Positions 1 to 64,000 are shown, counted from the first letter of the stretch. The stretch: 64,000 nt of DNA from an uncultured Aminicenantes bacterium (GCA_965195285.1 CBDAFS010000062.1:128001-192000), one strand, 5' to 3'. A program made the numbers and translations. The notes: generated by a model not told the origin, from the letters alone.

Positions 1-42
1 AAATCAAAATATATTTTCACCATTTAAATCAAGGAGGCCAAG

Positions 43-735
43 ATGAATAGCGGATTTAGCATTTTAGAAATTCTGATTGCCTTAGCCATCAGTTTGAGTA
101 TTCTTTCAATTGTCATTATCAATGTTTCCCAGACCTCGTCAATATCCAAAAAGGTGACCACCAAACAGCAGAGACTGGAATCAATATTCCACACGGTGGA
201 TACCATAAAATCTGATCTGACCAAATGTGGAATGAGATTGCAGGAGGCCGGCAAACATTTTGATCTCTCATTCTTCGAACACACATCCAGTCACTTCACG
301 GTGGTTTACGGAACCGGTAGTGAGGTTCTCATCACCGACTCTGAAAAGGGCGAGAAGGTCATCGAGATTGATCAGAATCAATATTTTAAAAAAAACAAAA
401 AGGTATTGATCTATAACCTGGATCAGGGTTCTTTTGAATACAATGAAATAAAAAATATCAAAAAGGGCCTGATCACACTGTCCGAAAACCTGAAAAACCC
501 CTACCCCGCTAATTCTCCGATCATCCTTCTGAAGCAGGTGGAGTACAAACTGTATGCCAAACAAAACATCCTGAAACGAAAAGTGGATCAAGGAAATTTT
601 CAACCGCTCATCGAAGAATTAACAGATTTTTATATCAATTTCTTTTCAGAATCCAGATCGGTATTGTACAAGATCGAAGTAAACAGCAGGGAACAGATCA
701 GGGGGTATATATTCCTGATCAACACGGTGGCATGA
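43..735 (+). CDS. Type IV prepilin-like protein (PilW-like minor pilin)
   Basis: Class III signal G|FSILEILIAL with Glu at +5 and a hydrophobic helix; AGGAGG RBS upstream; first of three overlapping prepilin-like genes. Confidence 0.75.
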   Translation: MNSGFSILEILIALAISLSILSIVIINVSQTSSISKKVTTKQQRLESIFHTVDTIKSDLTKCGMRLQEAGKHFDLSFFEHTSSHFTVVYGTGSEVLITDSEKGEKVIEIDQNQYFKKNKKVLIYNLDQGSFEYNEIKNIKKGLITLSENLKNPYPANSPIILLKQVEYKLYAKQNILKRKVDQGNFQPLIEELTDFYINFFSESRSVLYKIEVNSREQIRGYIFLINTVA

Positions 736-2093
736 TGAAACTCCAAAGACCGGCAGCCGCAAAATCAAGGGGCAGTATGATCCTGGCCATATTGTTTGTT
801 GTTTTCCTCTCCCTGGCCGGAATGGCCCTGCTCACCCATACCCTTGTCCACCAGCGCATCCTGTCTGCCCGGGCAAAAAAAATTATTGAAACCGAAAGGA
901 TTTACCAGGAGCTCATATTTTATCAGCATCAATTCAGGGAAAAGGTCTTCGGGGATAATCTTTTAAATATCCACTGGCCGGAATCCGACTATTTCAACCC
1001 GGACATTTTTCCGGATGTTCGGATCAATCAGGTCCTGATAAAAAACTCCTTTTCAAACCGTATTCAACAACAGGACGATTATCGAAAAATCAGAATCATC
1101 GATACCATCCAGGTCCATTCTCTGAAAAGCAACTATCAATTGAAGACAGATGTCATCATTGATCTGCTTACCGGTAATATACCGCTCCATTTAATCACCT
1201 TCTTTCTCCAGGCCAAAATCGAAATCCCGGAAGATATTTATCTGAAAGAAAACCATATTGAAGTCAAAACCCGGGGGCAGTACCTGATGGGAGACATCCC
1301 GGTGGATTTTGATGTGACCGGGTTTCTGGCCGATGCCCTGAAAATTCAGGGTAATCAACTCAGCTGGGCGGAAATCAGAAAAAAGTTCGGATTCGATATC
1401 TCGGATGAACCCATCGAAAAGGGCATTTATATCCTTGCCGAAGATGGCCGGGTTGAATCCATATTCATCCAGGGAGATCTGCAGAAGTTGATTTTTTCAA
1501 CCCGGGAGGAAATTCAGGAAATCCAATTTTATCTGGGTGGCCAATGTTATCAGCTCAGCTATCAACCGCAGGAGGACTATTTCCGGTGCTGGGACCCGCA
1601 AATACCGGTTCAATCCGTTTTCAATCAGAAAATAATCGTAAACGGAAATCTGTGGAGTCTGGAACAGAGCCAACAGTTCGCATTTCTGGAAAGTACAAAT
1701 ATCAAACTGTTAGTGTCGGGCCAGACCGTGATCACCACTTCCCTGGAAACCAAAAACCTGAACATTGAAAAAATCAGGCTGAACAACCTGACCCTGATTG
1801 GCGGTACCCATGACCTGTACCCGACGGGAAACAGCCAGCCCGGTGTCACGGTAGATATAGAGGGAAAAGCCATTATCCAGGCCACCATACTGGTTCAGGG
1901 TCGTTTTGAAAACCGGAATGAGGAACTGGAAATATCCGGAAGCTTATTTGCCGAAGAAGTACACAATCAAGGCCGGATGGCCATTCATTCAACCAATTCC
2001 GGGTTTGATTCGGGTACTTATTTTCACACCGGAATCATCACCCTCATTATTGATTTCTTCATTGATTTTGTCGAGGAGGTATACGATGTCTGA
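732..2093 (+). CDS. PilX-like minor pilin / pilus assembly protein
   Basis: RG|SMILAILF prepilin-like site lacking E5, typical of PilX/GspK; ATGA overlap with the upstream gene; beta-rich C-terminus. Confidence 0.6.
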   Translation: MMKLQRPAAAKSRGSMILAILFVVFLSLAGMALLTHTLVHQRILSARAKKIIETERIYQELIFYQHQFREKVFGDNLLNIHWPESDYFNPDIFPDVRINQVLIKNSFSNRIQQQDDYRKIRIIDTIQVHSLKSNYQLKTDVIIDLLTGNIPLHLITFFLQAKIEIPEDIYLKENHIEVKTRGQYLMGDIPVDFDVTGFLADALKIQGNQLSWAEIRKKFGFDISDEPIEKGIYILAEDGRVESIFIQGDLQKLIFSTREEIQEIQFYLGGQCYQLSYQPQEDYFRCWDPQIPVQSVFNQKIIVNGNLWSLEQSQQFAFLESTNIKLLVSGQTVITTSLETKNLNIEKIRLNNLTLIGGTHDLYPTGNSQPGVTVDIEGKAIIQATILVQGRFENRNEELEISGSLFAEEVHNQGRMAIHSTNSGFDSGTYFHTGIITLIIDFFIDFVEEVYDV

Positions 2094-2556
2094 TCGCAGC
2101 AAACATGTTTGCTTTCGCCATGTGTCCCAACACCGGCCCGGAGGGTTCACGGTTTTTGAACTGCTGATTGCGGTGGCCCTGTGCGGACTGTTGATCACGG
2201 TTGGTTTTTCGGGCTTCCGTTCATTTCAACTTAACAACCGGACCAACCAGATGATCCGCACCGTCACCTCTGCCTTCAGCACGGCCCGATACCGGGCCAT
2301 TGAAAACAACAAATCAATCAAGGTGTGCCTGGAAACCTCCAAGATGGTCCTGAAACTGAAGGAGGCTTCGGAATGGCAACCCTATCTTGATTTTCAACTC
2401 CCCCCTGACCAGACCATCACCATGAATGCCTCGCCGGTTTTTTACCCGACCGGGTTTGCTTCCCCCCTGTGTTCGGTAATCATAAAAAATGAAAAGTATG
2501 AATACAAGATCACCATTTCCATAGCCGGCCGGATCAAGGTGGTCAAAATATCTTGA
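2086..2556 (+). CDS. FimT/GspH-like prepilin
   Basis: Start moved to ATG 2086 (GAGGAGG RBS); G|FTVFELLIAV motif; 'ARYRAI' and C-terminal 'GRIKV' typical of FimT/GspH. Confidence 0.75.
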   Translation: MSDRSKHVCFRHVSQHRPGGFTVFELLIAVALCGLLITVGFSGFRSFQLNNRTNQMIRTVTSAFSTARYRAIENNKSIKVCLETSKMVLKLKEASEWQPYLDFQLPPDQTITMNASPVFYPTGFASPLCSVIIKNEKYEYKITISIAGRIKVVKIS

Positions 2557-2607
2557 CGAAAAAGGAAAAAGGGGAACGATGATGATCCCGGTGTTGAAAC
2601 TTTGTAT

Positions 2608-3789
2608 TTAAAACGCTGCGATGAGTCCCACCCCGGCCCGAACATACTCACCCAGAAACGACTTTAAAAGATAATTAACCTCTCCGACCAATCGCAGGTT
2701 CCTTCTTAATAAAAATCCCACATGAGCACTGAATGACTGGTAATTCATTTCTTCTTCCTCAAAATTCACCCAGTTATAGAGCAAAACAGCGTATAAATGA
2801 CTATTATCTCCCCAGGGCGTCAAAATCATTTCAGCAAACCCACCCCGGGTTTCCATTTCCATATCCCCTTCACCAGCTATAAACATGGGATTGCTGTCAT
2901 TTCTTATCATGTACTGGAACTTGAATTCCACAACAGGAAACTGCAGGCTGGCATCCACTCCCCATAACCAGATCCGGTTAACTCCCTCACCCATGTCACT
3001 GGCTTCCTTTCCATAATAGGCACAGGCACCAATGGAAAAGTACTTTCCGATTTCCTGGATTACCCGTCCGAAAAGGTTTTTATATTTATCAGAGTCAAAA
3101 TTTTCAAATGGATCTGCCGGGTCTATGCCACTGCCATTCAAGACTTCTATGGTGAAATCGGTCCCGGTTTTAAAACCGAAGTTAAACATCAGTCCCCGGT
3201 CATAGGTCAGATTAATGGCGGATAATCCCGGCCGGGCCCTGTAAATCTCATAATCTTCAAAGGTCAAACGCAACTCCCGTTTGAACAGAGGATCAGAAAC
3301 CTGAAATTGACCCAGAGAAGCTGAAATGCCGCTGCCAAAGATATCATTGAACATCATAAACGCATCTTCGAGTCCGGCCACCTCACCCCGTTCTCCCAGG
3401 AAAAAATAAAAATAATAAGAAATATTCTTTCCAATGGTTCCTCCGGAGAGGAGTTTTACAATGTAGGGCGAGGCAAAATCAAACTGATCGGAACTGGAAT
3501 TGTTGTAGTACATGTGCCCTTCCAGACGCACAGCAATGGGAAGGTCCCTGATGAGTGAAAGTTTTTCATCTCCGGTATCCACATAATAACGGGGAACTTC
3601 CTTATCCGCCAATCGAAAACCGTTTCCGGCAAATTCTTCACCGTACGCTTTGAGACGGGGAAAAGGATTGTGGCAAACATTGCAGGACATCTTATGTTTT
3701 CGGGCAAACGCCGGCATCCCGGTCAATGACTCGGTTAGTACCAGCAGTACAAATATGGCAATGGAGATAAAAAGTATATTTTTTTTCAT
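2608..3789 (-). CDS. Cyc2-like monoheme cytochrome c-porin fusion (outer-membrane beta-barrel)
   Basis: Signal peptide, then PAFARKHKMSCNVCH..FPRL..YG..F..NGF, then alternating beta-strands and a terminal Phe; RBS AGGAGG supports a start at 3789 or 3792. Confidence 0.75.
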   Translation of the reverse strand: MKKNILFISIAIFVLLVLTESLTGMPAFARKHKMSCNVCHNPFPRLKAYGEEFAGNGFRLADKEVPRYYVDTGDEKLSLIRDLPIAVRLEGHMYYNNSSSDQFDFASPYIVKLLSGGTIGKNISYYFYFFLGERGEVAGLEDAFMMFNDIFGSGISASLGQFQVSDPLFKRELRLTFEDYEIYRARPGLSAINLTYDRGLMFNFGFKTGTDFTIEVLNGSGIDPADPFENFDSDKYKNLFGRVIQEIGKYFSIGACAYYGKEASDMGEGVNRIWLWGVDASLQFPVVEFKFQYMIRNDSNPMFIAGEGDMEMETRGGFAEMILTPWGDNSHLYAVLLYNWVNFEEEEMNYQSFSAHVGFLLRRNLRLVGEVNYLLKSFLGEYVRAGVGLIAAF

Positions 3790-3799
3790 CATAATCCTC

Positions 3800-5161
3800 C
3801 TAATCATAAATGGTTATCGATGTCGAATGACTGTTCACTTTGATAATCTCAGTTTCATCCGAAGGAACATTGAGAAAATCAGCCACCGGTTTCACCAGTT
3901 TTTGATAGTTCATTGTTGCGGTTACTACAAATACCCCCTCGGCAATATCATCCGGAAGGGTAAAGGTAAATGTCTCAATTTTTGTCCCCCGGGGAGAAAA
4001 ACGGTAATCAACTCCCAGTGATTTTGTGTTCCACTGTTGGATGGTCATCCGTCCCTGAGGATCAAAATAAGGCATGCGAAAAATTCGATCCCCAAAAGGG
4101 ACACCATCCCGTTGTACTCCGGCAAAATCAGGTTCATCCAACGCAATTCCCATATCCTGGTAGGCCAGGATATCGCTGGCTATAGTATATTCCTCTCCGG
4201 CAAATCCTTTTTTATCGACCGGAAGGTGATAGGTTTTCCCATTGGCATCGCGTCCCTCAACATGCAACCAGACGATGCGATCCTCCACCGAACCCGTGGG
4301 GAATTTATGACCGGTTTTTTGATTAAACAGCACGACGGTAAATTTTACCATATCACCGGGTTCTGCTTCGCGGGTATCCGGGTGAACACGTACCTCAATC
4401 GTCCCGGCGATTTTGCCCGGGTCATGAGCGCCATGAAAAAGGTGCTGCCGGATATCGGGATATTTCTCGGCCATTTCAGCCGAAACTCCCGGAGCGTAGG
4501 TCATATGACAATCATGACAGCGTACACCTTCCCGGGCATAAGGACCTTCTTTCCATTCCAGATGAGTGGACTTTACCCAGATACCATATGGACTTTTTTC
4601 GTTGTGACAGGTTCCGCAAAATTCCGACTTTGACAGGAAATCTGATTTCTGAGTAGCATGTGCCGGCGATACGGCTCCTTCGCGGGGGCCGTATTTTATG
4701 CGGCCAGGCTCGGATACAAAATTAAAATTATGGGGAACTTCACCCTGAAATCCGGTGACCGTATGACATACGTCACAGGAGACCGATTCATTTGCCCGGC
4801 TGTTGGCTTCGGGTCTGGGAGGAGGCACATCACCGGCCAGGAAAGCAATCGGTGAATGACACCCGTTACACCCCGCCTTGACATCAGCAACCATCGGGTC
4901 CTTGTCTGCATGGGGGATTGCCAGCTTAAAATACTCAATTTCGTCCCAGTGGTGTGTATATGCCTGGGACATCATGGCCTGGGTCCACTGCTGATATATA
5001 TCGGTATGGCAGGACGTTCCGCAAACACCCGGTTTTTCATAATCCTTATATGACCGGCTGCCGAGCGCTTCTTCTCCGCTTTTGACCAATCCTTGAGCCA
5101 CCAGCACCAAAGCCAAAACAATCACAATTGACAAATATAAAATCCAAGGTTTGATTTTCAT
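3800..5161 (-). CDS. Periplasmic multiheme cytochrome c (c554/c552-like, probably 5 hemes)
   Basis: N-terminal signal or anchor; CNGCH, CDVCH, CGTCH and CHDCH plus atypical CGTSCH (CX3CH); beta-sandwich-like C-terminus. Confidence 0.85.
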   Translation of the reverse strand: MKIKPWILYLSIVIVLALVLVAQGLVKSGEEALGSRSYKDYEKPGVCGTSCHTDIYQQWTQAMMSQAYTHHWDEIEYFKLAIPHADKDPMVADVKAGCNGCHSPIAFLAGDVPPPRPEANSRANESVSCDVCHTVTGFQGEVPHNFNFVSEPGRIKYGPREGAVSPAHATQKSDFLSKSEFCGTCHNEKSPYGIWVKSTHLEWKEGPYAREGVRCHDCHMTYAPGVSAEMAEKYPDIRQHLFHGAHDPGKIAGTIEVRVHPDTREAEPGDMVKFTVVLFNQKTGHKFPTGSVEDRIVWLHVEGRDANGKTYHLPVDKKGFAGEEYTIASDILAYQDMGIALDEPDFAGVQRDGVPFGDRIFRMPYFDPQGRMTIQQWNTKSLGVDYRFSPRGTKIETFTFTLPDDIAEGVFVVTATMNYQKLVKPVADFLNVPSDETEIIKVNSHSTSITIYD

Positions 5162-5249
5162 ACCCGATCCTCCCGTTTAAATCAAAATTCTGAAAAAAAT
5201 AGTTTCTACCTTCCTCAGGATAAAGGCTAACTTTATTCATTTACTTTTT

Positions 5250-5278
5250 ATTATAATGAATGCAAATCGGAATTTCAA
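5250..5278 (-). promoter_or_regulatory. sigma70-like promoter of the cytochrome-porin operon
   Basis: Minus strand TTGAAA-N17-TATAAT. Confidence 0.6.
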
Positions 5279-5282
5279 CCGC

Positions 5283-5311
5283 TTGAAATAAAAAATTCAA
5301 TTGAGTATCAT
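5283..5311 (+). promoter_or_regulatory. sigma70-like promoter, back-to-back with the previous one
   Basis: TTGAAA-N17-TATCAT upstream of the ORF at 5413. Confidence 0.5.
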
Positions 5312-5412
5312 GGATTTTTAGGTGGTTTAAAAGCGTTCACAAAATGTTGTGATTGAGGTTTTTTTATTCATGTCTATATCAATAAAACAAAAAAATTGCA
5401 GGAAGGGGTAAA

Positions 5413-5718
5413 ATGAAAAAAATTTATATGGGAACTATTATTTTGTTGGTTATTGTGTTTTTATCCGCCTGTTTAGCAGGGCCAAATCCCATGGAAAAAA
5501 AATCGAATGAAGAGGGAAAAGTGGCGGGATTCTGGAAAGGGCTGTGGCATGGTTTTATTGCTCCCATAACCTTTATCATTTCCATATTCAGCTATAAGGT
5601 TCGATTTTATGAGGTTTACAACAGCGGATTCTGGTATAATTTTGGTTTTGTTTTTGCTGCAGGACTTTTCTTAAGCGGTGGTATTTTAGGAAGGAAAAAA
5701 AAGAAAAGAAAAAAATAA
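5413..5718 (+). CDS. Small conserved membrane lipoprotein, function unknown
   Basis: Lipobox LSAC; GFWKGLWHG and FWYNFGF hydrophobic segments; basic tail. Confidence 0.7.
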   Translation: MKKIYMGTIILLVIVFLSACLAGPNPMEKKSNEEGKVAGFWKGLWHGFIAPITFIISIFSYKVRFYEVYNSGFWYNFGFVFAAGLFLSGGILGRKKKKRKK

Positions 5719-5730
5719 AAGCCCCGTCCC

Positions 5731-6147
5731 TCAAATTTTACTCGCAGGTTTCTTGGACAGGACGAACGCGACAGCCTCCTTCACCGTTCCCTCAAATGCC
5801 ATAAAAGTAATTTGCTGTCCCTCCAGAGCGCCCTTCATTTTATCCCCAACCATGCCCGCCACAAAAATCGTGGCTTTTTTCTCTGCCAAGAAACCCGCAC
5901 ACCCGACACCGGCCCTGCGGTCATGTTTCCAGAAAGGACTTTCGTGCAATTCCAGTAGCTTTCCTTTCTCATCAAAGAACTGCAGATATTGGCCGCGTGC
6001 TCCTTTGTAGGCGACCTGGGTATCGGGGGTCTTTCCATCGCAGGCAACAGCGATCTTCAGCGACGGTTTTTCCTGGCCACCGATGATTGGAAATATTCCC
6101 AAAACCAGTAATACGAGAATCCCTACCATACAGGTTTTCTTATTCAT
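5731..6147 (-). CDS. NifB/NifX (dinitrogenase FeMo-cofactor-binding domain) family protein with signal peptide
   Basis: KIAVA...VA...AR..Y..FFD, G.G...A.FLA, 'VAGMVGDKM..AL' and 'GTVKEAV' pattern; hydrophobic N-terminus; AGGAG RBS. Confidence 0.7.
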   Translation of the reverse strand: MNKKTCMVGILVLLVLGIFPIIGGQEKPSLKIAVACDGKTPDTQVAYKGARGQYLQFFDEKGKLLELHESPFWKHDRRAGVGCAGFLAEKKATIFVAGMVGDKMKGALEGQQITFMAFEGTVKEAVAFVLSKKPASKI

Positions 6148-6665
6148 GATAACTCCTTATGCCGGCATAACGGACGGTTCTCCCTATGCCGGAGCATGAG
6201 TCTTCTCCCAAAAGACCGCGGACCATATTGGCCACCGCCCCACTTCTTTTTATTTTATATTATATCCCTCGGAATTGTCAAAAAAAAATAGCGCTTGGTC
6301 TACACTCTTGACAGATCGCAGTCAAATGAATCCAGTCATAGCTGCTTGAGTACCAAAAAGTCAAAAAGTAAACAACCATCCCCCCATTTTGGTATGCCAA
6401 AGATAGGATGATATCGTCAAGAAATCAAGCACCTCATTTATGCAACCTATACATTTTTTTGATATTATTTAAAAATCATGATATATTATCTCTTAAAAGT
6501 AATATAGTTTCCTTTTTATATTGTTTTGTGAAAACTATATTATATCATTAATGAGGCTATATTGACTTTATTATTGAGTAAATTACATAAAATCATTATT
6601 TATGCAATTGGTTCAATTAAAAAGGAAATTTTTATTTTTTCTAAGAGAGAAAGAAGGAGGTATCA

Positions 6666-7073
6666 ATGAATATGAGTCTATTTTCTGGCCCTTCTCCCGA
6701 GGAACAGAAGAAGCTGTATCGGAAGTCTCACAATATAAGTGCCATAGCGATTTTTACTGGACTTTTTGCAGCCATATTTCTTGTTATTGGGATCTTCACA
6801 GTGGCCAATCCACTGGAACACGGACTAACTCCAGGGGAATCCATTGGCTACTTTTTCGGGTATCTTGTTTTCAGCACGTTCTACGCACTCACCATGGTGG
6901 GACTACTTCGGCGAACTTCTTGGGGTCGCACACTGGGAATAATTGCTTGGCTTCCCTTAGCGGTAGGCCTCATTGGAATCTATATAGTTTGGGTTCTCTT
7001 TACCTCATCAGAGTTTTTTGGTGCGAACAGAATCACTCACAAAGAACTTTTGAAGACCCTGAAAAATGAATGA
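6666..7073 (+). CDS. Hypothetical multi-pass membrane protein
   Basis: AAGGAGG RBS; three to four hydrophobic segments; 'GLLRRTSWGR' loop. Confidence 0.7.
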   Translation: MNMSLFSGPSPEEQKKLYRKSHNISAIAIFTGLFAAIFLVIGIFTVANPLEHGLTPGESIGYFFGYLVFSTFYALTMVGLLRRTSWGRTLGIIAWLPLAVGLIGIYIVWVLFTSSEFFGANRITHKELLKTLKNE

Positions 7074-7229
7074 CTTGCCTCCATTTATTAATGGGGGGGG
7101 TGACGGTGCTTTACATCTTGACAATTCCATTTTTTCCTGATCCTTACCTTTCTTACTCGCTCACTTTTTCACTTTATTACTAATAAGTTTCGATTCCATC
7201 GGGGGTCATTTTATTATCCCTCACTTTCA

Positions 7230-7479
7230 ATACTTCAAAAGACCGTCCCCTTTTTCGTCCCTCAAAGTCTTTTTTGGAGTCTCTATAGGGTTCTAACTGA
7301 CTGGCAGAGACCTCGGTTCTGTGGCATGGGGTCAAATCTTTATTATTGACAAAATAAAAAACTTATTATAATCAATGATTCAATTAATCACATTATCTGC
7401 TAATGTTTTCAAAGCATTTGTCAATAATAAAGATTTGACCCCTATTTTTTTCTATACTTCAAAAGACCGTCCCCTTTTT
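7230..7479 (+). repeat. 26-bp exact direct repeat ATACTTCAAAAGACCGTCCCCTTTTT (7230-7255 and 7454-7479)
   Basis: Read directly from the sequence. Confidence 0.9.
7328..7442. repeat. 115-bp MITE/REPIN-like element with perfect 26-bp terminal inverted repeats
   Basis: GGGGTCAAATCTTTATTATTGACAAA (7328-7353) and its exact reverse complement (7417-7442), separated by a 63-bp AT-rich spacer. Confidence 0.85.
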
Positions 7480-7724
7480 GAGAAGGGCTAATCGTTACCA
7501 TTGAATTAAATCTTAAGCCGATTTTGAAAAAAAATCAAAAAAATTGGTCTATTTATTTGACAATGGACTTCTAATGGATGACCTCATTTTACGAAAACGG
7601 AACCGCCGTTTGAACAAAAAGTAATAAAGTAAGGCACCGTCCCCAATTTTTTCACCTTAAAAGCCCCCGTTAGTCTCTTTGGTTGATGGTTTTTTTTTTA
7701 GAAAGTGTAAGTTGAGTTTTTTAC

Positions 7725-8519
7725 TTATTTTAATTCAGATTTAAAATTTAGAAGTCCAACTAATTTTTTTGTTTGTTCAAAACTAAGAGCACTATCGGAT
7801 TCCCCTGATAAAACCTTTCCTATCTCAGAAATTATTCTTTGTTCTACTGTCATTTGCATAAACTTAATTTTCTCAATTACCCTATTGTTTAATTCATCAA
7901 TTTCTTTTTCATATAATACATATGGAAGAAGTTGCTCTACTACTGTATCTTTATACCATTCTGCTATTTCACCTTTTTTTTTCCCTTCATCAAGTATATG
8001 ACATATTCGAAATATTAAAGTAACATAGATATCAAAAAGGGAATGTAAAAAGCTACCTATGAAGGGTTTGTATTTTGCTGTGTTGTCAGTGAAATCTGTT
8101 GCGGCTTTTAGAAGGTTGTCAGTTGTAATATAAGAAAAGAGGAACTCAAGCTCAACATTTTTCACTAAGGATGTATAATCTTTTGGCTGAAATAGATCTA
8201 TAACAGTGAATATTGAAGTGAGGTTGCTATATTTAATTTTTATTAGAGCCTCCCAGAATATTTTTATTGCTTTTAGTCTTTGATTAAAGGAAGCAAGATT
8301 AATTGATGTTAAAGTAGATGTTGAAACACGAAGCTGCTCTTTGGCAATTCCATACTCTGCTGTTAATTGAGCTTTTAATGTTAAAAGTTTTTGGGAATAT
8401 TCAAATTCTATGGATTTTTTCAGTCTTTCAGTAATCCAACTTTTTGTAATCCAAATTAGTATAAAATATAAAAACGCGCTTCCTCCCATTGAAACGACTA
8501 TAGTTTCTATATTTGTCAT
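7725..8519 (-). CDS. Hypothetical protein (N-terminal TM, helical), low GC
   Basis: 264-aa ORF with AAGGAG RBS; no family recognised. Confidence 0.7.
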   Translation of the reverse strand: MTNIETIVVSMGGSAFLYFILIWITKSWITERLKKSIEFEYSQKLLTLKAQLTAEYGIAKEQLRVSTSTLTSINLASFNQRLKAIKIFWEALIKIKYSNLTSIFTVIDLFQPKDYTSLVKNVELEFLFSYITTDNLLKAATDFTDNTAKYKPFIGSFLHSLFDIYVTLIFRICHILDEGKKKGEIAEWYKDTVVEQLLPYVLYEKEIDELNNRVIEKIKFMQMTVEQRIISEIGKVLSGESDSALSFEQTKKLVGLLNFKSELK

Positions 8520-8670
8520 AGATTCTCCTTAAATTGAACATGTAACAAATTCATCTCTCACAATGCATTTATATGATAATAATATAGCACATCTGACTTT
8601 GTATTAAAAATATAGAATCGAATAAACTTGAAATTTAATTTCATATCAATATAATTGGAGTGGAGAGATA

Positions 8671-9453
8671 ATGAGTGATGAAACTGGTAAATTTTTTATA
8701 TTCTTAAGTTACATTGATGAAGAAAAGAAAATAGCTGAAGTTTTAAAAGAATGGATTGAAGCAAGTTCTTTAGATCAAATTGAAGTTTTTGCTTATAGTG
8801 ATAAAGAGAGTATTGATCTTGGTGAGGAATGGCATGAGAAAATAATCGATGCACTGAATAGATCAAATTTACTCATTGTATTAAGTAGTGAATTTTCAAT
8901 TGAGAGACCTTGGGTAAATTTTGAATCAGGTGCTGCTTGGATAAAAAAAATTCCAATAATTCCAATATGTCATACCGGAATGTCCAAAGATAGTATACCA
9001 GATCCATATAGAAGAAAACTTGCGATTAATTTGGATGACAAGAATTTTGGACTCACACTTTTTAAAAGTATCATGAAGAAAATAGGTTATAAAGGAGATT
9101 TGAAAACTGATTTTAATAGAATGGAAGAGGAAATTCAATCTGCAAAAAATGAAATTAAGTATGATTTTTCTAGAACGAAATCAGTAAATCGAAAGAATGA
9201 AGTTGATCAATTAGAGCTGTCTGATATGGGGAAAAGTATTCTTAGAATGTTAGCTGACAAAGGAGATTTATATTGTGCTAAGTCAGAATTATATAATGCA
9301 TTTAATGTTCATAATCAAAAAGTCCAAAATGAACTGAACAAATTTAAAAATGATGATTATATAGATTTTCTATATATAGAAAGAAGAGATCAAGATTGTT
9401 ATTATTTAACCCCAAAAGGAACTGATCTTGTTGTGAGATTGAATATTGTTTGA
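8671..9453 (+). CDS. TIR-domain protein with C-terminal winged helix
   Basis: IFLSY, G..W...I..AL..S...IVL.S..S..RPWVNFE.GAA (catalytic Glu retained); C-terminal 'IL..L....K.EL...F...EL..F...YI......YYLTPKG' wHTH pattern. Confidence 0.85.
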   Translation: MSDETGKFFIFLSYIDEEKKIAEVLKEWIEASSLDQIEVFAYSDKESIDLGEEWHEKIIDALNRSNLLIVLSSEFSIERPWVNFESGAAWIKKIPIIPICHTGMSKDSIPDPYRRKLAINLDDKNFGLTLFKSIMKKIGYKGDLKTDFNRMEEEIQSAKNEIKYDFSRTKSVNRKNEVDQLELSDMGKSILRMLADKGDLYCAKSELYNAFNVHNQKVQNELNKFKNDDYIDFLYIERRDQDCYYLTPKGTDLVVRLNIV

Positions 9454-9671
9454 TTAAAAGCAGATTTATGTCTTAATATTCGTTACTCTCACGTTACCCA
9501 ACAGCCCTAAAACTCAATCAAAAATCGTTACTTTTTCGTTAATTGAAGTATCGAAAAGTCAATCATAATCGCTATATACCTATAAGCCGTGTTGATGTTG
9601 ATCTTGTTTAAAAACTCTACATACTTATTGGTGTTTGGATTTGGAGGTTGGGAGACTCTAATAAAAAAAAG

Positions 9672-9762
9672 AGGACAGTTCTAATTTATTATAAGCAAAA
9701 TTTTAAAAACAGAACTGTTCCTTTTTTATTACAATAAAATTAAAAAATTAAAACCCCGTCCC
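9672..9762. repeat. Degenerate inverted repeat AGGACAGTTCT/AGAACTGTTCC plus AAAACCCCGTCCC motif at the island's right edge
   Basis: Copies at 9672-9682, 9711-9721 and 9750-9762; similar to the motifs at 7097-7644. Confidence 0.55.
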
Positions 9763-9812
9763 TTAAAGTGGCCGGGGTTGATTTGGGGGGGGGATTTTAA
9801 TACAATGGATTG

Positions 9813-12161
9813 ATGGCTGAGGCGTATTATTTAAAAGACTTTTCGGAAGATTCGGTCAGGGATCTGATCAAAGAAGTCTATGGTTTGGAGGCCTCGGTTT
9901 CCAAAATGGCTGCCGAGCGGGACTTCAATTACCTGGTCAAAACCGGAGACAAAACTTCCTATGTGTTCAAGATTTCAAACCCGGAAGACAGCCGGGAAAT
10001 AGTAGAAGCCCAGCACCAGGTCCTGAACCACCTGGCCCGGGGGAAGGGTGAGATCAACTGTCCCCAACCAATTGAAACCCGATCCGGTGACACTATTTTC
10101 AGGGTCAGCTGTGGCCCGGACCGAAAATCCTTTTTTTTCCGCCTCTTGACCTTTCTGGAAGGTAAGTTCTACAGCGATCTTGAAGCACATTCTCCCGAAT
10201 TGGAAAAAAACCTGGGTGAATTCCTGGGGGCCATGGACCGGGAGTTAACCGGATTTGTCCACCCGGCCCTGAACCGCTACTTTATCTGGGACCTGAAAAA
10301 TATCAGGGATATCCGCCCCTATCTGAAAGATATTCCGGAGACCGACCGGCGAAACCTGGTATTGCATTTCATTCAGTTATATGAAACCGAGGTGGAACCG
10401 TTCCGCCATCTGCTGCCCTGTTCGGTGATCCACAATGATGCCAATGACCACAATATTCTGGTGGACGATTCCGGCTCCCGGGTAACCGGTATCATTGATT
10501 TCGGTGACATGGTCTACTCCCAGACCGTCAATGAATTAGCCGCCGGCCTGGCCTATGCCATCATGAACAAAACCGACCCGACCAAAACCATGGTCCGGGT
10601 GGTTTCCGGATACCATTGCCAGCGTCCCCTGACAGAAGCGGAGATCGACGCACTGTTTTTTCTGATAGCTGCGCGGCTCAGCATCAGTGTGGCCCTGTCC
10701 GCCCACCGATTGAACCATTCCCCCGGAAATAAATATCTGCAGATTTCTACTGCCCCGGCCTGGGAAACATTAGAACAGCTGGGCCGAATCAATCCCGACC
10801 GGATTACCCTAACCCTGCGCAAAGAGTGTGGGTTTTCACAGGCCGGCATCCGATCGGGACCTTCTGTCAACGAAATCCTCCAATCCCGAAAACAGCGGAT
10901 CGGAAGCACCCTGAGCATTTCCTATCAGAAACCCCTTAAAATGACCCGGGGATATATGCAGTATCTATTCGATAATGAGGGCAAAGAATTTCTGGATACG
11001 GTCAACAATGTCTGCCATGTAGGTCATTGTCACCCCCGGGTGGTGGAAGCCGCCCAGCGCCAGTTCAGCCTGTTAAACACCAACACCCGGTATCTTTATG
11101 ATTCTCTGGTGGACCTGTCTGAATCCCTGTGTAGCACGCTACCCGAACCCCTGAGGGTATGTTATTTTGTGAATTCCGGCAGTGAAGCCAACGAACTGGC
11201 CCTGCGCATCGCCAAGACCTGTACCGGACACAGAGATTTTGTGGTCATCGATCATGCCTATCACGGCAATACCAATGCGGTCATTGAGATCAGCCCCTAT
11301 AAATTCGATGGGCCCGGCGGCACCGGCCAGTCCCCACATGTCCACAAGGTCCGGATGCCCGATACCTACCGGGGTGAATTCCGGGAGGATGATCCAAAAG
11401 CCGGATTAAAATACGGCCGGGATATCGACCAGGCCCTCAGGAAAATCAAACAGACCGGAAAGGGCATTGCCGGGTTTATTGCCGAATCCATCAGCAGTGT
11501 CGGGGGTCAAATATTTCTGCCTGCCCATTATCTCGAATCTATTTACGAACAGGTGCGAAAAGCCGGGGGCCTCTGTATCGCCGATGAAGTCCAGGTGGGG
11601 TTCGGACGGGTGGGCAGCCATTTCTGGGCCTTCGAATTACAGGATGTGGTACCGGATATAGTGACCATGGGCAAACCCATGGGCAACGGCCATCCGATAG
11701 CAGCCGTGGTAACCACTCCCGAGATCGATGCGGCCTTTAACAAGGGCATGGAATACTTCAATACCTTTGGAGGTAATCCCGTGGCCTGCACCATCGGCCT
11801 GTCGGTATTAGAGGTGATCCGGAGCGAAAATCTGCAACAACACGCTTCAGAGGTGGGAAAATATTTCCTCGAACAGCTAGAAGAATTAATGAAGGAGCAC
11901 GATCTGATCGGCGATGTACGGGGATCGGGATTGTTTCTGGGTATCGAACTGGTCCTGGACCGCTCCAGCCTGGAACCGGCTAAAGAACATGCCTATGATA
12001 TTGCCAATCGAATGCGGGAGAACGGAATCCTTATCAGCATCGACGGTCCGCTTCACAATGTGATAAAAATCAAGCCCCCCCTGGTTTTCAATAAAAAGGA
12101 TGCTGACCGCTATGTCGAACAGCTGGACCGGATACTCAACATAAAACGGACATTAGATTGA
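9813..12161 (+). CDS. Fused aminoglycoside-phosphotransferase-like kinase / class III PLP enzyme (hydroxylysine kinase + phospho-lyase-like)
   Basis: N-terminal IHNDANDHN and IIDFGD kinase motifs; C-terminal NNVCHVGH, SGSEAN, DEVQVGFGR, TMGKPMGNG (PLP Lys) and IKIKPP typical of AGXT2L/PHYKPL. Confidence 0.85.
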   Translation: MAEAYYLKDFSEDSVRDLIKEVYGLEASVSKMAAERDFNYLVKTGDKTSYVFKISNPEDSREIVEAQHQVLNHLARGKGEINCPQPIETRSGDTIFRVSCGPDRKSFFFRLLTFLEGKFYSDLEAHSPELEKNLGEFLGAMDRELTGFVHPALNRYFIWDLKNIRDIRPYLKDIPETDRRNLVLHFIQLYETEVEPFRHLLPCSVIHNDANDHNILVDDSGSRVTGIIDFGDMVYSQTVNELAAGLAYAIMNKTDPTKTMVRVVSGYHCQRPLTEAEIDALFFLIAARLSISVALSAHRLNHSPGNKYLQISTAPAWETLEQLGRINPDRITLTLRKECGFSQAGIRSGPSVNEILQSRKQRIGSTLSISYQKPLKMTRGYMQYLFDNEGKEFLDTVNNVCHVGHCHPRVVEAAQRQFSLLNTNTRYLYDSLVDLSESLCSTLPEPLRVCYFVNSGSEANELALRIAKTCTGHRDFVVIDHAYHGNTNAVIEISPYKFDGPGGTGQSPHVHKVRMPDTYRGEFREDDPKAGLKYGRDIDQALRKIKQTGKGIAGFIAESISSVGGQIFLPAHYLESIYEQVRKAGGLCIADEVQVGFGRVGSHFWAFELQDVVPDIVTMGKPMGNGHPIAAVVTTPEIDAAFNKGMEYFNTFGGNPVACTIGLSVLEVIRSENLQQHASEVGKYFLEQLEELMKEHDLIGDVRGSGLFLGIELVLDRSSLEPAKEHAYDIANRMRENGILISIDGPLHNVIKIKPPLVFNKKDADRYVEQLDRILNIKRTLD

Positions 12162-12182
12162 ATCGGTTTTTATGACCCTCAT

Positions 12183-13031
12183 TTAAAATTCAACCCCGAA
12201 ACGTTTTCTCAAGGCTAATACAATGATGATCACCAGGATCAGGTGATAGACCAACCAGTGGGTTTTCAATCCTAACAGGGAAACACTCTTGGCCGGATAT
12301 CGGAGAGAAAGGGTGTCGACCGGACCGACATTTTTAATTAATTTTTCAGCCGGATAGATAAAATGGTCGACAGAGGATTTTCCCATTTTTTTGTTCGAAA
12401 GGGATTCCGTATTTTTACCGATCACCAGGTTTTTACTGATTATCTGCTCATTGACCTGAACCCGAATATCAGTATGGCCCGGTTTCAGGCACTTCAACTT
12501 CCAGTTTACTTCACGGATGGGTCTGGTGCGTTCATCATCCTCATAGGCATTGATAAAAACCGGATTCATCACCGGCTTAAAATGGTCGCTGTCCAGCAAC
12601 CGGATTTTCATACCTTTCGGATCGGAATTCAACCGGGCCTTGAATACAAAAATATCGTCCGGTTCAAAGGGCCTCATCCCGTAGCGGATGTCCATTTGAA
12701 CAAATATAGGGAAAAGAATGGGAATGATGATGAGCACGGGACCGATATTCAGCATGAAATACTTCAGGGTATAAAACAGACTTTTAAAAAAAGATCCGGT
12801 AATCACCCTCCAGAAATCTTTGTACAGCCTGATGGCTAATATGCTGGATTTTATTTTATTTTTGGTATCCTTGATCCGGGTCGGAGAAGATATATATTTG
12901 AAGATGACCAGTACGATCAGAGAGATCAAAATGCTCAGAAAGAGAATGGCCAAAAAATCCCCCAAAAATCCAAAAGGGTACAGTATCACATCAAATACTT
13001 TGGTAATGAAAAAATTAACCTGCTGTATCAT
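12183..13031 (-). CDS. Membrane protein, DUF106/EMC3/TMCO1-like, with an inserted soluble domain
   Basis: TM1, basic helical loop, TM2 'NIGPVLIIIPILFPIF', beta-rich insert, terminal TM 'HWLVY...LRKRFGV'. The ORF is secure; the family call is by pattern only. Confidence 0.5.
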   Translation of the reverse strand: MIQQVNFFITKVFDVILYPFGFLGDFLAILFLSILISLIVLVIFKYISSPTRIKDTKNKIKSSILAIRLYKDFWRVITGSFFKSLFYTLKYFMLNIGPVLIIIPILFPIFVQMDIRYGMRPFEPDDIFVFKARLNSDPKGMKIRLLDSDHFKPVMNPVFINAYEDDERTRPIREVNWKLKCLKPGHTDIRVQVNEQIISKNLVIGKNTESLSNKKMGKSSVDHFIYPAEKLIKNVGPVDTLSLRYPAKSVSLLGLKTHWLVYHLILVIIIVLALRKRFGVEF

Positions 13032-13220
13032 TTAGGATATGTATCCCAGCCCGCTCAACTTGTCAGCCTGTTCCTCTTTGTTATCATCGGATTTAATGGT
13101 TTCATATTCCTTATTGATCAGATTATCAATGAGTTCTTCCACCGAAGAATATCCGTGAAAGGCCAGGATCTCATCCACTTTCTGGGCACTTTCATTGCTG
13201 AGTTTTACTTTTTTTGCCAT
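13032..13220 (-). CDS. Small ribbon-helix-helix (CopG-like) protein with C-terminal LxxLGY motif
   Basis: AGGAG RBS; KVKLS-helix-GYSSVEELI-helix; ends in 'DKLSGLGYIS'; directly abuts the next gene. Confidence 0.7.
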   Translation of the reverse strand: MAKKVKLSNESAQKVDEILAFHGYSSVEELIDNLINKEYETIKSDDNKEEQADKLSGLGYIS

Positions 13221-13229
13221 TTCTTTCTC

Positions 13230-15200
13230 CTAAATTAGCGATCTTCCCTTTACCGTAGGAACATTTTCGATCCCGAAATATTTCAGAATGGTCGGGGCAA
13301 CATCCCGGATATGGGGGATTTTGGTATTGATCTTGAAATTTGAAACAAAACTGGCCGGTACATGAACCGGATCGATGAGATGATCTCCGGACCACCAGTC
13401 CATATTATCACTGAGCATCTCTTTGGAAAATCCGCCCAGGGCAGCTCCGTCACCACAGCGGTATCCCTTATTGAATCCCATGATGATATCGGGTGCCCGG
13501 TCAATGAAATCCTTGGAAAAATAATCTTCGGATATATAAGCCTGGGAGATTACCTGTTGTCCGTTCTGAGGATCTTTGATCATTTCCAGCTTGGCCTTGA
13601 TCTCTTCCAGAAGTTTTCTCCTTTCCTCCGGTTTTACAATACCCTGGGCTTCCCGTCCCTTTAAATTCAAGTACAATCCGTTAAGCCCCATGAAATAGGC
13701 CTTGGTGTTGTTCCAATCCCCATACCCTAACAAATCAACATCTTCGGAGATACCATCGACAGTCAGCTTTTGATAACCCTCCTGGTATAACCAGTTGTTT
13801 ATATTTACCTGTCGGCGATAGGGATTGAATCCATGGTCCGAGACTACCAGTATGGAAACATCTTCGGGGCATCTCTTGAGCACATCCCCGAGAATACGGT
13901 CATGCATGCGATAGAGCTCATGGTGGATGTAGCCATATTTCTTCTGGGCTTCGGGCTTATAAAAGGGATGATCCTTGTCATTCAAGGCCCAGCACATGTG
14001 CTGGCCCTGATCCGCCGCCGAAAAATAGAAAAACAGAAATCCGCTCTTCTTCTGAAGAAATCGATCAAACTCATATTTAAAAATCTTCTTACTTTCCTCG
14101 AAAACCGACAGGGACTGAACGATATAGTTTTCCATAGAAAAAGTACCCTGACTCAGGGCTTTGGTATCAGCAGGCAAATTAATGGTATGAAAAAGGCCGC
14201 AGTGCTCAGCCAGTTCCTTGCTGTAAGAAGAAGGAGTGCTGATGGACAGGGCCGGATCCCGGGGACTGATATGAATCGGTGACACATACAGCCTGAATTT
14301 TTCCCCCATCTCCATCAGGTAAAACCTGACCATCCCGGTGACGCTGCTGATGTTTGGAATCAGGGGAAATTTGATTTCCACCCATCCGGATAATTGTTTT
14401 TCGGATAACAATATTTCTTTGCCCTGAACATCTATTCTGGCGGTTTTGTGCTGGTAATCCAGATAGGCGCGGAAGGGGATCTCCACATTTTCACCATCCT
14501 CCACCAGGTCATTTTTGGGGCCTTCAATAATCCCATTCTCCATCACATGATCATCGTTGATGTAAGCATAGTACATGTTGTTGGGTGAAATATCCTTTTC
14601 GGATTCCTCTTCATCCGAGGTAAATAGGGTATATATCCCGTAAGTCCCCATGATGTCCGGGGTACCCATACCGGAAATGGTTCGCTGGTTACTATCCGAA
14701 GGGGGGTAATTATTGGGGATCTTAAAGATGGTGGCATCCACATCCCGTTCTTCGAGGTAATCCCAGAAGGCTTTCCCTTCCCGCTTTAAAACCACTTTTC
14801 CGGATTTCAGGGGTATTTTGTATTTCCCTAACTTTACAATCCATTCGGAGGGAAAGGTCTCGGCCCAGGATGGGATGGGGAAATAATTGTTAGGATCCCG
14901 GTGTACCCAGTCAAAAATACCGAAAGTTCCGGGATCTGATCCGGTGATGAAACTCCCCCAGGCAACCGGGCTGTGGGGAGGGATGGTGGTCCTCATCATG
15001 GTAAAAGTCCCTCTCTGGGCCAGTTTCTTCATATTGGGCATCTGCCCCTGTTGCATCAACCGATAGGTGATCATCGGATCCATGCCATCGATACCCAGAA
15101 CAATCATTTTTTTTGATCCGGGTCCGGCGGAGGCAAAGTTCATGAATGGTGTTGCCGCCAATACCATTCCCGTATTTCGAATAAATTCTCGTCGTCTCAT
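13230..15200 (-). CDS. Tat-signal AlkP-superfamily (type I phosphodiesterase/NPP-like) protein
   Basis: MRRREF Tat motif; VLGIDG, PPHSPVAW, D.GQH, SDHG and GDH metal/nucleophile motifs. Confidence 0.85.
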   Translation of the reverse strand: MRRREFIRNTGMVLAATPFMNFASAGPGSKKMIVLGIDGMDPMITYRLMQQGQMPNMKKLAQRGTFTMMRTTIPPHSPVAWGSFITGSDPGTFGIFDWVHRDPNNYFPIPSWAETFPSEWIVKLGKYKIPLKSGKVVLKREGKAFWDYLEERDVDATIFKIPNNYPPSDSNQRTISGMGTPDIMGTYGIYTLFTSDEEESEKDISPNNMYYAYINDDHVMENGIIEGPKNDLVEDGENVEIPFRAYLDYQHKTARIDVQGKEILLSEKQLSGWVEIKFPLIPNISSVTGMVRFYLMEMGEKFRLYVSPIHISPRDPALSISTPSSYSKELAEHCGLFHTINLPADTKALSQGTFSMENYIVQSLSVFEESKKIFKYEFDRFLQKKSGFLFFYFSAADQGQHMCWALNDKDHPFYKPEAQKKYGYIHHELYRMHDRILGDVLKRCPEDVSILVVSDHGFNPYRRQVNINNWLYQEGYQKLTVDGISEDVDLLGYGDWNNTKAYFMGLNGLYLNLKGREAQGIVKPEERRKLLEEIKAKLEMIKDPQNGQQVISQAYISEDYFSKDFIDRAPDIIMGFNKGYRCGDGAALGGFSKEMLSDNMDWWSGDHLIDPVHVPASFVSNFKINTKIPHIRDVAPTILKYFGIENVPTVKGRSLI

Positions 15201-15233
15201 TTCAAATCCCCTTTGTTTTCATTCCATGACTCT

Positions 15234-17321
15234 TCATTGAACCTTCAGGTTTTTTCCTTCAATAAAGGACGGTGGTTCAATGCCAAAAACAGATAACACC
15301 GTGGGCGAGATATCAAGCAGAGAAGGATCTGCCTCCGATATTTTTTTATTACTGAAAAATATCCCGGGCACCTGTTCTCTGGTCAGGGCATGATCCCCGC
15401 TCCACATCTTCAGGTTATCGGAAAAACACCGATCACCCACATAATTCACGGTGGATTCCCAGGATACCCGGTGGCCGATATTATAGCCCACGACAATATC
15501 CGGTGCATTATCCACATAGGGCCCGCGGTATATTTCTTCCCGCTTGTAAACCGATTTTAAAACCCGGGTACGGGTCTTGTCATCGATCACCTTGAGTAAT
15601 TTATCTTTAATTTCACTTTTGATTTTTTCTGCTTCCGGGCCTCTATTCACGATTCCCTGTTTTTCCCTTCCCTTCATATTGAGGAAAATTCCGTTGAGCC
15701 CCTGGCCATAAGCCCTGGATTTTGACCAGTCAACATCGGCATACCATTTACCGCTTTCCTTTTTACCGTCCTTCAATACCAGATAGCCCTGCTGGTGAAG
15801 CCAGGTATTCAAGTGAAATTCGCGATTGAAGGCATTAAATCCATGGTCGGAAACAATCATCAGCAGGTCATTTTTATTGATGCGGGGTAATAGTTTCCCC
15901 AAAAAATCATCCATGGCCCGGTAGGATTCATAGATGGCATTCACAATATGGCTGTCTTTGGAAGGTTTATCGGCCGGGGAACCGGAATGCTTCAGATACC
16001 TCCAGAACATGTGCTGGATTCGATCGGTTGCCTCAAAAACCTGAACCAGCAGCCCCTGCTTGAATTTCCCGAACGTATTAAAAAATATCTTCTCCCGTTC
16101 TTGCTGGGTATTGTATACCTGCTGAAGAAAAACGTCCTCTGACAGAATCCCTTCGTTTACCGCCCAGGTGTCCTCGGCCTGGCCCAGTGTGGCAAAGGCC
16201 CCCAGTAATTTTGACAGATAAACCGAAAAGATTTTGGGATGGGATACGGGCATGGAAGGTTTTTCCGGGTCAATGTTGATGGGAGACAGATACAGTTTGA
16301 TGGGATCGGTGTCTTCCAAAACCCACTGGGCAATCCCGGATATTTTAATCAATCCGGCCTTAAATTCCAGGGGAATCCAGATTGAGAGTTTTTTGCTCTC
16401 GATCCGGTACTTATCCTTGCCTATCTCAATCTCCCCCGAACCATTGCCCTTATTCAGGGTAAATTTAAAATCCAGCTCCAGGGGGGGATTGCCCCGTACA
16501 AAGGGATTGGCAGGACCTTTGATCGTTCCGGCATAGCAATTTTCATCAGTTTTTTCCAGCTTTTCGTAGATTCCTTCCGAAATATCGAAATCCTTGTCTT
16601 TGCCGTCAGAATAAAAACTAAAACTGCCCTGGGATCCTCTCAAATCAGGAGTACTGAGACCGGAAAGCATGCAACCGTAGAACTTTTCGGCCGGAAAGGT
16701 AAAAGGCACCCGTAAAACAGCTGAATATATCCCCTTGCTGCTGACAATTTTCCAGAAACTTTTGCTCTTGCGCTTCCATTCGATCTTGGGCTTGGAAATG
16801 GGTATGGTCAGCTTTCCGATATTTAACACCCGCTTGGGGGGAAGGATATCGGAACTGGCCAGTTTGGGCATGTAGGTATTCCGGTCCGTGGTTAAAAAAT
16901 CAAAAATATTGTGTTTTCCGGGATTCACCCCGGTAGAAAAGGTCGACCAGGCCACCGGAGAAATGGGGGGTTCCGTACTCCATAATGGAGTGAAGGTGCC
17001 GGATTCGGAAACACGGTCAAAATTCGGGAATGATTTTCCTTCTTTTTTGAACCGCTTCATAAGATTGTAATCCATTCCATCAAAACCCACAACGATCACC
17101 CTTTTATATTTGGCTTTTTTTAAGGTTCGGATCCTTTTCAAGAATTTAAAGAAGGTTCTGACCGGAAAGGTCAGCAGGTTAAAAAAGGCTAAGAAAAAGG
17201 CCACAAATATAAAGAAAAAAGATCCCACAAAAGCAAAACCCGCTCCGGGCCCCACATAGGAAAATATAGGACAGACCAGAAATAAAAGCGAGAGGAATAC
17301 GATAACCTTTACTTTTCTCAT
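15234..17321 (-). CDS. Membrane-anchored AlkP-superfamily (type I phosphodiesterase/NPP-like) protein
   Basis: Start reassigned to ATG 17321; signal peptide, YVGPGAG and TM; VGFDG, PPISPVAW, DRIQH, SDHG and GDH motifs; paralogue of the downstream gene. Confidence 0.85.
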   Translation of the reverse strand: MRKVKVIVFLSLLFLVCPIFSYVGPGAGFAFVGSFFFIFVAFFLAFFNLLTFPVRTFFKFLKRIRTLKKAKYKRVIVVGFDGMDYNLMKRFKKEGKSFPNFDRVSESGTFTPLWSTEPPISPVAWSTFSTGVNPGKHNIFDFLTTDRNTYMPKLASSDILPPKRVLNIGKLTIPISKPKIEWKRKSKSFWKIVSSKGIYSAVLRVPFTFPAEKFYGCMLSGLSTPDLRGSQGSFSFYSDGKDKDFDISEGIYEKLEKTDENCYAGTIKGPANPFVRGNPPLELDFKFTLNKGNGSGEIEIGKDKYRIESKKLSIWIPLEFKAGLIKISGIAQWVLEDTDPIKLYLSPINIDPEKPSMPVSHPKIFSVYLSKLLGAFATLGQAEDTWAVNEGILSEDVFLQQVYNTQQEREKIFFNTFGKFKQGLLVQVFEATDRIQHMFWRYLKHSGSPADKPSKDSHIVNAIYESYRAMDDFLGKLLPRINKNDLLMIVSDHGFNAFNREFHLNTWLHQQGYLVLKDGKKESGKWYADVDWSKSRAYGQGLNGIFLNMKGREKQGIVNRGPEAEKIKSEIKDKLLKVIDDKTRTRVLKSVYKREEIYRGPYVDNAPDIVVGYNIGHRVSWESTVNYVGDRCFSDNLKMWSGDHALTREQVPGIFFSNKKISEADPSLLDISPTVLSVFGIEPPSFIEGKNLKVQ

Positions 17322-17431
17322 CAATAATGTTAACACAGTTTTACTCAAGCGTCCATCATGAAACATGTTCAAATCCCCATTTGTAATTTCCATCTTCAAT
17401 GGCACCATACCGTCTTTCATATGATGGTTGT

Positions 17432-17890
17432 CTATCTTGTTTGGTGTTTCTGACATTGGTTGCAAAACCCTTCTAAAATTACCTTCTTGCTCAACACCCG
17501 GTATTGTTTTTTCAGAACCGGGGGAATCTTCAGGTTATCATAGGCCGGATGGTAGATATCAATGATGTCATCGCAGCGAAGACATCTGAAATGGTGATGA
17601 TCCGACAGATTGGGATCAAAACGGCGCGGATTGCCATAACCTTCCACGACTCTCACGATTCCGACTTTTGAAAAAGTCAACAGGGTTCGGTTCACCGTGT
17701 CAAATGAAATATTGGGAAAAATCTTTTTGGCCCTTTTAAACAGTTTTTCCGCACTGGGATGTTCTCTGGATTCGACCAGTTCCCGGTATAACATCAACCG
17801 CTGCGGGGTCAATTTCAGCTTATGCTGTTTACACTTCTCGATAAAACGATCCATATCAAGATCCCGGTCACCAAATTCATCTTTTTTCAT
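17432..17890 (-). CDS. Fur-family regulator (PerR-like)
   Basis: TPQR, HPSAE, RFD, HHHFRCLRC and C-terminal CxxC. Confidence 0.9.
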   Translation of the reverse strand: MKKDEFGDRDLDMDRFIEKCKQHKLKLTPQRLMLYRELVESREHPSAEKLFKRAKKIFPNISFDTVNRTLLTFSKVGIVRVVEGYGNPRRFDPNLSDHHHFRCLRCDDIIDIYHPAYDNLKIPPVLKKQYRVLSKKVILEGFCNQCQKHQTR

Positions 17891-17896
17891 CTCATT

Positions 17897-17925
17897 ACTA
17901 TATAGTATTCGTTCCTATTTGTCAA
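17897..17925 (-). promoter_or_regulatory. sigma70 promoter with putative autoregulatory operator; probable leaderless mRNA
   Basis: TTGACA-N17-TATAGT with 6 nt between the -10 and ATG 17890; imperfect palindrome ATAGTATTCGTTCCTAT (17902-17918) in the spacer. Confidence 0.55.
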
Positions 17926-17978
17926 CATGTTTGAAAAAAAAGAAAGGTCGGAAAAATTATCTTAAAAATGCCGTTTAT

Positions 17979-18380
17979 CTAAAAGTGATAGAGGTCAAAG
18001 AGGGTTAAAATTCCGTAAACCACTCCGATCAGCAACATCACGCTTAAAATGATCAACACCCATCCATATTCAAATTGTCCCCTGGAATCCCAGGACAGGG
18101 TATCTAAAAACTGATGATATTCTTGAGACGGATTGGGAATCCGGACGCCCAGTTCGGTTGAACGCTTCCGCGGACCCTGGTTGCGAACCCATTGAATGAT
18201 ACCCTGAAAGTTCAGGTTTTTATTCTCCGCTTTCAGGGCGATATCGATATCGCGGGGAGTTTTGGAAAGTGGGGTGGACACCCTGAGACCATTCCGGGAA
18301 ATATCAACCAGGGTGCCGGGCTTATTATTGACCTTTAGAATCATGTTTTTTTTGATTCGTTTGTATTTACGTCTATCCAT
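17979..18380 (-). CDS. PilZ-domain protein with C-terminal TM
   Basis: RRKYKR and DISRNG c-di-GMP-binding motifs; hydrophobic C-terminus. Confidence 0.8.
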   Translation of the reverse strand: MDRRKYKRIKKNMILKVNNKPGTLVDISRNGLRVSTPLSKTPRDIDIALKAENKNLNFQGIIQWVRNQGPRKRSTELGVRIPNPSQEYHQFLDTLSWDSRGQFEYGWVLIILSVMLLIGVVYGILTLFDLYHF

Positions 18381-18479
18381 ATCTGTCGACTCCAAATATT
18401 TTATATCATAATAAAATCAAAAATCAACAGAAATAGTGTTAAAAATTATTTTTATTTATATCCGGACAATCGGAATCAA

Positions 18480-19658
18480 TTAAAAAAACTTTTTAATATT
18501 GATCAGGACAACTATTAAAAATACGATTAAAAAAATAATATTCTGGAGCAGATTGTTCCGATATTTGCCTACTTCCTTTTTGTTGAGCAGATAAAAAATA
18601 AAAACGGATACCAGCGGAAGCAGCAGGGCGTTGGTCACCTGGGCCAGCACAATCAGCTGCAGCGGTTTCAGGGAAGTCATACTGACCAGCATGCCAAAAC
18701 CAATCACGGTCAAAAATACCAGAGAAAACCGCCAATCTTTCTCTTTCCAGCCGAATAATCCCGCCGCTGTCCAGGCGGCTGCATAGGGGGCGGTAATTGC
18801 TGAGGAGAGTCCGGCCGAAAAAAACCCAATCCCCAAGAATACCTTAGCCAGTTCTCCTCCGTATAAGGGGGCTAACTGAAGGGAAAGATCAACCGGACTT
18901 TGAATCACCAGGCTCTTGGAGTAATAGGCAACCGAAGCGGTGACAATAACCGAAATGGTAATCGCCCCCCCCAGCCCGATGGACAGCAGGGTGTCTTTTC
19001 TCATCCAGGAAATGTCCTGATGATCTTTCCACTTCTTTAAAATGACGGCGGAATGAAGAAAAAGATTGTAGGGAACCACAGTGGTTCCCAGTAAAGCCAG
19101 AATCAAGATCAGGGAATTATCCGGAATCCGGGGAATAAAACCTTTCAATATTTCACCGAAATCAGGTCTGACAATCATGGCAGAAATAAAAAAACTCAGA
19201 CCCATCAATACCACCAGGGCAATCAACAACCTTTCAATGAGAATGTAATTTTTCCATATCAACAGAAATACCGCCATAAAACTGATCAAAATAGACCAGA
19301 TCGTCACATCTATATGGGTTAACATATTCAATCCCAGACTGCCGCCGATAATATTGCCGGCTTCATAGGCCGCACAGCCCACAATAATGGCGGTAAAGGC
19401 CAGGATTTGAAAGGTATATTTCAATATTTTCCTTTCACTGAGCTTCACCAGAGCAGAGGCCACATCCATCCCGGTTGAAAGTGAAAACCGCCCCACCATT
19501 TCCTGAAGAACAATGGCTGCCAGGGTGGCAATGACCACCACCCAGATCAATCCGAATCCAAACCGGGCCCCGGCCAGGGTTGAGGAGGTTATGGTCCCAG
19601 GACCGATAAAAGCAGCCGCTACCAAAAAACCGGGCCCAAACCTATTCTTTTTTCCCAT
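18480..19658 (-). CDS. Nramp-superfamily transporter, YcsG-like
   Basis: GPGFLVAAAFIGPGT and GTTVVPYNLFLH; about 11 TMs; lacks the DPGN metal motif; GAGGAGG RBS at ATG 19658. Confidence 0.8.
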   Translation of the reverse strand: MGKKNRFGPGFLVAAAFIGPGTITSSTLAGARFGFGLIWVVVIATLAAIVLQEMVGRFSLSTGMDVASALVKLSERKILKYTFQILAFTAIIVGCAAYEAGNIIGGSLGLNMLTHIDVTIWSILISFMAVFLLIWKNYILIERLLIALVVLMGLSFFISAMIVRPDFGEILKGFIPRIPDNSLILILALLGTTVVPYNLFLHSAVILKKWKDHQDISWMRKDTLLSIGLGGAITISVIVTASVAYYSKSLVIQSPVDLSLQLAPLYGGELAKVFLGIGFFSAGLSSAITAPYAAAWTAAGLFGWKEKDWRFSLVFLTVIGFGMLVSMTSLKPLQLIVLAQVTNALLLPLVSVFIFYLLNKKEVGKYRNNLLQNIIFLIVFLIVVLINIKKFF

Positions 19659-21189
19659 ACCCGCCTCCTCCCGGGGTTTCAATCACCAACAGGTCGCCGG
19701 CTTTGATAGCAATATTCAATTTTGAATTCAACTGTTGCTTTTTCCCTTCCCGGATCATGGTGTTTTTTCCCCTGCGGCCGGACCGGCCTCCGTTCAATCC
19801 ATAGGGTCCCCGGGTTCTTCGTTCGGAAAGGATACTGGCCTGACCCGCTGTCAAAAACCGGTATGACCTCAGCAGGCCGTTCCCGCCATTAAACTTGCCC
19901 TTTCCCCCCGAGTTTTTCCGCAAAGAATATTGTTCGATCCGGACCGGAAAATCCCTTTCCATGGCTTCGATCGGCGTATTCAGGGAATTGGTCATATGAG
20001 AATGAACCCCGGACTCACCATGAAAACCGGGCCCGGCCCCGGTTCCGCCTCCCAAGGTTTCATAATAGGTAAAACCCTTTCCTCCAAATGAAATGTTATT
20101 CATGGTTCCCTGGGAAGCTGCCGGAATTTTATCCGGAACTGCCCCGGCTAGAGCACCCAGCAACACATCAACGATTCTCTGGGAGGTCTCCACATTGCCG
20201 CCGGCCAGACCTGCCGGTCTGGAGGCATTGACCAGGGTATTTTCAGGTAAAATGAGTTGAACCGCCCGCATTAAACCTGAATTGATCGGGATATCCTCCT
20301 CCAGAAGCGTGGTCAGAACATACAAGACTGCGGAATAAGTAACCGCACGGTTGGTATTTATACCTCCGGTCACCTGGGGAGCGGTTCCGCTAAAATCAAT
20401 GACCATTTTTTCCTTCTCAACTTTTATTTTCACCGAAATCAAAATATCTTTTTCACTAAAGCCATCATCATCCATAAAATCCCTGAATCCATATTCTCCA
20501 TCCGGTATTTCTCGAATAACCGACTCAAAAACCCGTTCCGTATAATCAATTAAAAACCGGGAATACCTTGATAACTGTTTGAATCCATATTTTTCGATGT
20601 TGGCCATGATACGGGCTATTCCTCTTCTATTGGAAGCAATCTGGGCCAGCAAATCCCCTTTCCGTTCAAAGGGACTTCGGACATTTGACAGTATGAACTG
20701 TAGAATTTCCGGATCAATCTGATCCCGCTTTAGAATTTTGAGCGGAGGGATAATGATACCTTCCTGAAAGATCTCCGAGGAAAGCGGCATGGAACCGGCC
20801 TGCATTCCACCCACATCACTGTGATGAGCCCGGTTGGCCACAAAAAACACCAAATTGTTTTTATAAAAAACAGGCGCAATCAGGGTGATATCCGGTAGAT
20901 GGGTCCCACCCCGAAAGGGATCATTGAGAATGACCATGTCTCCGGGTAGAAATTGTATTTCTTTGAGGGCAGCTTCCACTGAAAGCGGCATGGCTCCCAG
21001 ATGGACCGGAATATGGGACCCAAAGGCAAAACTTTCCCCGGAGCCGGTAAACAGGGCGCAGGAAAAATCTTTACGCTCTTTGATATTCGGTGAAAAGGCC
21101 GAGTACTGAAGAATCTTTCCCATTTCCTCTGATATGGACTGGAAAATATTCTTGAAAATGGTGATCCGAATCACATCCATTTCAGTCAT
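19642..21189 (-). CDS. Hydantoinase B / 5-oxoprolinase subunit
   Basis: FSPNIKERKDFSCA, PVHLG, NDPFRGGTHLPD, HHSDVGG and ETPGGGGYG. Confidence 0.92.
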   Translation of the reverse strand: MTEMDVIRITIFKNIFQSISEEMGKILQYSAFSPNIKERKDFSCALFTGSGESFAFGSHIPVHLGAMPLSVEAALKEIQFLPGDMVILNDPFRGGTHLPDITLIAPVFYKNNLVFFVANRAHHSDVGGMQAGSMPLSSEIFQEGIIIPPLKILKRDQIDPEILQFILSNVRSPFERKGDLLAQIASNRRGIARIMANIEKYGFKQLSRYSRFLIDYTERVFESVIREIPDGEYGFRDFMDDDGFSEKDILISVKIKVEKEKMVIDFSGTAPQVTGGINTNRAVTYSAVLYVLTTLLEEDIPINSGLMRAVQLILPENTLVNASRPAGLAGGNVETSQRIVDVLLGALAGAVPDKIPAASQGTMNNISFGGKGFTYYETLGGGTGAGPGFHGESGVHSHMTNSLNTPIEAMERDFPVRIEQYSLRKNSGGKGKFNGGNGLLRSYRFLTAGQASILSERRTRGPYGLNGGRSGRRGKNTMIREGKKQQLNSKLNIAIKAGDLLVIETPGGGGYGKKE

Positions 21190-23159
21190 CCAGCCACCCC
21201 CTTTCTGGTCAATATCAGGTTGGTGTATTCATCCACCCGCACTTTAAAATCCCGTTCCACAACCACTGTTGAAGTATCGGAAACCACAATGGCCGGAACC
21301 CGGATATCCTGTCCCGGTTGAATAGCGTCCCGGTGATACACATAAAATGCCTGGAAATCTCCGTTAAAATAAATCCGTTTTTTATCCAGAAAGGGTGCTT
21401 GGCCGGACTGTTTTCTCTTCTTCCTGATCCTGATTTCCGAAGTTCTCCCCAGAGCCATCACTCTCAAATTCACAATTTCACAATCCGGATCATCCAGCCT
21501 GTATGAATACAACCTGTTGTGTTTTCGATGAAAATCCTGAATAAAATCGGGACCGAAGGGAACCGTCAGCTCAAAGGATTGGCCCCGGTAGCGTATATCC
21601 AGTTCCCGCTGAATAACAGAATTTTCTTCTGAAAACCCGTCCTGCATCAACACCCGGTTTGCTTCCCGGATGATTTTGGAAAAACCCCTCTCAATTTCCC
21701 GGCTAATTCCCGGTCCAAAAGGTTTTAAAAATGAGTGGGAAAATTCCTTCTGAAAATCTGCCACCAGCATCCCCAGAGCGGAAAAAATCCCCTGATACGG
21801 GGGAATTAAAATCCGGTTTATGCCCAGTCTGTCAGCCAATAATGTGGCCACCATTCCTCCCGCACCCCCGAAAGGCAAAAGCGTATAGAACCGGGGATCT
21901 TCACCTTTTTCAAGGGTGACCGCTCGCAGGGCCTTTTCTATAGCTGAAACGGAAATCATGATTATTCCCTCAGCGGTTTCATGCAGCGTCTTACCCACAC
22001 TGCGGGCAATTCTATTCACTGCCTGAATACTTTTTTGGGGGAAGATTTTCATATTCCCGCCCAGGAATAACTCCGGTTGAATAATTCCGTTTACCACAAA
22101 AGCATCGGTCACAGTGGGAAGCTGAGATTTTCCATAACAGGCCGGCCCGGGATCCGCGCCGGCACTCTCCGGCCCCACCTGCAGCACCCCTCCACGGTCA
22201 ATTTTAGCAATGGACCCCCCACCGGCACCCACAGTGGCAATGTCAATAATGGGAATTCGCAGGGGAAGGTTCTCCATATATCCATCCCGGGTCAGCAGCA
22301 GCTGCCCGCTTTTTATGATGGAGACATCGGTTGAAGTGCCTCCCATATCCAGGGTAATGATATTGGGATTCCGGGTCAACCCGGAAAACCGCCTGGCGGC
22401 AATCACACCTCCGGCAGGACCGGACATGATGGTTCTGACCGGTTCTTCGATTATTCTTTCGGGTGGTAATACCCCTCCGTTTGACTGCATAATATAAAAT
22501 CTATTCCGCTCCAGTTTGCTTTTGAGACTGTTGACATATGTGGCAATTATGGGTTTCAGGCTTGAGTTCAATATGGTGACCACTGCCCGCTCATATTCAC
22601 GGTATTCGGGCATGATTTCCGAACTGGCCGTTACCTGAAAACCATGATTTCTAAAAATCTCGGCGACCTTGTTTTCATTTTCAGGGTTCTGATAGGAATG
22701 CAGAAAAACAATTCCAACGGCCACAATTCCCTGTTTTTTCATTCTGTCGATGAGTTTGGGAAGACCGGAAGTGACAGCCGGTTTCAAAAGGGTTCCATCG
22801 GCCAGGGTTCTCTCTTCAAGGCCGTAGCAACGGGAAAGGGGAATGAGTTGAAAAGGTTTTTTCACCTGAAATGAAAACAGGCTGGTCCGGTTCTGACGCC
22901 CAATAACCAGCAGGTGCTCAAACCCCCGGGTGGCTACAAAAGCGACCCGGGCCATTTTTTTCTGCAAAAAGGCATTGGTGGCTACGGTGGTACCGTGGAC
23001 CAGTTCAAACGATGATCCCCCTACCGAATCCAGTCCCCTCTGAATTGAATTTGCAGGGTTTTCCGGAGTGGAGGGCAACTTTGAAGTTTTAATATTTTTC
23101 CCGTCAAAAAAAACAAAGTCGGTAAAAGTACCTCCGGTATCAACACCAATTCTCAACAT
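21186..23159 (-). CDS. Hydantoinase A / 5-oxoprolinase ATP-binding subunit
   Basis: GVDTGGTFTD, HGTTVATN, SGPAGG, DMGGTSTD and GPESAGADPGPACY. Confidence 0.92.
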   Translation of the reverse strand: MLRIGVDTGGTFTDFVFFDGKNIKTSKLPSTPENPANSIQRGLDSVGGSSFELVHGTTVATNAFLQKKMARVAFVATRGFEHLLVIGRQNRTSLFSFQVKKPFQLIPLSRCYGLEERTLADGTLLKPAVTSGLPKLIDRMKKQGIVAVGIVFLHSYQNPENENKVAEIFRNHGFQVTASSEIMPEYREYERAVVTILNSSLKPIIATYVNSLKSKLERNRFYIMQSNGGVLPPERIIEEPVRTIMSGPAGGVIAARRFSGLTRNPNIITLDMGGTSTDVSIIKSGQLLLTRDGYMENLPLRIPIIDIATVGAGGGSIAKIDRGGVLQVGPESAGADPGPACYGKSQLPTVTDAFVVNGIIQPELFLGGNMKIFPQKSIQAVNRIARSVGKTLHETAEGIIMISVSAIEKALRAVTLEKGEDPRFYTLLPFGGAGGMVATLLADRLGINRILIPPYQGIFSALGMLVADFQKEFSHSFLKPFGPGISREIERGFSKIIREANRVLMQDGFSEENSVIQRELDIRYRGQSFELTVPFGPDFIQDFHRKHNRLYSYRLDDPDCEIVNLRVMALGRTSEIRIRKKRKQSGQAPFLDKKRIYFNGDFQAFYVYHRDAIQPGQDIRVPAIVVSDTSTVVVERDFKVRVDEYTNLILTRKGVAG

Positions 23160-23178
23160 TTTCTCCCAATCGGATTAT

Positions 23179-24648
23179 TCAAATTTTTATATTCAGCTTT
23201 TTAAATAATTTTAACCCATCTTCACGGGTGTCAAATTCACCATCCAGCTGAAGTTCATACAGTTTCTTCAATAGTTCACCCATTTTTTTCCCCGGGGGAA
23301 CACCCATGTCCAGCAAATCCCGGCCCAGAATCAGCGGTTTTATGGTCTCCTTGCTGATATTCAGTTCTTCTTTTTTCCCAAAAAACCATTTGGTAACTCT
23401 ATCCAGCCGGGTAAAGGCCAGGGGTCTGGATCGCCGGGACTGGCGATCCGAAAAATCAAGCAATGCCAGTAGAAAATCATGGCCATTTAAATCCTTCACG
23501 ATTCGGGAAATGGCCTTGAAGCCGATCTCCTCTTTGTTTCGGTACAAATCATAGATCCGGTGATGGTTTTTAATCAAATCAAGGATGGTTGCTTTCAGCG
23601 GAAAATGGCTCCGGGTTTCAATTTTTAGTTCAGACAAAAACGAATCCGCAATCCTGCCTCCCCTGGAATCATGTGACAGGGAGGTAACGGTCATCCGGTT
23701 TCGCTTGAATTCCCACTTGGTGGTGGCCGGTTTGCCAATGTCATGAAGCAGGGCTGCCAGGAGCAGGGCCAGGGAATTTTCTTCATCCAATTCAAACATC
23801 CGGCTGACTTTCCGGGCAATATCAACCGTAATCAAGGTATGGGCCCACACACTGTGATGACCGTATTCATCCCTTTCCGGATGAAAAATCGAGTCTTGAA
23901 TGGTCATGGTGAGCTTAAAAAGTGCCGGAAATATTTTTTCCAGGACCGATAATTTAAAATACTCATTCAATCCCAGGGAAGGCTGATCCGATTCCAGCAA
24001 CAAGCGATACAACTCTTCCTGAATCCTCTCTTTGCTTAATTCATTAAGGTTGACATTCTTGGCATTGGAATAGATATCTGGATCAACTGAAAAATGGTGA
24101 ACCGAACTGAACCGGGCACACCTGAGAATCCGGAGCGGATCATCAAAAAAGGTGTCGGGTCCGGTCATTGTTATTTTTTTTTCCCGGATGGACTTAACCC
24201 CATCGAATGGATCGACCAGCTTGTGGTCAATCAAACGCAGGGCCAGGGAATTGCAAGTAAAATCCCTCCGCTTCAGATCTTCTTCGAGTTTTATATGGGG
24301 TCCGTACTCGATGATGAAATTTTTATGTGAATGCGACTCTTTTTCCTTTTTTACATCTCTCCTGGGTATGGATATATCAAAACTATGCCCCTCTCTGGTA
24401 AATTTCACCACAGCAAAACTTTTCCCTACCGTATTGGTCTTTCCGTATCCGGATAATTTTTTTTCGATTTCATCATAGCCGTGATCAATGACCACCAGGT
24501 CTATATCCTGATTCAAATTGATTTCTTTATAAAGCAGGTAATCCCTGATGGTCCCCCCCACCAGATACACCTTGTCTTCAAATATTTTTATAAATAAATC
24601 TTTTAGAGGGAAATCAATTTTTTTTAGAATCATGGGTAAGAAATTCAT
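23179..24648 (-). CDS. cca: CCA tRNA nucleotidyltransferase (class II) with HD domain
   Basis: VGGTIRD, DIDL, EEDLKRRDFT, DDPLRILR and HDIGK; alternative start at 24633. Confidence 0.8.
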   Translation of the reverse strand: MNFLPMILKKIDFPLKDLFIKIFEDKVYLVGGTIRDYLLYKEINLNQDIDLVVIDHGYDEIEKKLSGYGKTNTVGKSFAVVKFTREGHSFDISIPRRDVKKEKESHSHKNFIIEYGPHIKLEEDLKRRDFTCNSLALRLIDHKLVDPFDGVKSIREKKITMTGPDTFFDDPLRILRCARFSSVHHFSVDPDIYSNAKNVNLNELSKERIQEELYRLLLESDQPSLGLNEYFKLSVLEKIFPALFKLTMTIQDSIFHPERDEYGHHSVWAHTLITVDIARKVSRMFELDEENSLALLLAALLHDIGKPATTKWEFKRNRMTVTSLSHDSRGGRIADSFLSELKIETRSHFPLKATILDLIKNHHRIYDLYRNKEEIGFKAISRIVKDLNGHDFLLALLDFSDRQSRRSRPLAFTRLDRVTKWFFGKKEELNISKETIKPLILGRDLLDMGVPPGKKMGELLKKLYELQLDGEFDTREDGLKLFKKLNIKI

Positions 24649-25135
24649 CCAGATATTTTAAAAAAACCTTCAGTTCTTCAAACTGATCCTCATGAATATG
24701 CTCAATAAAAAAGGCCAAGAAATTATTCTTGATTCGATGTTCTTTCCTGACCAGTTTCAACTCGGCAACCCGAAATTGGTTGATGGGAGTAACCACCAGC
24801 ACCTGTTTCAAAACCACATTTAACGGTAGTTTTTTCAAGGGGAATCGGGACTCTGCCAAAATTCCGGTCAGCGATATGTCAATGACCGATGCCTTCAGCC
24901 GGGGAAAAGGTTCTCCGGAAAAATTCAGAAAAACATCTATTGAATCCGGAATCAGAATCCGGGGGATTGTCCTCAGGTTATTTTTTTCCAGATCATGTTC
25001 CGACCGGAAGGTTTTGAATTTTTCCTTTATTTCCTTTTTTTTCCTTTTTTCCTGAATCCGGAAAAAGACCATCAACAAAATCAGCAATCCGAGAAATAAA
25101 ACCGAAAAAACCAGTACACTGTCCAATCTTTCCAT
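24614..25135 (-). CDS. Membrane-anchored PilZ-like protein
   Basis: N-terminal TM; RTIPR and DISLTG motifs. Confidence 0.55.
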   Translation of the reverse strand: MERLDSVLVFSVLFLGLLILLMVFFRIQEKRKKKEIKEKFKTFRSEHDLEKNNLRTIPRILIPDSIDVFLNFSGEPFPRLKASVIDISLTGILAESRFPLKKLPLNVVLKQVLVVTPINQFRVAELKLVRKEHRIKNNFLAFFIEHIHEDQFEELKVFLKYLDEFLTHDSKKN

Positions 25136-25292
25136 GTTCGGTCAACCCATACTGGGAATAATAAAGATTTTTTTCTGAAGTGTCAAACCAAAACCGGGAT
25201 TTTTCCAATCATAAAACCCGTCCGGACCGAAAAATTCCACCCGGAGATCGTTCATCTATTGAACTTTTTAGATTAAAGTTGTATATTTAAAT

Positions 25293-26696
25293 ATGGATAT
25301 TTCTTTTTATTCACACGGAGCCTGCCGGGAAGTCACCGGATCAAAACATTTTATCCGGACCGAATCGGATATCATTCAGATCGACAGTGGCATGTTCCAG
25401 GGAAAACGCAAACAGTCTTACCTGAAGAACAGGGAATTGAAATTTTCTCCATCCCAGGTTAAATCGGTTCTGCTCACTCATGGTCATTTTGACCATTCGG
25501 GTGCCCTGCCCATATTGATCAACAATGGTTTTTCCGGCTCTATTTTTTCAACCCCGGCCACCCGGGATATCGCTAATATTATTCTCCTGGACAGCGCTTA
25601 CATTCAAAAAAAGGACTACGAGTACATCCAGGATAAAATATCCAAACAACCGGAGAGGAAACTGAAATTGTACGAACCGCTTTATTCAATTCAGGATGTG
25701 GTGAACACCATGCATCATTTTGTCACCCTGGATTATCACAAACTATTTTCCCCCGCCCCCGGAATTGAAGCCACATTCTATGATGCCGGGCATATTCTTG
25801 GCAGTTCTATGATCTATTTGAATATTCGTGATCAATTGAAGGTTGGTTTTTCCGGAGACCTGGGAAGGCAGGACCTGCCCATTATCAGGGATCCCGAAAT
25901 AATGCCCCCAATGGATTATCTGATATTAGAAGGCACCTACGGAGATCGATTACACCAGTCCATCGGCATGGGTCAGGAGGAGTTAGGAGAAATGATTAAC
26001 CAGACTGTCCGGAAGAAAGGTAAAATAATCATTCCGGCTTTTACCATAGAAAGAACCCAGGAACTCATATATTTTATTCATTCATTGCTTTTAAACGACC
26101 AGATCCCGCCCATACCCATCTATATTGATTCACCCATGGCCGTTAATGCAACCGCCATTTTTGCCACCCATCCGGAATGTTTCGATCAAGAAACCTATGA
26201 GAATTTTACCTCCCTGAATATCAATCCATTCGGTTTCGACAACATCAAATATATTGTCTCCACCCAAGAATCCATTGCCCTGAATTCACAAAAAGGCCCC
26301 GCCATTATCATTTCAGCCAGCGGTATGGCTGAAAACGGGCGGATACTCCATCATTTAAAGAACAATATCGAGGACCCTTCAAACACCATTGCCATTGTGG
26401 GTTTTATGGCTGAAAACACTTTGGGTCGAAAATTAGTGGAACAACACAAGCAAATTAAAATTTTCGGAAAAACATACCCGGTAAAGGCCAAAATCCGGAC
26501 CCTGAATGCATTCTCCGGTCATGCCGACTATGAAGAAATCATCAACTGGCTGGGAAGACACGATTTATCCCGAATGAAGAAAATATTCCTGGTTCACGGC
26601 GAGGAAAAGGCGTTGAAGAGCCTGAAATCAAAGCTGCTTTCCTTTGGAATCAAACAGGTTGAAATTGCCGAGTATGACCAGGTATATGGATTGTGA
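25293..26696 (+). CDS. MBL-fold beta-CASP ribonuclease
   Basis: VTGS, THGHFDH, AGHILGS, FSGHAD and LVHGE. Confidence 0.92.
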   Translation: MDISFYSHGACREVTGSKHFIRTESDIIQIDSGMFQGKRKQSYLKNRELKFSPSQVKSVLLTHGHFDHSGALPILINNGFSGSIFSTPATRDIANIILLDSAYIQKKDYEYIQDKISKQPERKLKLYEPLYSIQDVVNTMHHFVTLDYHKLFSPAPGIEATFYDAGHILGSSMIYLNIRDQLKVGFSGDLGRQDLPIIRDPEIMPPMDYLILEGTYGDRLHQSIGMGQEELGEMINQTVRKKGKIIIPAFTIERTQELIYFIHSLLLNDQIPPIPIYIDSPMAVNATAIFATHPECFDQETYENFTSLNINPFGFDNIKYIVSTQESIALNSQKGPAIIISASGMAENGRILHHLKNNIEDPSNTIAIVGFMAENTLGRKLVEQHKQIKIFGKTYPVKAKIRTLNAFSGHADYEEIINWLGRHDLSRMKKIFLVHGEEKALKSLKSKLLSFGIKQVEIAEYDQVYGL

Positions 26697-26795
26697 GGCC
26701 TAATTGACCGGCCAGGCCAGGCCATAGTTCCCTGAAAACTTGATATTTAATAGATTATATAATATATTATATATGAGAATATCTGGAGATACAGC

Positions 26796-27992
26796 ATGAA
26801 TATTGATGACCTCCTAAAAATTTCAGTGGAAAGAGGGGCATCGGATTTGCATCTGAAAGTCGGAAACCATCCGGTTTTAAGAATAAGCGGATTATTGCAT
26901 CCCCTCGTTGAACTCAAACGATTGATGCAGGAAGACACCATTGCCATGTCTTTCTCAATCATGAATGCCGAGCAAAAGGATCGATTTAAAAAAGAACATG
27001 AAATCGATATGGCTCACAGTGTCCCGGGACTGGGGCGGTTTCGTTGCAATGTGTTTCATCAGAGGGGTGCCATCGGAATGGTAATGAGGGTGATCCCCAC
27101 CCAGGTCAAAGCCATTTCCGATCTAAACCTGCCTCTGGTTCTGGAAAAAATTGCCGATGAGCGAAGGGGAATGGTGCTGGTAACCGGAACCACGGGAAGC
27201 GGGAAATCCACAACCCTGGCAGCCATGATCGATCACATCAATACCCATCGAATCGAACATATGATCACCATTGAAGATCCCATTGAATACCTGCACCGGG
27301 ATAAAAAAAGTATTCTCAACCAGAGGGAAGTCGGTCAGGACACCAATAGTTTCTCCACCGCCTTGAGAAGCGCTTTGAGAGAAGACCCGGATGTTATTCT
27401 GGTCGGCGAAATGAGGGATCTGGAAACCATCGAAACCGCATTGTTGGCTGCAGAAACCGGCCACATGTTGCTATCCACGCTTCATACTCTGGATGCTCCC
27501 GAAACCATAAACCGAATCATCTCCATGTTCCCCCCCCACCACCAGAAGCAAATCAGAATACAGTTAGCATCGGTTTTAAAGGCCATTATATCCATGCGCC
27601 TGATCCCCAGAGCAGACCAGAAAGGCCGGGTTCCAGCAGTTGAAATACTGGTCAATACCCCCTTTATCCAGGACTGTATTACGGTACCGGAAAAAACCAA
27701 ACTCATCAGAGAAGCCATTTCCACCGGAGTTTCTCAATATGGCATGCAAACCTTTGACCAATCACTGTTTTTCCTCTATGAAAAAAAATTCATTAGTTAT
27801 GAGGAGGCCTTGAAATGGGCTTCCAATCCGGATGAATTCAAACTCAAAAAAATCGGAATCCAATCCACCAAAGATATGTCCCAGCAAGAAATTGAAAAAC
27901 GGATGTCCGATATCGGTCAGGCCGAAGGACCGGAAAGTAAAACGGATTCGGATTTCGAAGATCACCACCTTCTGGATATTGACAATATATGA
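26796..27992 (+). CDS. pilT: Type IV pilus retraction ATPase PilT/PilU family
   Basis: GASDLHL, GTTGSGKST, TIEDPIE, LREDPDVILVGEMRD, TGH...TLHT and GMQTFDQ. Confidence 0.9.
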   Translation: MNIDDLLKISVERGASDLHLKVGNHPVLRISGLLHPLVELKRLMQEDTIAMSFSIMNAEQKDRFKKEHEIDMAHSVPGLGRFRCNVFHQRGAIGMVMRVIPTQVKAISDLNLPLVLEKIADERRGMVLVTGTTGSGKSTTLAAMIDHINTHRIEHMITIEDPIEYLHRDKKSILNQREVGQDTNSFSTALRSALREDPDVILVGEMRDLETIETALLAAETGHMLLSTLHTLDAPETINRIISMFPPHHQKQIRIQLASVLKAIISMRLIPRADQKGRVPAVEILVNTPFIQDCITVPEKTKLIREAISTGVSQYGMQTFDQSLFFLYEKKFISYEEALKWASNPDEFKLKKIGIQSTKDMSQQEIEKRMSDIGQAEGPESKTDSDFEDHHLLDIDNI

Positions 27993-30637
27993 GAAATTCA
28001 GAAATCAGAGAAATATTTTTCTCGTTTTTTGACCAAAACAAACATTACCGGGTGTTTTCTTCTCCCCTGATCCCAGCCAAAGACCCGACCCTTTTATTCA
28101 CCAACGCCGGCATGAATCAATTCAAAGATGTCTTTCTCGGCCTGGAAACCCGGGATTACAAGCGAGCAATCAGCATCCAGAAATGCATGCGGGTTTCCGG
28201 GAAGCACAATGATTTCAACGAGGTGGGAAAAACCGAATATCACCATACTTTTTTTGAAATGCTGGGAAATTTCTCTTTTGGGAATTACTTCAAAGAAAAA
28301 GCCATTGAATACGCCTGGGAATTGCTCACCCAGCATTATCACTTCAATCCTGACGATTTATGGGTTTCAATTTTCAAACAGGATGATGAGGCATTTAAAA
28401 TCTGGGAGCAACAGATCGGGGTTCCGTCCCGTAAAATAATCAGACTTGACGAAAAAGATAACTTCTGGCAGATGGGAGAAACCGGACCCTGCGGTCCCTG
28501 CTCCGAAATTCATTTTGACAAGGGAGAGCAGCATGGCCCGGTTAATTCTCTTGAAAACGGAAATCGTTTTGTTGAAATCTGGAACCTGGTCTTCATGCAA
28601 TACAACCGGAACAAAGACGGAAAACTCAATCCCCTTTCGGCCCCGTCAATTGATACCGGAATGGGAATGGAACGGCTGACCTCTTTGCTTCAAAATGTCG
28701 ACAGCAATTACCAGACAGATCTGTTTAAACCCATCATCGATTTTACAGCTGAAATGTGCGGCATTCATCCGGATGACAAAACCAGTCAAGTAGACTTTAA
28801 AGTCATTGCCGATCATATCCGGGCCCTTTCATTTCTCATTTCCGATGGCGTGCTTCCTGCCAACACCGGCCGGGGATATGTGTTGAGACGGTTGCTCAGA
28901 AGAGCCTCCAAACATGGAAAATTACTGGGATTTTCCAAACCGTTTCTCTATAAAATCAGCCTCAGCGTCATCGAAACCATGAAGGCATTTTATCCCGAAC
29001 TGGAATACAACCGGGGTTTTATTTCTGAAGTCATTCTGGCCGAAGAAGAGAGGTTTAACCAAACCCTGTTAAATGGCCTCAAGAAATTCGAAGAATGCCT
29101 GGAAAAGGCCCTGGCCAGCAAACAGAAAACCATCTCCGGTACCGAGCTATTCAAACTCTCCGACACCTATGGATTTCCCCTGGATTTCGCCATTGACTTG
29201 GCCACGGAACGGGATGTGTTGATCGACTTCCCCGGTTTTCAGCAAGAACTGGAAAACCAGAGAAAAAAATCCAGACTGGATTTGGATCAAAAGAAAAAAT
29301 CCGGAAAGACTTTTGAGAATGTCGAAAAATTCAAATCGATTTTCACCGGCTACTCCGGTTTAATTGACCAGGGAACCTTACTGGCAATCTATACGGCATC
29401 CGAAAATCCGAACCACTATCAGGCAATATCCCAGATTGAAAAAAGTAAAACCCCTTCCGACCCCGGAGATATCCTGCTGATATTTGACCGAACCCCATTC
29501 TACCCCGAATCGGGCGGACAGGTCGGGGACACCGGAAATGGAAAAAATGAGAATGTGTATATCGAAATAAATGACACCCAGAAACTCGACCGAGGAACCA
29601 TCGTCCATTTTGCCAGAATAAAAAAGGGGAAATTAAAATCGGGGGACAGACTCATGCTGTCGGTACACCCGGGGAAACGGAAGCATACTGCTATCCACCA
29701 CTCTGCCACCCATTTGCTCCACTATTCACTGAGGGAAGTTCTGGGACTTCATGTCAGGCAAGCCGGATCCTATGTGGGCCCGGACAAGTTACGATTCGAT
29801 TTTACCCATTTTAAACCGGTATCGCAGGCAGAGTTAAAAAAAGTTGAGGTCATTGTCAACCAGAAGATCAGGGAGAATTTACCATTGGAAACCGAAGACA
29901 TGAAATATGAAATGGCTATTGAAAAAGGCGCAATTGCCCTATTTGAAGAAAAATATTCGGATTCCGTAAGGGTAATATCCATCGGAGACACCTCCATGGA
30001 GTTGTGCGGGGGTACCCACATTCAGAATACGGGAGAAATCGGTTTATTTAAAATAATTTCCGAATCATCCATTTCCTCGGGAATCAGAAGGATTGAAGCC
30101 ATCGGAGGTGATACCGCTTTCTTATTTATACAGGAAAGTTTGGAAACCCTCAACAAAATCCAACATCATTTCAACCAGCGCCAGGAAAACCTATTGGATT
30201 TCCTGATTCAGACGGATAAGACTTTAAAGGAAAAGGATAAACAATTGCAAAAAATGGATAAAGTCGACCGGGAAAAAGAATCGGGAAAAATCATCGGCCA
30301 ACCCCAGTCAATCAATAACATAAAGACGATCGTGGAATATGTGGAAGACATCAATCACCAGCAGCTTCGCTCTTTGGCCGATAAAGTCAAAACAAAAAAC
30401 AAAGGGATATCAATTCTTTTATCCAACATCAACGGTAAATCGGCAATCATCGTATCCATATTTGAAAACCTGACCCGGAAAGCGGATGCCCGGATGCTCA
30501 TCAAGGAAATCGCCAGCCTGGTGGACGGGGATGGGGGTGGCCGGGTAGATTTTGCCCAGGCCGGTGGAAAGCCCATAGAAAACATTCCCAAACTAAAAAA
30601 GAATATCTCCGATATATTAAAAAAACACCTGACATGA
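27989..30637 (+). CDS. alaS: Alanine--tRNA ligase
   Basis: DPTLLFTNAGMNQFK, HHTFFEMLGNFS, editing-site HSATH and ELCGGTH, GGG...FAQAGG. Confidence 0.98.
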   Translation: MRNSEIREIFFSFFDQNKHYRVFSSPLIPAKDPTLLFTNAGMNQFKDVFLGLETRDYKRAISIQKCMRVSGKHNDFNEVGKTEYHHTFFEMLGNFSFGNYFKEKAIEYAWELLTQHYHFNPDDLWVSIFKQDDEAFKIWEQQIGVPSRKIIRLDEKDNFWQMGETGPCGPCSEIHFDKGEQHGPVNSLENGNRFVEIWNLVFMQYNRNKDGKLNPLSAPSIDTGMGMERLTSLLQNVDSNYQTDLFKPIIDFTAEMCGIHPDDKTSQVDFKVIADHIRALSFLISDGVLPANTGRGYVLRRLLRRASKHGKLLGFSKPFLYKISLSVIETMKAFYPELEYNRGFISEVILAEEERFNQTLLNGLKKFEECLEKALASKQKTISGTELFKLSDTYGFPLDFAIDLATERDVLIDFPGFQQELENQRKKSRLDLDQKKKSGKTFENVEKFKSIFTGYSGLIDQGTLLAIYTASENPNHYQAISQIEKSKTPSDPGDILLIFDRTPFYPESGGQVGDTGNGKNENVYIEINDTQKLDRGTIVHFARIKKGKLKSGDRLMLSVHPGKRKHTAIHHSATHLLHYSLREVLGLHVRQAGSYVGPDKLRFDFTHFKPVSQAELKKVEVIVNQKIRENLPLETEDMKYEMAIEKGAIALFEEKYSDSVRVISIGDTSMELCGGTHIQNTGEIGLFKIISESSISSGIRRIEAIGGDTAFLFIQESLETLNKIQHHFNQRQENLLDFLIQTDKTLKEKDKQLQKMDKVDREKESGKIIGQPQSINNIKTIVEYVEDINHQQLRSLADKVKTKNKGISILLSNINGKSAIIVSIFENLTRKADARMLIKEIASLVDGDGGGRVDFAQAGGKPIENIPKLKKNISDILKKHLT

Positions 30638-31308
30638 AAACCAAGACGATCTCGATTCTACTTTTTTTTGTCGCCATATCTCTCTGTGCAGAAATAGTCG
30701 TCAAATATGACAAGGATGGGAAAATTGTTGTTTCCAACAGACTGTCCAAATATGACAGCCGGAATCAAGTCAATTTTAAAAATTCATTCTACTCGCCTTC
30801 GATTCCCTCTTCGTATCTCCTGAAAATCAAAACGCTGTCCAAGGAGCATAAATTGCGAGAAGATTTAATCATTGCAGTGATAAAGGCCGAATCCAGTTTT
30901 AACCCCTATGCAGTCTCTAAAAAGGGCGCCATCGGTCTCATGCAACTCATGCCGGATACAGCCAGACAGTACGGAGTTACAAACAGATTTGATGTCAATC
31001 AAAATCTGAAGGGTGGTATCACCCACCTGAAATACCTGTACCGAAAATACAATAAAAATCTCCCGCTCACCCTGGCCGCCTACAATGCCGGTGAGAAAGC
31101 AGTCAAAAACCACAACGGAATCCCTCCTTACCGGGAAACCCATAATTATATAAAGCGAACCATGAAATATATGGGATTACATTACAGCGGTTACTTGAAA
31201 CCCAGACCGAGAAAAAAATTATTCAAATATATCACCAAAGAAGGGAGGATTGTCATAACCGACTTATTCCCCGCCAAATTCGACGGGAATGTGGAAATAA
31301 TCGAATAG
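30634..31308 (+). CDS. Lytic transglycosylase (SLT domain)
   Basis: AESSFNP, GAIGLMQL, LAAYNAG and PPYRET; signal peptide. Confidence 0.92.
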   Translation: MKTKTISILLFFVAISLCAEIVVKYDKDGKIVVSNRLSKYDSRNQVNFKNSFYSPSIPSSYLLKIKTLSKEHKLREDLIIAVIKAESSFNPYAVSKKGAIGLMQLMPDTARQYGVTNRFDVNQNLKGGITHLKYLYRKYNKNLPLTLAAYNAGEKAVKNHNGIPPYRETHNYIKRTMKYMGLHYSGYLKPRPRKKLFKYITKEGRIVITDLFPAKFDGNVEIIE

Positions 31309-31320
31309 GAATCTCCGATA

Positions 31321-31806
31321 ATGATAAAATTAAGATCTGCCAGAAAGAGTATTCTGCTAGGAGGGTTGCTTTCAGGAATACTATCCGTCATTCCCATCAT
31401 CAACTTATTCAATATCTTTTTCATGCTATGGATGGGAGTGGGAGGTCTGATCAGCATCTACCTGCTGAAAAAGGATACGCCTGCAATTCAAACCGCTGAT
31501 GCTGCTCTGGTCGGGGCCGCCAGCGGATTGACCGGTGGGATCATTTTCGTTTTGTTTTCTACCATCATGGTATTCAACATTTCAGAAGAGAAAATCGAAA
31601 ATGCATTGGCTAAAGTGGGTTCCCTGGCCTCACTGGTCGAAGAGGATATCCTGTCCCTGGTTCAAAATACAAATTTTAGAATGATGTTTTTCGGCGTGAT
31701 TGCCATTGGTTTTTGCTTCGCCATTATTTCCGGTTTAACCGGCGGACTGATCGGTAAATCCATTTTTTTCTCCAATAAAGACATAAAAAAGGAGGAACAG
31801 CCATGA
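31321..31806 (+). CDS. Hypothetical four-TM membrane protein
   Basis: Gly-rich hydrophobic helices; lies within the operon. Confidence 0.7.
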   Translation: MIKLRSARKSILLGGLLSGILSVIPIINLFNIFFMLWMGVGGLISIYLLKKDTPAIQTADAALVGAASGLTGGIIFVLFSTIMVFNISEEKIENALAKVGSLASLVEEDILSLVQNTNFRMMFFGVIAIGFCFAIISGLTGGLIGKSIFFSNKDIKKEEQP

Positions 31807-32735
31807 TAGCAGATAAAGTCCACATCATCGTCAATCCCTTTTCCGCCCGGGGGAAAACAGGGCAGCGCTGGAACACCATAAAAGATATTGTGAAAAACTA
31901 TTTCAAAGAATTCAAATACATCTTCACTGAAAAACCCCGGCAGGCCACCCAGATTGCCCGAGAAATACTCAAAGATGGTTTTGACCTGATTATCGGGGTG
32001 GGTGGAGATGGAACCCTGAATGAAATCACCAATGGCTTTTTCCAGCGCAATTCAAAGGCCACCATTAACGAAAACGCCTCACTGGGCATCATCCCTTCGG
32101 GAACAGGGTCCGATTTTATCCGTTTCATGAAAATCCCCCGGGATCTGAAAGAATCGGTGGAATTGATAAAAAATTCAAAATCCAAAAAAATTGATATCGG
32201 ACGAATCACCTACAATCCGGACACCACCCTTCAGAACCATCAATTTTTCATCAATATCGCTGATTTCGGATTGGGAGCCGAAGTGATTAAGAAACTAGCG
32301 GGTATTCCCTCGCTAAAACGGGGACCCCTTGCCTACTACAAGGGACTGTTGAAAACACTCGGGACCTACTCCAGCAAAATGGTAAAAGTTGTAATTGATG
32401 ATTCCAAAACCATTAAGGACAAATTTCTGATCGGCGCCATTGCCAACGGAGGGATATTCGGGGGGGGTATGATAATTGCCCCCGGGGCAGAACCCGATGA
32501 TGGATTTTTTGATCTGGTCCTGATCCAGGACATGAAAAAACTTGAAATCATTTCCAACACTCCTCATCTCTATCGAGGTACCATTGAAAAACATCCCAAG
32601 GCGATTATCCAGAGGGCAAAAAAAATTGAAATCACTTCTGATGAAACCGTTCATATTGAATATGACGGAGAAATGGGCAAAACACTCCCGGCCATATTTG
32701 AAATCATTGAAAGAAAGATCAATCTCAGAATTTGA
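31803..32735 (+). CDS. Diacylglycerol kinase family lipid kinase (YegS/BmrU-like)
   Basis: IVNP, GGDGTLNE, PSGTGSDF and DGE. Confidence 0.92.
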   Translation: MIADKVHIIVNPFSARGKTGQRWNTIKDIVKNYFKEFKYIFTEKPRQATQIAREILKDGFDLIIGVGGDGTLNEITNGFFQRNSKATINENASLGIIPSGTGSDFIRFMKIPRDLKESVELIKNSKSKKIDIGRITYNPDTTLQNHQFFINIADFGLGAEVIKKLAGIPSLKRGPLAYYKGLLKTLGTYSSKMVKVVIDDSKTIKDKFLIGAIANGGIFGGGMIIAPGAEPDDGFFDLVLIQDMKKLEIISNTPHLYRGTIEKHPKAIIQRAKKIEITSDETVHIEYDGEMGKTLPAIFEIIERKINLRI

Positions 32736-32779
32736 ACACGGTACCGGTTATGGAGTAACATAAACATTTAGGAGGAACA

Positions 32780-33961
32780 ATGACAACCAAATTGACTACC
32801 GCCATTGTCTTCATCAGTTTATTGATTTCCTGTCACCCTTCACAGGAAAAAATCGACTTTGAAACTTTCTCCAAAAGATTTTCGGATATTCAACAGAAAT
32901 ATAAGCAAAAAACCAAGCAGGTTCGTTCTCAAGATGAATATCAAGCATTGATTAAGGAAAAAAATAAAGAACTGGAAAAATTATTAGGTGCTGCCGAATC
33001 AGTCTCCACCAGCCATGAACGGGATATCCTGACCGCAAAAATATACCTTCAACTGAAAAGATTCAATGAGGCCGAACAACTGATCAATCCCCTGCTCACC
33101 CTAAAATCAAAATTTTCCAGCCAGATAAAAATGGCCCGTGTCCAGATTCTGATATCTCTGGATAAAAGTACCGACGCATTGAAAGTGTTCCGAGAGATCG
33201 AACCCCGCCTCAAGCGGGACCATGATTTCTTTTCTGCCAGCCTCTTTTTTGCCCTGAAAGCAAAAGAAACCGAAGTCCGTGAACAATATAGCACCAAATT
33301 GCTGGAATCAAAGGATATGCCGGATGAATTCAATGTATTCAAGGGTAGAATGTATTCCAGTTTGGCTGGAGCAGCCTATAAAAAAGGCAAACTCCCCGAA
33401 ACCAAAATGTATATGGAAAAGGCCCTGCAGGCAGCAAACCACCCCATGGAAAAACACTTTTTTCAAGCCCGCCTGTCCCAGCTCAATCTCATCGGTTCAG
33501 AGGCCCCTTCAATATCAGCAGAAACCTGGATCAATTCCCGCCCACTGACCCTGACCGGACTTCGGGGTAAAATCATTTTGATTGATTTCTGGGCCCCCTG
33601 GTGCACACCCTGCAGAAAAACCCTGCCCATGTTGACCGATCTTTATCAATCGTACCGAAAAAAAAATCTGGTCATCATCGGGTATACCAAATTATACGGA
33701 ATGTACCGGGATGATGTGGAGGAAAGGAATAAAGTCGATAAAGCAGAAGAATTGGCATTGATAGAAAAATTTATCAGGCGAAACAAAATCCCCTACCCCA
33801 TATCCATCTCTCATGAAGGCCAGGATTATGCAAAATATTTTGTGGCCGGAATCCCGGCCATTATATTGATCGATAAATCGGGCCGGGTCAATCATATTCA
33901 AATGGGAGCCGGCCAGGCCCCTTTTGTCAGAGAAAGAATCCTCCAATTATTGCAAAACTGA
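32780..33961 (+). CDS. TlpA-family disulfide reductase lipoprotein with TPR-like N-terminus
   Basis: Lipobox LISC; DFWAPWCTPC; GIP cis-Pro loop. Confidence 0.85.
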   Translation: MTTKLTTAIVFISLLISCHPSQEKIDFETFSKRFSDIQQKYKQKTKQVRSQDEYQALIKEKNKELEKLLGAAESVSTSHERDILTAKIYLQLKRFNEAEQLINPLLTLKSKFSSQIKMARVQILISLDKSTDALKVFREIEPRLKRDHDFFSASLFFALKAKETEVREQYSTKLLESKDMPDEFNVFKGRMYSSLAGAAYKKGKLPETKMYMEKALQAANHPMEKHFFQARLSQLNLIGSEAPSISAETWINSRPLTLTGLRGKIILIDFWAPWCTPCRKTLPMLTDLYQSYRKKNLVIIGYTKLYGMYRDDVEERNKVDKAEELALIEKFIRRNKIPYPISISHEGQDYAKYFVAGIPAIILIDKSGRVNHIQMGAGQAPFVRERILQLLQN

Positions 33962-33979
33962 AAAACAAGGAAAAATAAA

Positions 33980-34288
33980 ATGGAAACATTAAAATCGAAT
34001 GAGCTGGAAGGAAAGCTGCAAGCCTCGGAATTTGTCATCATCGATTTCAGTTCGCCCGGATGCGCCCCCTGTAAAAAAATCCCCCCCCTGATAGCTGAAG
34101 TACTGACCCGGATGGAAGGAGTGGATATCAACGCCTTTGAAGTCAATGTTGCCGATGAACCCGAAGCGGGTCAAAAAAACTTCATCCTGGGAGTGCCGAC
34201 TATTATTATTTTTAAAAACGGACAGGAGATTAGCCGTTTCAATTCGGTTCCCAAAATTGAAAAGATTATCCGGGCCATAAAGCCCTGA
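33980..34288 (+). CDS. Thioredoxin family protein
   Basis: DFSSPGCAPC and GVPT. Confidence 0.85.
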   Translation: METLKSNELEGKLQASEFVIIDFSSPGCAPCKKIPPLIAEVLTRMEGVDINAFEVNVADEPEAGQKNFILGVPTIIIFKNGQEISRFNSVPKIEKIIRAIKP

Positions 34289-34321
34289 ACCCGGCCTGGT
34301 CAATCAATCCGAACCCTCCAT

Positions 34322-34393
34322 GACATCATGATGTCCTCTTATCAGGACGTTTCAAGGGAAATCTCCCGGATTTCAAATGGCAATAAAATTGCA
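34322..34393 (+). promoter_or_regulatory. sigma54 (-24/-12) promoter with upstream palindromic sites
   Basis: TGGCAATAAAATTGCA at 34378-34393 (GG-N10-GC); palindromes GACATCATGATGTC (34322-34335) and GTCCT-N6-AGGAC (34333-34348). Confidence 0.6.
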
Positions 34394-34414
34394 TTCTGAA
34401 CTTCAGGAGATAAA

Positions 34415-35086
34415 ATGAAAAAAATAAATCTATGCATATTGATCATGCTAATCTTGTCGGGAATATCATCAGCTGACCAGGCCTTCAGTTTAAAAATTGG
34501 CTTGTTTCAACCCTCTCTCAGTTCTGATCTTTGGGATGTCAATGTGGAAAATCTCGCCTTCGGCAAACAGGACATGCTCGATCTGTATTACGGAGCCGAA
34601 TACGAGTTTTTTCTGGGTTCACGTTTTTCCATCTCTTTTAACGGCGGAACTTATAATAAAACCATATACAGTCAGTACAAGGATTGGGAATACGAGGACG
34701 GAAACCCGATTCTGCAAAACCTTTCACTCCGAATCACTTCTCTGGAGGCAAATCTGAAATTATATCCGGCCGGCCACAGGGGAAAGCTATACCCGTTTAT
34801 CGGGATCGGAGCCGGAATTTTTGCCTGGAGATATGCCCAGTGGGGCGATTTTATCAACTTCGAGGACTTGAGCGTCCAGGAAGGCTATGCGGAAACCAGC
34901 ACCTATACCCTGGGATTCAATGCCCTGGCCGGAATTGGTTTCAGGTTCAATCGTTCTTTCGGACTTTTTTTTGAAGCCAAGTACCAGTATTTAAAAGGCA
35001 AGCTATCCTCGTTCTTCGAAGGATTTGAAAAGCTGGATCTGAGCGGGTTGAAATACAACCTGGGATTTACATTCTTTTTTTGGTAA
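34415..35086 (+). CDS. Outer-membrane beta-barrel protein (OmpA/OmpW-like, 8-stranded)
   Basis: Signal peptide; YPFIGIGAG and FFEAKY strands; aromatic C-terminus. Confidence 0.8.
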   Translation: MKKINLCILIMLILSGISSADQAFSLKIGLFQPSLSSDLWDVNVENLAFGKQDMLDLYYGAEYEFFLGSRFSISFNGGTYNKTIYSQYKDWEYEDGNPILQNLSLRITSLEANLKLYPAGHRGKLYPFIGIGAGIFAWRYAQWGDFINFEDLSVQEGYAETSTYTLGFNALAGIGFRFNRSFGLFFEAKYQYLKGKLSSFFEGFEKLDLSGLKYNLGFTFFFW

Positions 35087-35192
35087 GTTCCTTTCAGCCG
35101 GCCTGAAATGATTTTTTTGGAAAATAAAACAATATAGGCTATAATTTAAAAAGACGATTTTCCGAAAAAATGAATTCGCCCAAGGAGGAGCA

Positions 35193-36116
35193 ATGAAAAA
35201 GATATTAATCAGTTTATCCATCGCTATTTCGATTTTGATGATAGCCGGATGTAGCCCCAAAAAAAATATAAATCAGGACACACGCTTTGATTCCTTTTTT
35301 GAAAAGGCAAGGTTAATCATGTCCAAAGAGGAACTGAGCATTTATAAACATCTGCCCGATCAGGTATCCAAAGAAGAATTCATAAAAGAATTCTGGGAGA
35401 AAAGGGACCCCACTCCGGAAACCGAAGAAAATGAAAACAAAATGGAATTCGAGGAACGAATTAAGTATGCCAATCGCTGGTTCAAAGAGGGGAAAGCAAA
35501 CAATTCCGGCTGGGATACAGAGAGAGGCAGAATCCTTCTCCAGCTGGGTTTCCCTGACCGGAGGGAATTCGGTGATTACACCCGCACCCATCCCATGACA
35601 GGAGCCCTGATCGGAACCAAAAGATACCCCATGGAGAGATGGTACTACTATCGGTATCAGTTGGGTTTGGTGTTTGTTGACATGGATGGCTTCGGAAAGT
35701 TGAGGTTATCCAGGGTTCCGGCTACACTGCTGACCGCCCTGGATATGGCCAAATTCACTCTGGACTTGAGAAACAAATCCGAACTTAAACGGGCCTTCAA
35801 GTTTGATGCGGATTTTAAGGACGAAAACATTATCATCGAGATCCCCGTGAAGAAACTCAGTTTTGAAGAGAATGAGGATCAGATGACTGTCAGATTCAAA
35901 ATCGATGTATATGTGTATCACAACTATCAAAAAATTGAAAAACTCACAGAAAATAAAACCGTAACCCGACCCAGGAAAGACGTATTGAAGACCAAAACCC
36001 TGGATTTCAAGATCGCCTACAAACCAGAGAAGAAAGGCACCTATTACTTTGACATTATTATAGAAGAGGTTCTCACTTTCTCAAAATACAGAAATTTTTG
36101 CAAATACAAGAAATAA
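35193..36116 (+). CDS. GWxTD-domain lipoprotein
   Basis: Lipobox IAGC; FW..RDP.P.T..NE and GWDTERG.I....G.PD. Confidence 0.88.
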   Translation: MKKILISLSIAISILMIAGCSPKKNINQDTRFDSFFEKARLIMSKEELSIYKHLPDQVSKEEFIKEFWEKRDPTPETEENENKMEFEERIKYANRWFKEGKANNSGWDTERGRILLQLGFPDRREFGDYTRTHPMTGALIGTKRYPMERWYYYRYQLGLVFVDMDGFGKLRLSRVPATLLTALDMAKFTLDLRNKSELKRAFKFDADFKDENIIIEIPVKKLSFEENEDQMTVRFKIDVYVYHNYQKIEKLTENKTVTRPRKDVLKTKTLDFKIAYKPEKKGTYYFDIIIEEVLTFSKYRNFCKYKK

Positions 36117-36153
36117 GAAAGCAGGTGGTTTTCAGCTTTCTCAGGAGAAGTTC

Positions 36154-37341
36154 ATGAAGAGGACCAACATCAACCTTTTTTTAATTTTAATTTACTTGAT
36201 TTCATTCAACGCTTGTTTACAGAACGAAAATGAAAACCGGGAAAGAGGGGATATAATCAGCTCCAACATGATCAATGCCTATTCCATAGCTGAAATCAGG
36301 CAGTTGTGGTCGAATTTAGGTATAGAATACGTAATTGGTCTTCGCTATCCCGTGGATGCTATTCGAATTGTTTATCAAACCGTGGATGTTAATGGCAATC
36401 CGGTCCAGGCATCGGGCGCATTTATGGTACCCGATGCAAACCTGAGTTTTCCCCTATTGAGCCTGCAACACGGCACGGAATCAAAGCGAAACCTGGTGGC
36501 TTCGGAAAGCCCCCTTAATTCAGTGGAAGGTGTTGCCGGGTTGTACATGTCTTCACTGGGATATTTAAGCTGCATCCCGGATTACCTGGGATTCGGAATA
36601 TCCACCCTCATGCATCCCTACTGTCACGCCCGGTCAAATGCCATCACTGCCATTGATTTCATTCGGGCCGCCCGGCAATATTGCAATGAAAATGGAATTG
36701 AATATAACAACCAGTTGTTTTTAACCGGATATTCCGAGGGTGGATATGTCACCCTGGCCCTGCAAAAAGAAATCGAACAAAATTATGCCGACGAAATCAA
36801 TATTACCGCGGTGGCTCCGATGGCCGGCCCATACGATCTATACGGCATGATTCGTGATGTGTTCAATAAATCCTCCTATATTGACCTGGGATATATCGGG
36901 TACCTTTTTACCGCCTATGATGAAATATATGACTGGAACCGCCTGAATGATTTCTTCAACTCTCCTTATGGGGATATGATGCCCAATTTGTATAATGGCT
37001 CACTGACCTGGGGACAAATTGTCAGCCAGCTCCCGGACCAATTCAATCAGCTGGTCAAAACCAGTTTCCGGAATGATTTTTTAAACGACAATGAACCAGA
37101 AATCAGCTCTGCATTCCAGCAAAACACACTCTTAAACTGGACACCCCGTGCTCCTATCCGCTTCTATCATGGCAATGCCGACCAGGTGGTTCCCTACCAA
37201 AATGCCCTGACAACGGTGAATAATTTAAGGAACAACGGAGGCACAAACATTTCCCTGATTACCATTCCCGGGGGAACACATGAAACAGCGGCTGCCGACT
37301 GTTTTATTGGAATGATACTCTGGTTTGATCAATTCAATTGA
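36154..37341 (+). CDS. Secreted alpha/beta-hydrolase (secretory lipase-like) lipoprotein
   Basis: QHGT, PDYLG, GYSEGG nucleophile elbow, HG.AD.VVP and late His. Confidence 0.85.
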   Translation: MKRTNINLFLILIYLISFNACLQNENENRERGDIISSNMINAYSIAEIRQLWSNLGIEYVIGLRYPVDAIRIVYQTVDVNGNPVQASGAFMVPDANLSFPLLSLQHGTESKRNLVASESPLNSVEGVAGLYMSSLGYLSCIPDYLGFGISTLMHPYCHARSNAITAIDFIRAARQYCNENGIEYNNQLFLTGYSEGGYVTLALQKEIEQNYADEINITAVAPMAGPYDLYGMIRDVFNKSSYIDLGYIGYLFTAYDEIYDWNRLNDFFNSPYGDMMPNLYNGSLTWGQIVSQLPDQFNQLVKTSFRNDFLNDNEPEISSAFQQNTLLNWTPRAPIRFYHGNADQVVPYQNALTTVNNLRNNGGTNISLITIPGGTHETAAADCFIGMILWFDQFN

Positions 37342-37368
37342 AACAGTTAATCATCCCGGGCCTCTCCA

Positions 37369-39147
37369 TCAGTAATTGGCCAGCTCAAAGGCCATCAAAT
37401 AGGTCAGCCGTGAATATTTCTGAATCAATTTCAGATCCACTTTTTCCATACTATCACTGGGTTCATGGTAGTCCTCAGTGGTAGCGGCAAAACAGAAAAC
37501 CCAGGGGACTCCCATTCCGGCAAAAGGGGCATGGTCTGATCCCCCACCCATGCGTGTTGATTTTCGACAGTAGATGGTCAGGCCCATATGCCGGTTACTG
37601 GCTTCAATGGCCTGGTTAAGTAGCATTGAATTAGCATCCATGACCAGGCTGATAAAGTTGTCCAAATTGATTTTTCCCAGAACCGATTCCGGGATTCCCA
37701 GTCTCCACATTTTATTTATTCTTTTGAGATTGCTTAGGGTCCAGGTGTGGCTGATCATATCCAGGTTCAGGCAGGCAACGGTTTTTTTCATGGAAAAGTA
37801 AGGATTCTGGACATAATAACGCGATCCTAACAATCCGGATTCCTCCCCGGTCCAGAGTGCAAATAATACGGATCTCCGGGGCTTTATTTTATTTCTTGAA
37901 AAGGCCTCTGCAATCTCCATGACTGCCACCGAACCGGAACCATTGTCATCGGCTCCATTAAAAATGTAATCTCCCTTCCGGCCCAGGTGATCCAGGTGGG
38001 CACCTATCACCACCACTTCATTCTTCAGTACAGGGTCAGAACCTTTAATAAAACCCAGAACATTGCGGCTTCTGACCAGGCGGATTTCTGCCCGATTTTC
38101 CAGTTTGACCGAAACCCCGACCAATTCTTGGGATTGAGGTATTAAGTGTTTTTCCATTCTGACTTTAACCTGATCCAGCTTCAATTTGCCAAATTCCAGG
38201 ATAGCCTCTGCCATTTCCTGTGAAATTCGCACATAGGGCAGGGTCTCCCAGGGCATGGGGGTTGAAGACTGAATCAGGGAAAGTCGCTTACGGGTCCGTG
38301 AAAAAATTGGTTTTTCATCATCTTTTTTTCGGGAATCGATCACCTTTTTGGCCACATCACCGTTCTTCCGGGGGGAATTCTCCACCAGCAAAACAGCCAG
38401 GGCCCCTTTCTCCTTGGCCAGGGAAACCTTGGGTGACAACCGGTGCATTCGCCTCCTGGGCATGTATTTTTCCTTGTATTCAGCCTGATTGAACGGAGAA
38501 TTCGAATCATTCACCCCGGGCATTTCGGTAAACATCATCACAATTTTCCCCCTGACATCGATGCCCCGGTATTCATCATACTTCAGTTTCTTTTCACTGA
38601 TACCATACCCCACGAATACCACGGGGGCAGACAGGCTCCGGTTGTCCCTGGCATAATAGGAGTAATCAACATCAGGCTGGAAAGTTCTGGTCTGGATTAC
38701 GGACCCATCGGAATATCCGACCATCAATTGACTTGTGCTTTTTATAATTTCTTTCATCTGGATTTCCTGAAAATAACTTCTGCCCGGTTTGGGATTTCCA
38801 GCGCCGGAAAAAGAAACAGAAAGTCGATTGGCTGACACCGGATCCCCAGCCGGTTTGATACCCCAGAGCCTGAAAAAGGTGGCTGCAAATTCTGCTGCAA
38901 TATCAAAACTGGCAGTGGCGGTTTCTCTGCCCTGTAAAAGATCCGAAGCCAGAAACCTCAGATATGCCGCTGCCTCATCCAACCGAATGGAATTAAAACC
39001 CTCAAGCCGGTCATTGGGTACCGGCAATGGTTTTTCTATCACACAGAAATCCTGCCACATATCGGTTTTCTCCTTTTGCTGCTTTTCAATCGCGGGAATC
39101 CTCCCACTCAAGACCAAAATCAGGATAATCATCAACATTTTTTTCAT
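37369..39147 (-). CDS. M28 family aminopeptidase with PA domain
   Basis: AHLDH, GADDNGSG, GEE.GLLGS, NLDM, SDH and YH; signal peptide from ATG 39147. Confidence 0.9.
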   Translation of the reverse strand: MKKMLMIILILVLSGRIPAIEKQQKEKTDMWQDFCVIEKPLPVPNDRLEGFNSIRLDEAAAYLRFLASDLLQGRETATASFDIAAEFAATFFRLWGIKPAGDPVSANRLSVSFSGAGNPKPGRSYFQEIQMKEIIKSTSQLMVGYSDGSVIQTRTFQPDVDYSYYARDNRSLSAPVVFVGYGISEKKLKYDEYRGIDVRGKIVMMFTEMPGVNDSNSPFNQAEYKEKYMPRRRMHRLSPKVSLAKEKGALAVLLVENSPRKNGDVAKKVIDSRKKDDEKPIFSRTRKRLSLIQSSTPMPWETLPYVRISQEMAEAILEFGKLKLDQVKVRMEKHLIPQSQELVGVSVKLENRAEIRLVRSRNVLGFIKGSDPVLKNEVVVIGAHLDHLGRKGDYIFNGADDNGSGSVAVMEIAEAFSRNKIKPRRSVLFALWTGEESGLLGSRYYVQNPYFSMKKTVACLNLDMISHTWTLSNLKRINKMWRLGIPESVLGKINLDNFISLVMDANSMLLNQAIEASNRHMGLTIYCRKSTRMGGGSDHAPFAGMGVPWVFCFAATTEDYHEPSDSMEKVDLKLIQKYSRLTYLMAFELANY

Positions 39148-39235
39148 TAACTGCCTCCAGATATGATTATACCTCAACCATCAAAATCTGCCAACAGGTC
39201 GATACCGATCACCACTGCCAAAAAAAACAAATGAT

Positions 39236-39264
39236 TTGACTTAAGACCCCATATCGATTATACT
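39236..39264 (+). promoter_or_regulatory. sigma70 promoter for the 39312 operon
   Basis: TTGACT-N17-TATACT. Confidence 0.6.
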
Positions 39265-39311
39265 CATAATTTACGATCAAAAGTTCTTATTTGCCATAAC
39301 AGGAGGAAAAC

Positions 39312-40625
39312 ATGCGTAACGCCTTGATAATGGGTGCAGCCGGACGTGACTTTCATAATTTTAACACCTATTTCAGGAAAAACACAGAAATTAAGGTTGT
39401 CGCCTTTACAGCGACTCAAATTCCCAATATTGAAGGAAGAAAATATCCAAAAGAGCTGGCCGGGGAATTATATCCAGAGGGTATTGATATTTATCCGGAA
39501 TCTGAATTGTTTGAATTGATTGAGAAATTTGATATTCAGGACGTTTATTTCTCCTACAGTGATGTTCCCTATTCCTATATTATGAATAAAGCGGCAGATG
39601 TGAATAAAGGCAGAACCAATTTTATTTTGTTGGGGTCTGAGGAAACCATGATAAAAAGTATCAAGCCGGTGGTTTCTGTTTGTGCAGTCAGAACCGGATG
39701 CGGAAAAAGCCAGACCACCCGAAAGGTTGGAGCCATACTGCAGGAAATGGGATACCGGGTGGCCGCTATCAGGCACCCCATGCCTTATGGAGATCTGGTC
39801 AAGCAAAAAGTTCAAAAATTCGAAACCGTTGCAGATCTGAAAAAACACAATTGTACCATCGAAGAAATGGAAGAATACGAGCCCCATATTGAAAAAGGCA
39901 TCATTGTTTTTGCCGGGGTTGACTACGAAGCAATACTCAGAGAGGCCGAACAGGTCGCTGATATTATCCTCTGGGATGGCGGGAATAATGATTTCCCCTT
40001 TTATAAACCCGACCTGGAAATCGTGGTGGTTGATCCCCATCGACCGGGACATGAGCTGTCTTATTATCCGGGCGAAGTGAATTTCAAGCGGGCAGATATC
40101 ATTGTAATCAATAAAATCGACACCGCCGATTTGGATAATATCCTTATCGTCAGAGAAAATATTCGCAATCACAATCCCGAAGCTGTTGTTGTGGATGCAG
40201 CCTCACCGGTATTCGTTAATCAGAGCGAAAAGATCAGAGGAAAAAGAGTGCTGGTCATAGAGGACGGTCCAACCCTCACCCACGGGGAAATGAAATACGG
40301 AGCCGGAGTTATGGCCGCCTATAAATACGGGGCAGCCGAACTGATTGACCCGCGGCCTTTTGCAGTCGGATCCATTGCAGATACTTTTGTAAAATACCCT
40401 GAAATTGGCCCCTTACTTCCGGCCATGGGTTACGGCAGCCAGCAAATGCAAGATCTTGAAGCCACCATTCACAAAGTGGAAGCGGATCTGGTAATCATTG
40501 CCACACCGATTGACCTGGGCCGTATTGTACAGTTCAAGAAACCCACAGTACGGGTTACCTATGAACTGGATGAGATAGGTACCCCGAACTTAACAGAAAT
40601 TCTATATAAAAAATTTAACAAATAA
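39312..40625 (+). CDS. Probable arginine synthetase ArcE (cyclic 2,3-diphosphoglycerate synthetase-like P-loop protein)
   Basis: GAAGRDFHNFN, AVRTGCGKS, RHPMPYG, WDGGNND and EDGPTLTHG; immediately upstream of carbamate kinase. Confidence 0.75.
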   Translation: MRNALIMGAAGRDFHNFNTYFRKNTEIKVVAFTATQIPNIEGRKYPKELAGELYPEGIDIYPESELFELIEKFDIQDVYFSYSDVPYSYIMNKAADVNKGRTNFILLGSEETMIKSIKPVVSVCAVRTGCGKSQTTRKVGAILQEMGYRVAAIRHPMPYGDLVKQKVQKFETVADLKKHNCTIEEMEEYEPHIEKGIIVFAGVDYEAILREAEQVADIILWDGGNNDFPFYKPDLEIVVVDPHRPGHELSYYPGEVNFKRADIIVINKIDTADLDNILIVRENIRNHNPEAVVVDAASPVFVNQSEKIRGKRVLVIEDGPTLTHGEMKYGAGVMAAYKYGAAELIDPRPFAVGSIADTFVKYPEIGPLLPAMGYGSQQMQDLEATIHKVEADLVIIATPIDLGRIVQFKKPTVRVTYELDEIGTPNLTEILYKKFNK

Positions 40626-40680
40626 TCTGAATATTCCCACTAAGAAATTTTTTCTTGGATATTTAATAAGGAGATGGATA

Positions 40681-41628
40681 TTGAAAAACAAACTGGCTTT
40701 AATTGCTTTTGGCGGTAATGTCATGCTTCCTGCTCATAGCAGGGGCAGTGCCAGAGAGCAGTATCAAAATGCCAAAAAAGCAGCCAGACTGATGGTCAAT
40801 ATCATCAACAAGGGATACGAACTCATTATCGTGCACGGAAACGGACCACAGGTGGGTAATATCCTGATTCAGATGGAATCAGCTTCCAATATCATCCCCC
40901 CTTTTCCAATTGATGTTTGTGATGCCATGACCGAAGGCAGCATGGGATACCTGCTGGAAAAAGCCATACTGAATGAACTTAGAAAGCATTCCATTGACAA
41001 AGAGGTGGTCACCATTCTGACCCAGGTCATTGTTTCCAAGGAAGATAAAGCATTTGAAAAAGCCTCGAAACCTGTTGGCCCCTTTTATAATCCCTTCAGA
41101 TCCCAGCAGCTCATCAAAGAGCGAAAGTGGGAAATGCAAGAAGATGCAGGCAGGGGGTTTAGAAGGGTTGTCTCCTCTCCCAAGCCAATTGATATCGTTC
41201 CCAAAAAATCCATTCGAACCATGGTTGAAAACGGTATCGTGGTCATTGCAGCGGGAGGGGGCGGTATCCCCGTCTATATCAATTCGATGGGGTATATTGA
41301 CGGCGTGGAGGCAGTTATTGACAAAGACCATGCCTCTTCCCTTATCGCCAGGGAGGCCGGGGTTGATCTTTTCATCATTCTAACCGGGGTAGACCGGGTA
41401 TTCAGGAATTTCGGAGAAAAAAACCAGGAACCCATTAAAACAATGGATATTCATGAAGCAACCAGAATGCTGGATGCGGGTCAATTCCCCCCTGGCTCAA
41501 TGGGACCCAAAATTCAGGCTGCTATCGATTATATCAAAGGAGGAGGCAAAGAAGTCATCATCACTACCACAGAAAAGTTGAAAGCAGCATTAATTGGCCG
41601 ATCAGGCACCAGAATTGTACAGGCTTAG
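40681..41628 (+). CDS. arcC: Carbamate kinase
   Basis: GGN, HGNGPQVG, RRVV.SP, GGGGIPV, EAVIDKD and GSMGPK; TTG start with AGGAG RBS. Confidence 0.95.
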   Translation: MKNKLALIAFGGNVMLPAHSRGSAREQYQNAKKAARLMVNIINKGYELIIVHGNGPQVGNILIQMESASNIIPPFPIDVCDAMTEGSMGYLLEKAILNELRKHSIDKEVVTILTQVIVSKEDKAFEKASKPVGPFYNPFRSQQLIKERKWEMQEDAGRGFRRVVSSPKPIDIVPKKSIRTMVENGIVVIAAGGGGIPVYINSMGYIDGVEAVIDKDHASSLIAREAGVDLFIILTGVDRVFRNFGEKNQEPIKTMDIHEATRMLDAGQFPPGSMGPKIQAAIDYIKGGGKEVIITTTEKLKAALIGRSGTRIVQA

Positions 41629-41649
41629 GTGCGATGTAAGGAGTATAAT

Positions 41650-43893
41650 GTGGACGTAAATCTAAACATTGAAAAAAAAGATATTGATTTTATCAGAGAT
41701 TTTTTGAAGGGTAAATTAAAACCGGTTGAAATGGATGAGGCTGTCCATAAACTCGCCTTATATAAAACTCGGGACAAAAGAGAAAATATCGTCAAAATAT
41801 ACAATCCCAACTGTGAATACCAGGTAGGTGATCTGATATATAAAGAATATCCGGGTAAAATCCCCATTGGTTCAAAAAAATGCATTGAAATGGACCGAGG
41901 TGTGGTTTTAAAAGTAACCGCGGTATGGAACCGTTTTGGAATTGAGGAGATCAAACTGGGTTATGAAGGGACATCGGATTTCAAAAAGTACACCGATTAT
42001 CTGCAGAGACAAAAAATTGAACTTCTATTACCCCACAAACAGAGCAAACCCTGTGAAAAAGTTGAATGTCTAGAGTCAGAATTGGACCCCAGGAAAACAC
42101 TGGATCCCCTGGTAAAAAAAGACTCCATAGTTCTGAAGAAGAAAGTGCTGACCGCCATTCATAAAGAAAATGACATCTCCCTGATTTGTGAAAAGATGCT
42201 GCTTTCTAAAAACATGATTGATATAAAGCCTGAAGTATTCAACAAGGTAAAAGATTTTTTAAAGGAAAGTAAAAAATCCGAAAGTACGGAATTTTTGGTA
42301 GAACATTTTTTGAATATAAAAACTGCCGACCCGAAATTCGATTCCTATTGCTTCGCCCTGAATTTCCGCATGAAACAGGATTATAAAATCGATTTTCAGC
42401 AAACCACATCAAAGGGCTGGGGGAAATGGAATCTCATCTCAGTCATATATTATCTGAAAAAAAATTCCGTGGTCAGTGAAGAAAATCCATTGGTAGAAAC
42501 GGTATCCTTCGAAAACAAGAAGAACCTGAGCCAGAGAAGAAAAAAATTCGAAGATCATATTTTTGATAATGACAGCAAAAAACACTACCTGACCCAGAGA
42601 GAAATCTATTCAGGGGCATTGAAATTGAAATCCGGTATTTACCACTTCAGAGATTCCATAGAGATAGAGGTGTTGGATTCCCAGACAAAAAAATCCCACC
42701 TCCTTTATTATTACCATGATGTAAATCTGATTCTGGGATTCAAAGAAGTATATGACAGTTACAAAGCAGTCCAGGGAATGAACCTGTCATTTGAGCAAAT
42801 AGGTGAGGATAAATTCCAATTTAATATTCGGACCACCAAAAAGGGAACCATTGCCAACAATATCACCTATTCGCTTGTGAATAAAACCTTTCAGGCAACC
42901 GAAGAAAAAATTGCCTCCCCGGTTTTTGCAAATAAGTCATTGTTTCTGGAATCCGATGTATTCAATACCATAGAATTGAAGATAGATGAGTACAAAAATA
43001 TCGCAACTTTGAATAAATTGATCCATAAAATATTCCTTGACTTCGGCCACAAGGAAAAAAATTATGAAATTCACATTCTCAGGCTTTACCATATTCTGGA
43101 TTTGATTTATCCCATAAACCTGAAACTTGTCGAAGAGGTTATCCTGAGCAATCCGGAATTCATTCAATCGGAAAAAATCGTGGACATCTTTTATCTGGAT
43201 TCAGATGCGGTTATTGAAATCGAAGAGGAGGAGCACCAGAGACGTGAGATTTTAATTGAAGAAGCTCAGAAAAAACGCGAATCGATCAGACAAGATAAAA
43301 TGAAAGAAGATCAGCAAGTCCAGGAAGAAATCAGACTGAAGCGAGAAGAACACCGGCAGAAGAGAGAAGGTGAAATGTGGATGAAGGAAAAACTGAAGGA
43401 AGAGAAGGAGAAGATAAAAGCACGAGAAATCCGGGATAAAACGAAACCAAAAAGCAAGGGAACTCAGAGAAAACCGGAAAGCGAATACCATCGCGACGAT
43501 ATAAGGAAAAAATCCCCAGCCGCCTTCAGACCCAAGGCAGCCCCGACTGATCATTTATCGGATCTGGATTCGGAAAAAAAACCCAGCGGGAAAAAGGGTT
43601 ATTCTAAAAAATACAAGAAAAAGATCGATATTGAAAAGCCACTCCTATCCAAAAAGAAAATTGATAAAAAATCCAAAGATGACCAGATGGATATTGATGA
43701 GATCAAAAGTGAAATCAAGCTGGAAGAATTGAAGGAAAAAGTTCTGGACAAAAAGGATACCAAGAAAAAGAGAAAAAAGGAAAAAGAAATTGCCTATAAA
43801 GACAATGGTGGCTTTGAGGGAATCCTGGCTTCAAAACTGGATAAGATTGTTCAGAAAGAGAAAAAAACAAAAACCAAGAAAAAATCCAAATGA
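41650..43893 (+). CDS. Large hypothetical protein with Lys/Glu-rich C-terminal coiled coil or disordered tail
   Basis: Long ORF; GTG 41650 follows AAGGAG; ATGA overlap with nnr. Confidence 0.75.
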   Translation: MDVNLNIEKKDIDFIRDFLKGKLKPVEMDEAVHKLALYKTRDKRENIVKIYNPNCEYQVGDLIYKEYPGKIPIGSKKCIEMDRGVVLKVTAVWNRFGIEEIKLGYEGTSDFKKYTDYLQRQKIELLLPHKQSKPCEKVECLESELDPRKTLDPLVKKDSIVLKKKVLTAIHKENDISLICEKMLLSKNMIDIKPEVFNKVKDFLKESKKSESTEFLVEHFLNIKTADPKFDSYCFALNFRMKQDYKIDFQQTTSKGWGKWNLISVIYYLKKNSVVSEENPLVETVSFENKKNLSQRRKKFEDHIFDNDSKKHYLTQREIYSGALKLKSGIYHFRDSIEIEVLDSQTKKSHLLYYYHDVNLILGFKEVYDSYKAVQGMNLSFEQIGEDKFQFNIRTTKKGTIANNITYSLVNKTFQATEEKIASPVFANKSLFLESDVFNTIELKIDEYKNIATLNKLIHKIFLDFGHKEKNYEIHILRLYHILDLIYPINLKLVEEVILSNPEFIQSEKIVDIFYLDSDAVIEIEEEEHQRREILIEEAQKKRESIRQDKMKEDQQVQEEIRLKREEHRQKREGEMWMKEKLKEEKEKIKAREIRDKTKPKSKGTQRKPESEYHRDDIRKKSPAAFRPKAAPTDHLSDLDSEKKPSGKKGYSKKYKKKIDIEKPLLSKKKIDKKSKDDQMDIDEIKSEIKLEELKEKVLDKKDTKKKRKKEKEIAYKDNGGFEGILASKLDKIVQKEKKTKTKKKSK

Positions 43894-45455
43894 AGATATT
43901 ATATGCCGAATGGATGAAGGAGCTGGATACCCGGGCCATCCATGAGATTGGAATACCATCAATCGTTTTAATGGAAAATGCCTCACAAGCAGCCGCTCGG
44001 GTAATTGCCAGAACCTTTCCCCAACCTGAATATAAAAATGCCCTTATCATTGTCGGTAAGGGAAACAACGGGGGGGATGGGATTGCCTGCGGGCGAATAC
44101 TATGGCAAAAGGGCTATGGAGTGGAGTTTATTCTGCTTTCCGCTCCCGGTCAATTGAATCCAGATCCAAAAACTAATTTTCAGATCATCAAAAATTTAAA
44201 CCTCACATTTCGGATACTGAAAACAGATGATGATCTCCGAAAACGGCTTGAACAGTACAACCCGCAAGATACATTTATTATCGATTCCATTTTCGGAACC
44301 GGTATCAATCAACCAATTAACGATGATTTTTATTCCCCGCTGATCCGCCTGGTCAATGAATCCGGATTCAAAACCGTTTCAATTGATGTTCCTTCCGGTC
44401 TGTCAGAGAATTTTCTTCCCGATCAGAGTGATCATATTCGGGCCGCTCATACGATAACCTTCCTGTGCCCCAAAATATCCCATTTCTATCCGGATGGGAA
44501 CAAGTACTGCGGCAATCTGGAGATTGTGGATATCGGGATTCCCCGTTCCCTACTGGAAAATGAAAAATATTATATCCAATTGATTCAACCAGAAGATTTC
44601 AAGGCATTACTCAAAACCAGAGAAATTGATTCTCACAAAGGTCATTATGGTCACTGTCTGAACATATCCGGTTCCCTGGAAAAACCCGGTGCCGGTATAT
44701 TGAGCTCCTATGCCATCCTCAGAGCCGGAGCCGGGCTGTGTACCATCGCCACCGATGAGCAAAATCGGACCCTGGCCGTACAGGCCCATCCCGAAATAAT
44801 GACATTGCTGTATAAAAAGTTGGATGACATCATCAAGAGATTGGATGAATTCAACTGTATCCTGATGGGACCCGGCCTGGGAAACACCAAACAAACCTAT
44901 GACATGACCACCCGGTTTATCCAGTATGCCAAGGTTCCCATTATCCTGGACGCTGATTCTATCAACATTTTTCAGATGGGTAAAGATTTTTTAAAAGTCA
45001 AAAGGGACTTCCCGATTATTCTTACCCCTCATCCGGGTGAATTTTCCAGGTTGACCGGAATTTCAATCAAGGAGATCCAGAAAAACAGAATCCGGCTAAG
45101 CCGGGAATTCGCCGCAGACTATAATGTGGTTGTAATATTAAAGGGACACCACACGGTTATCGCCACCCCCCAGGGACGTGTATTCATCAATGAAACCGGC
45201 AATGCCGGAATGGCCAGCGCAGGCAGCGGAGATGTTCTGGCCGGATTGATATCGGGAATGATCGCCCAGTTCTACAACCATCATGACCTGGATACCATAC
45301 TCCAGGCTGCAGTGTTTCTACACGGATTTGCCGCGGACCTGGCAACCAGGCAAACCGGTGAGATAGGATTGACCGCTACGGATATTTTAAATTTCATTCC
45401 CCGGGCATTCATAAACCTCGATGAATTTAAAACTCAATTCCCCTTCTCCGGATAA
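43890..45455 (+). CDS. nnr: Bifunctional NAD(P)H-hydrate epimerase/dehydratase
   Basis: LMENA, GKGNNGGDG, DVPSG, HKG.YG, LTPHPGEF and GSGDVLAG. Confidence 0.93.
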   Translation: MKILYAEWMKELDTRAIHEIGIPSIVLMENASQAAARVIARTFPQPEYKNALIIVGKGNNGGDGIACGRILWQKGYGVEFILLSAPGQLNPDPKTNFQIIKNLNLTFRILKTDDDLRKRLEQYNPQDTFIIDSIFGTGINQPINDDFYSPLIRLVNESGFKTVSIDVPSGLSENFLPDQSDHIRAAHTITFLCPKISHFYPDGNKYCGNLEIVDIGIPRSLLENEKYYIQLIQPEDFKALLKTREIDSHKGHYGHCLNISGSLEKPGAGILSSYAILRAGAGLCTIATDEQNRTLAVQAHPEIMTLLYKKLDDIIKRLDEFNCILMGPGLGNTKQTYDMTTRFIQYAKVPIILDADSINIFQMGKDFLKVKRDFPIILTPHPGEFSRLTGISIKEIQKNRIRLSREFAADYNVVVILKGHHTVIATPQGRVFINETGNAGMASAGSGDVLAGLISGMIAQFYNHHDLDTILQAAVFLHGFAADLATRQTGEIGLTATDILNFIPRAFINLDEFKTQFPFSG

Positions 45456-45918
45456 TACGTTTGATATCGGAAAAAAACTTGGCCTCCAATTAAGGGGAAA
45501 GGAATTGATTCTCCTGATCGGTGAGCTGGGAGCCGGGAAAACCCTGATGACCAAGGGCATTGCCAGCTCTCTGGGGGTCAATCCCAATGAAATCGTCAGC
45601 CCTACCTTCACCCTGATGAATCAGTTTGAATATTCTTCGGAAACCCAAAAGGAGAGAGAGGGATCAATCGCCTATTTTATTCATTTCGATTGTTACCGGT
45701 TTGCCGACCGGGGCAATACCGGGGAAAAACCCCGGGGGCCGGGACTCATTGTTCCGGAGATCGACGAATGGATCGATGAAGCCATTGTGGCAGTAGAGTG
45801 GGCCCAGTATTTGCATCCCAGCTATTTTTCCCTGCCCCGGTCCATCCGGGTATCCATTGAAATCAAAACCCACCAGACTCGCAACATCACCATCGAATCC
45901 GCCCTGGATTACCTTTAA
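45421..45918 (+). CDS. tsaE: tRNA t6A biosynthesis ATPase TsaE
   Basis: GELGAGKT, SPTF, HFDCYR and VEW; follows nnr as usual. Confidence 0.92.
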   Translation: MNLKLNSPSPDNTFDIGKKLGLQLRGKELILLIGELGAGKTLMTKGIASSLGVNPNEIVSPTFTLMNQFEYSSETQKEREGSIAYFIHFDCYRFADRGNTGEKPRGPGLIVPEIDEWIDEAIVAVEWAQYLHPSYFSLPRSIRVSIEIKTHQTRNITIESALDYL

Positions 45919-46550
45919 TAGGTTTCCAGGATTTCACCCCTTGCTTTTCGATTTGTTTTGGATACCGAATAAGCGGCATGGGTTTTAAAAAGCCATTGAT
46001 GCAGTTCTTTCAGGGAGTGAATCTTTTTCTGGGTTTTCAGAAATTGAGCCAGGCTCTTCTTCTCTTTTTCCTGTCTGGCCCGGAGGGCATCCCGGGGAAT
46101 TCCCCTGTCAGGTACCGAATCAAAAAAAAGCTGATAGGCGTGAACGCCAGTATCCAGGCTGAATATCCAGCGGAAAATGGATTCCGTTCTGGGCATGTGA
46201 AAATTTGAAGTGATGACTAATATCCGTTTGAAATTTGCCGGATCCACGTGAATTACCCGGGCAAAGTAGGCATTGCCTATGGTATCGTAGGAACAGGTTT
46301 CGGTGAAAATTCTCCGGGGATCCATTCCCTTGCCGATCAAGTATCGGGAAGCAGCCAGGGATTCAAAAACCGGAAAGCCCTCTTCATTCAAAGGCGGAGG
46401 CCGATGTACGGTACCGGCACTCAGTGCAATGACCGGCTCATTTTTACTAATTTGAACTGCACGGTCGAGTCTCACCTTTGTCCAGGGGGGAACTTCTCCG
46501 CCTGCCCTTACACCCCCGCCCGGAACCAATATCACATCAAATTTTGTCAT
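45915..46550 (-). CDS. YdcF/DUF218 family protein
   Basis: VPGGG, RL..A, E..S.DTIGNA and TSNFHMPR. Confidence 0.85.
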   Translation of the reverse strand: MTKFDVILVPGGGVRAGGEVPPWTKVRLDRAVQISKNEPVIALSAGTVHRPPPLNEEGFPVFESLAASRYLIGKGMDPRRIFTETCSYDTIGNAYFARVIHVDPANFKRILVITSNFHMPRTESIFRWIFSLDTGVHAYQLFFDSVPDRGIPRDALRARQEKEKKSLAQFLKTQKKIHSLKELHQWLFKTHAAYSVSKTNRKARGEILETY

Positions 46551-46748
46551 TTCTACTTTCCCTTTTAATCATTTTACTTTCAGGTTAAAACCTGATCGAT
46601 CCATAAAACCATATGATACCCGATCACCATTATTTTTTCCATTTGAAACATTGACACAATTTCATGATTTCTTTTGATTTTTAAGTAAAAATGGTATACA
46701 ATTCAACAATCATATTTTATTTTATTTAAATTTTAAGGAGCTATTCAC

Positions 46749-47765
46749 ATGAAAAAAATCATTATTATATTAATACTATTACTACTGGTTGTCGCCGTTT
46801 ATGCCAAAAAAATCGCTCAACTGCCCGAGCTGATGAAACCCGATCAGATAGATGTGGGTAAAGACCAGTTGTTTGTGTCCGAAGGGACAACGATTTATAT
46901 CTATTCGCTCAAAGATTTTTCCCTGTTAAAAAAGTTCGGAAAGGCCGGTGAAGGACCGCGGGAATTCAAGGTGAATCCATTTGGGCCACCAATGGTAATT
47001 GCAGTAATAAACGATAAATTCTGGGTGTCCAGCGACACCAAACTGAGTACCTGGACCCTGGATGGTGATTTTATCAAAGAAATAAAGGTCCCTCCCTTTC
47101 AGGTTTTTTTTCCAGCCAAAGACAAATATGTTGCCAGCGGTTCATCCGAGGGAAAGAATGGAAAAACCTATTTGAACATTGGTCTCTACGATCAGAAAAT
47201 GAAAATAATCAAGGAGCTTTATCAATCAGATATGGAAGTCGGCCCGAATTTTTCCTGGAATTTTCCCATGGGTGCTTTCAGCTTCCAGTTTTTCAAAAAT
47301 AATGTTTATCTCGTTGCCACTAAGGAAGGCTTTGTCATTTACATTTTTGATTTGCAGGGTAAAAAAATTCATGAGATAAAAAAGAAATATCAGCTGCTGA
47401 AGGTACCTTCTTCTTACAAAACTGAAATACTGAACTGGTTTCAAACCAATCCCAATTTCAAACAATTTTACGAATTCTTCAAACAGCGACTTTCTTTTCG
47501 AGGCCATTTCCCAGCCATTCAATGGGTGCTGGTGAATGATGACAGAATTTATGTCATGACCTTTAAACAAAAAGATGGGCAAACAGAATGTATAATCCTG
47601 GATTTAAAGGGCAAAGAATTAAAGAGAACATATGTACCGCTGACTGGTATCAGGGGAAATACATTTGATTTCCCGGCTTTCACAATTGTTAATCAAACCT
47701 TCTATACCCTTATTGAAAATGAAGATGAAGAGATCTGGGAACTTCATCGGGTGGACCTGAAATAA
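46749..47765 (+). CDS. Exported beta-propeller-like hypothetical protein
   Basis: Signal peptide; FGKAGEGPREF motif; repeated beta-blade pattern. Confidence 0.7.
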   Translation: MKKIIIILILLLLVVAVYAKKIAQLPELMKPDQIDVGKDQLFVSEGTTIYIYSLKDFSLLKKFGKAGEGPREFKVNPFGPPMVIAVINDKFWVSSDTKLSTWTLDGDFIKEIKVPPFQVFFPAKDKYVASGSSEGKNGKTYLNIGLYDQKMKIIKELYQSDMEVGPNFSWNFPMGAFSFQFFKNNVYLVATKEGFVIYIFDLQGKKIHEIKKKYQLLKVPSSYKTEILNWFQTNPNFKQFYEFFKQRLSFRGHFPAIQWVLVNDDRIYVMTFKQKDGQTECIILDLKGKELKRTYVPLTGIRGNTFDFPAFTIVNQTFYTLIENEDEEIWELHRVDLK

Positions 47766-47784
47766 CCTTGAATTCCCCTCGATG

Positions 47785-48939
47785 TTACCGGCCGGGCCAG
47801 AAGGGAGAGATTTTTCTCAACTTCTCCGCCACACGGGGTAAAATATCGATCAGCACATCAATATCATCATCGGTGTTGAATTTACCCAGGCTGATTCTTA
47901 AACTGCTGTGGGCATCCTCATGAGACATTCCAATAGCCAGCAAAACATGAGAGGGATCCGGGGATTTTGATGAACAGGCCGAGCCTGAGGACAGGGCAAT
48001 TTCATCCTGATCCAGCAAGGCCAGTATGGATTCGCCTTCGATAAACCTGATGGAAATATTCAGGGTATTGTAGAGCCTGGGTTCCTGGCCACCATTTATC
48101 AGAATTTCCGGAATTCTTTCCATCAATTCCCTTTGAAGCCTATCCCGCATCGGCCGGAGTCTTTTTTCCTCAATTTCTCTCTCAGCCAAGACCAGTTCAG
48201 CTGCCTTTCCAAGTCCCACAATACCGGGAACATTCTCGGTTCCTGCCCGTAATCCCTTTTCATGGTCACCTCCGAAAATGAGAGGCTCGATATCAACCGA
48301 TCCCTTTTTAAATAAAACCCCGACTCCCTTGGGACCATAAATCTTGTGTGAAGATAAACTTAACAGGTCAATGTCGAGATCCCTGACATCCAGAAGTATT
48401 TTGCCTGCCGCTTGAACCGCATCGGTATGAAATAAAACACCGTTCTGATGAGCGATCTCTACCAACTCCTTTATGGGTTGGATGGTACCGATTTCATTAT
48501 TGGCATGCATGATCGAGACCAGTATTGTTTCAGAGGTGATATTCTTTTTAAGTTCATCCGGATCCACCAGGCCATTGTGATCAACCGGCAGATAAGAAAT
48601 GCGGTAGCCTTTCTTTTCCAGGTATTTACAGGTGTGTAATACTGCCGGATGTTCAATGGATGAGGTAATGATATGATTTCCTTTATTGGCAACTCCCATA
48701 ATGGCCATGGTGTCGGATTCGGTTCCGCCTGAAGTGAAATAAATTTCATCTGGCCGGCCATTTATCAGCTCCGCAACCTTCACCCGGCATTTCTCGATTC
48801 TGTATCTTGCCTCACCGGCAAGACGGTAAAAAGAAGAGGGATTATGGAAGATTTCGGAAAAAAAAGGAGTCATCACTTTAACCACCCGGGGATCAACCGG
48901 GGTTGTGGCATTATAATCAAAATAGTATTTCATTTTCAT
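47785..48939 (-). CDS. iscS: Cysteine desulfurase (IscS/NifS type)
   Basis: DYNATT, HTDAVQ, SSHKIYGPKG and SSGSACSS. Confidence 0.92.
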   Translation of the reverse strand: MKMKYYFDYNATTPVDPRVVKVMTPFFSEIFHNPSSFYRLAGEARYRIEKCRVKVAELINGRPDEIYFTSGGTESDTMAIMGVANKGNHIITSSIEHPAVLHTCKYLEKKGYRISYLPVDHNGLVDPDELKKNITSETILVSIMHANNEIGTIQPIKELVEIAHQNGVLFHTDAVQAAGKILLDVRDLDIDLLSLSSHKIYGPKGVGVLFKKGSVDIEPLIFGGDHEKGLRAGTENVPGIVGLGKAAELVLAEREIEEKRLRPMRDRLQRELMERIPEILINGGQEPRLYNTLNISIRFIEGESILALLDQDEIALSSGSACSSKSPDPSHVLLAIGMSHEDAHSSLRISLGKFNTDDDIDVLIDILPRVAEKLRKISPFWPGR

Positions 48940-49064
48940 GTTAATATTCTGATTTAAAGATAACTCAAGCAGTCATATTAGTCAAGGACAGAATCTACAC
49001 GTATTGAAGAAACCAGTGGTATTTAAAATGGACTTTTTTTCTCCAAGTTGGTAAAATAAGAAGG

Positions 49065-49586
49065 ATGGTAAAAAGACCCAACAAAGATGAATATTATCTG
49101 AACATTGCCCGGGTGGTTTCCACCCGCTCCACCTGCCTGAAAGTCCTGATCGGGGCCATAATAGTGAAAGAAGACCAGATTATTGCCGCGGGTTATGTGG
49201 GCGCTCCCCGCCAGACCACCAGTTCTCTGGAGCACGGCTTTTGTTTAAGAAAAAAACTGGATATTCCTTCCGGGACCCAGTATGAATTGTGCCGGTCGAT
49301 ACATGCCGAACAAAACGCCATTATTAACGCTGCTCGAGCCGGAGTCAGTGTGCTGGGAGGGGACATGTATATTTTCGGTGAAAATCGGGAAACCGGAGAC
49401 ACATTAAACGCTTATCCCTGTTTCATATGTAAAAAGATGCTCATCAATGCCGGCCTGAACCGGGTGATCACCTCGGTCCAGGGCAAGACATATTTAAAAA
49501 CTTTCAAAGTTGAAACCTGGGTCAATGAATGGCAAAAGCATGATATAATCGAAGACAAATATCAGTATGGAAAGAAAAATTCTTAG
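49065..49586 (+). CDS. dCMP deaminase family protein
   Basis: RSTC, HAEQNA and PCFIC. Confidence 0.9.
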   Translation: MVKRPNKDEYYLNIARVVSTRSTCLKVLIGAIIVKEDQIIAAGYVGAPRQTTSSLEHGFCLRKKLDIPSGTQYELCRSIHAEQNAIINAARAGVSVLGGDMYIFGENRETGDTLNAYPCFICKKMLINAGLNRVITSVQGKTYLKTFKVETWVNEWQKHDIIEDKYQYGKKNS

Positions 49587-50193
49587 GACTGCCAGATCCA
49601 GGCAAAAGGAATTCCGACATCTTCATATCGGACTGACCGGAAGCATGGCATCCGGAAAAGGTGAACTGGCCCGATTTTTAAAAGGACTGAATTTTTCCTA
49701 TATATCACTCTCAGACATGGTCAGGGAAGCAGCCAGTCAAAAAGGTCAAAAAAATATCAGCCGTCAGGACATGCAAAATATCGGCAATCAACTTCGCCAG
49801 CAAGGCGGCCCAGGAATTCTTGCCAAACGGGTTCGTGAGAAAATCAATTCAACCAAGAAAAAAACCTGGATAATCGACGGAATCAGAAACCCGGAAGAAG
49901 TTGTTGAACTGAAAAAATTGCCCCATTTTTACCTGATCGGGGTTAAATCGGATTTGGAAGTGCTGCTTAAAAGATTGAACTCCAGGAACCGGGAAACAGA
50001 CCAGGCTCAACCCTCGGAATTGAAACAGGTGCTCCGTCGGGAATGGGGAAATGGCGAACCCGCGGGAGGTCAGCAGGTGGGCCAATGTATGGAAATGGCT
50101 GATTTTACTATTGAAAACAATGGGTCTCTCATAGAACTAAAAAAAAAATGCCAAAAAATTCTACGTTTGATCGAGGATAAATATGTCCGATAA
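49567..50193 (+). CDS. P-loop kinase, archaeal-type dephospho-CoA-kinase-like / NMP kinase
   Basis: GLTGSMASGKG, LSD.VRE, IDGIRNP.E and AD..I.N. Confidence 0.75.
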   Translation: MERKILRTARSRQKEFRHLHIGLTGSMASGKGELARFLKGLNFSYISLSDMVREAASQKGQKNISRQDMQNIGNQLRQQGGPGILAKRVREKINSTKKKTWIIDGIRNPEEVVELKKLPHFYLIGVKSDLEVLLKRLNSRNRETDQAQPSELKQVLRREWGNGEPAGGQQVGQCMEMADFTIENNGSLIELKKKCQKILRLIEDKYVR

Positions 50194-50692
50194 AATTGCT
50201 GTCTACCCGGGATCCTATGATCCCCTGACCAACGGTCACATCGATATCATCGAGCGGGGTCTTAAAATATTTGACAGAATTACAGTTGCTGCATTGAAAA
50301 ACCCCTCAAAAACCTACCTGTTGTCTCTGGATGAACGTCTGGAAATCATCAGAGAAACCTTTGCCCAAAACAACCGGATCAATGTGGATTATTTTGAAGG
50401 TTTGCTTGTGGATTATCTGAAAAAACAAAAGCTCACCACTGTGGTCAGGGGGCTGAGGGCCATATCCGATTTTGACATCGAGTTTCAGATGGCCCTAATC
50501 AACCGCAGTATTGCTCCTCAAATCGAAACCATTTTTTTCGTCCCCTCAGTAGCTTACTCTTTTTTGAGCTCAAAATTGGTAAAAGAAATCTATCTGCTGG
50601 GAGGGGAAATAAAGCAAATGGTACCGGCCATTGTTGATAAAAAGCTGAAACAAAAATTCAAACAAAAACCCTTATCAATATCTCAAATATGA
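50183..50692 (+). CDS. coaD: Pantetheine-phosphate adenylyltransferase
   Basis: YPGSYDPLTNGH, RGLR..SDF and SS..VKE. Confidence 0.96.
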   Translation: MSDKIAVYPGSYDPLTNGHIDIIERGLKIFDRITVAALKNPSKTYLLSLDERLEIIRETFAQNNRINVDYFEGLLVDYLKKQKLTTVVRGLRAISDFDIEFQMALINRSIAPQIETIFFVPSVAYSFLSSKLVKEIYLLGGEIKQMVPAIVDKKLKQKFKQKPLSISQI

Positions 50693-50737
50693 TGAAAAAG
50701 AAGCAAATTTATTCTACTATAAATATATTGGAAGTGA

Positions 50738-52708
50738 GTGAGAATGAATTGTACTAAATGTGGCCAAGATATATCAGAGGGAATGAAGGTCTGCCCGGCC
50801 TGCGGAACTGAAGTAAACGATCAGACCAAGCAAAAATTTGCCCTTGAGCTGAAAGAAAAAATAAAAAAAATGATCCGGGAAGAAAACAATTTTAATGAGG
50901 CCAATAATTATATTGATTTATATTTTTCCATGATCGGTATGGATGCTGAAATAATCGAATTCCAGGAAGAAATTATGAAAATGACCCGTCTGGAAAAAGA
51001 ACAGACCGAAATACCCTCAGCAACCAGTTCTGATACCCAGCTCCAAGCTGACACATCCGAACCAAAGGCAGAGAAGGGTGGTTTCCCCGAACTGGAAATC
51101 GAAATCAATAAGGTTCCCGAACAATCTTCGGAACCACCAGCCGATCAGCAGCCGCCCGGTGATGATGAAATTTTATTTCCTGAAAGCAAGGGAGATTTGC
51201 TGAACCTTGAAGATGAAATATCTTTCGAAGATATATCCGATTTAAAAATAGAGGAAACCCAGCCTGACCGGCAAGGAGAACCTCAGGCTGAGGAAGATTT
51301 GGAGCTTTCCGATGAATCCGATGATGAACTGCTGGTACTGGAAGCCGATGATGAAATACTGGAACTGGAAGAGGACATGAGAGAACCCCAGACGGAAAAA
51401 AAGGATGCACCTGAAAATAAAGATATTATGTCCCAAATCGAAAATGAGATCGATCGGGAAAGCAAAGAGCAGGAAAAGGCTCTGGCCACTCCCGACACAA
51501 GACTGTCCGGATTTGACCAGGATATTCTGGCTATACCGGATGATTCCCTGAGCCCGGGGGTGGGAAAAAGCCCGGATGCTCCGATTGCCATCACCGTCAA
51601 TGGGTTGAATACCTCGGAACCGGTTGAATCCATACTGAATGATTTGAAGGAAAGGAAAAAGAAATTTAAACGCTGGCTGTTCATTTTTCTGGCCATAATC
51701 GCCTTTATCGCCTTAATCATCACCCTCTATTATTTAAGCACTCGAAAAGGTGACAACCATCAAATCACCGATACTCCGTTAACCACCCGTCAAGCCTTCC
51801 GAAAATCACCGGCTACCCAAGAAATCAAAACAGACCAAAACCAGTCGATGCAGGAAAAAAGTTATCTTGATATCCTGGCCAGGGCCAAAGGTTACCTGGA
51901 AAAAGGTGATATTCAAAATACTGAAAAAATGATTGCTCGGGCAAAAAAAATAAAGACCTCAGACACGTTGACCGGTCTTGAACTGGAAGTGAAGAAAAAA
52001 AAGGCAGAGCAAGATGTTTTCAAAAATATTGAAGTCCGGAAAAATCCCGAGCAAACCTCTGATTCAGAAGAAAGAGCCTACAATAGGGCATTGTCATCTT
52101 CCAGCCCCATTCTCTACCAAGAATACTTAAAAAACTATCCTTACGGAAAATATGCCATTGAAATCCGAAAAAAAATAAAAGAACTGGAAAAGAAAAACCG
52201 GGAAAATTTTGATCAGCAATTCTTCCAGAAAGTTAAACTCCACCAGAAAATTCAATGCCGGGATTATTTTCAAAATTTATCCGATAAAGAAATCGAAATC
52301 CTGAAATCGAAAAAGAACCAAATTTCCCAAAAGGTTGAAATTCAGACCATTGATGGCAATAAGGTCATCATCAGCTTTTCCACCGGATTGATGTGGCATC
52401 AGTGGAAAGAAACCATGGATTTTAAAAAAGCCAAGTGGTGGGCCAGGCGGGGACATGCCGGTTACTTTGACTGGAGATTGCCCACTGCCGAAGAAGCAGC
52501 CACATTATCCATAAAGGACATTCAAAATTTGTTACCAGGCAATATTTCCAATTATGAAATCTGGACCGGTGATACCGATATCAAGGATTCGCTGAAAGCC
52601 TGGGTTTATTCGCTCTCTCGGAGTACATTCAAATCAGTTCTTGGGCATCAACACAAAAATATCTGGTCAGTACGGATGATAAAAGGAACCAAGAAAAAAA
52701 GGTTTTAA
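50738..52708 (+). CDS. Zinc-ribbon / acidic linker / TM / DUF1566-like protein
   Basis: CTKC...CPACG; long acidic low-complexity region; single TM; TGLMW and DWRLPT.EE. Confidence 0.7.
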   Translation: MRMNCTKCGQDISEGMKVCPACGTEVNDQTKQKFALELKEKIKKMIREENNFNEANNYIDLYFSMIGMDAEIIEFQEEIMKMTRLEKEQTEIPSATSSDTQLQADTSEPKAEKGGFPELEIEINKVPEQSSEPPADQQPPGDDEILFPESKGDLLNLEDEISFEDISDLKIEETQPDRQGEPQAEEDLELSDESDDELLVLEADDEILELEEDMREPQTEKKDAPENKDIMSQIENEIDRESKEQEKALATPDTRLSGFDQDILAIPDDSLSPGVGKSPDAPIAITVNGLNTSEPVESILNDLKERKKKFKRWLFIFLAIIAFIALIITLYYLSTRKGDNHQITDTPLTTRQAFRKSPATQEIKTDQNQSMQEKSYLDILARAKGYLEKGDIQNTEKMIARAKKIKTSDTLTGLELEVKKKKAEQDVFKNIEVRKNPEQTSDSEERAYNRALSSSSPILYQEYLKNYPYGKYAIEIRKKIKELEKKNRENFDQQFFQKVKLHQKIQCRDYFQNLSDKEIEILKSKKNQISQKVEIQTIDGNKVIISFSTGLMWHQWKETMDFKKAKWWARRGHAGYFDWRLPTAEEAATLSIKDIQNLLPGNISNYEIWTGDTDIKDSLKAWVYSLSRSTFKSVLGHQHKNIWSVRMIKGTKKKRF

Positions 52709-53208
52709 TATCCGGTATTTTTTTGGGGGATCAGTTTTTCTCTGATAAAGATCTGAGTGATATAATAATCACCGTTATTATTGCGGATCACGCCCACACC
52801 GGCTAGATTGAAATCACTTTCTAAATTGACCCGGTGCTCCTCGGAATTCAACCATTCATTGAAAGCCAATACCGCAGGGTTTGAATAACCGGAAACAAAG
52901 GCAACATTTTCCCCGGCAATGGAAAAAGAAATAAATCCCAGGAGTTTTTTGATTCGCTCATCAAACCCGGAATGCCCGACCTGTACAATTCCGGTTGACA
53001 TATTTTTGCTATGTTCCCGACACTGTTCAGCAATGTTTTCATTCCAGCCCAATTCATCAAACCCGATACTCGCGCGATGTTCATTGACCAGCTGAAAAAC
53101 CTTCTGTTCGACTTCACTGGCAGGAATATCAGGCTTGTTCATACAATGGTGCAGAAGAATAGCAAAAACAATAATTAAGGCTATTATTTGCAGTTTTTTA
53201 GGCTTCAT
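52705..53208 (-). CDS. CAP (SCP) domain protein, probably a lipoprotein
   Basis: VNEHR, HS..M, GENVA, W.NS..HR.N and TQIF. Confidence 0.88.
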   Translation of the reverse strand: MKPKKLQIIALIIVFAILLHHCMNKPDIPASEVEQKVFQLVNEHRASIGFDELGWNENIAEQCREHSKNMSTGIVQVGHSGFDERIKKLLGFISFSIAGENVAFVSGYSNPAVLAFNEWLNSEEHRVNLESDFNLAGVGVIRNNNGDYYITQIFIREKLIPQKNTGY

Positions 53209-53251
53209 ATTTCCCAGTTCTGCTTTATTCTATAGTCAATCTTCAGGTTTG

Positions 53252-54034
53252 TCAAGTCTGCCGGCTGCGGGAGATCTTCTGATTGATCAAGGTGGCCTGG
53301 TAGGCCGCTCCGAAGCCATTGTCAATATTCACCACACTCACTCCACCCGGACAGGAATTTAACATCGAGAGCAAAGCGGCCAATCCATGAAAACTGGCAC
53401 CGTAGCCAATGGAAGTGGGCACCGCGATTAGTGGAGTAGCGGTTAGTCCGGCCACCACCGATGGAAGTGCTCCCTCCATTCCGGCTATAACAATAATCAC
53501 CGCATAATCGTTGAGTTTCTCTCTCAGATCCAAAACCCTGGATATGCAGGCAACCCCCACATCATATTCCCTTTCAACTGGGTTACCCAGGTATCGGGCA
53601 GTAACATAAGCTTCCTCGGCTACCTCCTCATCAGAGGAACCTGCCGAAAGCACCAGTACCGACTGGTCATATTTAATTTCGGTCTTCCGGTCAAAAGTTA
53701 CAATCCTGGCTTTTTGGTAATATTTCAAGTTTGAAAAAGATTTTTTCAAGTGGTCATATTTATCAGAAGAAACCCGGGTAATCAGAATATTCTCTCCGAG
53801 TCTGGTTATTTCTTCAATAATTTTTCCCAGCTGTGAAATGTCCTTATCCTTTCCGTATATCATTTCCGGCAGCCCCCGCCGCTGCTGGCGGTGCAAATCC
53901 AGCTTGATATTGCCCATGTTCATATAGGGATAGTTTTCAAGAAAGTTTAAAAATCCTGTTTCTGACAATTTCCCGGACTTCAACTGGCGAATTCGCTGTT
54001 CAAGCAATGATTTCCCGCTTTTGCTTCGGATCAT
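53252..54034 (-). CDS. larB: Nickel-pincer cofactor biosynthesis carboxylase LarB
   Basis: D.HR..R.G.PE, AG.SD..VAEEA, DVGVA, AGMEGALPSVV, PTS.GYG and NIDNGFGA. Confidence 0.92.
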   Translation of the reverse strand: MIRSKSGKSLLEQRIRQLKSGKLSETGFLNFLENYPYMNMGNIKLDLHRQQRRGLPEMIYGKDKDISQLGKIIEEITRLGENILITRVSSDKYDHLKKSFSNLKYYQKARIVTFDRKTEIKYDQSVLVLSAGSSDEEVAEEAYVTARYLGNPVEREYDVGVACISRVLDLREKLNDYAVIIVIAGMEGALPSVVAGLTATPLIAVPTSIGYGASFHGLAALLSMLNSCPGGVSVVNIDNGFGAAYQATLINQKISRSRQT

Positions 54035-55005
54035 CTTTCCGGTTTCCTGGTATGATTCTGGTGTTTTTTAGGTCCCTCTCTCCAGTGTTTCTGTCGGGGA
54101 TAAAGCGAATGCGGGCGATAGGGAAATTTTACCTGGATAGGATCAACCCCAATAACATTGTTCCAGCGATTATTGCCCAGCCCCTCTTTATAGGCAAAAT
54201 CAATATAGGAAACTTCATTAACATCAAACCCCATGACATAGGTGGCCAGGGAATCGGCCAGAACCACATCCTCGGAGGCAATGGCAAAACCGTGAAATAC
54301 AGGACTTCCCTTTATCGGACCCTTCCCCTCCATACCGTATAATCCATCAATAATGACCAGGGAAGGGTGAACTTTTTTTAATAAACGGACAAAGTTTTTA
54401 CCTCCGTATTCAATTAATTTAAAAAAATTGTCATTATTGGAGAAATTGATTTTTTTCATCTCTGAACTTGAGGCACCAAATAAAAACACCCGCTGCGCCG
54501 GTTTTACAAAACCGATTGTATTGGGAATGGATAGAAAAACCGGAAAAATATTGTGGGTTTTGGGCGGAACCACGGTGATCATGTAGTCACAATCAAACTG
54601 GGTATATTTAATCTCCCTCTTTCCCGAAATGGTATCCACATCCATGATCTGGTTGTGGGGCAAATCATCCAGATTGACCAGCTTGGCCCCTTTCAGTTCG
54701 ACCTCTTTGTATCTGAATTTATAAAAGATATCCCAGGTGGATTTTCCAGAAAAATAAGCACCATCCGATCCCTCTATAACGGAAATATCAGAAACCGCAA
54801 AATGATCCTTCAAATAGAGTATCAATGATTCAACGGTTTCATAGTGGGTATTGGCATAAATTTCCCGGGAGCCTGACAGATTTATTTTTATCGCCACTTT
54901 GTCAGAAGGCTTCAAATCCAGATGGGGTGCAATGGTATCCATGATACGGATAACAAAATCTTTTTGCCTGGTTTCCTTTACCAAGGCTATTTCTTTACGT
55001 TTCAT
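54031..55005 (-). CDS. DUF362 family protein
   Basis: V.IK.N, EGS, KTH, IIDG..GMEG.GP..G and D.V..D. Confidence 0.82.
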   Translation of the reverse strand: MKRKEIALVKETRQKDFVIRIMDTIAPHLDLKPSDKVAIKINLSGSREIYANTHYETVESLILYLKDHFAVSDISVIEGSDGAYFSGKSTWDIFYKFRYKEVELKGAKLVNLDDLPHNQIMDVDTISGKREIKYTQFDCDYMITVVPPKTHNIFPVFLSIPNTIGFVKPAQRVFLFGASSSEMKKINFSNNDNFFKLIEYGGKNFVRLLKKVHPSLVIIDGLYGMEGKGPIKGSPVFHGFAIASEDVVLADSLATYVMGFDVNEVSYIDFAYKEGLGNNRWNNVIGVDPIQVKFPYRPHSLYPRQKHWREGPKKHQNHTRKPER

Positions 55006-55099
55006 TTGTTCAAGAACAGGTTAACCGGGCCAGGGAACCCCCGGAGCCCGTAGAGCAACTCTTTCCTATTCAATTTTTAGCAAACAAACAGATGACTAT

Positions 55100-56236
55100 C
55101 TAACCGCTTATTTTAAAAGGAACTTCAATTTTTCCTTTCTTTCCTTTGTGATTGTTGTCGTTCAGTTCAACATGCAGGGTATAGTCGCCGGCAGGCAGCA
55201 ACTTATCTCCTCTCTTGAATTCCAGCTTCTGGAAAAAGTACGGAGCTTTCAACAGGTCTGTTTTAAAGATAACGATTTTCTTTTTTCCCTGCTTGATTTC
55301 AATCCGGGGGGTAATATTCCACTGGGGCTGATTGTTCTGCATTTTAGCGGCTCCGGTCACAAAAAAAGTGAGAATCGGTGTGTCAGTTGCTTTGAAAACA
55401 ATCTCCTTTCCCACAACCGGCTCAAAAATCTGTTGTCCCACCTGGTACTGGTTTTTCAGCACGGTAAAACGCTTTTCAACTGAAGTGGCGGTTTTCATTG
55501 TTTTATAAAAAATGGGTGCTGAGTTTTCGATATTTTTGAGGGGTTTGACCAAATCCATTAAAGTCAACTGCGGGACATTCAATTCGATGAGCAAGGTCCC
55601 GTCCTGACTATTATCAAAACGGTTTATATTGATCAGAATATCATACTTACCGGGTTCCAGAATGAGTCCGAAAGAAAAATATTCACTCTTTTTCTTATCA
55701 TAGGGAACCGGGGATTTGAATTTGTGAATGGTATTTCCATCTTTAACCACCCTCAGGTAAAGATTGTGAAAGTGAGAGTATTCTTTCTTTTCAGGTGCGG
55801 GAGGTTGCTCCCAGGTTTTCAAGGGACTTTTTTTGCTTTTTTGTTTTGCCTCGTTGGCAATTTCAATTTTTTTATTTTCCTCTTCTATTTCTTTCTTTTT
55901 CTGTTCAACAAACTTATGGTATTTTTCCAAAGCCTGCTTATACTTCTCATCGGTCATTTTTTTTAATTCCAGTGCATCATCATCCAGTGAAGTAGAAAAT
56001 AAAACGCTGGCATATACCTTCTGGGAAGCACTCTGAAGAGCAAAATAAAAATCATTGAGAAATTCCATATTGAAAACCTGATTTGAAGTTCTGGTTTTCA
56101 GCAGGGCATCCAGGCTGATTTCAACATTATCCGGAACATCGGAATCCTGCTGCTGGGAATCTGAGACTTCCTGGGCAACAGCAACGGACAAAACAAAAAT
56201 GAACATCAACACCAATAAAAAAATCTTTTTCATCAT
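55100..56236 (-). CDS. Exported hypothetical protein with C-terminal Ig-like domain
   Basis: Signal peptide AVA-Q; 'LEPGKY' and 'LPAGDYTL.V...D...PF.I' beta-sandwich patterns. Confidence 0.7.
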   Translation of the reverse strand: MMKKIFLLVLMFIFVLSVAVAQEVSDSQQQDSDVPDNVEISLDALLKTRTSNQVFNMEFLNDFYFALQSASQKVYASVLFSTSLDDDALELKKMTDEKYKQALEKYHKFVEQKKKEIEEENKKIEIANEAKQKSKKSPLKTWEQPPAPEKKEYSHFHNLYLRVVKDGNTIHKFKSPVPYDKKKSEYFSFGLILEPGKYDILININRFDNSQDGTLLIELNVPQLTLMDLVKPLKNIENSAPIFYKTMKTATSVEKRFTVLKNQYQVGQQIFEPVVGKEIVFKATDTPILTFFVTGAAKMQNNQPQWNITPRIEIKQGKKKIVIFKTDLLKAPYFFQKLEFKRGDKLLPAGDYTLHVELNDNNHKGKKGKIEVPFKISG

Positions 56237-56302
56237 ACTACCTCCTGATAAGAACCATAATTATATATGAATCTTGTTTATTTATCCAGTTTTTTTTCCT
56301 AT

Positions 56303-58474
56303 TCAATGACTGACCTCGCTGATCAAGCGATCCAGTCGATTCCGATCACCGGGGGACAATCTACGGTATAATCTTTTTTTACACCGGGAAAAATAATGAA
56401 GGGCCAAATCTTTATCTCCGGATTTCAGATATGAGACACCAATATTGAAATAGGAATCTGCAAAATCCGGATTGCTATTAATGGCTTTCTTCCAATCCTC
56501 CTGAGCCAGGCTCAGGTTATTCTTGAAAAAATAGGCCGATGCCCTTCCATTCAACGCCGAATAGAGAACCGGATCTATCTCCAGAGCCTTATTAAAATTC
56601 CGCATGGCCATCTCGTATGCCCTTTCATCACGATTTTTTTGATAGACCACCAGGTAAAGGGAACCCATGTTGTTGTACCCCGGGGCATAGTTATGATCCA
56701 GCTCCAGGACTTGACGGTACCGGGCCAGCGCGGATTTAAAATCACCCTTTTTAAAGTAGGCCACTCCCAGGTAATTAAACACCTCGGGATCATATTGGTC
56801 TTCCTTAACACACAGCTCCAACAGGGATATGGCTTCATCGATGATACCGGCCTCGGTCAGCATAATCCCCAGTTTGGACATGAGGTTCACATTGCCGGGG
56901 TTTTTTTCCAGGCCCTGTCTTAAAATTTTTACCGCGTTTTTCACCTGGCCAATATTTTTATATATGCTTGCCATATTCCGGTAAACCAGTATAAAAGAGG
57001 GACTCTTCTCCACCACTTCCATCAATCCTTTCAGGGCATCGCTGTATTTTCCCCTCTGGTAGGCATCCAGGGCATCCAGCATTTTATTCTGAAGGGGCAG
57101 CAGGGTTTTAAGATCATCGGCCCGGGTAAAATTCTTTTTCCGGGTTGATGATCTTCCTGAAAGGTAGCCCAGGGTTTCCAGTTTCTTACGGGTGTCCGGA
57201 TCTATTTTTTTGGATCGGTTCAGCCTCAAATCGCCTTCCAATTGATTCCGAAGCTTTTTCAAGTCCGCCTTGAATTTTTTTATTTCGATCTCAGCAGCCA
57301 GGTTGGAATTTTCCTGAATATCCTGGCGCAGGTCATAAACCTCTTCGATGGGTAAGTTAATGAACTTGATATCTTCCTGAATGAAACCCCGGAGCGGTGC
57401 CCATCCACGATTCAAGTAAGGGGTCATGGACTCAAAATATATTTTTTTCTGCTGGCGCTTGCCGCCTCTGATGATAGGCAACAATGATTCCCCCTGCAGG
57501 TGGGCGGGGATTTTATAGTCGAGAAGGTCGCAAATGGTGGGAAATATGTCTGTATGGCACACATTCTCCTCAATGAATCCCCCGCTGGTCTCGGGAATAT
57601 GAATGATCAGGGGAATCAGAATGGTGTTATTGTAGGCAAAATAGGCATGGGTTTTTTCTCCTTTTTCTCCCAGGGCCTCGCCATGATCACCGGTTATGAT
57701 GATTAGGGTATCGGAATTCAACTTCCGGTCCGAAAGAAAATCAAAAAGTATTCCCAGCTGAGTGTCCACATAGGCCACTTCTCCGGAATACAAATCATGT
57801 TCATACTGTTTATCATAGGGAGCCGGGGGCAGGTAGGGTTGATGGGGATCAAACAGATGAATCCAGGCAAACCATTTTGACTGTTGCCCGGAGATCCAGT
57901 TAACCGACCGTTCGATTACTTCTTCGGCCCTTCTCTCCACAAAGAAGAAATCCATGCTGCTGTGGGTACCGTAATCATCATCATACAAATCAAAACCCTG
58001 AGCCAGACCAAAACGGGAATCCAGGGGAAAAGCACCGATAAAGGCCGCTGTTTCATACTTTTTCTCTTTCAGGTATTCAGCCACGGATAAAAATTTATCT
58101 TCCAATATAAACCCGGAATTGTCTGCGATACCGTGATAAAGGGGAGTGGTTCCGGTTAAAATATTGACATGGGAAGGCAACGTAACCGGATTGTGGGAAA
58201 AGGCCCGTTTGAACACAAAGGATTTTCGGGCAATCCCATCTAAATGGGGAGTTTTCACATATTGAGAATTCACAATGCCCAGGCGGTCATATCGCCAGGT
58301 ATCAATTGTAATCAGTAATACGTTGTAATTGTTTTTACGGACAAAATTGATTTTTTTGCTCCCGGAAACTTTTCCGGTTACCCCGGCAGCGGTATTACTG
58401 TCCCGGCAGCAGAAAAAAGATACAGCAAAAAAAACGATAGCCAGGAATTTAAAAATTTTCATCAACAAATTCAA
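56303..58474 (-). CDS. Sulfatase-like hydrolase/transferase with TPR repeats (lipoprotein)
   Basis: LITIDTWR.D, TLPSH..ILTG, DPH.PY, GDHGE and LETLGY, then TPRs; start may be 58462. Confidence 0.88.
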   Translation of the reverse strand: MNLLMKIFKFLAIVFFAVSFFCCRDSNTAAGVTGKVSGSKKINFVRKNNYNVLLITIDTWRYDRLGIVNSQYVKTPHLDGIARKSFVFKRAFSHNPVTLPSHVNILTGTTPLYHGIADNSGFILEDKFLSVAEYLKEKKYETAAFIGAFPLDSRFGLAQGFDLYDDDYGTHSSMDFFFVERRAEEVIERSVNWISGQQSKWFAWIHLFDPHQPYLPPAPYDKQYEHDLYSGEVAYVDTQLGILFDFLSDRKLNSDTLIIITGDHGEALGEKGEKTHAYFAYNNTILIPLIIHIPETSGGFIEENVCHTDIFPTICDLLDYKIPAHLQGESLLPIIRGGKRQQKKIYFESMTPYLNRGWAPLRGFIQEDIKFINLPIEEVYDLRQDIQENSNLAAEIEIKKFKADLKKLRNQLEGDLRLNRSKKIDPDTRKKLETLGYLSGRSSTRKKNFTRADDLKTLLPLQNKMLDALDAYQRGKYSDALKGLMEVVEKSPSFILVYRNMASIYKNIGQVKNAVKILRQGLEKNPGNVNLMSKLGIMLTEAGIIDEAISLLELCVKEDQYDPEVFNYLGVAYFKKGDFKSALARYRQVLELDHNYAPGYNNMGSLYLVVYQKNRDERAYEMAMRNFNKALEIDPVLYSALNGRASAYFFKNNLSLAQEDWKKAINSNPDFADSYFNIGVSYLKSGDKDLALHYFSRCKKRLYRRLSPGDRNRLDRLISEVSH

Positions 58475-58477
58475 TTA

Positions 58478-59416
58478 TTACTTGGAAAAGGCCTCAACAA
58501 TGGCTTTAGCCGTTTCAAAGTTTGGCGACTCGGGATCCAGTTCCATAAACTTTTTCAGGGCTATCAGGGCTTCCGGAATCTTATTGAGAGCCGTGTAGGT
58601 CATGCCCAATTGATAGAAACCATCAGCAAACTCATCAAATACCTGGGTTGATTTTTGAAAATACTTGATGGCATTATCGTACTGGGCTTTGTTGTAGAGA
58701 ATAACCCCGATGTTATACAAGGTATCGATATTATCAATATCTTCAAACGACACCTTTTTGAACCATGTCATGGCATCATCAAATTTATTCATATTGTTGT
58801 AGGCATTTCCGATTGAAATCAGAAGCTCTTTGTTTTTCGGGTATTTTTCAACCGCTTTGATATAGAATTCAATGGCCTTGGGATAATTTTCCTCCATGGC
58901 AAAACTGTTCCCGACATACAGGTTGACAATGGCTATCCCCTCGCTGTCTTTGTTCTTTTCCAGTATGGTAAAGAATTTTTCGCGGGCTTCGCTGAACTTT
59001 TTCTCAGCCACCAGTTTATTGGCCGCATCAATCTCTCTGAGAATAATTTCTTCCAGGGCAGGGCCTTCAACCTTTTTCAATTTGATATCAATACTTGGTT
59101 TTTTGACTCCCGGAGTGGTTTGCACAGTGAAACTGATTTTTTTGGTTTCATAACCCGCTTTTTCAAAATCAATATTCCAAAGCCCCCCTCTCAGGTACAT
59201 GGCCTTCCAATATCCCTCTTTATTTGTTTTGGGTGAAATCCGATGAAATGCCTTGGCTCTGATACAAAACAGCTTTAGGGTGACTCCTTCAATCGGCTGT
59301 CCGGTTTCTTCATCAACCACGGTACCCGTCATCTTCCCCTTGCCAGACGTTGCCTGAGAGAACAGAGAAAAAACCAGACCAAAAGCCAGCACACCCACGA
59401 TGATTGTTTTTTTCAT
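58478..59416 (-). CDS. Carboxypeptidase-regulatory-like domain + TPR protein
   Basis: Signal peptide; G.V.D..TG.PI.G and GY beta-sandwich; TPR repeats. Confidence 0.82.
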   Translation of the reverse strand: MKKTIIVGVLAFGLVFSLFSQATSGKGKMTGTVVDEETGQPIEGVTLKLFCIRAKAFHRISPKTNKEGYWKAMYLRGGLWNIDFEKAGYETKKISFTVQTTPGVKKPSIDIKLKKVEGPALEEIILREIDAANKLVAEKKFSEAREKFFTILEKNKDSEGIAIVNLYVGNSFAMEENYPKAIEFYIKAVEKYPKNKELLISIGNAYNNMNKFDDAMTWFKKVSFEDIDNIDTLYNIGVILYNKAQYDNAIKYFQKSTQVFDEFADGFYQLGMTYTALNKIPEALIALKKFMELDPESPNFETAKAIVEAFSK

Positions 59417-59561
59417 GAATACCTCCTTGGAATTAAGTTGACAAAAATCGTGTCACTAATTTTCAAGTGAAATTATACCACCATATGGGTTAAAATCAAA
59501 ACAATTTTTATGAAAAAACCGTTAACAGAAAAACCGACATAATGGTAGAGATTGCCTGATT

Positions 59562-60437
59562 TCAGGATTGAAAAATTGTACTTCGAAAGGCAAAAACCAG
59601 ATCCCCTTTCTCTAAGCCGGTATACCGGGCCACCACATCACATTTAACCTTGAAGGCAAAAAGGATGTTTTCAGCTTCGGCTTCCATGGTTTCAAAATTT
59701 CCCTGGCCCTTGGAGATGATCAAATCAGCAGCATGATAAACCGCTTTGAAATCACTACTGGATTTTACCACCCGGGTTCCGGCAAAGGTGGATCCGGTTT
59801 CCATAATGGTTGCATATTGATTGATGCCGATAAATTCAGCATCCTCCTTCAATACATCATTAATGGCCGGTTTTGACCTCACCCCGTAAAAAAAAACCGC
59901 CTGGGGGTTGACCTTTTTCATCTGTTCCAGAAACAGGAGATCAAACACTGCCTCACCCGCATTATCTGCCAGTACAAGAATTTGTTTGCCGGACAGCAGC
60001 CGGTCCCTGAATACGGAAAAATCATTGAGCGTCAACTGCAGGGATTGATATTTCTTAAACAGGTCATCATCATCATACAATTCCACCCCGCCATAATCAA
60101 TCATATTACCGATGAGGGCATAGAACACAGCGGTAAACAGCGGATCATTCGAACGCGTGATCTCATCCCGGAAATACCCTATTTTATTCATGACCATCAT
60201 ATTCTGTTCTTTTCTCAGGCCTTTATAGGGGTCTTGTACCCCGCTCACTTTTATGAATATATCGTATATATGTTCGGCAAATTCGGGAGCAGTCATGGAC
60301 AGGAAGTCCATCCGGGGAATTTTATCCAGAGCCTGGTGGAAAATGTCATTGGTTATGGCCTCACTGCAATTTAAAAAAGCGGACACCCTCAATATTTGAT
60401 TCAACACACACAACACACAGGGATTTTTCATATTCAT
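59562..60437 (-). CDS. DUF89/ARMT1-like damage-control phosphatase
   Basis: C..C, DPY...K, GN.ID, DNAGE..FD, INDV and SKGQGNFE; start at 60437 or 60431. Confidence 0.88.
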   Translation of the reverse strand: MNMKNPCVLCVLNQILRVSAFLNCSEAITNDIFHQALDKIPRMDFLSMTAPEFAEHIYDIFIKVSGVQDPYKGLRKEQNMMVMNKIGYFRDEITRSNDPLFTAVFYALIGNMIDYGGVELYDDDDLFKKYQSLQLTLNDFSVFRDRLLSGKQILVLADNAGEAVFDLLFLEQMKKVNPQAVFFYGVRSKPAINDVLKEDAEFIGINQYATIMETGSTFAGTRVVKSSSDFKAVYHAADLIISKGQGNFETMEAEAENILFAFKVKCDVVARYTGLEKGDLVFAFRSTIFQS

Positions 60438-60512
60438 TTTTCTATTCCAGCCATTATACCACAAAACACATCAAATAAATTCGAACCTGTATAAACATTG
60501 AACCCGATGAGA

Positions 60513-60559
60513 TCACCATACTTAGGTGGTATTTGGAGTCGAGCCACTATATATTGTGT
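60513..60559. promoter_or_regulatory. Tandem NrdR-box-like sites
   Basis: CCACTATATATTGTGT (60544-60559) fits acaCwAtATaTwGtgt; degenerate TCACCATACTTAGGTG starts 31 bp upstream. Confidence 0.6.
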
Positions 60560-60587
60560 GTAAAATAAAAAAAATGTGCAAAAAGCC

Positions 60588-60617
60588 TTGACAACCGGGA
60601 AGCAAAAATAATACAAT
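60588..60617 (+). promoter_or_regulatory. sigma70-like promoter for trx-amrS
   Basis: TTGACA-N18-TACAAT. Confidence 0.5.
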
Positions 60618-60690
60618 ACAATCAAAAGTCAGCTGGGAACTGATGAACAAATTGATCTATGAGCGGGTGAATTTTTTCAAGGAGAAATAA

Positions 60691-61011
60691 ATGAAAGAAT
60701 TAATTGATGCCAATGATTCTAACTTTAATCAATTTTTGGATGATCCGAAAACCATTATCGTCGATTTCTGGGCACCCTCCTGTGTGCCCTGTAAATTGCT
60801 GGAACCGGAATTGAAAAAAATTGCCTCATCTTACGATTCCCAGGTTAAAATCATTAAAATCAATGTCAATGAAAATCCAAGAACCTCATCCAAATATATG
60901 ATCAGAGGACTCCCTACCCTGCTTTTTATCCGAGATGGAAGTGTGAAGTCCCAGCTCATCGGTGCCGTAAATCCTAGAGAAATCGAACAGAAACTTCAGG
61001 AATTCATCTAA
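60691..61011 (+). CDS. Thioredoxin
   Basis: VDFWAPSCVPCK and IRGLPT; AAGGAG RBS. Confidence 0.9.
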   Translation: MKELIDANDSNFNQFLDDPKTIIVDFWAPSCVPCKLLEPELKKIASSYDSQVKIIKINVNENPRTSSKYMIRGLPTLLFIRDGSVKSQLIGAVNPREIEQKLQEFI

Positions 61012-61028
61012 ATCCTTTTCCTCCGGTT

Positions 61029-62036
61029 ATGAAAAAAGCGTTGTTGTGGATACCCCTTTCAAACCACCGGGTCAAATGCAACCTGTGTCCCCATTCCTGC
61101 AGTTTGAAAGAGGGACAGCTGGGTCTATGCATGGTCAGGAAGAATATCAAAGGTGAATTGATTTCCCTGAACTATGATAAAATTGCAGCTATCCATTCGG
61201 ATCCAATTGAAAAAAAACCCCTGTACCATTTCCTTCCCGCATCCCAATCCTTATCCATTGCCACCATGGGATGTAATTTCAAATGTAAATTCTGCCAGAA
61301 CCATTCGCTTTCAATGGTCAGTGACCAGAACCAGATATCCGGCGAGAAAAAATCACCCCGGGAATTGATCGATCTGGCCCTGGAATCCGGTTCACATTCC
61401 ATTTCCTACACCTATACCGAGCCAACTATTTTTTTTGAACTCATGCTGGAAACCGCCAAACTGGCCAAACAGGAGGGTCTGAAAAACGTCATGGTCACCA
61501 ATGGCTATATGAGCCGGGAAGCCCTTTCCATGATCGCCCCCTACCTGGATGCAGCCAATATAGATTTAAAAGCATTTACCGATGCTTTCTACCAGAAATA
61601 TTGCCATGCCCACCTGGACCCGGTGCTTGATACCATCAAACGGATGAGAGAACTCGGAATCTGGATCGAAGTCACCACCCTCCTGATTCCCGGATTAAAC
61701 GATGACCAAACCGAAGTCGGACAATTGATACGTTTTCTTCATGATCTGGATGTAAATATCCCATGGCATGTATCCCGTTTTTTTCCCCATTACCAGCTCA
61801 TGGACACATCGCCGACCAATGTCTCGGATATCACCGCATTTCTGGAATCCGCCAGAAGCAGGGGGCTGAAATATCTCTATGGCGGAAATTTTATGTCCAA
61901 GGAATGGGCCAACACCCATTGTCCTGAGTGCGGGGCCCTCTTGATTGAGAGAAATGGCTATTCCACCTTGATCCAAAACCTGTCAGCGGGAAATTGCACC
62001 GGTTGTGGAAATCCCATTCCCGGTATCTGGGAATAG
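61029..62036 (+). CDS. amrS: AmmeMemoRadiSam system radical SAM enzyme
   Basis: CNLCPHSC...G.C.VR, DPIEKKPLYHF, CNFKCKFCQN, YTEP, H.SRFFP and C-terminal CxxC pairs. Confidence 0.92.
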   Translation: MKKALLWIPLSNHRVKCNLCPHSCSLKEGQLGLCMVRKNIKGELISLNYDKIAAIHSDPIEKKPLYHFLPASQSLSIATMGCNFKCKFCQNHSLSMVSDQNQISGEKKSPRELIDLALESGSHSISYTYTEPTIFFELMLETAKLAKQEGLKNVMVTNGYMSREALSMIAPYLDAANIDLKAFTDAFYQKYCHAHLDPVLDTIKRMRELGIWIEVTTLLIPGLNDDQTEVGQLIRFLHDLDVNIPWHVSRFFPHYQLMDTSPTNVSDITAFLESARSRGLKYLYGGNFMSKEWANTHCPECGALLIERNGYSTLIQNLSAGNCTGCGNPIPGIWE

Positions 62037-62048
62037 AAGCGAGCGAAT

Positions 62049-62972
62049 TCACTTTTTTAACAGATCTGAAAATATTAGCTTAATGTAAAAACCCACATCC
62101 GGAGTCGTATCCATCGGAGGTAAATCTTCAACAATTCCGATCTCGATCTTTTTCGAAAACCGGTAACCGATATAAAGCTGGTGGGCATTACTGGAAAAAT
62201 AACCGGACTTGAAGGGCGATGTTTTTAAAATCAATCCGGCCAGGAAACCCCGAAATCCCAATTCGAGGTTGTAAATAAAGATTACGGATTTTAGACTCTC
62301 TCCATTCAGCCACTCGGGAGTATTTATAAATGAAGTATAAACGGAAGCCTCCACCCTGAAATGGTTCCGGGCAAACGTTCCCAGTATACCCCCCCCCCAG
62401 AACATCCGGTCAGAGACAAAACCGGGTTTGGATAAAAGGGGAATACCCAGAAATAACCGCCCGGACAGGTTGAAATTACGGCTGTGGCCCAGACTCTTGA
62501 AAACCGAAAAAACCAGCGGTGAACTGGTCCCGGTTGAATGATTATATAAAAAATATTCTTGAAAAAAATAATTCACCGTATTGGACGGATAGTTGTCTCT
62601 TCGGGCAGAGGGAAGGTTAAAAAAATCATGAAAAGCCTCAATCCCTCCATCCAGAAAACCGCCGCAGACTGCAAGATAGCGGTAATACAATTCAAGTGCG
62701 AATCCCTCCGATATCCCGTACCGAAAGGAAAGGGTGAAACTGGAGATTTCAAAATCAGTGATCCCGGTTTCATTAAAATCTAAAGAATAAATATTCGAAT
62801 AATCGGCCTTCAAACCGATTGATAATTGCTTCTGTTTCAAGAGCGAGCTGTCGGAGTAGGGGAAAAGAGCCAGAGATTGTACCAGGGGGAATTCCACATC
62901 GCTTTTCAATCCAACAGTAAACACAATGAGAATCAGGAAAACAAAAGTAATTCCTTTTCCATGGGTCGCCAT
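62049..62972 (-). CDS. DUF3187-like outer-membrane protein
   Basis: GGFLD..IE.FH..F.LP and terminal ED....TPD pattern; RBS supports ATG 62972. Confidence 0.7.
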   Translation of the reverse strand: MATHGKGITFVFLILIVFTVGLKSDVEFPLVQSLALFPYSDSSLLKQKQLSIGLKADYSNIYSLDFNETGITDFEISSFTLSFRYGISEGFALELYYRYLAVCGGFLDGGIEAFHDFFNLPSARRDNYPSNTVNYFFQEYFLYNHSTGTSSPLVFSVFKSLGHSRNFNLSGRLFLGIPLLSKPGFVSDRMFWGGGILGTFARNHFRVEASVYTSFINTPEWLNGESLKSVIFIYNLELGFRGFLAGLILKTSPFKSGYFSSNAHQLYIGYRFSKKIEIGIVEDLPPMDTTPDVGFYIKLIFSDLLKK

Positions 62973-63125
62973 GGCAGCTATTTCTCCTCTTGATTTAAGG
63001 CACAACCTTAGCATATTCAAATATCCAATTCAAGTCTCCTTTTCATTTCCGATCAGGACTATTGTTTTCCAACATCAATTACTTGATTTTATAATGATAA
63101 ATCGATAATATCCAGGGGGAATCAC

Positions 63126-64000
63126 ATGAAAGGAAATTCCAGAATCTATCTCATTGTCTTTTCTGCTTCCGTGTGCAGCCTGGCGTTTGAAATCACCCTG
63201 ACCCGGATCTTTTCCATCTCGCTCTGGTACCACTTTGCCTTCATGGCAATCAGTATTGCCATGTTAGGGCTGGGGCTCAGCGGTACCGTTCTGTCTCTTT
63301 TCCCCCGGGCCAGGCAAATTTCCAGAATCGATATTTACTTGATTTTGCAGGGTATTTCCATGGTCCTCGGCTACTTATTGATCAATCAGATTCCCTTTGA
63401 TCCGGTCCGGTTTCAGTGGGCGAAAATTCAGTTTCTTTATGTCGGATGTTACTACCTTATCCTGTTACTGCCATTTTTTTTCACCGGCCTGATCATAGCC
63501 ACGGCATTCCATTCCCTGAGTAACAAATCAGGGATTCTATATGCAGCCGATCTACTGGGGGCAGGAATCGGATCAGTCGGGATATTGTTCCTGCTGCACC
63601 ATCTTTCTCCGGAATACAGCCTGTTCCTACTCTCCCTGTCAATTTTTTTTCTATCCCTCTGGCTGGGAAGAAAAAAACAGAAAATAATAGCCGCGGCCGG
63701 AATTCTGTTCTTAGCCACTTTGATTTTCCTGGCACCGGATTTCATGAAAATCAGAATTTCTCCCTATAAAGAATTATCCCTGGCACTCCGGTATCCGGGA
63801 GCCCTTCACCTGAACACATTTCATAATGCCTTTTCAAGAGTAGATATATTCAAGAGCCCTGCCATTCGGTATGCCCCGGGATTAAGCTTGAAATATCAGC
63901 AGGCGCTCCCCGAGCAGATCGGGTGTTCCACCGACGGTGACCAGCTGGTTGCCCTAACCGGAATTCAGGACAAATCAAAGTTCGATTTTCTTTCTTTTCT
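63126..64000 (+). CDS. Multi-TM spermidine-synthase-like / SAM-methyltransferase fusion protein (runs off the window)
   Basis: Not in the ORF track. Reads MKGNSRIYLIVFSASVCSLAFEITLTRIFSISLWYHFAFMAISIAMLGLG, later Y.ADL.GA and SR.D; I saw no stop before the window end. Confidence 0.75.
   Translation, partial: MKGNSRIYLIVFSASVCSLAFEITLTRIFSISLWYHFAFMAISIAMLGLGLSGTVLSLFPRARQISRIDIYLILQGISMVLGYLLINQIPFDPVRFQWAKIQFLYVGCYYLILLLPFFFTGLIIATAFHSLSNKSGILYAADLLGAGIGSVGILFLLHHLSPEYSLFLLSLSIFFLSLWLGRKKQKIIAAAGILFLATLIFLAPDFMKIRISPYKELSLALRYPGALHLNTFHNAFSRVDIFKSPAIRYAPGLSLKYQQALPEQIGCSTDGDQLVALTGIQDKSKFDFLSF

Follow-up and report, generated by a model that had tools for sequence, protein, structure and literature searches.

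Members of the Oxa1 superfamily are described in several lineages. MJ0480/Ylp1 (5c8j), EMC3, TMCO1 and Get1 (PF01956) are built from a peripheral helix, a first transmembrane segment (TM1), a basic cytoplasmic hairpin, TM2 and TM3, and DUF106 is described as archaeal and eukaryotic in two published accounts (PMC5868721, PMC7618853). YidC (PF02096; B. halodurans YidC2, 3wo7) has five TM helices, among them a bacteria-specific TM hairpin placed between the last two core helices in a preprint (bioRxiv 10.1101/2020.12.20.422553). In the AlkP superfamily, the NPP/PafA/phosphonoacetate-hydrolase clade (5tj3, 3q3q, 5tcd, 2gsn, 1ei6) is characterized by the PF01663 fold, Asp/His ligands and a hydroxyl nucleophile, while CopG/NikR proteins of the RHH type (PF01402) are marked by a strand-helix-G-Y-S-S-helix pattern.

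Proteins resembling each of these families are encoded side by side in the window, the 64,000-nucleotide stretch of DNA from an uncultured Aminicenantes bacterium that was analysed here. The genes are called A, B, C and D below. A literature search covering DUF106/Oxa1, COG3379, AlkP and extracytoplasmic sulfation found no published description of this four-gene module. The reading favored here, which is considered plausible but somewhat short of probable, is that the conserved four-protein inner-membrane module is a two-sided machine for sulfo- or phospho-ester transfer acting downstream of sulfate activation.

Organization and conservation of the locus

The four ORFs lie co-oriented on the minus strand at 12183-17321 in the order A-B-C-D (Table 1). 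The tight, co-oriented packing reported in the initial annotation was borne out by the ORF coordinates, with intergenic gaps of 33, 9 and 0 bp. Co-occurrence of the four genes, for which a neighborhood search had been suggested, proved to be wide. In other genomes, C-D was located directly 3' of an A- or B-type gene at 38/38 loci, comprising 18/18 in one set and 20/20 diverse Acidobacteriota loci that were the author's choice from 58 D-positive genomes, and among these 38 loci C and D were never found without an adjoining A/B-type enzyme. The order A-B-C-D was kept in 18 of the 20 diverse Acidobacteriota loci, and in most loci C and D adjoined directly or almost directly. In the closest class-level relatives (Aminicenantes-type loci), the usual linked unit was B-C-D, with A located elsewhere in the genome; for 4/5 genomes in which A was unlinked, a 67 to 69% identical A was found at another place. 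In this one respect the initial description is corrected. Overall, the gene arrangement is conserved far beyond chance.

Table 1. Positions of the module genes, their notable segments and the upstream regulator gene, numbered from the first nucleotide of the window
Feature	Position	Strand	Description
Fur/PerR-family regulator gene	17432..17890	-	Directly upstream of A; PF01475, 80.5 bits
Gene A	15234-17321 (ATG at 17321)	-	695 aa; NPP-like AlkP-superfamily enzyme, membrane-anchored (predicted); PF01663, 98.9 bits
N-terminal anchor of A, residues 1-72	17106..17321	-	Signal-like helix, Y-x-GPGAG turn, TM helix, polybasic juxtamembrane helix (predicted)
Y-x-GPGAG turn of A	17238-17258	-	Invariant in orthologues
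Gene B	13230-15200	-	656 aa; exported paralogue of A (predicted); PF01663, 117.2 bits
Twin-arginine signal of B	about 15123-15200	-	Predicted from sequence
Gene C	13032-13220	-	62 aa; RHH-like, no signal peptide; found at 38/38 loci
Tail of C, L-x-GLGY-I-S	13035-13058	-	Invariant C terminus, ends GLGYIS
Gene D	12183-13031	-	282 aa; putative Oxa1-superfamily (DUF106/EMC3/TMCO1-type) membrane protein
H0-TM1-basic hairpin-TM2 of D	12678-13031	-	Predicted from sequence and model
Ig-like beta domain of D	about 12261-12674	-	Between TM2 and TM3 (predicted)
TM3 of D	about 12204-12260	-	Predicted from sequence and model

This conservation bears on the most ordinary explanation of the locus, an NPP pair for phosphate scavenging that happens to lie beside two small unrelated genes. 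PF01663 enzymes are common, with 23 matches in the whole genome, and many are secreted phosphatases. Nevertheless, many of the phylum's families have the four genes in the same order, at none of the 38 loci do C and D part from the enzymes, and the catalytic domain of A is predicted to be cytoplasmic, so that a scavenging pair is already disfavored and appears highly improbable.

The neighbors of the module in the window are Fur/PerR, PilZ and Nramp genes. The best NCBIfam match of the Fur/PerR gene was PerR, at 101.6 bits and under its cut-off; this gene is not a conserved neighbor, none being present in the scanned flanks of other loci. The PilZ gene lies close to A, and in four genomes such a gene adjoins the unlinked A. 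Promoter-like sites were at chance level (14 found versus 14.2 expected), and terminator-like sites numbered 20 versus 10.9 expected, with uninformative placement.

A and B are paralogous NPP-like enzymes with different predicted locations

Both enzymes matched PF01663 above its gathering cut-off of 23 bits, each in two stretches with a large insert between them, and A and B are 34% identical over 629 residues (E 7e-125). Together with the PP-x-SPVAW motif common to both, these matches confirm the earlier description of paired paralogous NPP-like enzymes with that motif and a central insert. Among 25 orthologues of A, residues D81, D433, H437, D492, H493 and H644 were invariant and S121 was conserved in at least 90%; among 24 orthologues of B, D38, S77, D397, H401, D455, H456 and H607 were invariant. 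From the family, the Asp and His residues are taken to be metal ligands and the Ser to be the nucleophile, and A and B are accordingly predicted to both retain a complete two-metal/Ser-nucleophile site. The sulfatase signature C/S-x-P-x-R is absent from A and B, which have S-P-V-A-W in that place, and the PF00884 match of A was sub-threshold (16.3 bits versus a cut-off of 25).

The folds nearest to the model of A (pLDDT 82.4) were PafA, SPAP, ENPP7, Xac NPP and phosphonoacetate hydrolase (Foldseek E 6e-10 to 1e-7), while a phmmer search of PDB sequences with B found no relative. The fold, ligands and hydroxyl nucleophile of the NPP/PafA clade are thus common to A and B. The differences are an identity of only 9 to 12%, a Ser within PP-x-SPVAW, a beta-rich insert of ~200 residues, and the predicted placement of one paralogue, A, on a hairpin anchor facing the cytoplasm.

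The location of the two enzymes was predicted from the positive-inside rule and from signals judged by eye. A starts with a hydrophobic segment, followed by YVGPGAG, a second hydrophobic helix and then a stretch of 10 K/R without an acidic residue. Residues Y22 and G24-G28 were invariant in the 25 orthologues, and the model has a helix at residues 2-20, a loop at 22-27 and a helix at 25-69. A is therefore predicted to have a procoat-like hairpin anchor with the catalytic domain on the cytoplasmic side; in this it is similar to M13 procoat and other classical substrates that depend on YidC alone. B starts with MRRREFIRNTG, a hydrophobic stretch and then FASA, a pattern also seen by eye in Aminicenantes orthologues. 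Signals of B orthologues, also assigned by eye, were Tat-like in 3, lipobox-like in 10, Sec-like in 5 and unresolved in 1. Since the signal is Tat-like here and appears to be of the lipoprotein or Sec type in orthologues, B is predicted to be exported. The different targeting described at the outset fits the N termini, with a signal-like segment, YVGPGAG, TM helix and basic stretch in A and a twin-arginine motif in B, and the suggestion that the two might sit on opposite membrane faces is supported as a prediction from these N-terminal sequences.

D is a predicted bacterial member of the three-TM Oxa1 group

A profile of 48 D relatives was compared with PDB sequences and matched MJ0480 (5c8j) at E 1.9e-7 and 34 bits over positions 8-120. 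The match spans TM1, the hairpin and TM2; TM3 was matched weakly, including an invariant Trp. The model of D (pLDDT 95.6) has helices at residues 2-20, 25-47, 50-69, 74-117 and 259-274, and its best fold match was 7tut_8 (Z 11.3, 136 residues, rmsd 3.7), 3.4 above the next. Chain 8 of 7tut is presumably TMCO1, as the Oxa1-type subunit of that multipass translocon. Against YidC (3wo7), 150 residues were aligned with Z 7.7 and rmsd 7.1. A Foldseek search of the PDB with the D model gave nothing at E <=0.001, with weak Ig-like matches only. At E <=1, PF01956 was matched by 6 of the 48 D relatives (best 2e-5); with the same limit, the window D was not matched, nor was D found with PF01956 in a six-frame search of its own genome. 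Hence, profile and model place D in the Oxa1 superfamily, as a member of the archaeal DUF106/EMC3 three-TM type in bacteria, and agree with the Oxa1-superfamily-like membrane protein of the initial annotation.

As judged from sequence and model, D is like MJ0480, EMC3, TMCO1 and Get1 in its peripheral helix, the three TM segments and the basic hairpin, which holds 11 K/R versus 2 D/E in residues 45-95 and would be cytoplasmic in an N-out/C-in topology. It is unlike them in being bacterial, in lying in an enzyme operon rather than serving as a general factor, in falling below the PF01956 threshold in the case of the window protein, and in carrying an Ig-like beta domain of ~135 residues in place of the short TM2-TM3 loop. 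Matches to Ig-like domains were weak; W177, G185, K200, P227 and Y245 are conserved in this domain. With YidC, D has the Oxa1 fold core in common, but it has three TM helices instead of five and is without the bacteria-specific TM hairpin.

Of the 201 Acidobacteriota genomes sampled, 58 encoded D. There were 1292 cluster representatives at E <=0.001, and look-alike clusters with the label Planctomycetota were also seen. The D profile returned no longer forms, while a search of the representatives gave one D-sulfatase fusion, a Myxococcales protein composed of D, one extra TM segment ahead of the exported sulfatase domain, and an LGY tail.

The nature of D raises the alternative that it serves A alone, either inserting the hairpin of A or chaperoning its assembly, with A and B being independent hydrolases and no transfer taking place across the membrane. 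The anchor of A, with its signal-like helix, 7-residue turn, TM helix and basic tail, would belong to the class of YidC/Oxa1 substrates as outlined in one source (PMC5868721), D retains the family's basic, putatively cytoplasmic hairpin, and genomes in which A and D are not linked still contain both. However, D is linked to B and C rather than to A in the Aminicenantes-type loci, a canonical YidC is already encoded in the genome, and the conserved, predicted periplasmic Ig-like domain of D is not obviously needed for a loop of 7 residues. This alternative, in which A might for example clear intracellular by-products such as PAP, APS or other nucleotides and B might scavenge esters outside, is considered somewhat unlikely.

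C carries an invariant LGY tail and is weakly predicted to contact A

Residues G23, Y24, L55, G57, L58, G59, Y60 and S62 of C are invariant. Fifteen of 36 C members weakly matched RHH_1 (PF01402) at E <=1 (best E 0.0032), below the curated thresholds, whereas the window C itself gave no RHH match; the C profile compared with the NikR RHH domain gave E 0.08, also below threshold. Atlas clusters matching C bear the automatic name CopG family. Thus, the RHH-'LGY' micro-protein that had been proposed is weakly RHH-like and its LGY tail is invariant. C is like CopG/NikR in its pattern of a beta-strand, a helix, G-Y-S-S and a second helix, and differs in its acidic linker and in the GLGYIS tail, a feature in common with AlkP-fold enzymes.

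Besides C, at least 11 other ORFs of the genome, all AlkP/sulfatase-like and exported, have an LGY[ILV] C terminus, while the tail is absent from all A and B orthologues examined. C therefore appears to provide, in trans, an 'L-K-x-L-G-Y-I' tail of the kind built in cis into many of the genome's other AlkP-fold enzymes. No longer forms of C were found by search. The LGY-tailed paralogue L054 had no phmmer match among PDB sequences, and solved sulfatases are uninformative on the tail because their alignments with L055, a sulfatase-like protein of 435 residues with an LGY tail, stop at residue 415. The ideas that C acts as a Tat chaperone of B, that it hitch-hikes on B and that it is the detached tail of B were all rejected, since most non-Aminicenantes B orthologues have lipoprotein- or Sec-type signals.

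Complex prediction, which had been suggested as a check for interfaces, gave weak support, for C against A. The A-C prediction, which unlike the calibration used its own alignments and three chains, scored 0.56 (runs of 0.56, 0.51 and 0.56), against 0.00 for the best of three controls. The runs shared at least 87% of contacts, with a partner pLDDT of at least 73. A role of D as a receptor for LGY tails was also considered; in a control with A replaced and D kept, the score fell to 0.00. In the calibration, 58 of 80 solved complexes attained the mark, as did 2 of 110 mismatches, and the range at or below 0.60 held only 7 of those 80 complexes and both of the passing mismatches. These values weakly support a contact of C with A.

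C could perhaps simply be a DNA-binding regulator. It would then be an RHH transcription factor autoregulating the operon, with the tail as a sequestration handle bound by A, such that unbound C would signal enzyme state. The weak RHH similarity and the CopG names point in this direction, as do the missing signal peptide and a predicted contact that depends on A; yet every RHH match is under the curated thresholds, and the abutment of C and D in most loci suits a stoichiometric subunit. This role is judged doubtful, and it does not exclude the two-sided module favored here.

The module is recurrently linked to sulfate activation genes

Six of the 20 Acidobacteriota loci had Sat or CysDN and/or APS kinase genes immediately upstream in the same orientation, and a sulfotransferase gene was present in the flanks of 4 further loci, giving 10/20 sulfation-flanked loci; the other 10 had no sulfation gene within the scanned flanks. 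In the window, no sulfation gene is near the module. The genome also encodes a small cytoplasmic paralogue at the head of a gene cluster that includes sulfotransferases and GT4 genes. APS kinase was present in 58/58 D-positive versus 82/143 D-negative genomes of the phylum, cross-tabulated by hand, a co-occurrence that is suggestive only, because APS kinase is common phylum-wide (140/201 genomes) and related genomes are not independent. In 15 of the 58 D-positive genomes, the distance between APS kinase and D was no more than 10 kb. The recurrent association with genes for sulfate activation and with sulfotransferase genes suggests sulfo-ester chemistry in preference to generic phosphodiester chemistry.

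The opposite view is that the module transfers a phospho-group (phosphoethanolamine, phosphoglycerol or phosphocholine) to the envelope, as do EptA, LtaS, OpgB and BcsG, and that the sulfation neighbors are coincidental in polysaccharide loci. A and B being PF01663 enzymes with a Ser nucleophile and without the sulfatase C-x-P-x-R, their nearest folds being phosphatases and phosphodiesterases, and the PilZ genes that lie close to A, in the window and in four genomes with an unlinked A, would all fit. Known AlkP-fold transferases of this kind are confined to the outer face, however, which leaves a cytoplasm-facing paralogue unexplained, and the recurrent co-oriented neighbors are genes of sulfate activation, not phospholipid genes. 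Phospho-group transfer of this kind is therefore regarded as improbable.

A possible two-sided mechanism

In the two-sided machine favored here, A would be held at the cytoplasmic face by its hairpin and would act at the inner leaflet, and B, the paralogue predicted to be exported (probably by the Tat route here), would act at the outer face. C, as a small cytoplasmic RHH-like protein, would most likely dock on A and give it the tail in trans. D may insert or assemble the hairpin of A, or it may be the membrane link between the two sides, with its Ig-like domain, inserted between TM2 and TM3, lying in the periplasm. The module would work downstream of APS/PAPS, with the ester transfer serving to make a sulfated product of the envelope or of the extracellular space.

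A more specific and unlikely version is a transmembrane relay of a sulfuryl (or phosphoryl) group, passing from A to a membrane carrier, through the groove of D, and on to B. At the inner leaflet, A would load its serine with the group from PAPS or APS and then pass this group to the membrane carrier, the charged head group would cross by way of the hydrophilic groove of D, and B would hand the group to an acceptor outside the cytoplasm. C, as a detachable 'LGY' tail, would gate A or assemble it.

Implications

A large bacterial branch of the three-TM Oxa1 fold, locked in an enzyme operon, bears on the evolution of the insertase fold and on its other uses. The detachable 'LGY' tail likewise draws attention to an unexplained motif that is common to many AlkP-fold enzymes. 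PAPS is synthesized only inside the cell. A pair of paralogues, one predicted to face the cytoplasm and the other to be exported, encoded near sulfate-activation genes is a candidate for the bacterial sulfate modification of extracytoplasmic molecules. The relay, if true, would be the first bacterial pathway of extracytoplasmic sulfation and would give the Oxa1 fold its first function other than that of an insertase.

Conservation of the four-gene module

The genes for A and B (NPP-like enzymes of the alkaline phosphatase superfamily), C (a small RHH-like protein), and D (a membrane protein) are co-oriented and separated by 33, 9, and 0 bp, the tight packing described in the initial annotation. 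Fur/PerR, PilZ, and Nramp genes lie upstream. Pfam and NCBIfam scans assigned no family to C or D. The sources named for the nearest relatives of D assign the organism to the Aminicenantes lineage of the phylum Acidobacteriota.

Locations of the module genes and associated features (window positions unless a locus or contig is named; G000 is the window's own genome, and L numbers denote locus stretches, mostly from other genomes)
Feature	Location	Strand	Detail
A	15234-17321	minus	695 aa from ATG at 17321
B	13230-15200	minus	656 aa
C	13032-13220	minus	62 aa
D	12183-13031	minus	282 aa
Diverged stretch inside D	12382-12492		111 bases
PilZ-domain gene	17979-18395		near A
TIR-domain gene	8671-9453		TIR_2, weak ThsB_TIR match
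APH-type phosphotransferase/class-III aminotransferase fusion	9810-12161		783 aa, convergent to D
Sulfatase-TPR protein	56303-58474		internal LGY motif just before TPR region
Damaged module	L024 7026-8003		DDE transposase between C and D
Damaged module	L034 9250-10089		A truncated to 279 aa
Damaged module	L008 7827-9796		B split into three frames
LGY-tailed enzymes	G000 contigs C3, C6, C12, C22, C43, C59
APS kinase, CysD, CysN	L060/L020	co-oriented	directly upstream of A
Sat, small NPP, APS kinase, second small NPP	L061	co-oriented	directly upstream of A
CysD, CysN, small NPP	L069/L021	co-oriented	directly upstream of A
APS kinase, small NPP	L071	co-oriented	directly upstream of A
Sat, APS kinase, small NPP	L072/L025	co-oriented	directly upstream of A
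APS kinase	L019	co-oriented	directly upstream of A (from list of match positions)
Sulfotransferase	L032, L033, L034, L035		directly flanking module
Class-V aminotransferase-like/AIR-synthase-related (SelD/ThiL-like) fusion	L061 7355-9556 (L022 24-1556)		733 aa
Polysaccharide-type cluster	L058 (G000:C58:3000-22000)

A search of public species genomes with D gave 18 loci, in all of which an A- or B-type gene and C directly preceded D. Both A and B were present in three close relatives, an A-type gene only in one, and a B-type gene in 14. Upstream sequence was long enough to rule out an adjacent A in 8 of these 14, and a divergent ComEC gene lay upstream in all 6 of the 8 that were scanned. A full-length A, 67 to 69% identical, was encoded elsewhere in the genome in 4/5 genomes with A unlinked; its neighbours there are acetate-kinase-like and PilZ genes. 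Within the phylum, a profile built from 48 D relatives matched 60 of 201 sampled genomes (58 strongly), a tally that counts one unpublished genome, G049. Of 20 loci that we selected from the 58 for their long contigs, 18 had the order A-B-C-D, one had A-C-D, and one had a truncated A followed by B-C-D; C was present in all 38 public and phylum loci. Co-occurrence of the four genes in other genomes, which the initial annotation had proposed as a check, was thus found; the module is genuine and conserved, and its make-up matches the first description. The D family comprised 1292 cluster representatives at an E value of ≤0.001 and 659 at ≤1e-10; look-alike clusters bear a Planctomycetota label.

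Metatranscriptomic contigs from libraries of two studies partially covered the D, B, A, Fur, PilZ, and Nramp genes, and one of 508 bases spanned the A-B junction with two differences. Such libraries may contain DNA and a two-gene contig is no proof of a single transcript; the contigs give only a hint of expression. Inside D, one contig from a DNA run and one from an RNA library (X2 and X18) carried a diverged stretch of equal length between closely matching flanks, which suggests strain variation or a recombined patch within the C-terminal part.

Elsewhere around the module, the TIR gene, possibly a defence gene, sits in an AT-rich island (GC 0.31 at 8001-10000), flanked by the module's neighbour on one side and by unannotated ORFs on the other. 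In L001 and L002, the two closest loci, the APH-aminotransferase fusion is kept at the same position. In four related genomes (L045 to L048), where A is unlinked, a different small PilZ gene directly follows the A orthologue, and the PilZ genes near A hint at c-di-GMP control.

Paralogous enzymes with different predicted targeting

The paralogy of A and B, their common PP-x-SPVAW motif, and their large insert were all confirmed: the two share 34% identity across a 629-residue alignment (E value of 7e-125), and each matched PF01663 in two stretches flanking the insert. In both enzymes, the metal-ligand and nucleophile residues show little or no variation. The solved folds nearest to A were PafA, SPAP, ENPP7, the Xanthomonas NPP, and phosphonoacetate hydrolase, at 9 to 12% identity, while a search of PDB sequences detected no solved relative of B.

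In 25 orthologues of A, the N terminus consists of a hydrophobic segment, usually ending in small-x-small, an invariant Y-x-G-P-G-A-G, a second hydrophobic helix, and a helix with about 10 Lys/Arg and no acidic residue that is continuous with the catalytic domain; the model of A (pLDDT 82.4) has the same layout. The chain would cross the membrane twice, or once if the signal is cleaved, and the positive-inside rule then predicts a cytoplasmic catalytic domain. B orthologues carry export signals, judged by eye as was the topology of A: the Aminicenantes orthologues and three others have a Tat-like signal, ten a lipobox-like one, and five a Sec-like one, with one ambiguous case. Of the differential targeting proposed initially, the N-terminal elements of A and, in this lineage, the Tat-like signal of B were both seen; most B orthologues elsewhere carry lipobox- or Sec-like signals. 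On these sequence features, A and B are likely to act on opposite membrane faces.

Protein D belongs to the Oxa1 superfamily

The AlphaFold model of D (pLDDT 95.6) comprises a peripheral helix, TM1, a helical hairpin, TM2, a beta-sandwich (residues 127 to 257) with only weak Ig-like matches, and TM3. The D profile matched MJ0480, an archaeal YidC-like protein (PDB 5c8j), over TM1-hairpin-TM2 at an E value of 1.9e-7, and a second, weak stretch aligned TM3, including an invariant Trp. In a fold scan independent of Foldseek, the best match was to chain 8 of 7tut, a multipass-translocon entry, at Z 11.3 (rmsd 3.7 over 136 residues), with a lead of 3.4 over the runner-up; YidC 3wo7 scored Z 7.7. 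We take chain 8 to be TMCO1. These matches establish D as a member of the Oxa1 superfamily, as had been suspected. PF01956 was matched at an E value of ≤1 by 6/48 D relatives (best, 2e-5), unlike D of the window, and one source labels some relatives "DUF106 family."

Published reports describe DUF106 proteins as archaeal and eukaryotic, and bacterial YidC as having an extra TM hairpin (PMC5868721; bioRxiv 10.1101/2020.12.20.422553; PMC7618853). The beta domain of D sits exactly where YidC has that hairpin. D could serve as an insertase for the procoat-like hairpin of A or as a membrane link; a rival reading makes it a private insertase accompanying two independent hydrolases. A canonical YidC is also encoded in the same genome.

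Protein C and the LGY tail

The sequence of C follows a strand-helix-GYSS-helix pattern; 15/36 relatives weakly matched RHH_1, and the NikR RHH domain was matched at an E value of 0.08. A rival reading makes C a plain regulator. Its terminus, L-x-G-L-G-Y-[IL]-S, always lies right at the stop codon. Of the 15,614 ORFs in this genome, 17 carry LGY[ILVM] within the last 12 residues. At least 11 encode exported enzymes, sulfatase-like or of PF01663, whose tail follows a basic linker, has the extended form (D/E)-x-hydrophobic-x-x-L-K-x-L-G-Y, and ends in full as (D/E)-x-x-x-x-L-K-x-L-G-Y-[ILV]; the remainder are C itself, one ABC-ATPase-like ORF, and four seemingly chance occurrences. Three of these enzymes scanned against Pfam matched PF00884 and PF01663, and the rest coincide with PF01663 matches. 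Several may not be true sulfatases, because T-A-P-S-T replaces the expected signature C/S-x-P-x-R.

The tail was absent from all A and B orthologues examined, and a Myxococcales fusion protein runs from D through a single TM segment and a sulfatase domain to an LGY tail. Given these two observations and the tails carried in cis by the enzymes, C looks like an RHH-like body that provides the LGY tail in trans. C was scored in a three-chain prediction with residues 73 to 695 of A and with D, which differed in its alignments, prepared by us, and in its three chains from the calibration, in which the mark was reached by 58/80 solved complexes and 2/110 mismatches. The score was 0.56 (runs of 0.56, 0.51, and 0.56), in a range (≤0.60) that contained only 7 of the 80 solved complexes and both passing mismatches. 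The best of three controls, like the one with A replaced and D kept, scored 0.00; at least 87% of contacts agreed between runs, with partner pLDDT of ≥73. The prediction lends weak support to contact between C and A, and C likely docks on A through its LGY tail.

Sulfate activation genes and proposed function

A sulfate-activation or sulfotransferase gene lay beside the module in 10/20 selected phylum loci, and a further sulfatase-family gene in 6/20. A small signal-less PF01663 paralogue was upstream of A in six, directly adjacent in five. Cross-tabulated by hand, APS kinase occurred in 58/58 D-positive genomes (57/57 without G049) versus 82/143 others; in 15/58 it shared a contig with D at a distance of no more than 10 kb. 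This co-occurrence is supportive, not decisive, because related genomes are non-independent and APS kinase is common. The window has no sulfation gene near the module; its genome encodes both Sat and APS kinase.

That genome also carries a polysaccharide-type cluster (L058) headed by a small signal-less PF01663 paralogue, with a NusG-like gene, three same-strand sulfotransferases, two methyltransferases, and six glycosyltransferases of the GT4 type. Upstream of these, the other strand carries a fourth sulfotransferase match, a weak one. In one genome, the aminotransferase/AIR-synthase fusion separates A from the sulfate-activation genes.

We found no published account of the module or of bacterial DUF106-type proteins in a search that covered mainly open-access main texts, so an earlier mention is possible. 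Rival readings of A and B are envelope modification by a phospho-group and, with little probability, generic phosphate scavenging. The recurrent PAPS-pathway neighbours, together with a membrane-held, cytoplasm-facing A and an exported B, suggest that the module may carry out sulfo- or phospho-ester transfer, which would start inside the cell at A and end outside at B.
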